DNA of 62,974 nt, the filler included, from Octopus bimaculoides (Eukaryota), in NCBI RefSeq assembly GCF_001194135.2. It is 4 parts of 4 records of this genome, joined end to end, with 100 filler letters (N's around TTAATTAATTAA, not from the genome) between each part and the next. Parts side by side here need not be neighbours in the genome. Positions count along the whole stretch, not along the records: positions 54,088 to 62,974 come from NW_026423379.1; 3 more parts are not named here. The stretch is one strand, 5' to 3'. A model generated the notes under the pieces. The model was given only the letters and a program-made list of their open reading frames with translations. It was not told the origin of the DNA and searched no databases. The position numbers were made by a program, and so were the translations under genes. Of the stretch, positions 1 through 62,974 are shown in pieces (position 1 is the stretch's first letter; each line of letters begins with the position of its first letter).

Positions 1-13840: not shown

Positions 13841-15594
13841 NNNNNNNNNNNNNNNNNNNNNNNNNNNNNNNNNNNNNNNNNNNNNNNNNNNNNNNNNNNN
13901 NNNNNNNNNNNNNNNNNNNNNNNNNNNNNNNNNNNNNNNNNNNNNNNNNNNNNNNNNNNNNNNNNNNNNNNNNNNNNNNNNNNNNNNNNNNNNNNNNNNN
14001 NNNNNNNNNNNNNNNNNNNNNNNNNNNNNNNNNNNNNNNNNNNNNNNNNNNNNNNNNNNNNNNNNNNNNNNNNNNNNNNNNNNNNNNNNNNNNNNNNNNN
14101 NNNNNNNNNNNNNNNNNNNNNNNNNNNNNNNNNNNNNNNNNNNNNNNNNNNNNNNNNNNNNNNNNNNNNNNNNNNNNNNNNNNNNNNNNNNNNNNNNNNN
14201 NNNNNNNNNNNNNNNNNNNNNNNNNNNNNNNNNNNNNNNNNNNNNNNNNNNNNNNNNNNNNNNNNNNNNNNNNNNNNNNNNNNNNNNNNNNNNNNNNNNN
14301 NNNNNNNNNNNNNNNNNNNNNNNNNNNNNNNNNNNNNNNNNNNNNNNNNNNNNNNNNNNNNNNNNNNNNNNNNNNNNNNNNNNNNNNNNNNNNNNNATAT
14401 ATATATATATATATATATATAAATATATATATTCTCACATAAATTTGTACTTGTGTACGTAAATATGTATGTATGTCTGGAAATATTAATGTGAAAATTA
14501 TTCAATACTTGTCATCGGTTACATACATATTCTATTAACGTTCGATAGTTTTTCAGTCATGGCTATTTCTCAAAGTTTTGCTTCAGCTTTAGGAATGAAT
14601 AAAATAGAAGCGTTTGTCGAAAGTTGTATGGAGCCTGGAAGTTTTATTTGAAAATCACTTCGATAACAACTGTTTGGCTATTGTATATAACACATCGGAA
14701 CAAAGTAAAGCGAATTCTTTGCTGAGAAATATCGCATCTTGATCGAGAAATTCTATACATTGAAAATAAGATGGATATTATATTCCAGTACCATCGCCGA
14801 CATAATTTTTATCTAGCTAACAGTGAAAGAAAGTGTGTCCTTCATATGTCTATTTATCTGCAGTTTATTACATGCCAGTTTGAAATTAAATACTGTAACT
14901 TCAATCAGTCTCTTGCTTTGCCCATTTTAACTGCCTCGATATTAAGGGAATAATTAATTTAATCGAGATAGTTAACAGTACGGCTTAATAGAGGTAACTT
15001 TCATTAACAGCAGATGCCTTGCTCTTATTTTATCCACTCTTGCAATTATCATATTCTTTGTTTTGTATTCGAACATATTTGAACGCCAAAATTTAATGAG
15101 ACATAAATCAGCAAGATATAGTGTTCAACAGCAAACTATTTCTGAAAAACCATTGCATCATATAAATATGGATTTCTTATACCGACACAGGGCCTGAAGT
15201 TGATGAGAAAATACAGTCAATTAAATTGACTCTGGAACTTTAATAGAAGATTAAATCAAATTCAGCCCTTGAATAGTATTTATTTTCACGATGAAATATA
15301 ATATTACGTAGCAAAATCTTATGCTTCAAAATGTTGCTGTTCTGTTGAACTTTGGGTTTACCAGCAACACTAACAGGATTAGACATATAATCGTCGCATT
15401 TCAACTGTATTCATCTTGTTTTTTTTTTTAATCTACGTAGGACTACATTCTCTAATGTGGCCTTCAGTTTTGTAAGAAAATAGGTTGTGATATGGAACGA
15501 TTTAGAGATCACATAGAGCTTTTCTAGCTGATTCAAATTCTGTATTTCTAATATGAAATAAAGGAATAAATGGTCGTAATTGGTGAAATCGCTT

Positions 15595-15632
<38 letters not shown>

Positions 15633-15639
15633 TATGTAT

Positions 15640-15810
15640 ATATATGACGGGTTTCTTTTAGATTCCGTCTACCAAATCCACTCGCAAGGCCTTCATCGGC
15701 CTGAGGTTATAGTAGAAGACACTTGCCCAAGGTGCTATGCAGTGGGCCTGAATCAAAAATCATGTGGTTGGGAAGCAAGCTTCTTACCACACAACCACAC
15801 CTGCGTCTAT
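15640..15810 (-). mobile_element. SINE family A, 5' half (similar minus-strand halves at about 36290-36440, 40560-40670, 41540-41690 and 25740-25890)
   Basis: Reverse complement of the family A head (...tagaagacacttgcccaagg...cagtggg.ctgaa...catgtggttg...cttaccac). Confidence 0.8.
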
Positions 15811-18698
15811 GGTCAAATTGTATAACAAAATCATCAAAATACCACTCGAGCGGTTGACGTGTATTCATGAATACACTTGGAATGTTGACTCATAGACTCC
15901 TCACTGTCTTTTTCATAGATAGTACAACGATATATGCGGTTTAACAATTGTTGACCACTTAACACCTTCCACGTAAACTCACCTGAGGCACACATTATCC
16001 CCTTTTTACTACCTATAATGAGTACCTTCCTTAGATCTCGTACTAACTAATTTTCACAATTCTTCATTTTCAGAGCGTCCATCTTGGATTCCTTCCCCTC
16101 TCAGTTGTTTATAATGACCAGCAGCCACATATATCACACCATCTCTGCGACCTTGCAAAGACCGTTAGACCAAAATCTCTCTTCCGACTAAACCATTAAA
16201 AAAAGATAAGTTCTATGTGATTGATTATAGTCTTCTTTTGAAATCTGTGGCCTTGGGGCAACGCTAGAAATCATTATTTCTCTTTTATTTATGCATGCGA
16301 TGTTTTATTTTGTTACGTTTTCATTGTTTTGTTTTGGTTTGCCCTCAGTGTATATTATTTATGCCACCTCTTCCAGTTGTCTTTCCTTGGTATTTCAGTT
16401 AATTGTATACTTCAAGCAGCCCTCAGCTGTAAGCTACGTTAAACAGCGAGCAGGAAAATTAGAGCCATCTGCATTCTACTAACAATAAATACATCGAAGA
16501 TGCTTTGCCGTTTTATCGATAACCTCGTGTGAGAATTGTCAAATATGAATTGTTTTTCGAGATTCCTGAAGTCACATTCTAATAGTTTCTGTTATATCAT
16601 AGCATCGCGTGTCCTAAAATAAGCAATTCATTTCCATGTCAAGAAGGTTACCTGTTGTTATTGTACAACTGCATGAAATAACAACCAAGATTCACTCAAA
16701 ACATACGCAACCATTTTAAAATGCAAATTTACATTGACTAATGTTGTCTGAGAGACGCCCTGGAATAAAAACGCGATCTGGCCTCACCAATAACCCTTTC
16801 TTTTAATCGGTCTATTTGGACTGAACGGACCAAGAACTAATGAATAATATCCAATCTTGTTTGCTTTCAGCCCCATCCCACCCAATATACACAGACTTTC
16901 ACTGACACGATATAACTACATGCAAGCATATACGCGTGCGTTAAAGTCCATAAAAAGCAAATGTTATTTAGATGCATGTCCACTCTAATAAAGCACACTT
17001 GACCGTGCTGTTTAGAATATATTTTCTATATGAACTCCCTTTCTAAGGCGGCAAGTTGTGATTTGAGAGCGTTCTGGTTATTATTTCTAGCAGGCCAACT
17101 GAAGGTGTTTATTAGAAGTAGAACCCAGTAGATCGCAGGTGAAATTTATTCAAATTACATTCAAATTTGAAACTGCTTTCTGGCGTGGGTGAAAATCCCA
17201 ATCGAAAAAAGGGAAAATTATTTAAGCTTTAAGAACAAATCAGTAATTCAATTAAAATGAATTCGTAAAACTAAAAATTCATTCTCGACACTGATACATC
17301 TCTATACATTTTTATGCACATGTACCTATTTCCTGGTACTAAAAATATTCTCGGTCGCAAGGGCAGAAATTCACTTATTAGGTATTTCAGAGATAAACTG
17401 GTTGGTTGTAGCCGAAAGTCCGGAGTGATGTTAATGTTTCATACTTTAATATCAGATTTGCCAAATGTTTTGAAGGTGAAGTTAGTACCTTGTCAATGTG
17501 ACCTTTATCACTACCCGTTTTCACTCAATTATCTGACTTCTTTTCTGTAACTGGATGTAAGTCATGTGACTGTACCCTTATTTGTTTAAACTCAATTCAA
17601 CCCTGATCGAAAGAACTAAAATCAAATTCATTCTATCATTAACTTTTCCGTCTTTCATTGAGACAGTTTTCTAGAGACCACATTAACTAAGTTGTTTCTT
17701 TCTCAGGAGAAATTCGACTACTATGACTAACAAGCCGTAGTATCACTTCACTGGATCGGCGGCTACCGTTTCAGTTTGTAACACTCTCTCGATGAATTAT
17801 TTATGTTCCGTACCTGGCAAGTCTGGCTCCTTTTTTGACTGGAATAGAGAATATTTTTGAAAGGTTTCAACAAGAAGTGTTTATTTTTCTATCCGCTATA
17901 ATCTGACCCGGAAGAGTAGGTAGTACTATTGACTGAAGCAGCTCAATCTATTGAACCTAGGAGCCGTGGGTGACGGCGTAGACATTTGATATTAATTAGT
18001 TCAGTAGCGTTCAAGGATATCAATCGGATCACTTAATCTATCAATTCCAGTACTAACAGGGGTAAGATATCTTAATTACATTGATATGTTAAGCAGACAG
18101 ATTGCAAGGGATTCAATCCCTTCTCTACAAAACCTACCCTATCTATCTTCACCATCAACAGCCTTGTTAATTATCTTAGACCGGTTTGGCAATCTACCAT
18201 TACTGTTAAGTTGGCAGTGAGTTTAACATTTGAGAGAATAAAAATGGATGCAGAAAACCACACCCAAGCGCAGAATATGTAAATAGATACGTTTACATGA
18301 GCGTGTATTCAAGTGGGTACATGTGTGTGTGTGTGTGTGTGTCTGTCTCTGTGTTGTGTGTGTGCACAGCAATGTATATGTGCATGTATATATCTTCACC
18401 TGCATGTGAATACATCGAAACATATTCACTTACGATTATACATGCATGTTATATCATTATATACGCAGATTTACCTACATATAAACATGTGTACGTACAA
18501 AAATATATTTGTCGGTGTTTTTATACGAAGAAGGTAGTACCCGTCAAAAATGACAGTTTATTTGAGTATAGAATAAATAAGCCAGTGAAATGTGTGTGTA
18601 AAAGAATAAGAGTACTACTGATACTGGTTTATATAATAAAGAGATGTAGATACGGCTAAATGGATAGCAGGAGTAAGGATAGAAAAACGTAGCTCTGA

Positions 18699-18743
<45 letters not shown>

Positions 18744-19318
18744 CAGTTATTCAGGAAAGACTCTCTTTCACTACGTAATCATTCTTTCGTGCTTTGTCCA
18801 TCATAATCGACTTCGTTTGTCCTATTAAAGGAATGCACGAATATGAATCGACGCCAGAATTTTACTGCAACTTTATTTTATCAACTCAAATGAATTAAAA
18901 ACAACGCTGACCTTGAAGAACGTAAATACAAGCATTTAAATATCGCCTTACGTTTTGTCGACATTTCGAAGTCTCTGCCAGCTGACAGGTGAAGTACATC
19001 TCAGAAGAATAGTGAAGAAGATACAATTCAATTAAAAACATTAAAAGACAGTGCCTCTGCATGGCCATAGTCCAATGAACCAGTAAAATAATATACAGCC
19101 ATATGCATATAGACTTGGGTATTTATGCCTGCGGGTTTCAACATGCATCTGCAACAAACACCATGAGTCTTGTATATTATTTTAAGAGATGACGTCGAAA
19201 GCATCCAATAGCTCTTACTACACCTCTCAGTTCTATTTCCTTTTTCTCTGCGTTTCACTGTCTCACTCTCTCCTTCTTTCTTCCCCCCTCTCTCTTTCTC
19301 TCCGTATATACACAGGCT

Positions 19319-19377
19319 ACAACACACATATACATTCACAAATACATATATTAATACATACATACATATATACATAC

Positions 19378-19431
<54 letters not shown>

Positions 19432-19574
19432 CATATATATATATATATATATGTATGCATGTATATGTATAAGTATACACACAAAATTATGTATTTATAT
19501 TTGTGCGTGTGAATATATGCATTACTCACAGCGTGACAGAACAAAAGCAACAAAAATATGATATATAACGTAAC

Positions 19575-19628
<54 letters not shown>

Positions 19629-19629
19629 A

Positions 19630-19663
<34 letters not shown>

Positions 19664-20067
19664 ATGTATGTATGTATGTACGTATGGGAGAGTAAGCATT
19701 TGACTTACGTAAAGGGAATTGGAAAATCACGTACGTATACACACTCATACCGACGTATATTATGTTTGCATGCGTTTATATGCGTCCGTCTGTGATTATT
19801 TATGTACGTCTTACGTTCTTTTGGGGGAAGTAGCACTAGGTATTTATAACCAGACATTGACACAGTTCTCGTCGGTTGCCACGGCAAGGAATTACACATG
19901 ACCTCATGCAGATACACATGAACACACGTATGTAAATTCACTCTAGCTCGTTCACAGATATGTGTGTGTGTGTGTGTCTGTGTATCTGTGTGTAACGCTC
20001 GTGCCTGTGTGTACCCCAGCTTGCCTGTTTGAATGTGTGTATACATGCATACATGTATGTATATATG

Positions 20068-20124
<57 letters not shown>

Positions 20125-20357
20125 NNNNNNNNNNNNNNNNNGGGGGGGGGGGGTATGTACATATGTATATACATATATACATATACACATACATATCTAT
20201 CTATATATATATATATACATATAGAAATATGTATACATACATATACAGAGGCATACACACACATATACACGTCTGACGCACGTGTATGTGTGTGTCCCTT
20301 GCCTGTTTGTGTGTGCGTATACATGCGTTTATACGTGCTTATAACTATTTGTATATA

Positions 20358-20406
<49 letters not shown>
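19319..20406. repeat. Dense compound (TA)n/(CA)n/(TACA)n microsatellite field; representative of similar fields flanking nearly every gap
   Basis: Direct inspection. Confidence 0.95.
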
Positions 20407-21974
20407 NNNNNNNNNNNNNNNNNNNNNNNNNNNNNNNNNNNNNNNNNNNNNNNNNNNNNNNNNNNNNNNNNNNNNNNNNNNNNNNNNNNNNNNNNNNNNN
20501 NNNNNNNNNNNNNNNNNNNNNNNNNNNNNNNNNNNNNNNNNNNNNNNNNNNNNNNNNNNNNNNNNNNNNNNNNNNNNNNNNNNNNNNNNNNNNNNNNNNN
20601 NNNNNNNNNNNNNNNNNNNNNNNNNNNNNNNNNNNNNNNNNNNNNNNNNNNNNNNNNNNNNNNNNNNNNNNNNNNNNNNNNNNNNNNNNNNNNNNNNNNN
20701 NNNNNNNNNNNNNNNNNNNNNNNNNNNNNNNNNNNNNNNNNNNNNNNNNNNNNNNNNNNNNNNNNNNNNNNNNNNNNNNNNNNNNNNNNNNNNNNNNNNN
20801 NNNNNNNNNNNNNNNNNNNNNNNNNNNNNNNNNNNNNNNNNNNNTATATATAATACGTTGCTTGTCATATTGAAAAACGATCAGCTGTGCTAACCATAAT
20901 CCCATTACGTGTTAATGAGATGCTCTAGAAATGCAGGCTCTGATGTAAGAAACAGGTGAATAATGGTTACCATATGTTGTAAATTAGGCGTGAAGTCTTA
21001 AGCAAGTAAGACTTAAGTGACTTGTCCCAATAGCAATAAAATTTACAGCCAACAATCAGAACCGAACTGCCTTACATATTGCGAAGACGGAAATAAAATT
21101 TGCTGTAAATCTGTATAGGGTAACATTCTTGGTACTAACTGCGTAGTGCCACTATATGTAAACGTGGCGAGTGGGGGTTCACAGCTGTGCTGAGAAATGT
21201 AATGAAATTTATATTTTTTTTCTTTTCCTTATGTATTTGCCTTTATAGATCTCTTTTGTTGGCATCATAATATTTGTATTCAGCCCATAGTCCGCACCCG
21301 GAAGAAAGATTGCTCCCTTTTGGTCTAATTCATGACAGTGGATGCGTGACTGAAATATTTATATCTATTTCTAGATTCCTATTTACTCCAGTGTATAAGG
21401 GGTAAGCTGAAACTAATCGTCATTCTCTTTCTTTCGTGTACCAGTGAATATTATTAACTTATAGAAATTGAAATTTCTTATAGAAATTGATATTTGTGAT
21501 ATCAGTCGTAGTACTGGCTTATATGAATTAGCCTCAAGTACTCCGAAAAACTGGAAGAAACAGATCAAACGTCACATAAAGAGTAAATGTAACAGAAGCT
21601 TTCTACGTGTCATACTTAACGTAAATACATCTTAGAAAGACAAATTTACTGCAGTGTTCGTCCTGAGATAATATCTCTTATGGGCGTTCAGTGTTCAAAA
21701 TAGAATATATTGGAATGAGATGAAAATCGCCCCAATAGCAGCTAGCTAGAACGTCAGATGCACTTCTGCCTCATTAGTGTTTGTCGATGGCGTGTACTCA
21801 CTGCCAAATGCATGTATAAACGTGATTTGTCTTCCTTAATATGTAGGAAATTAGCAAAAACATTCACTGGTCGCGGTGGTAATTAGAGATGCATAATATA
21901 TAATACCGAAAACTCTGAAGGAAAATTCTTGATGTGTGGGTGTTGTAGAGCAGCTGCTTTTTCCGGATATAGGT

Positions 21975-22400
21975 AAATATGGACAGAGACCTGGAGGGCA
22001 TCACACAATGGAGCAAAACCAATGTCATCTCTTTTAACTGCAAAAAACACTCAAGTACAACACATCACAGGTTAACATGATTACATCTTACTCACCCCTG
22101 AGTCAGGCAACTAGAGTCCTCACAACCACTTCAAATAGATAAGACCTCACATGCTAAAGTATTTCACATGCTAAAATCACATTCTTTGCATAGGTAAAAG
22201 CACATCTCAAAGACTGGTCCTACTTTTCGTGTCCAGAGAATATTTCACCTCTCACCACATACTGAAGATCAACAAATCTCGTGTGAGATTCATAATGGAG
22301 TTTTACTTCCACGTCTGGGACCATGATTCTGCATCACACTCAAGTAATTTGGACTGCATCTAGAGAAAACCCATTTAAATGATTGGCGTAAAATTCACTA
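21975..22400 (+). mobile_element. Old CR1/Jockey-group LINE RT C-terminal fragment
   Basis: DRDLEGITQWSKTNVISFNCKK and NKSRVRFIMEFYFHVWD...LDCI*RK resemble the DL..I..WS..N.M.FN..K and YKS.VRP.LEY...VW motifs; many stops. Confidence 0.6.
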
Positions 22401-22923
22401 AGATGCTCTGATTTCTATTTAACGGCTTTGATTATTACTATACACAGCGGTCTGCTGAAGCCATAGGCCCTATTTCGTTCTCTAGATGTACCAAATATTA
22501 AAAAATCGGTTGGTAATTCGGATCAAATTGTTGATACGACCTCAGTTACATCTCTACTTATCAAGTAAATTTTAGATTTTTCTTTAACATTTTGAAGGTT
22601 CCATCAAATAAATAGCTCAACTAGATACAAGTTGAATATCACTTCCATCCGTTAGATCTTGGAATGCAGACTAAATGCTGTCCAAGTTAAATCCGTGAAG
22701 ACCACGGATTTACGATTTCTAGATGTACTGAAACAGGAAGATGCTTTTACATTATCATTCTATCTACAAGAGTGAGTATATTGTGTACACACGGTATTTA
22801 ACGTGTTATCCGTAATCTCTATATGATATTCAGTATTGGGTACTCTCTTGATAGTTTGTGCATTGAAACATAAATGCACACAGACACACACACACACACA
22901 CATGCACACACATACACACACAC

Positions 22924-22978
<55 letters not shown>

Positions 22979-23316
22979 ATATATACACGTATATACATAC
23001 ATATGTGGATATAATACTTTCCCACATAAGGACACACAAAATACGTACACACACATGATACATGCTGCGCACACACATATACGCGTGCGAGCGCAAAACA
23101 AACACACAAACCACACAAACGCATATATAAATATGTGTGTATGTGCATGTGTAGATATTATATGTATCATAGAGATAAGCAGTTTGTCAGTGAATATATC
23201 ATATAGATACATTCATCTGATACTGATATCATTTTATGACTCCATATGACGTACACATTTATCTCTTCGTACTATTCAGATATCTCTATTTCATAGCACA
23301 AACCACATATCATATG

Positions 23317-23354
<38 letters not shown>

Positions 23355-25225
23355 CGTACACACACAAACACACACAAGTGTATGTATGTGTGTGTGCGTT
23401 TGATAGTTGTTTGTTTGTGTGCGTGTGGTGGGGTGTACATACGTACGCATGTATAATCATTTGTATATTTATACCCTTCGTCAAATCATTTGATACAGAG
23501 ATCTTCATAGCTGTATCAAACGTGTTCGGCGTCTCCAGAGATAGTTAGTATTTTACCGATATCATGTTCTGATAGTATGTAATTTGTCTATTTTTTGTTT
23601 ACTTAGTGTTGTTGCTGTTGTTGTTGTGGTTGTTGTTGTCGTCGTCTTCGTCGTCGTCGTCGTTTTTGTTGTTGTTAAGGCTACTTGCCAGCAGAATGGT
23701 TTGTGCGTCGATCAAAATGTTTTGTGGTATTTCTTTCAGCTCGTTATATGTTCAGCTCAAACCACGGTCAACTTTGCTCTTCATATTTTTTTATTAGATA
23801 AAATAAGGTTTTAGTCCCGTACGAGGATTAATCGACTTTCAATCTCCACCGATAATTCCTAAACTTGTGACAACATTTTAAACCATACTGGATTGATGAG
23901 TGAGCTGTTTGAATTGCTCGAGGTCTGGTTTTATCAAAATTTCCAAGTGGGGAACAACTGAGATGATATGCGAATAGTGTGATCAATCTCACCCAGAAAA
24001 TGGACGATAAAAAGCTAACCCTGAAACGCTGGGAAGAATCGGCGAACGTTTATATGGCCTGCTGGTCGAACCTTTCGCCAGTTCACGTCTCAGTAGACTG
24101 GAGTGCCTACTCCTCTGTTTTCTTTGGAAGGGACGCGTTCTACTGGCCAGGTGCTAAACTTGTTATTAACGATTAACATTGACAGATCACGATTAACAGG
24201 TCATGATGTGGTGGATGAAGCGCAGGCATGCGCCGAGGCTGAGTCATCTCCATCACTTCATTGACGGTGAACGATAGTGGTCGCCATTTGTCACACTCAC
24301 TTTTCCACAGTTGGTCTCTGTGACAAAGATGCAGTTTTAGATCGTCTGGCACCTAAAGTGTCATTAGACGCTCACAATCATCTGCCAATCGGTAGGAGTT
24401 CCACTTTCGCTTTTCTAGAGAAGCATACTAACGAGTAAGAGCGACGACACTCGCAAGAAGACTTTTGCGTAATCGAGAATCAACTGCCTTTTCTGCCTGG
24501 TACTTTCCGGCATGGGTCCATGGATAAATTCAATAAATCACTCTGGCCTGACAGTGCTACTAGGCATTATCGGTTGGAGATAGATTCTACAGGCATAGAA
24601 GTACCGTCAGCCGAGTCTACCTGCGAAGCCCGCTCTGCGAGGAAACTAATCTGCACACAATCGTCCAGCACCCGAGCATTGCTTTTTTGTGAATATCTGC
24701 TTCTGCATATAGGACGGGCCCGGCTTTCGATGAGTCCATTTACAAGATCTTTCTTTGGCCAGGAATCACAACAGTTTTATCAGTCTGATGGACTTCGCGA
24801 AAGTGCTGTGGAAGACCAGACAAAGAAAACAGGCTCTTTATCTTTGAATAAACCCTCATAAACTTGTTCAAATTTTACTTGCAAAAGAGAGTTAGGGGCT
24901 AAGTGGTAACTTCAAGTAAACTTGATGGAAGGTGAATCAGAGTTGCGAGTACACTCAACCGAGTATATGCCAGTAGACGAAAGAAGAAGATTCGGGAGAG
25001 GGTATTGGCTCAACTGGGCAGAGTTTAGAGGGATACCACAAGGAACCCTCGGAAGACTCTATCTTATATACATGCATATACATGCATGTATATAAGATAT
25101 ATACATATATATCTTCTGAGTATGCTATAAGTTAGTTTTGTATAATGATGCAAACTACATGTTTGTGTACCTTCTCTATTTCTTCATTTTATTATAACAA
25201 ATCAGCTTGTTCTGGATCACTGTTT

Positions 25226-25256
<31 letters not shown>

Positions 25257-26223
25257 AGAAAGAGAGAGAGAGAAAGAAAGAGAGTGTATGTGTGCATGCG
25301 TGCCTGTTGACATTATGCGAGCATGCGTGTGTACGTGTCAACAAAATTATTGTCCTTGCCTGCTGGTTATCTTAAACGTTTTGTGAAAATACTTGTTCAC
25401 ATACTGGTCAGCTATGATAATCCCAACCGTTTTTGAAAACTGCGCTTTTAAGACCACCTTGCTCAATACTCTTTCCCTCTCTCTTTTCACAGATAGTGGT
25501 GTAATTTGAGGTCGAATATGTCTCTACTTGGTTTAATTATAAGAAATCAAAGTCCATCCCCTACACATAAGCTCCCAGCATAGTAGGAAACTATTTAAAA
25601 TTTCATTACTATAGTCCAGATGTAATTATCTAAATAATGGTCGAAACATACAGAAATCTTAATATTGTTTTTTTCTTTAATTAATCCAGTATTTAATCTA
25701 CCTGAAACATTTTTTTTAATCTGGTACTTTTTCAATCAGATACTTTTACCGAACCGCTAGTTTTCGGAGACCTCTAATAAATTTACTCACTAAGAACTGG
25801 TTAAGGGCTATAATCAAGACACTTTGTCTAAGATGGCATGCACCGCGATTGAACCCGAAATAACGTGGTTGCAAAACCACGCCAGCAATTATTTGCATTA
25901 TTTAAAGAAAAATAACCCGTGGCTTTGTAGAACCATTTGTCATTGAATCGTTAATGAAGATATATGAGATCCAAGTGTCAACTATTGCAAACAAAGGGCC
26001 ATGTAAATTACTGGAAACAGTAAGGAAGGCACGACTATTGATTAAGAATTTTTCTTCGCTAACAGGTGGTTCCGTTTCGATCTCTCTGCATGATACCTTT
26101 GGTAAATACTACAGGCTCCTGCTTATCAACAACGTGTCATCAGACACTCATAAATGGAAACTGTGAGAGAGCTCCTTCGTATGAGTGCGTATACACGTCT
26201 GTGTATGTCCACACACACACACG

Positions 26224-26270
<47 letters not shown>

Positions 26271-26822
26271 NNNNNNNNNNNNNNNNNNNNNNNNNNNNNN
26301 NNNNNNNNNNNNNNNNNNNNNNNNNNNNNNNNNNNNNNNNNNNNNNNNNNNNNNNNNNNNNNNNNNNNNNNNNNNNNNNNNNNNNNNNNNNNNNNNNNNN
26401 NNNNNNNNNNNNNNNNNNNNNNNNNNNNNNNNNNNNNNNNNNNNNNNNNNNNNNNNNNNNNNNNNNNNNNNNNNNNNNNNNNNNNNNNNNNNNNNNNNNN
26501 NNNNNNNNNNNNNNNNNNNNNNNNNNNNNNNNNNNNNNNNNNNNNNNNNNNNNNNNNNNNNNNNNNNNNNNNNNNNNNNNNNNNNNNNNNNNNNNNNNNN
26601 NNNNNNNNNNNNNNNNNNNNNNNNNNNNNNNNNNNNNNNNNNNNNNNNNNNNNNNNNNNNNNNNNNNNNNNNNNNNNNNNNNNNNNNNNNNNNNNNNNNN
26701 NNNNNNNNNNNNNNNNNNNNNNNNNNNNNNNNNNNNNNNNNNNNNNNNNNNNNNNNNNNNNNNNNNNNNNNNNNNNNNNNNNNNNNNNNNNNNNNNNNNN
26801 NNNNNNNNNNNNNNNNNNNNNN

Positions 26823-27044
26823 GATCTTTGACAACTATATCTGGTCTATTTGCCTTAATTTCTCTATCTGTGTGTATTGGCATATCCCAGAGTATGGTTG
26901 CTTTCTCGTTTTCTGTGACCTTTTCTGGCGTGTGTTTTTACCATCTTTTTTCTGTTGTTATTCCATAGTGTTGGCATAGCTTCCAGTGTATATAGGTCCC
27001 AGATTTGTCATGTCTGTGAATATATTCCTTCTTAGCCAGGACTG

Positions 27045-27045
<1 letters not shown>
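26823..27045 (-). mobile_element. R4/Dong-like LINE fragment (continues into gap)
   Basis: KEYIHRHDKSGTYIHWKLCQHYG...PEKVTENEKATILWDMPIHTDREIKANRPDIVVKD; abuts the (TAA)n tract at 27046-27100. Confidence 0.85.
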
Positions 27046-27106
<61 letters not shown>

Positions 27107-27257
27107 TTTGTCAAAGCTTTTGCATCACACAAAATGTAATAAGCAGAACAATAGGAGACACATGGGACAGAGAGTCGCCTAAGAAACTAAAATAATAATT
27201 ATAAAGCTGAAATGAAGACCAGATATGTAGTGCATGTGTTCGTGCGCGTGCGCTTAC

Positions 27258-27305
<48 letters not shown>

Positions 27306-27382
27306 TTGGTTGCCTCAAACTCCTTTTAACGGGACCACGAAACTTTAATTTGCATGGAACCGAATCAAACTGTTATTAAATA

Positions 27383-27423
<41 letters not shown>

Positions 27424-28249
27424 CGCGCAACAATCGTTTACCAATAAAGAAACCTAACGAATGTATAAACACATTGTCAGCTGCCTACTGAAATTCATTA
27501 TTGTTTCGATGCCGTGACAGTACTGTTCATGCTGTCGGTGTCTTCAGCATCAGATATCGAGAGGTTGCTTGGAAGTAACGAACAGTAGCCAAGGGCGAAA
27601 CAGAAGTTCAGTATGTTCATTGACTTCACATCTGCTGAAAGTTACTAATCGCAAAACAGAAAACGAACGAAGCTTTACCCAAAATATAACGTAAACTTAT
27701 GCGGAATTCAGCTGAGAAACATATGAATCAAATAAAAAATAAAATAAAACGATTACTCCAAAATTAACATTGCCTCTTTAACAACCATAAAATATAAAGA
27801 ACTATAAAACATAAGAACCAACTAAACGTAGCATAGTTAATTTACTAAACATAAAATCGATTAAATAAAATATCAAGCATATAAAACAATTACAGTCGGA
27901 GAAATATAACTGAAACATATATCCATTAAGAAAATAATACAAAGCGAATAAGCTGTCATTGAACTGCAGCTATCAAACAAATAAATTAATTCATTTAAAG
28001 AAAATAAAACTAAAATGAATATTACCATCTAATAAACTATGAAATATAATTAAAACTAACTAAAGGTATAGAAACGACTTACCACATAAACCAAAATTAT
28101 TATGTCTCATGTGGTACTAAACCAAAAGAGCCAAAACATACATACTATTTCAACGTTAAATAACAGAAGATTGATCGTAGCTTATTAACTGAAGTGCGCC
28201 AGATACTTCCCAGCGAAAGTGACGATTTATATAGAATAGGACTTGGCGA

Positions 28250-28720
28250 TATACTAAATATTTAAAACTAAAACTTCAAATATGACAGCTTCGGGATGCA
28301 AGTTGATCAGTCACCTAGTTGCAAAGCTTTAACACTTAATTTCAGCTTAAATGAAAAAGTGTACCCATTTAAAGGAAAATTTAAACATGGAAGCTGGCAC
28401 ATCCTGTGGATTTTCAGACCATCGGTGACTGAACCACGAAGTCCAACAATCTGGCTTGACAGGGAACGCAATTTATTGTACACCCAGCGGAACAAAGTAC
28501 GAAGCCTGTATAAAGAGATGTATTCAGAAGAGCCGACAACCTCTCATTACCAACGTGGTTCTCCAGAGAACAATTCAAAGAAGTAAAGTTCTCTTAAAAG
28601 TTGAATGTTTTCGTGTCATTGGTGTCAGTGGCTGCAGAATCATCAACTTCTAATCTGTTTTTCTGCTCTGCTTACCATATTTCAATAATAGACTCAACTG
28701 TATCTCCAAAAATTTAAAAG
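28250..28720 (-). mobile_element. Possible decayed hAT transposase fragment
   Basis: LSSQIVGLRGSVTDG...IHRMCQLPCLNFPLN loosely resembles the hAT 'iv.tDg' and 'H.C.AH.LNL' motifs. Confidence 0.3.
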
Positions 28721-29351
28721 ATCACATAAATATTCTCATAGAAAGATAACAAGGAAAATAAAGTTACGTTTATGAATTTGTGCTACAAGATTTCTGATGT
28801 GAAACAGTGTCATGAAACAGATATTGCTGTATTTCGGGATAGTCATTTTTTTTTTTCCAAATAAGCACTATATATTCGTTGTACTCTAGTTTATTACTGT
28901 TCTTAATTTGACTCATACCCCTCGTCCGGAAATCTGTCGTCACACATCTGTGACCGCTTCAGCGACACATTGAAAACCAGATTTTATGTGGTTAGGCCAG
29001 GAATTTGAAGAAAGTTCCCTGTAAATCTGACGACACTTCTAGTTATCTTTCTATTCCTCACTAAATTATTTTTAAAATACGGGGTGACAACGCAAAGCAG
29101 TGATCTGTATAAATTCAAACCTCTTACCAATTCAAAAATCCTTGAAACATATTCATATATTGTTTCTCTCTTCATCTCTCTCTCTCTCTCTCTCTCACTC
29201 TCTCTCTCTCTCTTTCTTTCTTTCTATCTGTGTATGTATCTATCTATCTTTCTATCTATCTTTCTGTCTATCTCTATCTCTATGAATATGTATTTGTCTT
29301 TTTTCTAACTTTATACTTTTCATTTCATCTGTTTACCACTGACTCATTTCG

Positions 29352-29407
<56 letters not shown>

Positions 29408-29972
29408 TTTTTCATCCAATATATCTTACTTATGAATACAGAGACAAGTAACTGTAGCGCCTTGCTTGCCAGGCTGATGCAGTCAACCCAGCATCATAGC
29501 TACGTTTCATATTAAACCGTCCGGACACAATATCAACGATGTCTGATAGAAAACGTTGCTCCAAATAAGCAGTTCTGTCATATTGTTAGACTACTGGAGA
29601 CATTATTCTTGTGTAGTGGACATGAGGCAAGAGTTGATAACAGATAATTATTGTCTCTGATAAACTGCAACTCCCCGCTCTCTCTCTCACTCTTTCTCTA
29701 TCTCTCTATCATCTTCTCTTACCCCCTCTCTTTCTCTTTCTCTTTTTCTTTCTCTTTCGCTCTCTCTCTCTCACTCTCGCTAGCTGGGCTGTTCGTGTAC
29801 CCGCTCTCTTTTTGTCCGGCAAGCAGTGTACTGCACGAGCATCTTCAGCAATTACATTTATACATGTATTTGTAAGTGCGTTTATATACAACTGTATCTC
29901 TTTCTATTTTGTTCGTGTGTGCATACATAATAACATACACACACACACACACAAATATATATATATATATAT

Positions 29973-30072
29973 NNNNNNNNNNNNNNNNNNNNNNNNNNNN
30001 NNNNNNNNNNNNNNNNTTAATTAATTAANNNNNNNNNNNNNNNNNNNNNNNNNNNNNNNNNNNNNNNNNNNN
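29973..30072. other. Artificial 100-bp assembly spacer (44 N + TTAATTAATTAA + 44 N)
   Basis: Identical layout at three places; the 12-mer gives stops in all six frames. Confidence 0.95.
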
Positions 30073-30576
30073 ATATATATATATATATATATATGTATAT
30101 GTATATATATATAATGTATGCATATAAACACACAAGCATACGTGTATGCATACATGCATACATACATACATACATACATACATACACACATACATACATA
30201 CAAGGATATGTACATACATATGGTTTTAGAACAGATACACCATCCTTGCATGTCAAAAGAAATTACTTATAGAGTTTAGCATCTGAAAAAGTATCCAACC
30301 ATAAAACATTGTCTTAGAAAACCTGCCCAATCCATGCCAGCATGGAAAAAAAGAGTACTTATAATAATGATGATGGTAATGATGATGAACGCTTACATTT
30401 TTTTATATTATAGTTGTATATTTATTCTGTACTTAATTATCTGTCTTAATGATTCGTGTACACATCTCCACTCCCAAAACCAAAAATTAATTGGAAATTA
30501 AAGTACATATATGTGAGGAGCTATATATCATAACCATATGTAAAAAAAATGATAAAGTAAATTGTTTTATCTTATA

Positions 30577-30975
30577 GGCGCAGGAGTGGCTGTGTGGTAA
30601 GTAGCTTGCTTACCAACCACATGGTTCTGGGTTCATTCCCACTGCGCAGCACCTTCTACTATAGCCTCGGGCCGACCAAAGCCTTGTGAGTTGATTTGGT
30701 AGACGGAAACTGAAAGAAGCCTGTCGTATATATGTATATGTATGTGTGTGTATATGTTTGTGCGTCTGTGTTTGTCCCCCCAGCATTGCTTGACAACCGA
30801 TGCTGGTGTGTTTACGTACCTGTAATTTAGTGGTTCGGTAAAAGAGACCGATAGAATAAGTACTAGGCTTCCAAAGAATAAGTCCTGGGGTCGATTTGCT
30901 TGACTAAAAAGTGGTACTCCAGCATGGCCGCAGTCAAATGACTGAAACAAGTAAAAGAGTAAAGAGTAAAAGAGT
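30577..30975 (+). mobile_element. Full-length tRNA-headed SINE, family A
   Basis: Head ggcgcaggagtggctgtgtggtaag...gggttcattccca (A/B-box-like), an internal (TA/TG)n tract and a (aaagagt)n tail; near-identical to 45113-45526. Confidence 0.9.
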
Positions 30976-31741
30976 ATCACTGTTACATCACTGAAAACTG
31001 ATTGTTTAGACTCACACATTCCAAATTAATACTTTTATTGAATTCAAATTCTGCTGAGGTCAACTTTGTCTTTCATTCTTTTGGGATCAATTAAAATAAG
31101 TACCATGTATAGAGCATCCATGTGAACGTCATGTCAAAAGCACCCATGCTGGCAACATGCAAAAGGAATCGTGCTGGTGCCATGTAAAGAGCACCTCGTA
31201 CACTCTGTAAAATGGATGGTGTTAGGAAAGGTATCCAGCCATAGAAACCATGTCAAAACAGACAACTGGAGCCTGGTGCAGCCCTCTGGCATACTAGCTC
31301 CTGTCAAACTATTCAATCCATGCCAGCATAGAAAATGGTTGTTTATGATGATGATGATGATAATGATGAGCTCTGAGTTCAATGTAATTAACTCACTTAC
31401 TCCCCTAAAATCGTTAGCCTTGTGCCAAAACCTGAAGCCATTATTTCTATTCTTAAGGCAGTAAGCTGGCAGAATTGTTAGCACTTTGCAAAAATGCTTA
31501 GTAGCATTTATTCTGATTCATTATGTTCTGAGTTCAAACACTGCTGAAGTCAACTTATCATTTTGGGTCAATACAGGATGGCTATAAAGTTACGCACTAT
31601 CCTGCAATATATGAAATTGCTAATATTCTCATTTTTTTAAAATATCTCTTTTCACAACTGCTGATATTACTCACAAATCAATCCTCATTGGATGAAGGCA
31701 GATATTGAATAATTGTAATGGATTACCTACTTCATTGCTGT

Positions 31742-31905
31742 GGAGGCCCAATGGCCCAGTGGTTAGGGCAGCGGACTTGCGGTCAGAGGATTGTGCTTTC
31801 GATTCCCAAACCGGGCGTTGTGTGTGTTTATTGAGCAAAAACATACGCCATAGAAACCGGGAAACTGGGCCCATGAGCCTGATTAGGCTTTAAAAGGGTG
31901 CATAA
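31742..31905 (+). mobile_element. SINE family B with a large internal deletion
   Basis: Head joined directly to the tail motif gccatagaaaccgggaaactgggcccatgagcc. Confidence 0.8.
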
Positions 31906-32741
31906 ATAAAAAAAAAAAAAACTTCATTGTTAATAAAGCATACTTGATATCTCCCATTGTGCATGACTTTGTGGCTATCCTGTAGAATAAAGTACCAATC
32001 AAGTACTACACCATAATGTTTGCATCTTTGCAAACATGTAACAGTGAATAACAGAATGATGTTAGGTCTCAGCTTACATCTTGACAATTGTTGTCCTTGT
32101 ACTAAAATTTGAAGTGGCCTTTCTTCCAGTTTTACATTCTGAGTTCAAATGCCACCAAGGTTGATTTTGCCTTTCTGCCTTTTGGGTTAATGAAATAAGT
32201 ACCTGCTGAATGCAAGAGTCAATGTAATTGATCGAGTCCACCCCACTAAAATTGCTGTCCTTGTGCCAAAATTTGAAATCCTTATTATTATTAAGGCAAG
32301 TTTTGACCTTTGAGTTAAAATTTTGCTGAGGTCAACTTTGCCTTTAATCTATTTAGAGTTGACAAAATAAACTATTAGACAAGTACTGTGGTTGATATAA
32401 TCAACTTGCCCCTTGTCCCAAATTTCAGGCTTTGTGCCTATATTAGAAATAATAATTATTTTTATTATTATTCTTATTATTAAGGTGGTGAGCTGGCAGA
32501 ATTGTTAGCAAGCCAGGCAAAATGCTTAGCAGTATTTCGTCTGCCACTACGCTCAGGGTTCAAATTCCACCAAGGTCAACTTTGCCTTTCATCCTTTCAG
32601 GATCAATAAATTAAGTACCAGTGAAACACTGGGGTCAATGTAATCAACTAGTCCCCATCCACAAAATTTGAAGGCCTTGGGCCTTCAATAGAAAGGATTA
32701 CTATTAATACTATTATTATACTTATTATTATTATTATTATT

Positions 32742-33117
32742 CAGTAGTTTTATTTTTATAACGTGCTTTCACTTCATTACCGAGCGCAGCTCTGTGCGCC
32801 TTGGGTATGTGCTGTGGTTTGCTGTGGTGCTCTTATGTTTACTGTATTGAAAGTGTTTTGCGTAGGATGTGTGCAGTACCCAGTAGTGCAATTTTCTGTA
32901 TGTTATATATATTTGTAAGTCCTGCTATTTTTGTTATGTATTTGTCTGAATATTTTTTTATTATACCTAAGGCACCTACTATGATAGGAATTGTTTCTGT
33001 TTTTAGATTCCACATTCGAGTTATCTCTATTTCCAGGTCTTTGTATTTTGAAAGTTTTTCCATTTCTTTTAGAGAAACGTTGTCATCTGCTGGTATTGAT
33101 ACATCAATTAGAAAGCA

Positions 33118-33118
<1 letters not shown>
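32742..33118 (-). mobile_element. 5'-truncated R4/Dong-like LINE with intact C-terminus and 3' UTR
   Basis: CFLIDVSIPADDNVSLKEMEKLSKYKDLEIEITRMWNLKTETIPIIVGALG...IQKIALLGTAHILRKTLSIQ*; (TAA)n on both sides. Confidence 0.88.
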
Positions 33119-33157
<39 letters not shown>

Positions 33158-33642
33158 TACTAAGGTGGCGAGCAGACAGAATTGTTAGCATGTTGGATGA
33201 AATGCTTAGCAGAATTTCACCCATTGCTATGTTCTGAGTTCAAATTCCGCTGAGGTCGACTTTACCTTTCATCCTTTCAGGGTCGATAAAATAAGTACCA
33301 GTTGAACACTGGGGTTGATGTAATTGACTCATCACCTCCCCCAAAATTGCTGCTCTTGTGGAAAAATTTGAAACCAATATTATTATTATTATTATTATCA
33401 TTATTATTATTATTATTATTATTATTGAAGGCAGCGAGCTGGCAGAATCGTTAGCATGTCAAGCGAAATGGTTAGCAGTATTTCACCTGTTTTTATGTTC
33501 TGAGTTCAAATTCCGTCGGGTCAAATTTGCCTTTCATCCTTTCCGGGTCGATAAATTAAGTGCCAGTTGCATACTGGGGACAATCTAATCGACTGGCCCC
33601 CCCTCCCCCAAAACTTAAGGCTTTGTGCCTATAGCAGAAAGG

Positions 33643-33677
<35 letters not shown>

Positions 33678-34083
33678 GATTATTCATTAGCATTGTCTCA
33701 GCACCAGAGACAAGGGATTTTATTTTTGATTTGATTAGGTTGTGCCAAATATCTGTTCTGACCAAAATATATCTTTTTAATTTCTCCTAGAAATTTCTAT
33801 AACTGAAATTAGGTTTCGTAAGGCAAAACAACAATCAAAGTACTTTTGTGTTAACAGGAGGAGTGAAGAGTTTATTGAATATGAAGAAGATATTTGTTGG
33901 TGGAAGGGGGGGAGAAGATGAGGAGCATGTCAACTGTTTCAAGCAATGTTTCACAGCAAAACTTATGCAAGTAAGGAGAGACTTGGGTAAAGATATTTCT
34001 TGGTGACCTAAATTTTCTTGTGGTAAAGGCATTGGTATTTTACAGACTGTGCCTATCTAATTACCAAACTATTCCTATTAGTA

Positions 34084-34118
<35 letters not shown>

Positions 34119-34647
34119 TACTTACTCATTCTTGTTCAAGTAATTCAATTTCTGTGTCAGTGTGTGAGTGTTGTGTGTTGTCACAGCTGGCCAACTCAAA
34201 AGATAAAGTGACTGGCCAACTGGAAAGATAGGCAGTTCTTATCCGGACAACACTACAACATTGCTGCAAATGTGTACCCAGTGAGGGACACCTTACACCG
34301 AATAGCTCAGTCTGCAACTGTAAACACTATGTAAGTCATCCCAACCAGCCTAATAAAACTGACAAGTGTTTTTCATTAGCTTACAGTATTTGGATAAACT
34401 CTTACTCCGATGTGTCATACCTTTTTTTTTTCTTTTTGAGACAGTAGAGTGTGATTTCAGGGAAATTTGACTGCTATTTCTAGAATGTCATATGATTGCA
34501 AAGAAACTCGTTTTATGGCTTACACAAAATTGCCTTTATTTCAATGGTAGAACATAAATCTTAATTTTGCTTTAAGACAAAAATTATGCTATGGCAAATT
34601 TAAATGGGTGGATCCAGGTATCTTGAGGTCCTGATATTGTTTTAAAC

Positions 34648-34899
34648 TAGTGGTTCTCAACTAGGATCCTTACGACCCTTGGAGATCCATACAAGATTTT
34701 GTTGTTAAAATCTATGTGCAATGCATTGCTTATATTTCTACAATGCACCAAATATTTTAACTCTTTTTTTTTTTTTATAAAATTCCTAAGATTTTATTCT
34801 GAAAAATATAATATGATTGTTTTAAACATTGAACGGCTATGAGAGTCCAGCCAAGTAAAACTGAAATCAAAGAGGTCTATAGACGGTTGAGAACTGCTG
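34648..34899. mobile_element. hAT-type MITE with 8-bp target site duplication
   Basis: TIRs tagtggttctcaac / gttgagaactgctg; identical ttttaaac flanks at 34640-34647 and 34900-34907. Confidence 0.8.
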
Positions 34900-35784
34900 T
34901 TTTAAACCAAATCTAAAAACATAAAACAAAAATGCAACAACATAATGTAAATTCACTCATGAATGGCATTGCTTTTTCAGCAACTAAACTGCACAAAATA
35001 ACTCTGAAACCTAATGTAATAAACACCCATGAGCATGCTCTCAAACCTTGCAGACATTTGTTGTAGTTGCTGAATACAATGATGGATGATGATGAAAAAA
35101 CATGATAAAAGAATATACAAGTACTAAAACTTTTCTATAATCATCATCATTGTTTTAATGTACACTTTTTCCATGCTTGCATGTGTCAAACAGAATTTGT
35201 TGAAGTAGATTTTTTTGCTGTTAGATGCCCTTCTTGTCATTAACTTGATCGATACTTTCTTTTATTGACCCAAAATGATCAGTTGACCTCAGCAGTGTTT
35301 GAACTCAGAACATAATGAATCAGAATAAATGCTACTAAGCATTTTGTCCAACATGCTAAAAATTCTGCCAGCTTACTGCCTTAAGAATAAAAATAATGGC
35401 TTCAGGTTTTGGCACAAGGCTAACAATTTTAGGGGAGTAGGTTAGTTAATTACATTGAACTGTGCTCATCATCATCACCATCATCATCATAAACAACCAT
35501 TTTCCACTTCTGTAAGTGCAGGAATGAAATTTGTGTAGAGGGCACAAGCCCAGTTTGTAAGGAGGATGTTCAAGGCATATTCATTGCCCACCAAAAGTTT
35601 TAGGGGATGCACTCGCACCTTCTGCACCCTCTGCACCCCCTGTTCCTAAGCCTATGGCCAGTTTCCATGCAAGGTCATACTTCTCCATGTTTACACATGT
35701 ACATGTTTTCACAGAAGATTACAAGTGAAGCAGACTGCCCATATGATTGTGACAGTTATTTACAACTATCACACAATGTCAAGG

Positions 35785-35823
<39 letters not shown>

Positions 35824-36261
35824 TACATGATGAACTTACCACACAGCCATACCTGCATCTACGGTAACCTCATCAAATATACATATGTGTGCGTGAGTTT
35901 GTTTGTGTTTAAGTCCTCTTGAAATCATGTGATATGAAGGGGACTGTTCTGCCATGGAGTATGGGTCTTCTTGAGAAGACCCATATTTCACAGCAGAAGA
36001 GTTAAGGTAGCTCCTGCCGGTGAAATGGTTTGACCTTCAAGAGTCCTGTACCGGTACCACATGAAAAACACTTGTGTTGTGCCACATAAAACCACCCAGC
36101 ACCCTCTGTAGAGTGGTCAGCATTAGGAAGGGCATCCAGCCATTGAAACCATGCCAAATCAGACTAGAACCTGGTGCAGCTCTCCAGCTTACCAGTTCCA
36201 GTCACACTATCCAATTCATGTTAGAATGGAAAATGGATGTTAAATGATGATAATGATGATA

Positions 36262-36292
<31 letters not shown>

Positions 36293-37192
36293 GCTTCTTT
36301 CAGTTTCTATCTACTAAATCCACTTTTGGTAGGCTTAGTGGATATCGTAGTAAACACTTGCCCAAGATACTGCACAGTGGGACTGAACTTGAAACTATGC
36401 AGTTGGAAAGCAAACAACTTAACTACAAAGCAACAGTTGCATGTTTGTAAGCATGTGAATAACAGAGTAATGTTAGGTCTCAGCTTACATCTTGACACGC
36501 CTACCTGCTTTCTGTAATGATCACTTTCTGTTACAATGTTGCTCTCAATTATGAATTCATATAAATAGTAAATGGGTTACTGGGATTCTAGTTCCTTTGC
36601 AAACCCAATTAACTTTATTCAAATTTTGTAACAGCAATATATCTGTTTCTCAATTACTTTTATCCACAATGAAGTTCCTGAATTGCCACCCATTTATCTT
36701 TTTCAGTTTTTACTTTCATCATTCAGTCACTTTTTAACATCATTGCCTCTGCCTAGCTCTTCACTTTCCAGTGGTTCATTTTTTAAATTCTATAATGTGT
36801 ATACATAATGCATAGAAAATTCTATAATGTATAGAAAAAAAATAAGTTGTCTATATAGTCCCTACATGGTTTACAGTAGTTCATTATATCCTTTAAGTGT
36901 GCATTGCTGGTTAAAATTTAAATTGTCTACCCTATCTTCTGTAATTTGGATAAAGGTACAGTAATAAAAAAGTTTCTTTGTGACAAAAAAGATAATAACA
37001 CTCACCTAAAATAGTTTATCTTAAGAGAGCAGTAAAGCAATATGCATAACATGAATGATTTACAGTACTGGTAGGATATATTGTATTACTATAGTAATGG
37101 AGTATGTGCAGAATCACTGAATTGATAGCTTGTACACAATGAGCACAGAGCACTTCAAAATGCTAGTCTCACAATATACACCACTATCACTA

Positions 37193-37420
37193 CAACCATT
37201 TTGCTACCATATTTCTATTGAAATATACAGCCTTTGTTTCAAATCATTTTGAAAATAATTAATGATATAGTAAAATAACTTTGTCCATATTAAGATGGTG
37301 TTTACAACATAAAAATTAACATGGAATTTTAATGAAAGGTTTTAATGTAGAATACAAAACAGGGAGTTTGTATCATGGAACCAATGGTAGTCTCAGGTAG
37401 TTTGGTATCAAAAGGGTAAA
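37193..37420. mobile_element. Second, diverged copy of the piggyBac-like MITE
   Basis: Shares attgaaatatac..ctttgtttcaa..ttttgaaaataat and gggagtttgtatcat with 42748-42985. Confidence 0.5.
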
Positions 37421-37585
37421 TTTAATCCAGCTCTTGTTAAAGTGCAGGAAACAGAAATGATAAAATATAACTTGTCTAAAATATCATTAAACAATGACGA
37501 TGATGCTGATGCTGATATAAAAATGAATGTATATCATGCAATAAACCTACTGATTATATTATATTATATTATGTTATGGTATATT

Positions 37586-39837
37586 GGAAAGCCCCCGGGC
37601 CATCAGGAATCACCGCAGAAATGCTCAAAATATCTGGCGGTGTCAGCTACAGCCTAGTCACCTGTATAGTTAACCAGGTGATACATGAAGGAGTCATACC
37701 CAATGACTGGTGTAGCAGCACCATAGTCAACTGCTACAAAGGTAAAGGTGACACTTTAGACACAAACAATTACAGAGGTATCAAGTTGTTGGACCAGGTA
37801 ATGAAGGTCACGGAGAGGGTCATAGCCCAACTAATTAGGGAGAGAGTCAGTTTAGATGAGATGCAGTTTGGGTTCGTGCCAGGCAAAAGCACCACTGATG
37901 CTACATTTCTGGTAAGACAGCTGCAGGAGAAATACCTAGCCAAAGATAAACCTCTGTACCTGGCTTTCGTTGACATGGAGAAAACCTTTGACAGGGTCCC
38001 CTGATCCCTTATCTGGTGGTTAATGAGGAAACTAGAGATAGATGAATGGTTAGTGAGAGTTGTGCAAGTCATGTAAAGGGATGCTGTCAGTAAGGTGAGG
38101 GTTGGCAATGAGTACAATGAAGAATTCTGGGTAGAGGTAGGGGTCCACCAAGGATCAGTCTTCAGCCCCCTTTTATTCATCATAGTCCTCCAGGCAATAA
38201 CAGAGGAATTCAAGACAGGTTGCTCCTGGGAGCTCCTCTATGCTGATGACCTTGCTCTAATTGCTGAGTCATTATCAGAACTAGAGGAAAAGTTTCAGGT
38301 GTGGAAGCAAGGATTAGAATCAAAGGGCCTTACTTAGAGTCAACCTAGCTAAAACCAAAGTCTTAATAAGTAGGAAAGCAGACAAACCACAAATCCCTTC
38401 AGGTAGATGGCCCTGCTCGATCTGTAGAAAAGGTGTAGGTAGAAACTCCATATGATGTACTCCATAAGATGTGTAAGCTATGGACACATAAGAGGTGCAG
38501 CATTATCAAAGGAAGGCTAACTGGGAAGATAGTTTTTTGTATGTGGCAAATGCTCTGGTGCTATAAACACTGAAAATGTGCAGAGAACAGCTTCTGTCAC
38601 ATTCCAGGGAGAAAAACTAGAAGTAGTTGATAGCTTCCATTACCTAGGTGACCAAGTCAGTAGCAGGTGTGGATGCTCTGAAAGTGTAGCTGCTAGAATA
38701 AGAATAGCCTGGGTAAAGTTCAGAGAGCTCCTACCTCTGCTGGTGACAAAGGGCCTCTCACTCAGAGTAAAAGGTAAACTGTATGATGCATGTGTGCAAA
38801 CAGCCATGCTACATGGCAGTAAAACATGGGCTGTGACTGCTGAGGACATGCGTAAGCTTGCAAGGAATGAAGCCAGTATAATTTACTGGATGTGTAATGT
38901 CAGTGTGCATACACGACAGAGTGTAAGCGCTCTGAGAGAAAAGTTGGATTTAAGAAGCATCAGATGTGGTGCACAAGAGAGACAACTGCACTGGTATGGT
39001 CTTGTGTTGTGAATGAATGAGGACAGCTGTGTGAAAAAGTGTCACACCCTAGCAGTTGAGGGAACCTGTGGAAGAGGTAGACATTGGGCCTTACCAAGGC
39101 AATGACTAGTGACTGGGACCTTTGGAGATATGCTGTGCTTGAGAAGACCCCACAAGCCAAGTGAGACCATAGCCCATGGCCTATGCCAGTGGGTGTAACC
39201 AGCCCATTTATGAACACCCATCATTCATTGGACAATAAACCTTGCTTGTGAAGACCTATTGAAGCAAGTGAAATCAAAATCAAAATTGCTGATATGGCCG
39301 ATGACAGTACTGCCTGATTGGCACTCGTGCCAGTGGAATGTTGACAGCACATCCAAACATGAGGCATAGCTGGCCCACTTATGAGTACCCCTCATTCACT
39401 GGACAATGAACTTTGCTTGCAAAGATGTATTGAGACAAGTGTAAACAAATCAAAATCACTGGGGTGGCCAATGACAGAACTGCCTGATTGGCACTCATGC
39501 CAATGGAACGTTAAAAACACATCCGAGTGTGATCGTTGCCAGGGCCACAGATTGGCTCCCATGCTGGTGACACGTGAAAAGCACCATCCGAGTGTGATTG
39601 TTGCCAGCGTTGCCTTACAGGCACATGAAAAACAGCATTTGAGCGTGGTCATTACCAGTGCTGCCGGACTGGCTCTCATGCAGGTAGCACGTAAAAACAC
39701 CTTTTGATCGTGGTCTTTGCCAGAACTGTCTGACTGGCCCTTGTGCTGGTGGCATGTAAAAGCACCCACTACACTCTCAGAGTGGTTAGCGTTAGGAAGG
39801 GCATCCAGCTGGAGAAACTTTGCCAGATCAGATTGAG
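37586..39837 (+). mobile_element. 5'-truncated RTE-clade LINE: disrupted RT ORF (stop about 39164) plus long 3' UTR running into the gap
   Basis: KAPGPSGITAEMLK, NYRGIKLL, QFGFVPGKSTTDA, AFVDMEKTFDRVP, GVHQGSVFSPLLF, LLYADDLALIAE and RQLHWYG; several stops and frameshifts. Confidence 0.93.
39200..39525 (+). repeat. About 170-bp tandem duplication inside the RTE 3' UTR
   Basis: gccca.ttatga..accc.tcattca.tggacaat.aac.ttgcttg...atgacag.actgcctgattggcactc.tgcca.tggaa appears twice. Confidence 0.8.
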
Positions 39838-40088
39838 NNNNNNNNNNNNNNNNNNNNNNNNNNNNNNNNNNNNNNNNNNNNNNNNNNNNNNNNNNNNNNN
39901 NNNNNNNNNNNNNNNNNNNNNNNNNNNNNNNNNNNNNNNNNNNNNNNNNNNNNNNNNNNNNNNNNNNNNNNNNNNNNNNNNNNNNNNNNNNNNNNNNNNN
40001 NNNNNNNNNNNNNNNNNNNNNNNNNNNNNNNNNNNNNNNNNNNNNNNNNNNNNNNNNNNNNNNNNNNNNNNNNNNNATATATATATAC

Positions 40089-40160
<72 letters not shown>

Positions 40161-41707
40161 GATATATATGATGGTATAACCATCATCTTCATCATTGTTT
40201 TAACATCCACTTTTCTGTGCTTGCATTGATTGAACAAAGCTTATTGAGACAGATTTTCTACAACAGGATGCTCTTTCTGTCACTAACCCTCAACTGCTTA
40301 CAAGCAAGGTAATATTTCCCCAAGGCCAGACATGTGTCTGCAGCATACGGGCAATTAATAACACTGCTTGTCTGCCAGTGACATTCGTTTTACATCTATC
40401 TTGCAATGTCAAACAAGTAGACACAAAGATACACACACACACAGAGAGACAGACAGTCACACACACACACACACACACATGTGCGCGTGCATGCATGCAC
40501 ATATGTATGTATATATATAGATATATATTATATATATATACATATTCATACATACAATGGGTTTTTTTTCAGTTTTCAAGGCTATAGTAGAAGACACTTG
40601 CCCAAGATACCATGCAGTGGGACTGAACCTGAAACCAGATGGTTGTGAAGCAAATTTCTTTACCACAACATATACTATATAATATAAAATAAAATTGCAT
40701 AGGATTAAATTTGTGCATTGAGGGAGTCTCTACATGATTGCTAAACCTGCTGCAATAAATCTCTCTCAAGTCACAAATCTAACCATTCAAAAAGTGTGAA
40801 AGACACTTTCACTGTTATAATCTAAATACACTATTCATATAATCAAATTAGGATGGTCATGACAAGAAAATCTTCTTTGAATTTAGGATCAGGTCTTAAT
40901 GGATAGAAGACCTCTGACTGTAGCAACACAAGAATTGTGATTTCCTTCCTCCTATGTATCACCAGACTTAGAGGGGCTGCAAGAAAAAAAGAAAAAAAAA
41001 AGAAAAGAAAAAGGGAATGCGTAATATCTTTCCTGTTCTGACTAACCTATGAACACTAATAATCTAAATATCTTGATACATTTGTCCACTTTAAGTGTGT
41101 CATGCTGTCAGCATGTGACATAATTACAAGGAAATTCTGAATATTAGGTCAGAATAATTAGCCTCTATGAAGAATTGGAACAAAATTGTTATATTATTTT
41201 GGTAGCATGTGAACTGATGCTTGGATGTGCTACATTTTAATATGAACATTATATGCATATATAAATATCATCATCATCATTGTTTTAATGTCCACTTTTC
41301 CATGCTTGCATGGGTCAGATGAAGTTTACTGAGGTAGATTTTCCTACAGCCAGATTGCCTTTCCTGTTTCCAAGTAAGGTAATATTTTCCTATGGTCAGA
41401 AATGCTTTTTGCAGAATATTGGAAACGAATGACACTGTTTGTGTGACAGTGACACTCATTTACAGCTATCATGTGATGTCAATACAAGAAGACACATACA
41501 CATGTTCACACTCATACAGATACATATGTGTACATATGATGAGCTTCTTTCAGTTTCCATCTGTGAAATCTATGTACAAGGCTTTGGCTGGTCTGAGGCT
41601 ATAACAGAAGACACTTACCCAAGGTGTCACACAATGGGACTGAACCTAAAGCCATGTGGTTGAGAGGCAAATTTCTTAAGTGGCAAAGGCAAATTCATGC
41701 TTGTGCC

Positions 41708-41793
<86 letters not shown>

Positions 41794-42747
41794 TTAATGA
41801 TGATAGATGTATAAATTTTGACAAGGTGTGCTCCAGTTGTTTAGTCAATGGAAACTACCAAAATCATTATATTATAGTGATGTAATAAAGTGTTAAACAG
41901 CTGAGTATTTCACCAATCCTGGTACTCTTTAATGTAGTACTCAGATAGATCAGTATTATAAACTGTACAATGAATCTGCCCCTTTGAATAACAAGTACAT
42001 TCCATTCAATGAACTTCACCCAGTTTCCATCTATCTAATTTCATTCACAAGGCTTGGGTTAACCCAAGCTAGCAGTTGAACACACTTGCTCAAAGTGTCA
42101 TGCAGTGACAAACTGGACAGTGGATCTCATGTTTGCCATACACAAATGCACACAAACATAAATGCACATATATACATATATACACATGTATACACAAATG
42201 TATACAAGTACATAAAAGTAAATGCTCCAATTTTGATGTCGCAGCTGGTTTTGTGCCAACCAATGTTTATTGATTCCTGATTTCCTTTCAACCAGGAATT
42301 ATGTCATATAAATAAACATCATTGTGTGCTCCAGCTGATAAACCTTTCAATGTTCTTCTATCCTCAACGTTTAAAATGTGTTTTTTTTTTTTTTTTTGTC
42401 TTCTGCAGAACTACTCTCACTTTTTTCACTCATAATGCCATTTGAATATCAACCTTAGGTCAGTGAAAAACTTCTATGCTGTTGCTTGACCAGATAAAAG
42501 TAGCAACCAAATCTCCCTCAGACCTTATCATGTAAAAAAAAATACAAAAAGAAAGAAAAATACATTCCATAACATAGTCCAAGAAATTCCTAAAAATATG
42601 AGATAGTGACAGCTAGAATACCTTTTAACATCGGTATGTTCAACTATACCTGGGTCTAAACACAGCAAAAACAACAATATCAAATGAAAACCAAGGCAAG
42701 TTTGTATGTGGTCACCCAGTGTGCTGGAAATAACTGCTATGCTTCCT

Positions 42748-42985
42748 TTAACCCTTTTCTTACCATATTTACATTGAAATATACTGTCTTTGTTTCAATT
42801 AATTTTGAAAATAATGAAGAATTTATTAAAATGGCTTTATTCATTTTCAGGCTGATGTTTGGAATATAAATTAATATGAAGTTTTGTTGAAGCTTTTAAC
42901 TTAAAGCACTTAAAAAGTAAAAGAGGGAGTTTGTATCATAGAACTGGGGGTAGTTTCAGGCAAGCTGGTATTTCAAAATGGTTAA
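42748..42985. mobile_element. piggyBac-like MITE
   Basis: Starts TTAA|CCCTTTT and ends with a degenerate ...GG|TTAA. Its body aligns with a second copy at about 37193-37420 ending aaaagggtaaa. Confidence 0.55.
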
Positions 42986-43190
42986 AATAGCACCTTGCCA
43001 TTTTAATACAAATAGCTTATCTTAGATGATCTTGCACATCATATCCCATACATGATACATGACAGGAAAAAAAAAAGATGTGTCTTTCATCACAGGTCTG
43101 CTCAGTCAAAACCAGAGTGGGGTAAAACAACAATGACACCAAATGAAATAGTGACATGCACACAGACACAGGTAAAAAATAAAATAAATG

Positions 43191-43437
43191 CGCCCTTTTT
43201 AAAGCCTGGCCAGACTCACGGGCCCAGTTTCCCAGTTTCAATGGTGTATGTGTTCCCCAGCTGGACAGGACACCAGTCCATCGCAGCGTTACTCATTTTT
43301 GCCAGTTGAGTGGACTGGAGCAATGTGAAATGAAGTGTTTTGCTCAAGACCACAACGCGTTGCCCGGTCCAGGAATCGAAACCACAATCTTACGATCATG
43401 ATGCTGATACCCTAACCACTAAGCCACATGCCTCCAC
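43191..43437 (-). mobile_element. SINE family B variant
   Basis: Reverse complement of the family B tail and head. Confidence 0.8.
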
Positions 43438-43639
43438 TCACAGACACAGATAAAAAAAAAAGAGAAAATAAAGATTGTTTGATGTTCATAGCTGTCTCAT
43501 AGAATTGATAATGTGGAGGAGACTTTTAACACTTCAGAAGTTTCACTTTCCAACAAAGCAATTTTGCTTTTTACACTGTAGCTTTAGCTTGACACCCACA
43601 TAGACTAGCAACTGATGAGTGAAATGTACAATTTCCTGT

Positions 43640-43860
43640 AATTCAGATCACCTCATTGCCCCAGCAGACAAAATGGAAAAGACGTTGCTCCAGAGAATGG
43701 TGAGGAAGATGCACTGGAATATCCACTCTGAGTCAGGGGGCTCACACTTGCGGATAACTATCTCCACCCTGATAGTGGTGAGCAGAGATATGGTCCAGGG
43801 GCCGAGAACACCAGAGGTCTCCACTGCCACATAAACCTGTCAGAGAGAGACTGATAGAAC
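43640..43860 (-). mobile_element. C-terminal fragment of a CRE-like (RLE) non-LTR retrotransposon
   Basis: YQSLSDRF..VAVETSGVLGPWTISLL...DSEWIFQCIFLTILWSNVFSIL matches the F.P.AVET.G..GP...FQR.S.AI.RGNA.SIL end of CRE-type elements. Confidence 0.65.
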
Positions 43861-45112
43861 AAGGATTGAAATCAAGTCAAAGACTTAACTCTCTAGGCAT
43901 TTGTCTCTCTTCTATAATGTTCATTTTACCAAATAAAATATTAAGTACACATGTTATCCCCCAAGCAGACAGCTATTACTGGAAAGATATATCTGTATAA
44001 TATTTGGTAGGAATAGTAATTTGAATTTGGAATTGAGGAATTATAAGGGAAAAGAAACTTAGAATACACATATTCGTATTTTAATATATAATTCTTAAAA
44101 TTTCTATTTAGTAATTATCATGTTTGGCACTATTTCATTTTGTTAATCTTCAGCATTCTCCTTTCCATGGCTCTTTGTGTTGATCTTAATATATTTTCAA
44201 TGCTCTTGTTGATAGTCCATGCTTCTGATGTATATGTAATAGAAGACAGCATACACTGGTTAAAGACCTTTTCTTTTTTTAGACATATGGGCAAATTACA
44301 GCACATGACTTGGCATTAAAGTGATAACAATTCAGTAGCTCACTGATTCTTTATTAAGACAACAGTCTCAGTCTCTGTTCGTGTGGACTTGTTGACTCTC
44401 TACTATTTCTTTATTAAGCCTACATGTTCCTCTTTTCTTTCAATGCCTTCACTTCAGTCTTTTCATTACCACTTACTCTTCAATCCTCTGAAGTTAAAAA
44501 ACATAACTCAGTATTATCATTCTTTTGACATGTTTTCTAGCCAATACCACTCCTACTGTAATTTGAAATTAATGGAACTTACCCTCACCACAACCATTTA
44601 TTTTATTATCTAACTTTACTCAACGGGACCTCCTTAGCCATTCAATGTATATGTATAAAAAAAAATCCTGTTTAATTAAATATTATCAGGAATTGTATTT
44701 AATACTTAAAATATTTTCTGTATTGTAGAAGTATGACCAGTTTCTTGCACATAAAGTTTAACAACAAAATGTTATATGTACCCACAAGGGCCATGTGGAC
44801 CCCAGTTGAAAACCACTGATTTAGATAATGCCCTTTCCCCACTGACTGAAGAATAAAACATCTTTCTAATTTTGGCACAAAGCTAGCAATTTTGAAAAGA
44901 GGGATCCAATCAATTATATTGAGCCTAGTACTTCACTGGTACTTTAATTTATTGACAGAGTTGACCTTGGCAGGATTTCAGCTCAGAAGAAATGCCAGAA
45001 AGTGCCAGAAAAAAATGTTGCTAAGCATTTTGTCCAGCATCCTAAAGATTTGGCCAGCCCACTGGATGTTGAATGACAATGAATGGAAAAATAATATTTT
45101 TTGGTTTGCATA

Positions 45113-45526
45113 GGCGCAGGAGTGGCTATGTGGTAAGTAGCTTGCTTACCAACCACATGGTTCCAGGTTCATTCCCACTGCGTGGCATCTTGGGCAAGTA
45201 TCTTCTACTATAGCCTCGGGCCGACCAAAGCCTTGTGAGTGGATTTGGTAGACGGAAACTGAAAGAAGCCCGTCGTATATATGTATGTATATGTATATAT
45301 GTATGTGTGTGTATATGTTTGTGTGTCTATATTTGTCCCCCCCCTCCCAACATTGCTTGACAACCGATGCTGGTGTGTTTAGGTCCCCGTAACTTAGTGG
45401 TTCGGCTAAAGGGACCGATAGAATAAGTACTAGGCATCCAGAGAATAAGTCCTGGGGTCGATTTGCTCGACTAAAGATGGTGCTCTAGCATGGCCGCAGT
45501 CAAATTACTGAAACAAGTAAAAGAGT
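45113..45526 (+). mobile_element. Full-length SINE family A
   Basis: Aligns end to end with 30577-30975. Confidence 0.9.
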
Positions 45527-46974
45527 ATTTGTTTCTAAAACCTTATAATTATAACTAAATACATAAGAAGTAAAATTTAAATTCGCTTGGAAAACACAAG
45601 TTTGTATGATATTGTATATTAATCTCGTTTTCTTTCAATTTTTCTTTACCTTCAAATATTGAATCAAGTAATGTTTTGCTGAAAACTAAATACCCAGCAG
45701 AATATTTTATGATTAAATTTGTTAAAATATTACACACTTGATACTAATTTTCCACACTTGAAACTAATTTTCTTTTGCTATTTTTCTTTGTTTCTGTAAC
45801 TCTTTTCAACATTTCTGAATTTCCTATTCTCTCATGAGTATATGCTATTTTAATTCGTCAGCTTCCACACTAATTTTACTGGTCTTTTAATGAAAGAAAA
45901 TATTAAAATAAAACAAAACAAATCTTTTTTTTTGTAAGTGGATATCCATGCCTATTTACTATTGTGCTAGGTTTAAGGGAAATAACTCTATCGATACTAG
46001 ATTTAAATTTACATAAATAATTTTCTTTGAAATTTCCCCAAGAAACATACACACATTTTTATTTCTAATTCTTTGTGTTCCCATGCAAAAATGTGGAGTG
46101 CTAAACACATAATTGTTTTAAAATTATGTAAAAATCTGTTATAATTGTGTGGTGGCAAATCTTATTATTTACCTGTACTTAGGTTTTTCAGTGGTTGACA
46201 TAAGTGAACCCATACTCATTGGCAAGTCTGATATAATAAAATCGAACGGGGTGGTCAGGTCTATTTAAAAATGTTGGTTGGGCGCTTTTCAGTTGATCAT
46301 AGTTGTAATGGTGATTGGTCATATAGTTGGTAGTGACAAAAACTGATCCAAAGCCGTCATTCTTTGCCTCACAGAGAAACTCTACATTTTCTGTAACCTG
46401 GCTCAATTCTAACAAAAGATCCAAACATCAAATTCATCCAAACTCATATATATAAGGTCATGCTGACCAATTCCAAAGCAAACCCAAGCCTTGATGCTTG
46501 ATGAAAAGAATGGACTCCACCAACAATGCAACTAGCCATATGACCAATCACATGCATAACCATGCCACTAGTCACATGATCAACAACTGGATTAACTCTT
46601 AAGCAGAATCATCTGTTGATATCTGCTAGAATAGCAGACATCATTGACAATGTTAGCAACATTGTCTGCTTTTTACGTTCTGAGCTTAAATTCCACTGAA
46701 GTCGACTTTGGTTGATGTAATCTACTTAACCCTTCCCTCGAACTAGCTGGCCTTGTGCCACAATTTGAAACCAATATTACCAACAACATCACTGACTTCA
46801 CAACCAATCAAAAGGCACTCAGTACTTTTGAGTGTCTTGGCTGCACCATTTCATTACTTCAAACTCACCAATGAGTATGGTTGATTATAGTCAACTACAG
46901 GAAACTTTGTGACATAAAACAATAATCTAGTTTGCAAATCCACGATAATCTCTCAATTGTATAATTGAGAGAGA

Positions 46975-47337
46975 CGTGGCTTCCAGTTGATCCGATCAAC
47001 GGAGTAGCCTGGTCGTGAAATTAACGTGCAAGTGGCTGAGCATTCCACAGACATGTGTACCCCTAATGTAGTTCTTGGGGATATTCAGCGTGACACAGTG
47101 TGACAAGGCTGGCCCTTTGAAATACAGGTACAACAGAAACAGAAAGAAAGAGCGAGAGAAAGTTGTGGTGAAAGAGTACAGCAGGGTTCGCCACCATCCC
47201 CTGCCGGAGCTTCGAGGAGCTTTAGGTGTTTGGTGTTTTCGCTCAATAAACACTCACAACGCCCGGTCTGGGAATCAAAACCGCTATCCTATGACCGCGA
47301 GTCCGCTGCCCTAACCACTGGGCCATTGCGCCTCCAC
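46975..47337 (-). mobile_element. SINE family B (an older copy follows at about 47770-48080)
   Basis: Ends ...ccctaaccactgggccattgcgcctccac; body matches the 57125 copy. Confidence 0.88.
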
Positions 47338-48146
47338 AATTGTGAGAAAGAATATGGGTTAAATGAATACATGTTTTCAGTAAACATTTATTTTTAGTCT
47401 TGCAGTGTAAAGTAGACATCATCCTTAACACACATTTTTCTCTCTGTGGCCAGGAAATATTGATCGGTATGATTAGTTTCTGTTTCAAAATTTTATTACA
47501 GATTGGTCATTCATTTTCTGTCCAGAGATTATAGCTATTCATAGTATGCACACCCTCAGACATAACTAAATTGGTTTGTCTAATTTGCATATCAATGCAA
47601 ACTTAGGCGTTGTAAGTAAATTAATAGAAACACTATATAGAAACAAAGAAGAAATATCAGATAAACTTACAAGACTTTCTTCTTTTTTTCATAAAAGTAA
47701 ATACACCCACCCACTCACACATACACACACACGTACACACACACACACACACATCCTGGCTCTCTGTTGGTTATGATGATGAGTGTTCGAGTTGATCCAT
47801 TCAATGGAACAGCCTGCTTGTGAAATTAATGTGCAGGTGGCTGGGCACTCCACAGACATACGTACTATTAATTTAGTTCTCAGAGAGATTTGGTGTGACA
47901 CAGAATGTGACAAAGCCGACTCTTTGAATTACAAGTAGAATTTATTTTTGCCAGCTGAGTGGACTGGAGGAACAAGAAATAAAGTGTATTGCTCAACGAC
48001 ACAATGTGCTGCTGGAAATTGAACTCACAACCTTACAGTTGTAAGCCAATTGTCCCAGCCATTAAACCACATGCCTTCTCTCCTCTCCTCTCTCTCTCTC
48101 TCTCTCTCTAATCTATCTATCAATCTATATATATATATATATATAT

Positions 48147-48246
48147 NNNNNNNNNNNNNNNNNNNNNNNNNNNNNNNNNNNNNNNNNNNNTTAATTAATT
48201 AANNNNNNNNNNNNNNNNNNNNNNNNNNNNNNNNNNNNNNNNNNNN
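48147..48246. other. Artificial 100-bp assembly spacer
   Basis: 44 N + TTAATTAATTAA (48191-48202) + 44 N. Confidence 0.95.
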
Positions 48247-48316
48247 TATATATATACATATATATATATATATATTAAACCACTCTCACATCAAGCCTCA
48301 TCTGTGTGCATATGTT

Positions 48317-48347
<31 letters not shown>

Positions 48348-48543
48348 GTTTGTGTGTATATAAGGATAGATGTATATATATACATATATATATATGTATG
48401 TATATATGCGTGAGTGTATGTATATATGTATACACGTGTATGTGCGCATGAGTGTATGGTGAAAGAGAAGAGCTAGAAAATTGAATGATTGTGTAAAAGA
48501 TGGAAAGAGAGAGTAAGAGAGAAAGAGAGAGAGAGAGAGAGAT

Positions 48544-48607
<64 letters not shown>

Positions 48608-49479
48608 AGAGAGAAGGGGAGAAAGGAAAAGAGAGTATTTCAAGGAAGATTGCTTCAATTTAAATCAACAAATCTTGCATCGAAATAATTTTCTTCCGGA
48701 TTTTGAGCTTCATTAGAGAATAAACGAAACATATCTGCACGTAAAGACACGGAACCCACGAACAGATAAACCAGTCGCACATAGAAATTCATGCAACAGC
48801 GCTCACTTCTCAACACGGATTTATTGAATAAAGACACACGTATAATATCGAACCGTTTTGCATCTGTTTAAATTCACTGATATCTAGTTATACTGATGGA
48901 TGGATAATCACTTAAGATGGGAGAATAATATTGATGACGTGTATCAATAAGTTTCAATTTCTTCTAAACTCAAATATGTTGTTGTTATTTAGCCCAGATC
49001 AAACAAATCTACCATCAAAAGCAGACAATCCAACTGTGATTAACCCACCTTTTTCTTTAATGACTTAGTATATCTAGAACTATATAATCTAATGCATCCT
49101 TTATTTTTTTTAAGACAGTAAAGGAGAGATTTTGTATAATATTTCTACGTTGTTGAGAGGAGACCACTGAGAGGTAGCGTATCAGGTGGAGTGTAGTTGT
49201 TTAGTCCAATATCATTGATCGATTATAATGTTCCTTGGTTCCTTAAGACGGTAGGGTGTGATTTGAGGAAGATTTCGAACAGTTCGCGCAGAGACCACCT
49301 CTTGACTATTATAACTTCTTAGGTTAATGGAAACACCTTTAAAACTAAAGGTCATTTGATGGAGACAGAACAAGTGTCAATATTATCTGAAAAGCGATTA
49401 ACTGATAAAAACGGTGTTTAATTTGCACCTTAGAGAGGTTCGAAATTTTCTGCTTTGAACATTGTTATCTATGCAGCGT

Positions 49480-49880
49480 ATTCTGAAGTCTTTAGGTTTC
49501 TCTGAGGTTTTATCGAAACAATTGTTTTTTGTCGCGATATTGAGTTCAGAGTTTGTTCTTGAATTTGTACCAAGTTAAAGATGTTACTGTACACAACGAA
49601 TGCAAAACGAGAGTGTTCGTACGTTTTTTGTGGGCATTGGTGATGTACGCTCAGTGAAATAGTCACAAAGAAGACTCGAAAATCGTTCATGAAACCAGAT
49701 GGCTTTTTAGGAAAGACATTCGCTGAAACTTGCACCGGCAAATATCTAATGGAAAGACAAAATATATTTATTGGTGAGGGATCATCGTGGTTAAGTAAAA
49801 TGTTTAGTTGAATATAAATCGACTGTTTAGCAGGATTTAAGTATGCAATAAACTTGTGCACAGAAGCCATGATAGACAGA
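49480..49880 (+). mobile_element. Possible decayed hAT (Charlie/Buster-like) transposase fragment
   Basis: KTRVFVRFL...KIVHETRWLFRK...SWLSKM resembles the NSRLF..L / HTEVRWLSRG / WL.KL core; stops and frameshifts. Confidence 0.4.
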
Positions 49881-50832
49881 CTGTACTCTGAACTTGATTC
49901 CTAAGCAAAGTACAACTTAACAGTGAGCCTGTGCTGGTTACATTTTCACATTGAAATGGTACATTTTGCCGATCAGTTGTACCAAGCCATTGTGACGAAC
50001 CAATATCACCCCCCCCCACACACACACCATTCAGGCATATACTCACAGATGTATATTAATTCATAGACACAAGTGAGATTTATACACGTGGTTACTCGGT
50101 TGCTTAGATATTGCAGAAAATATCCTTTCATTTATAACTTCGCGCCTTAAAAAAAAAACAAGGGTGATCATGTTTTAGTGTTCAAGCTCCATTATCCTAG
50201 AAAATAGTAAAAAAAAAAAAGAAGATTGGATGGTCACAAGTAGAGTAGTTTTGATCAATCTTCTGTTCGACTACCGGGGACGACCTAGGGTCAAACAATA
50301 GCATTCTCCCCGAATTCTCCACTCGTTAGCAATTAGTCCAATATGTTATCGATTTAATCATCTTCTCTAAACACATACATTTGTATGCAAAAATAATGAT
50401 CTCGTTTGGGCTAACATGCGATTACACGATTCTGTTAATCTCTGAAAATGCGGTCAAGACTCTAAAAACATGTAGCAAAACCAATATACATACACGCGCG
50501 CGCACACACATGCACACATGCACACCCACATAGCCACACTCACACTTTCTCTCACACACACATGTATGTATACATGCATCCATACGTACACACGTACACA
50601 CATGTATTTCTTGTATATCGATTTATAGAAATTCGTAATGTAGTTCTTCTTCTTTATAATTTCTTTCTCTTCTTCGAGTCGGAGTCATTCCAAAAGTCTG
50701 AAGATAGATTGCATTCCTTACTAACTGTGACACGACCATTGTTACTGGTGTGTGGAACTGAATCAAATTTAGTTTGTTGTGGCAAGATACGAATATGTCT
50801 CAAAGGGATGTACATATTCGCGTTGGCACACG

Positions 50833-50874
<42 letters not shown>

Positions 50875-50919
50875 CACTTACATAGAAACATACGTTGATA
50901 CAAGGTACACACACACATA

Positions 50920-50976
50920 CATGTGCTCACACATACATGTGCTCACACATACATGTGCTCACACATACATGTGCTC
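50920..50976. repeat. 16-bp minisatellite (acacatacatgtgctc)n running into a gap
   Basis: Exact repeats visible. Confidence 0.9.
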
Positions 50977-51237
50977 NNNNNNNNNNNNNNNNNNNNNNNN
51001 NNNNNNNNNNNNNNNNNNNNNNNNNNNNNNNNNNNNNNNNNNNNNNNNNNNNNNNNNNNNNNNNNNNNNNNNNNNNNNNNNNNNNNNNNNNNNNNNNNNN
51101 NNNNNNNNNNNNNNNNNNNNNNNNNNNNNNNNNNNNNNNNNNNNNNNNNNNNNNNNNNNNNNNNNNNNNNNNNNNNNNNNNNNNNNNNNNNNNNNNNNNN
51201 NNNNNNNNNNNNNNNNNNNNNNNNNNNNNNNNNNNNN

Positions 51238-51297
<60 letters not shown>

Positions 51298-51559
51298 CTC
51301 TGAAGGAAAATGAAAATATTTCATTGCCGAAGTTCACATGTGTCATCGTCTACGTAACTCGTGACATGTATTTAAGTTTCTCAAAGTTATATGTTTATCA
51401 TAGAACAAAATCGATGTCTTTAATACTACACAACTCGCTAATATATCGAATACGCGTTTCGTTCCTTCTCTACGTTCCCGGTCAATTTATGTAGCAAACA
51501 TTCGTTCCAAAACGTCCAGTGTATCGATATACATCATTTTTACAAGAAAGAGATTGACA

Positions 51560-51727
51560 ATTGCGTTGACCCCCCTACTACTTGGCTGGTACTTTATTTT
51601 ATCGACCCCTACAAGATGAAAGGGAAATATGACCTCGACAAGATTCGAGATCAGAACATAAAGAGTCAAGAAATACTGTAAGTTAATTTTTACGCCGCTC
51701 TAACGATTCTGCCAGCTCATTTGCAAT

Positions 51728-51772
<45 letters not shown>

Positions 51773-51985
51773 CCTCTCTTCTATGGGCTCAAGGCCTGAA
51801 ATTTTGGGTGGAGGGACTACTTGACATCGACCCCTTTACTCAACTGGAACTTATTTTGCCGATCCCAAAAGGGTGAAAGGCAAAATCGACCACCTCCTGC
51901 GGAGTTTGAACTCAGAACGTAAAGGCAGACGAAATGCCGCTAAGCATTTTGCTCGGTGCGGTAACGATTCGACCAGCTCGCTTGA
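51560..51985 (-). mobile_element. Two tandem SINE family C copies (other copies at about 540-690 +, 35265-35385 -, 44930-45060 -, 46620-46780 + and 60130-60300 -)
   Basis: Reverse complement of the family C core (tggtactt...atcgaccc...gaaaggcaaa.tcgacc...gaactcagaac). Confidence 0.8.
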
Positions 51986-51989
51986 AAAG

Positions 51990-52007
51990 CATCAGCATCA
52001 GCATCAA

Positions 52008-52081
<74 letters not shown>

Positions 52082-52082
52082 A
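51990..52082. repeat. Compound (CAT)n(CAG)n trinucleotide tract at a SINE boundary
   Basis: Direct inspection; it gives false poly-H, poly-Q and poly-M ORFs. Confidence 0.9.
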
Positions 52083-52647
52083 GAACAAAACTGACAATAA
52101 GTTTCGCCATTTGAGTTCGGTGTGATAGTTCTTTTGTATTCCTGAATATAAAAGAGAACGCGAAGACGCTTGTAATAATGTGGTCGTTATCACAGATGCT
52201 AAAGAAGAGTTCTATCGATTGGGTACGGCAGAATGTGTATTAAAAGAGCGTTATGTGAGATCACGCCAGAATGTGTGCATTAAAATATAAACTAATATCA
52301 CCCAGTCAACGACAGCTCAACAATCTACGGTAACTAGGCTGGGATTTTGTTATAAACATGAATTAGACAAAGGGACAAACTACGGAAAGATTTTCTATTA
52401 AGAAAACTTCAGTCTGTCTTTCATACTGTCATACGAGTTCACACTGCTGCCATAAATAAAAGACCAAAATGATGCAAGATTCAAGAGAAGATGTTTTTTT
52501 TTATTTTGTTTAAATTTCAGTACCAGTTCGTTAACAAAATTTCTTCAACTCTCTTCTCAATTGTATGATATCTCGCCTGAAAAAAAAAAAGTTGTGCCAT
52601 AGAATACCTCGGCAGTCTGCACAATACTTTAACTTCGCAAAGTTGTG

Positions 52648-52683
<36 letters not shown>

Positions 52684-53017
52684 NNNNNNNNNNNNNNNNN
52701 NNNNNNNNNNNNNNNNNNNNNNNNNNNNNNNNNNNNNNNNNNNNNNNNNNNNNNNNNNNNNNNNNNNNNNNNNNNNNNNNNNNNNNNNNNNNNNNNNNNN
52801 NNNNNNNNNNNNNNNNNNNNNNNNNNNNNNNNNNNNNNNNNNNNNNNNNNNNNNNNNNNNNNNNNNNNNNNNNNNNNNNNNNNNNNNNNNNNNNNNNNNN
52901 NNNNNNNNNNNNNNNNNNNNNNNNNNNNNNNNNNNNNNNNNNNNNNNNNNNNNNNNNNNNNNNNNNNNNNNNNNNNNNNNNNNNNNNNNNNNNNNNNNNN
53001 NNNNNNNNNNNNNNNNN

Positions 53018-53049
<32 letters not shown>

Positions 53050-53797
53050 GTGTGTGTGTGTGTCGATGTAAATGTTTATGCGGTTCTTTGTTACTCTGTT
53101 CTCTTTGCGTAAACGTCTTCCATTTCCTTTCCGAAACCTCTTAAATAAACGGCGTTTCATACACATTCTGCTGCAATCATGAAACATTAAAGATATTTTA
53201 TACAAATTTCTTATCGATTTCTGTAACAATGCTCTTCATAGATCTCCCGCTTTTAAAATCTCTGTCTAAGAAATCCTTTGGTACGAAACACCAGGACCCT
53301 GAGTAATTCCTATAGTATTCGTTTTTCTTTCTTCCAGTATCTTGGAAAAGAGAAGTACTTCTGCACTCACTCACTCACTCACTCACTCCCACATTTACCA
53401 GCCGCAACTATGACAGTATACAATATCTGTCGCTCTCTTGATCACTTCTGGGGCGAACTCACTTCGCACAGCTCTGAAATATATTGTGCTTTTTAATACG
53501 AGACATCTGTAAAAAGAATTTTCCAGACGGAAAACTGCTGCTTCTGGCGTTTAAATAACACACTCATTAAACATGTGGCAATGACAATGTATATGTATGT
53601 ATGTATGTATGTATGAAGCTCAGGCAGCTTCAAACCATTGGCATTCATTTTACCGATGCCGTAATGTCCTCGTGCATCCCATGTCTCATGGTCTCTGCCG
53701 ACTCAGGCATTGAAATGAAGTGCGCGTGTGTGTGTGTGTGTGTCTGTCTGTCTGTCTGTATGTATGTATGTATGTATGTATCTATCTTTATATGTAG

Positions 53798-53966
53798 AAA
53801 TAAATAAATAAATGGAGTTAAACGCAGGTGTTATTCAAATTCTTTCACTTCCGACACATGTTTCGAAGATATCACTGGTATTATTCCAGTGATATCTTCG
53901 AAACATGTGTCGGAAGTAAAAGAATTTGAATAACACCTGCGTTCAACTCCATTTATTTATTTATTT
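53798..53966. repeat. Near-perfect palindrome: 81-bp arms, 7-nt loop, two mismatches
   Basis: 53798-53878 is the reverse complement of 53886-53966 except at two positions. Confidence 0.95.
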
Positions 53967-53987
53967 ATTTATTTATTTATATATATT

Positions 53988-54087
53988 NNNNNNNNNNNNN
54001 NNNNNNNNNNNNNNNNNNNNNNNNNNNNNNNTTAATTAATTAANNNNNNNNNNNNNNNNNNNNNNNNNNNNNNNNNNNNNNNNNNNN
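53988..54087. other. Artificial 100-bp assembly spacer
   Basis: 44 N + TTAATTAATTAA (54032-54043) + 44 N. Confidence 0.95.
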
Positions 54088-54310
54088 TGTCATGGAAAAA
54101 GTGTGACTGTAAAAATGCAGAATTATCGGAGTAATGAGTATTCAAAAAAGTATGTATGTATAGAAATGCATGAATGAAGTCTTTAAGGTTTAAGATTCAA
54201 ATTAAGGAAGTGCAATAATAGTGTTTAGTAGTTCAAAACTGTGAGTAGTGAAATGCAGAATGAGGTCGGCTGATCGTGAGAATCAAATATTGATTGCTTC
54301 GCTAAAATTT

Positions 54311-54740
54311 GCAGGTGGTATGGGTTATTTCCCTTGGGTTACTTAAATAAATTAGTAATATGAAGTAGATAGAAGGATCCATTGGAAGGGCCCTATTATC
54401 GATTTTTTTCAACAATCTAAGTATGTCACGAGGTTTCCAGACATGAGTTCTACTCACGTGTCAAATAAAGTATAAAAGTGACATTGTCTGCAAAAATTAG
54501 AAATAGGACACACAAAAAATCAATATTCAAAGTAATCGAATATGAACAATGAAATAGGCTATTTCCCTTGAGTGCTTGACAAAAATATTTTACAGGTGCT
54601 ATGGGTTATTTCCGTTGGGTGTTTCAAAAAATGTTATGAAGGAGATATAAAGGTCCCTTCCAGGGGCCGTATTATCGATTTTTTTCAACAATCTAAGTAT
54701 GTCATGATGTTTCCAGACATGAGTTCTATTCACATGTCAA
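54311..54740. repeat. Diverged direct repeat, period about 280 bp
   Basis: caggtg.tatgggttatttcc...tattatcgatttttt.caacaatctaagtatgtca...tttccagacatgagttcta occurs at about 54311-54465 and 54593-54740. Confidence 0.85.
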
Positions 54741-54769
54741 GTTTCATCAAAATCGACAAAACGATGTAG

Positions 54770-54817
54770 GAGGAGTTAGCTAACAACGCCACAAACAAAC
54801 ACACACCGATTTTCCAC
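54770..54817 (+). other. Candidate non-coding first (5' UTR) exon of the same gene
   Basis: Donor-like cac|GTATGT at 54818, about 210 nt upstream of the 55030 acceptor. No ATG is in frame with the downstream exon. The 5' boundary is a guess. Confidence 0.35.
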
Positions 54818-55029
54818 GTATGTAGTATATAGTATATAAAGAGATAACAGAAAGAAAACGCAGAAATAAACATTGCTACTTTTTTCCTCTAACAAAATCA
54901 TACTTTCCATCTCTCTCTCTCTCTCTTCCTCCTCCAACCAACCCATTCTATGCCTCCCACTTCTTTGTAATAGAAATGATCTAATACACTCCTGCTTCTT
55001 TTCTCTTCTTGCGTGCCTCTTTTTGCCAG

Positions 55030-55167
55030 CGGAGGTCCACGAAGTTAAAGAGCCCGATAAATTAAGAAAGCTCCCTGACATTACTAATGTGGGTTATTAT
55101 ATAATGTCTAAACAATCGAAAACAAAGAGGAAAAAGATGAGCGAACCCAGAACCCCTAAAGTGTTTG
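55030..55167 (+). CDS. Exon of an unidentified multi-exon gene; probably contains the start codon (ATG at 55104, MSKQSKTKRKKMSEPRTPKVF)
   Basis: Acceptor cttgcgtgcctctttttgccAG and donor tttg|GTAAGT. 138 nt with only one open frame (EVHEVKEPDKLRKLPDITNVGYYIMSKQ...PKVF). It ends in phase 1 and joins the next exon as G|AC = Asp. Confidence 0.8.
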
Positions 55168-55431
55168 GTAAGTGGATGAAACGCAATATATTCTCTCTGT
55201 TTGTGTCTGTTTGTTTCTCTGTCTGTCTTTCAGTCTACCTTTCTCTGTTTTTTTTTTTATGTTGTTGTTGATGTTGTTGTCTGGCCTCCAGGATTTTGTT
55301 GATTGTTAATTTATTATCGACAGATCGATAAAATACAAAGTTAGCTTCGGCGAGATATGAACACGTAACATAAAAGTTTCGGAACAAATAGCAAAAGATA
55401 TTTACAGATGCTTTCATGCTTCTGTTAATCC

Positions 55432-55651
55432 GTGGAGGCGCAATGGCCCAGTGGTTAGGGCAGTGGACTCGCGGTTATAGGATCGCGGTTTCGATTCCCA
55501 GACCGGGCGTTGTGAGTGTTTATTGAGCGAAAACACCAAAAAGCTCCACGAGGCTCCGGTAGGGGATGGTGGTGGCGAACCCTGCTGTACTCTTCCACCA
55601 CAACTTTCTCTCACTCTTACTTCCTGTTTCTGTTGTGCCTGTAATTCAAAG
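55432..55651 (+). mobile_element. tRNA-headed SINE family B (possibly the octopus OR type), young copy running into a gap
   Basis: gtggaggcgcaatggcccagtggttagggcag...ggtttcgattccc with clear A and B boxes. Confidence 0.9.
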
Positions 55652-56473
55652 NNNNNNNNNNNNNNNNNNNNNNNNNNNNNNNNNNNNNNNNNNNNNNNNN
55701 NNNNNNNNNNNNNNNNNNNNNNNNNNNNNNNNNNNNNNNNNNNNNNNNNNNNNNNNNNNNNNNNNNNNNNNNNNNNNNNNNNNNNNNNNNNNNNNNNNNN
55801 NNNNNNNNNNNNNNNNNNNNNNNNNNNNNNNNNNNNNNNNNNNNNNNNNNNNNNNNNNNNNNNNNNNNNNNNNNNNNNNNNNNNNNNNNNNNNNNNNNNN
55901 NNNNNNNNNNNNNNNNNNNNNNNNNNNNNNNNNNNNNNNNNNNNNNNNNNNNNNNNNNNNNNNNNNNNNNNNNNNNNNNNNNNNNNNNNNNNNNNNNNNN
56001 NNNNNNNNNNNNNNNNNNNNNNNNNNNNNNNNNNNNNNNNNNNNNNNNNNNNNNNNNNNNNNNNNNNNNNNNNNNNNNNNNNNNNNNNNNNNNNNNNNNN
56101 NNNNNNNNNNNNNNNNNNNNNNNNNNNNNNNNNNNNNNNNNNNNNNNNNNNNNNNNNNNNNNNNNNNNNNNNNNNNNNNNNNNNNNNNNNNNNNNNNNNN
56201 NNNNNNNNNNNNNNNNNNNNNNNNNNNNNNNNNNNNNNNNNNNNNNNNNNNNNNNNNNNNNNNNNNNNNNNNNNNNNNNNNNNNNNNNNNNNNNNNNNNN
56301 NNNNNNNNNNNNNNNNNNNNNNNNNNNNNNNNNNNNNNNNNNNNNNNNNNNNNNNNNNNNNNNNNNNNNNNNNNNNNNNNNNNNNNNNNNNNNNNNNNNN
56401 NNNNNNNNNNNNNNNNNNNNNNNNNNNNNNNNNNNNNNNNNNNNNNNNNNNNNNNNNNNNNNNNNNNNNNNNN

Positions 56474-56503
56474 GCCCTAACCACTGGGCCATTGCGCCTC
56501 CAC
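56474..56503 (-). mobile_element. SINE family B head emerging from a gap
   Basis: gccctaaccactgggccattgcgcctccac followed by (atgt)n. Confidence 0.8.
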
Positions 56504-56588
56504 ATGTATGTATGTATGTATGTATGTATGTATGTATGTATGTATGTATGTATGTATAAATCGTTTCGCTCTTTTACTCTTTTCATAG

Positions 56589-56655
56589 ACTCCAAGTTCT
56601 ACCATGCACTCCGACCGCGCAAAATCAGCATACGTGATATCAAAGTCTATCCCAT
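56589..56655 (+). CDS. Internal coding exon (D)SKFYHALRPRKISIRDIKVYP(M)
   Basis: Acceptor tcgctcttttactcttttcatAG and donor cat|GTAAGT. 67 nt, phase 1 to 2, exactly bridging the phases of the flanking exons. Confidence 0.85.
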
Positions 56656-57124
56656 GTAAGTCCATATTATACATGTAACACCTTATACAAATGACATATT
56701 ATACATGTGACATATTATACATGTGACACCCATAAATTCACACCCACCGCCCCAGCAACATCATCATCATCGTTTAACGTCCGCCCTCCATGCTAGCATG
56801 GGTTGGACNNNNNNNNNNTCGACGTCGTAAGTGACGGAGTGCCAACAACAACAACAACAACAACAACATGATGTTCATGTTGTGTCCAGCCATGTTGCCT
56901 GTAGTAACTCTCTGCATGGTAAGTTTCAGTCAAAAATCACTACGATCTTGAATAAAAGGCTCACTCAGTTAATTCATCTGAAGATTAACCAGTTATTTAA
57001 CAGGGCTGATAGTTGTGGCTCCAAAGTTGGAGATACTATTCATCGTATTTTCGATAAATAGTCTCCCACGCCAAATACGCGACTTGTCGCTTCGAGTTGT
57101 ATGTATGTATGTATGTCATTATTC

Positions 57125-57426
57125 AGTTGAGCACTCCACAGACACGTGTACCCTTAACGTAGTTTTCGGGGATATTCAGCGTGACACAGAGTGTGACAAG
57201 GCTGACCCCTTTGAATTACAGGCAAAACAGAAACAGGAAGTAAGAGTGAGAGAAAGTTGTGGTGGAAGAGTACAGCAGGGTTCGCCACCACCATCCCCCT
57301 GCCGGAGCCTCGTGAAGCTTTAGGTGTTTTCGCTCAATAAACACTCACCGCCCGGTCTGGAAATCGAAACCGCGATCCTATGACTGCGAGTCCGCTGCCC
57401 TAACCACTGGGCCATTGCGCCTCCAC
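57125..57426 (-). mobile_element. SINE family B
   Basis: Reverse complement about 95% identical by eye to 55432-55651. Confidence 0.9.
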
Positions 57427-58044
57427 ATGTATGTATGTATGTATGTATGTATGTATGTATNNNNNNNNNNNNNNNNNNNNNNNNNNNNNNNNNNNNNNNN
57501 NNNNNNNNNNNNNNNNNNNNNNNNNNNNNNNNNNNNNNNNNNNNNNNNNNNNNNNNNNNNNNNNNNNNNNNNNNNNNNNNNNNNNNNNNNNNNNNNNNNN
57601 NNNNNNNNNNNNNNNNNNNNNNNNNNNNNNNNNNNNNNNNNNNNNNNNNNNNNNNNNNNNNNNNNNNNNNNNNNNNNNNNNNNNNNNNNNNNNNNNNNNN
57701 NNNNNNNNNNNNNNNNNNNNNNNNNNNNNNNNNNNNNNNNNNNNNNNNNNNNNNNNNNNNNNNNNNNNNNNNNNNNNNNNNNNNNNNNNNNNNNNNNNNN
57801 NNNNNNNNNNNNNNNNNNNNNNNNNNNNNNNNNNNNNNNNNNNNNNNNNNNNNNNNNNNNNNNNNNNNNNNNNNNNNNNNNNNNNNNNNNNNNNNNNNNN
57901 NNNNNNNNNNNNNNNNNNNNNNNNNNNNNNNNNNNNNNNNNNNNNNNNNNNNNNNNNNNNNNNNNNNNNNNNNNNNNNNNNNNNNNNNNNNNNNNNNNNN
58001 NNNNNNNNNNNNNNNGCAGTGGGAATGAATCCGGAACCATGTGG

Positions 58045-58222
58045 TTCGTAAGCAAGCTCATCATCGTTTAACGTCCGCTTTCCATGCTAGCATGGGTTGG
58101 ACGATTTGACTGAGGACTGGTGAAACCAGATGGCTACACCAGGCTCCAATCTGATTTGGCAGAGTTTCTACAGCTGGATGCCCTTCCTAACGCCAACCAC
58201 TCCGAGAGTGTAGTGGGTGCTA
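58045..58222 (-). mobile_element. Short 3'-end copy of the RTE element (others at about 31125-31350 +, 36040-36290 +, 62000-62175 +, 56760-56808 -, 35140-35230 -, 40180-40290 - and 41270-41370 -)
   Basis: Contains gttaggaagggcatccagctgtagaaac...ccaacccatgctagcatggaaagcggacgttaaacg(atg)n; the first part is also present at the end of the RTE 3' UTR (39780-39837). Confidence 0.75.
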
Positions 58223-58544
58223 GTCTAGTTTTATATTTTTCAATGTTTCTTTTTTTCTCTCAATTTTTTTGAATGTGTTTCTTGCTGTTTGAAATAACAC
58301 AATTCCTATTTCTCTCATAAAAGTTTCTAGACCTTCACAGTCTCATTTTCATCTTCAGTGATGAGATATTGCCAGCATGTTTTGTTGTCACTTCACAATA
58401 GGCAAAGCCAATGTGATTGATTCAGACATAAACACTAGGATTTTAGGAGATGAGGAATTATTTACATTTATTTTTTTACATTTGACTGATACTTGTCCTC
58501 ATCCTGCCTGTTGCCAACACAACGTTCTTTGTCTTCTATTTCAG

Positions 58545-58628
58545 GAAACCATTGGTTCCGGCAGAATGTCCTTCTGACAGTCTTTCGCTGTCGAAGTCTG
58601 AGGAAACCCTGCTGGCTACCAAGGACTA
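58545..58628 (+). CDS. Internal coding exon (M)KPLVPAECPSDSLSLSKSEETLLATKD(Y)
   Basis: Acceptor gttctttgtcttctatttcAG and donor cta|GTAAGT. 84 nt, phase 2 to 2; junction codons AT|G and TA|T. Confidence 0.85.
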
Positions 58629-58669
58629 GTAAGTTGTGCTCTGAGGCAGTTTTATTGACGTCATTATCG

Positions 58670-58807
58670 TTGTCTGTCTGTCTGTCTGTCTGTCTCTCTA
58701 TCTCTCTTTCTCTCTCTCTCTTTCTCTCTCTCTCTCCCTCTCTCTCTCCCTCTTTCTTTCCCTCTTTCTCTCTCTCCCTCTCTCTCTCTTTCTCTCTCTC
58801 CCTCTCC

Positions 58808-58848
<41 letters not shown>

Positions 58849-59747
58849 CCTCTCTCCCTCTCTCTCTCTTTCTCTCTCTTTCTCTCTCTTTCTCCCTCTC
58901 TCTCTTTCTCCCTTTCTCCCTTTCTCCCTCTCTCTTTCTCTCTCTCTTTCTCTCTCTCTCCCCCTCTCTCTCTCCCTCTTTCTTTCCCTCTTTCTCTCTT
59001 CCCTCTCTCTCTCTTTCTCTATCTCCCTCTCTCTCTCTTTCTCTCTCTCCCCCTCTCTCTCTTTCTCTCTCTCTCTCCCTCTCTCTCTCCCTCTCTCTCT
59101 CCCTCTCTCTCTCCCTCTCTCTTTNNNNNNNNNNNNNNNNNNNNNNNNNNNNNNNNNNNNNNNNNNNNNNNNNNNNNNNNNNNNNNNNNNNNNNNNNNNN
59201 NNNNNNNNNNNNNNNNNNNNNNNNNNNNNNNNNNNNNNNNNNNNNNNNNNNNNNNNNNNNNNNNNNNNNNNNNNNNNNNNNNNNNNNNNNNNNNNNNNNN
59301 NNNNNNNNNNNNNNNNNNNNNNNNNNNNNNNNNNNNNNNNNNNNNNNNNNNNNNNNNNNNNNNNNNNNNNNNNNNNNNNNNNNNNNNNNNNNNNNNNNNN
59401 NNNNNNNNNNNNNNNNNNNNNNNNNNNNNNNNNNNNNNNNNNNNNNNNNNNNNNNNNNNNNNNNNNNNNNNNNNNNNNNNNNNNNNNNNNNNNNNNNNNN
59501 NNNNNNNNNNNNNNNNNNNNNNNNNNNNNNNNNNNNNNNNNNNNNNNNNNNNNNNNNNNNNNNNNNNNNNNNNNNNNNNNNNNNNNNNNNNNNNNNNNNN
59601 NNNNNNNNNNNNNNNNNNNNNNNNNNNNNNNNNNNNNNNNNNNNNNNNNNNNNNNNNNNNNNNNNNNNNNNNNNNNNNNNNNNNNNNNNNNNNNNNNNCT
59701 CCCCTCTCTCTCCCCTCTCTCTTCTCTCCCCCCTCTCTCTCAGTCTC

Positions 59748-59817
<70 letters not shown>

Positions 59818-59838
59818 GTCTGTCTGTCTGTCTGTCTT
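58670..59838. repeat. Intronic compound (CT)n / (TCTA)n / (TCTG)n tract with a gap
   Basis: Direct inspection; this tract is the source of the spurious 451-aa ORF. Confidence 0.95.
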
Positions 59839-59842
59839 TCAG

Positions 59843-59912
59843 TTATAAAGGTCAGAAGCATTCTGGTTATTATGACTTTGTGAAGAATACTCGAACAGAC
59901 CGAAACAGATAC
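59843..59912 (+). CDS. Internal coding exon (Y)YKGQKHSGYYDFVKNTRTDRNRY
   Basis: Acceptor tctgtctgtctttcAG and donor tac|GTAAGT. 70 nt, phase 2 to 0; the other two frames contain stops. Confidence 0.85.
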
Positions 59913-60375
59913 GTAAGTACAGACGCCTACCCGCTTTGTCATCACCCCTTTCTCGTTCCTCATTTTCATCATTACGCCCTCCATTAAATGGAGTCACAGG
60001 ATCAGACTGAGAGATTCACAGAATCGGTAGAGCGTCGGACAGTTTTGTTCTAGCTCTTTGTGTTTTGAGTTCAAATTTCACTGAGGAAACCTTTGATTTT
60101 TACCATCGTTGGGCACCACAAAATAATAATTTCTTCTATAGACACAAGGCCTGGAATTTTGAGGTAGGGAACTAGTCGATTACATCGACCCCAGAACTCA
60201 GCTGGTACTTAATTTATCGACCCCGAAAGGATGAAAGGCAAAGTCAACCTCGGTGTATATTGAATTCTGATCATAAAAACAGACAAAACGCTGTTAACAA
60301 TAATAATAATAATAATAATAATAGTAGTAGTAGGAGACCCCCTTCTGTCATGAATGACCATGGGATTGCAATGGG

Positions 60376-61244
60376 TAAACTGTCGCCATTTTATACCTTT
60401 AATTTCGCGCATGTACATTGTTTGTTTTTGAGTTTGTGGACTACACAGTATAGTAGGTTCAGCTGGGCACCATCTCTGAGAAACATCATCATGACGCTAT
60501 TCACTCTGCAAGAAATTCAGAAAGGACATGCTGTACTACTTGGCATTCGCGCTGGAACCTCCAATACGAACAGATGGTGAACACACAGAACAACCGTTGA
60601 CTTGCCATGTCCCCAAAACATGTACCGAGAGCGATAAAAATCAAACATCCAGTCAACATCATGATGTTTCGAGTGATTACTAGCGATGGTGACGTTATGC
60701 CTCATCTTTCCACACGGCCTCACACTCAACACAGAGGCCTACATCAAATGCCTGGAGGAGGTAGTGTTGCCCCAGGTCAAGAGGGTGGCTGCTGGAAGAC
60801 CCTATGTCTGGCAACAGGAGTCTGCACCATGCCACACAAGCTGGATAACCCAATCATGGCTGTTAGACAATTCCTGCGACTGCATCAGCCCTAACATCTG
60901 GCCACCCAACTCACCAGACTGCAACCCCCTTGATTATTATGTGTGGGGTGCAGTTGAGCGAGAGATCAACAAAACTCCTTGTAACACTGAAGGTTAACTA
61001 AAGGCAAAGGATTATGGCAGCATTCACCAACTTAAACAAGGAAACTGTCCAGAAGAGTTGTAGGAGATTCCAAAGTCGTCTGGAGGCTATGGTTGAAGCC
61101 AATAGCGATTTTATTGAATAAATTTACTCTTTAGTCTTTCAAGATATTTTTATGTAATTTTGGTAAATATATGTTAAAATGAGATGTCAGTGTTATTTTC
61201 ATTTTTGCCTAATTTAGACGACAGTTTATTCACCGCACCCTGTA
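60376..61244 (+). mobile_element. Tc1/mariner DNA transposon, DD37D (maT-type), internally deleted and frameshifted, inside an intron
   Basis: VWQQESAPCHT...WPPNSPDCNPLDYYVWG, with 37 residues between the second (here D to E) and third catalytic acidic residues. The right end cgacagtttattcaccgcaccctg is followed by TA, and a partial inverted match taaactgtcg lies at 60376. Confidence 0.85.
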
Positions 61245-61396
61245 TATCCTTGATAATTTGATTCTTACATCGTGCACGTTTATATTGCTGTATTGTGATA
61301 TATCTGAGGTATTATGTGAGGATTATTGGAACAGGTGTAGGAAATTTATATTTGATATATCATTGATTTGTTCTTGTTGTCTAATTAATTAAACAG

Positions 61397-61526
61397 ATTT
61401 GCAAGAGACTAGTCAGGAGGCTGTGCTTCTTCATTAAGGCCATGAGAGAGGAAAAAAATGCTATAATGTTGGCGAAATATGCCAGTTATGTCTCAAAATT
61501 AAAACCCAGATCTGCTGGTAGCGCAT
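61397..61526 (+). CDS. Internal coding exon ICKRLVRRLCFFIKAMREEKNAIMLAKYASYVSKLKPRSAGSA; gene continues beyond the window
   Basis: Acceptor tgttcttgttgtctaattaattaaacAG and donor cat|GTAAGT. 130 nt, open in phase 0 as the upstream exon requires. Confidence 0.82.
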
Positions 61527-62271
61527 GTAAGTAGAGAAAAAGCAGTTTTTGTGTGAATGTAAATAAACTGGAGTTGTAGAACTGTTCATTGAGAAAAACA
61601 TTCTCATACATAGCCATATTTGAGTGTCCACAACACATACATTCATGCATACACACATAGGTGCGCACATTCATACATTCGTACATGCATTGTTGGCACT
61701 CCGTCGCTTACGACGTCGAGGGTTCCAGTTGATCCGATCAACGGAACAGCTTGTATTTACCTACATGTACTTTGAAGGTACGTCTCAACACTTTTTCGCC
61801 ACCATCTTCTTTCTCTCTCCTCTCTCTCCTCTCTTTTTTTCTGATTGGGGTACCCATCTATCCCTTCTACTGCAAGGTACCTGTTTCTGTCCCTATACTC
61901 ACACCCTTAACTCTACACCTGGCACAAAACCACGTCCCTCTATACCACTTCCGCATCAGTTGAGGTGTTTTTGTCACAAGTTACTTGGTGATCTCAGTGG
62001 AAACTGGTGCCACATAAGCATCCAGTACATTCTGTAAAGTGATTGGCATTAGCAAGGGGCATACAGTGACAGAAACCATGCATAGAGAGCAGAGATTGGT
62101 ACAGTATTCTGCCTCATCAGCTCCAATGAAATTATCCAACTCATGCCATCATGGAAAACAGACGTTAAATGTTCATGATGACGAAATTGATTTAGCTGAA
62201 CATATGGTGGTTGTGGAGTTGGGTCAAACGTAGTGGACAATCACAATTTTACATAGATCTAGGATCTTATA

Positions 62272-62567
62272 GTAGAGGCGCAATGGCCCAATGGTTAGGG
62301 CAGCGGACTTGCGGTTTCGATTCCCAGACCGGGCGCTGTGAGTGTTTATTGAGCGAAAACACCTAAAAGCTCCACGAGGCTCCGGCAGGGGATGGTGGCG
62401 AACCCCTGCTGTACTCTTTCACCCCAACTTTTTCTCACTCTTTCTTTCTGTTTCTTGAGTAACGCTGCGATGGACTGGCGTCCCGTCCAGCTGGGGATGG
62501 GGGGGAACACGTACGCCATAGAAACCGGGAAACCGGGCCCATGAGCCTGGCTAGGCTTTGAAAAGGC
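62272..62567 (+). mobile_element. SINE family B, internally deleted
   Basis: Family B head plus the tail gccatagaaaccgggaaaccgggcccatgagcctggctaggctttgaaaaggcg. Confidence 0.88.
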
Positions 62568-62659
62568 GACGTTTACGTTTACTAGGACCTTATAAAATGT
62601 CTCAGGGTTCTCCAATAAATAAGTTTGTATAATCTGAATGCCGTTTGAAAGGTATTTTA

Positions 62660-62884
62660 CTTTGTCTGTCCATCTGTCTCTCTTTCTCTCTCTGTCTTTT
62701 TCTCTGTTTGTCTGTCTGTCTGTCTCTCTGGCTTCCACCTTACGTTACATGTAATGACCACAAGCACTACAAACCACCCCGAAATAGCGACTACCTCTAT
62801 TTTTTTTCAGTAAATATCTCAATATATCTGTCTCTTTCTGTCCCTGTCTGTCTGTCTGTCTCTCTTTCTCTCTCTGTCTTTTTC

Positions 62885-62915
<31 letters not shown>

Positions 62916-62974
62916 CTCTGGCTTCCACCTTACGTTACATGTAATGACCACAAGCACTACAAACCACCCCGAAA
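62660..62974. repeat. 190-bp tandem repeat running off the window end
   Basis: gcttccaccttacgttacatgtaatgaccacaagcactacaaaccaccccgaaa is identical at 62731 and 62921. Confidence 0.9.

What the first reader, a model, noticed from the sequence alone, without database searches (positions are those of the whole stretch)
55030..61526. Hidden five-exon gene encoding an unrecognised basic protein
Seen: five short exons, all with GTAAGT donors and pyrimidine-rich AG acceptors, whose phases chain exactly (1,2,2,0,1). The spliced product from ATG 55104 is MSKQSKTKRKKMSEPRTPKVFDSKFYHALRPRKISIRDIKVYPMKPLVPAECPSDSLSLSKSEETLLATKDYYKGQKHSGYYDFVKNTRTDRNRYICKRLVRRLCFFIKAMREEKNAIMLAKYASYVSKLKPRSAGSA..., 138 aa with no stop. 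It has an NLS-like KTKRKK and a probable basic amphipathic helix (ICKRLVRRLCFFIKAMREE). The ORF track does not show it as a unit. Inference: this is the N-terminal part of a real gene that may be lineage-restricted or fast-evolving; I recognise no domain in it.
Basis: partly seen in the sequence, partly recalled or inferred. Interest (0 to 1): 0.78.

Follow-up and report, generated by a model that had tools for sequence, protein, structure and literature searches.

The report
Already-annotated orphan octopus gene fragment
The five spliced exons are real and encode a small, very basic protein. It is not hidden: it is the RefSeq gene model LOC106881742 of Octopus bimaculoides, an uncharacterised protein with no detectable relative anywhere, lying on a short, gap-filled, unplaced scaffold.

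Summary
The five exons, their GTAAGT donors, pyrimidine-rich AG acceptors, phases 1,2,2,0,1 and the 138-aa stop-free product are exactly as described. None of the four gaps touches an exon.

The chain is far from chance:
- Only 16 of 100,000 shuffles stay open.
- GTAAGT occurs 7 times on the + strand and 0 on the - strand, against 1.9 expected.
- Exons 1, 4 and 5 are each open only in the frame the chain needs.

The gene is not hidden. The peptide is 100% identical to XP_014787719.1, "uncharacterized protein LOC106881742", of Octopus bimaculoides (143 aa). The piece is bases 1-8887 of unplaced scaffold LGKD02128518.1. A sixth exon beyond a 2.9-kb gap adds FISML and a stop. That ending is uncertain.

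Nothing else resembles the protein: no Pfam family, no PDB sequence, and no hit among 1.84 billion representative proteins. A control search showed that the database does hold other octopus proteomes. The structure model is low-confidence.

Verdict: a real, already catalogued, taxonomically restricted gene of unknown function. It is probably a small basic nuclear protein, but that is inference only. Interest is low.

The parts
55030..55103 (+). Upstream part of exon 1, either 5' UTR or possibly coding. A strong acceptor (tttctcttcttgcgtgcctctttttgccag|CGG) sits just before 55030. The gene's frame stays open back to a TAA at 54867. A 5-codon uORF (MWVII*, 55087-55104) overlaps the main ATG as TAATG.
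   Evidence: read directly from the sequence
55104..55167 (+). Coding exon 1 (64 nt). The ATG has A at -3. It encodes MSKQSKTKRKKMSEPRTPKVF and the first base of the next codon (D22). Donor TTG|GTAAGT.
   Evidence: identical to XP_014787719.1
56589..56655 (+). Coding exon 2 (67 nt, phase in 1, out 2). Acceptor ctcttttactcttttcatag, donor CAT|GTAAGT.
58545..58628 (+). Coding exon 3 (84 nt, phase 2 to 2), the acidic Ser-rich part. Acceptor ttctttgtcttctatttcag, donor CTA|GTAAGT. The read-through frame hits a stop at once.
59843..59912 (+). Coding exon 4 (70 nt, phase 2 to 0), with only one open frame. Its acceptor tract is the end of a (CTAT)n/(CTGT)n microsatellite. Donor TAC|GTAAGT.
61397..61526 (+). 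Coding exon 5 (130 nt, phase 0 to 1), the basic helical part ICKRLVRRLCFFIKAMREEKNAIMLAKYASYVSKLKPRSAGSA. Only one frame is open. Stops lie 4 codons before the acceptor and 2 codons after the donor (CAT|GTAAGT).
61527..62974 (+). Start of intron 5. It runs off the piece into a 2896-N gap (scaffold 8888-11783). Exon 6 of the RefSeq model lies outside the window at scaffold L001 11884-11900 (FISML, stop). No bridging exon with usable signals lies in this stretch.

Best explanation
This is the protein-coding gene LOC106881742 of Octopus bimaculoides (RefSeq model XP_014787719.1). It is a U2-type spliced gene with short exons on unplaced scaffold LGKD02128518.1.

Shown:
- The exon chain is real in the sequence, is statistically non-random, and matches the RefSeq model exactly.
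- The product is very basic overall: pI 10.2, with 34 K+R against 12 D+E.
- It has three parts: a basic N-terminus carrying KTKRKK (residues 1-45, pI 10.9), an acidic Ser/Pro-rich linker (46-75, pI 4.5), and a basic helix-prone C-terminal part (76-138, pI 10.3).
- It has no detectable relative and no known domain.

Inferred, with low confidence. The protein is a small, largely disordered, taxonomically restricted nuclear protein. The K-[KR]-x-[KR] cluster would take it into the nucleus through importin-alpha. The basic helical C-terminus would bind nucleic acid or an acidic partner. RKIS (PKA-type) and TP/SP sites in the N-terminal part are candidate phosphorylation sites.

The 3' end is unresolved. 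Either the protein is complete at 143 aa, or the 2.9-kb gap before exon 6 hides an exon and the annotated stop is an artefact.
For: - Exons, donors, acceptors, phases and the 138-aa product were verified.
- The stop-free chain arises in only 16 of 100,000 shuffles, and the other five frames are full of stops.
- GTAAGT occurs 7 times on + and 0 on -.
- Exons 1, 4 and 5 are open only in the required frame.
- The exon side of the donors is non-consensus (TTG, CAT, CTA, TAC, CAT) while the intron side is a perfect GTAAGT. I infer that this is the compensation expected when coding sequence constrains the exon side.
- The match to XP_014787719.1 is 100% over 138 of 138 residues. The gene call is at scaffold 1017-11900, and the piece equals scaffold 1-8887.
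- From my own knowledge of the NCBI eukaryotic annotation pipeline, not checked here: purely ab initio Gnomon models are kept only if they hit Swiss-Prot. A model with no homologue therefore probably has at least partial transcript support.
- Orphan status rests. Control one search shows that O. vulgaris and chromosome-level O. bimaculoides proteins are in the database.
Against: - No transcript evidence could be examined here.
- The protein cluster has a single member on a single contig. No transcript-derived or second-annotation copy was seen, and the protein has only a UniParc identifier in UniRef.
- There is no homologue even among annotated O. vulgaris proteins, so no conservation supports coding function.
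- The structure model is poor: mean pLDDT 46.9 and pTM 0.25.
- The NLS and the amphipathic helix are pattern matches only, and the helix moment is reached by 5% of shuffles.
- A short uORF overlaps the start codon.
- Exon 6 has an internal-exon look: a strong acceptor, a GTAGGT donor at L001 12008, and another frame open across all 124 nt. That fits a mis-phased model. However, an open frame of that length arises in 25% of shuffles.
Confidence: 0.7

Rival explanations
1. The 138-143 aa are a fragment of a larger gene. Its recognisable, conserved domains would lie in the 2.9-kb gap, beyond the scaffold ends, or upstream of the acceptor at 55029. The FISML stop would be an artefact of a missing exon.
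For: - The scaffold is only 12,269 bp and about 40% N.
- Exon 6 (L001 11884-12007) has a strong acceptor and a GTAGGT donor. It is open for 41 codons in the frame that needs one extra exon of length 1 mod 3.
- A stop 107 nt before a used donor would invite nonsense-mediated decay (established knowledge).
- The frame is open for 24 codons between the acceptor at 55029 and the ATG.
Against: - The 41-aa alternative reading of exon 6 has no relative at all.
- Its openness is not significant, since 25% of shuffles give an open frame.
- No bridging exon lies in 61527-62974, and no convincing upstream coding exon lies in 54088-55029.
- No longer protein containing this sequence exists in the databases.
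Confidence: 0.25
2. The locus is transcribed and spliced but not translated into a functional protein. It would be a lncRNA or UTR exons, or a very young de novo ORF under no constraint. In the extreme case the model is a gene-finder artefact.
For: - No homologue exists anywhere, not even in another octopus proteome.
- There is no domain and no confident fold.
- A uORF overlaps the ATG.
- Exon GC (0.427) does not differ from intron GC (0.425).
- Only one annotation source carries the protein.
Against: - A 138-codon stop-free chain across five independently delimited exons has p of about 1.6e-4.
- Three exons are open only in the needed frame.
- Stops lie immediately outside exons 2, 3 and 5.
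- Donor strand asymmetry is 7:0.
Confidence: 0.1
3. The exons derive from repeats or transposable elements (exonised repeats) rather than from a host gene.
For: - The introns are packed with SINE copies, microsatellites and a mariner-like relic.
- The exon 4 acceptor tract is a microsatellite.
- The exon 2 acceptor shares a 15-mer (ctcttttactctttt) with the repeat-like end of the scaffold.
Against: - The spliced protein hits no transposase or other multi-copy protein in 1.84 billion representatives.
- The real TE relic in intron 4 found 72 relatives at once.
- No exon is part of a repeat family within the scaffold.
Confidence: 0.04

Closest known systems
XP_014787719.1, uncharacterized protein LOC106881742 [Octopus bimaculoides] (RefSeq/Gnomon model)
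   Same: Same exons, same scaffold (LGKD02128518.1), same start codon.
   Different: The model adds a sixth exon outside the window (FISML, stop) for 143 aa in total.
Taxonomically restricted ('orphan') genes in general
   Same: No homologue in any database searched, short, basic, predicted mostly disordered, and no domain. These are features commonly reported for orphan genes (my own knowledge).
   Different: Restriction to Octopus, or to this species, is not shown. Only annotated or predicted proteins could be searched, not the genomic DNA of other cephalopods.
RGS-domain proteins (a lead from memory only)
   Same: By eye, LCFFIKAMREEKN...AIMLAKYASYVS and ADRILTKYLAPDQNPMK loosely recall the F-W...A..IY..YL pattern of RGS helices.
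   Different: The Pfam scan at E up to 10 gave no family at all, RGS included, and there was no PDB sequence hit. Not a member on present evidence.

Membership tests
RefSeq gene LOC106881742 (identity, not family) | Same protein sequence encoded at the same locus | tested here: met
   100% identity and 100% query coverage. The sequence was read back. The gene call is at L001 1017-11900, and the piece equals L001 1-8887.
U2-type spliceosomal protein-coding gene | GT...AG introns with a consensus donor and a polypyrimidine acceptor, and exon phases that keep one frame open | tested here: met
   Five of five donors are GTAAGT and four of four acceptors are Y-rich AG. Phases are 1,2,2,0,1 with no stop. 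Shuffle p is about 1.6e-4.
U2-type spliceosomal protein-coding gene | Spliced transcript observed | not testable with these tools
   No RNA-seq or cDNA resource for octopus is on hand. There is only the indirect inference from NCBI pipeline rules.
Any Pfam-A family or domain | Profile HMM match at or near the gathering score | tested here: not met
   0 families at E up to 10.
RGS domain (PF00615), a lead from memory | Match to the RGS profile, or to a solved RGS structure by sequence | tested here: not met
   No Pfam hit at E up to 10. No PDB sequence hit at E up to 10.
Classical monopartite NLS cargo | K-[KR]-x-[KR] basic cluster in an exposed region | tested here: met
   KRKK lies within KTKRKK at residues 6-11, in the coil N-terminus of a low-confidence model. 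This is a pattern match only.
Classical monopartite NLS cargo | Importin-alpha-dependent nuclear localisation | not testable with these tools
   Needs a localisation experiment.
Orphan / taxonomically restricted gene | No detectable homologue outside a narrow lineage | tested here: inconclusive
   No hit among 1.84 billion representatives or in the 5.8-billion-cluster index, and octopus proteomes are shown to be present. Unannotated genomic DNA of other cephalopods could not be searched.

The most novel reading that the evidence does not exclude
LOC106881742 is a genuinely octopus-specific gene, born de novo or evolving extremely fast. It would be translated into a small basic nuclear protein with a lineage-specific role, and its recent origin could be traced in repeat-rich DNA.
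Probability: 0.25. Interest if true: 0.35.

Novelty: already known. Interest (0 to 1): 0.15.

Why it matters
It matters little beyond housekeeping. The check shows that the first-stage reader can recover a correct multi-exon gene model from raw sequence, because its exon chain matches the RefSeq model base for base. The gene itself is already catalogued and is one of many uncharacterised lineage-restricted models in octopus genomes. The useful by-products are two. First, the annotated 3' end (FISML, stop) may be an artefact of a 2.9-kb gap. Second, the protein has no homologue even among annotated O. vulgaris proteins, so it could serve as a small test case for the study of orphan-gene origin once gap-free assemblies and RNA-seq are consulted.

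Tried and rejected
- Pfam scan at E up to 10: nothing.
- PDB sequence search at E up to 10: nothing.
- Word-indexed search of 5.8 billion clusters and full HMMER of 1.84 billion representatives: only the protein itself.
- Search with the alternative 41-aa reading of exon 6: no candidates.
- Exact-sequence look-up for other contigs encoding the protein: only the RefSeq scaffold.
- AlphaFold2 without an alignment: mean pLDDT 46.9, too poor for a fold search, so none was run.
- Scan for a phase-fixing exon in 61527-62974: none.
- Scan for an upstream coding exon in 54088-55029: nothing convincing.
- Rfam at E up to 1, looking for intronic snoRNAs or miRNAs that would mark a host gene: only sub-threshold miRNA-family hits on (TGTA)n/(TG)n microsatellites.
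- ARAGORN: no tRNA.
- Literature search for LOC106881742 and XP_014787719: no paper.
- An RGS-like reading from memory: rejected for lack of any profile support.
- An apparent seventh exon at L001 12251-12269: rejected. I recognise it from memory as the start of an abundant octopus repeat, and 6 open codons mean nothing.
Full report
**What the piece is.** Window 54088-62974 is identical to bases 1-8887 of a 12,269-bp unplaced scaffold of Octopus bimaculoides (LGKD02128518.1, assembly GCA_001194135.2). Window coordinate = scaffold coordinate + 54087. The scaffold has five N-runs. Four lie inside the finding. The fifth, of 2896 N, starts directly after the piece's edge.

**Gaps first.** None of the four gaps touches an exon:
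- 55652-56473 lies in intron 1.
- 56809-56818 and 57461-58015 lie in intron 2.
- 59125-59698 lies in intron 3.

The closest exon edge is 115 nt from a gap, so no codon is read across N. The gaps are flanked by repeats: inverted SINE copies, (TGTA)n and (CT)n-like tracts. That explains why assembly broke there. The five exons sit on four separate contigs, in order, on one strand and with compatible phases, which argues that the scaffolding is right. A hidden exon whose length is a multiple of three cannot be excluded.

**The observation.** The exons are 55104-55167, 56589-56655, 58545-58628, 59843-59912 and 61397-61526. All are followed by GTAAGT, and the four internal ones are preceded by pyrimidine-rich AG acceptors. 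Cumulative phases are 1,2,2,0,1. The 415-nt product translates to the quoted 138 aa without a stop.

**Is it more than chance?**
- Only 16 of 100,000 shuffles of the spliced sequence remain stop-free. The other five frames carry 6-10 stops each.
- GTAAGT occurs seven times on the + strand and never on the - strand, with 1.9 expected per strand. Five of the seven are the exon ends. Of the other two, the one at 56827 lies in a repeat also present inverted at about 61700.
- Exons 1, 4 and 5 are each open in one frame only, the one the chain requires.
- In-frame stops lie 0-2 codons past the donors of exons 2, 3 and 5, and 4 codons before the acceptor of exon 5.
- The exon side of the donors is non-consensus (TTG, CAT, CTA, TAC, CAT) while the intron side is perfect. 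I read this as compensation under coding constraint, which is an inference.

**What it is.** The 138 aa match one database protein at 100% identity and coverage: XP_014787719.1, "uncharacterized protein LOC106881742 [Octopus bimaculoides]", 143 aa. So the gene is not hidden. NCBI's Gnomon found the same chain.

To my knowledge, NCBI keeps a purely ab initio Gnomon model only if it has a Swiss-Prot hit. This protein hits nothing, so the model probably has at least partial RNA-seq support. I could not check that.

**The 3' end.** The model's sixth exon lies outside the window, after the 2896-N gap. It reads tttttttatag|TT ATA AGC ATG TTA TAG, giving FISML and a stop at scaffold 11900. That exon also has a good donor (AAG|GTAGGT at 12008). 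It is open for 41 codons in the frame that would need one more exon of length 1 mod 3. This fits a hidden exon in the gap and a longer true protein.

The evidence for that reading is weak, however. An open frame of that length arises in 25% of shuffles, and the 41-aa peptide has no relative. No bridging exon lies in 61527-62974. Both readings stay open.

**The 5' end.** A strong acceptor precedes 55030, and the frame is open from there to the ATG. I found no convincing coding exon upstream on the scaffold. The ATG has A at -3 and is overlapped by a 5-codon uORF (55087-55104, TAATG).

**Relatives and domains.**
- Pfam: no family at E up to 10.
- PDB sequences: none at E up to 10.
- Word-indexed search of 5.8 billion clusters: only itself.
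- Full HMMER against 1.84 billion representatives: only itself.
- The 90% cluster has one member on one contig.

As a control for database coverage, I searched the mariner-like relic of intron 4. It found 72 proteins. They include named proteins from the chromosome-level O. bimaculoides annotation (LOC128250757) and from O. vulgaris, plus ENA and Logan gene calls. The absence of a homologue among annotated octopus proteins is therefore meaningful. Unannotated genomic DNA of other cephalopods could not be searched with these tools.

**The protein.** Overall pI is 10.2, with 34 K+R against 12 D+E.
- Residues 1-45 are basic (pI 10.9) and carry KTKRKK, which fits K-[KR]-x-[KR], plus RKIS and TP/SP sites.
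- Residues 46-75 are acidic and Ser/Pro-rich (pI 4.5).
- Residues 76-138 are basic (pI 10.3).

AlphaFold2 without an alignment gives mean pLDDT 46.9 and pTM 0.25, with helices at 91-112 and 117-128 at pLDDT about 50-60. That is too weak for a fold search. The proposed amphipathic helix has moment 0.62, reached by 5% of shuffles, so support is weak.

**Most likely mechanism (inferred, low confidence).** A small, mostly disordered basic protein is imported into the nucleus through its N-terminal basic cluster. Its basic helical C-terminus then binds nucleic acid or an acidic partner.

**Rivals.**
- A fragment of a larger gene (0.25).
- Spliced but non-functional, or an artefact (0.10).
- Repeat-derived exons (0.04).

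**Verdict.** The gene is already catalogued, so novelty is "already known". Interest is low at 0.15. The decisive tests are RNA-seq junctions, gap closure, and tBLASTn against other cephalopod genomes.

Noticed in passing
window 60607-61122 (+), inside intron 4: Decayed C-terminal half of a Tc1/mariner-type DDE transposase, with two frameshifts and an internal stop (...QQESAPCHTS...SPDCNPLDYYVWG...AAFTNLNKETVQKSCRRFQSRLEAMVEANSDFIE*). The Pfam DDE_3 match is weak (E 0.021). There are 72 relatives at 40-77% identity, including O. bimaculoides LOC128250757, O. vulgaris and the crustaceans Caligus and Scylla.
   Followed up: partly
window 55432-55651 (+), 57209-57426 (-), 62272-62455 (+): Three copies of a SINE with a tRNA-like head (GGCGCAATGGCCCAGTGGTTAGGG...GGTTTCGATTCCC). 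The first two are inverted, with arms 92-99% complementary, and they bracket gap 1 and the region before gap 3. ARAGORN and Rfam do not call them tRNA.
   Followed up: partly
L001 11884-12007 (outside the window, after the 2896-N gap): Exon 6 of the RefSeq model stops after 5 codons. The exon has a GTAGGT donor and another frame open for 41 codons (YKHVIVQSLKTGQMTENKRLSKNMADRILTKYLAPDQNPMK). This may be a mis-phased model caused by the gap. It is not statistically significant and has no homologue.
   Followed up: yes
window 55087-55104 (+): A five-codon upstream ORF (MWVII, stop) whose TAA overlaps the main ATG as TAATG. It could damp translation if the mRNA starts upstream.
   Followed up: no
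window 58670-59124 and 59699-59835: Intron 3 is almost entirely a (CT)n-like low-complexity tract followed by (CTAT)n and (CTGT)n. The microsatellite itself supplies the polypyrimidine tract of the exon 4 acceptor.
   Followed up: no
window 56764-56808 and 58058-58102; also 56819-56840 versus 61693-61725 (inverted): Fragments of other interspersed repeats: TCATCATCGTTTAACGTCCGC..CCATGCTAGCATGGGTTGGAC, two copies 96% alike, and the TCGACGTCGTAAGTGACGGAGTGCCAAC element in both orientations. The latter carries one of the two non-exonic GTAAGT sites.
   Followed up: no
window 62663-62784 versus 62853-62974; 54359-54464 versus 54635-54740: Local direct duplications. One is 122 nt at 91% identity at the very edge of the piece, next to the big gap. 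The other is 106 nt at 88% identity upstream of the gene.
   Followed up: no
L001 12019-12104 and window 56494-56566: Sub-threshold Rfam hits to the mir-297, mir-466 and mir-1277 families fall on (TGTA)n/(TG)n microsatellites and are far below gathering scores. They are artefacts of simple repeats.
   Followed up: yes
window 56568-56588 and L001 12225-12269: The exon 2 acceptor tract shares the 15-mer CTCTTTTACTCTTTT with the last 45 bases of the scaffold. From memory, those bases look like the start of an abundant octopus repeat. The acceptor may have a repeat origin. Not tested.
   Followed up: no
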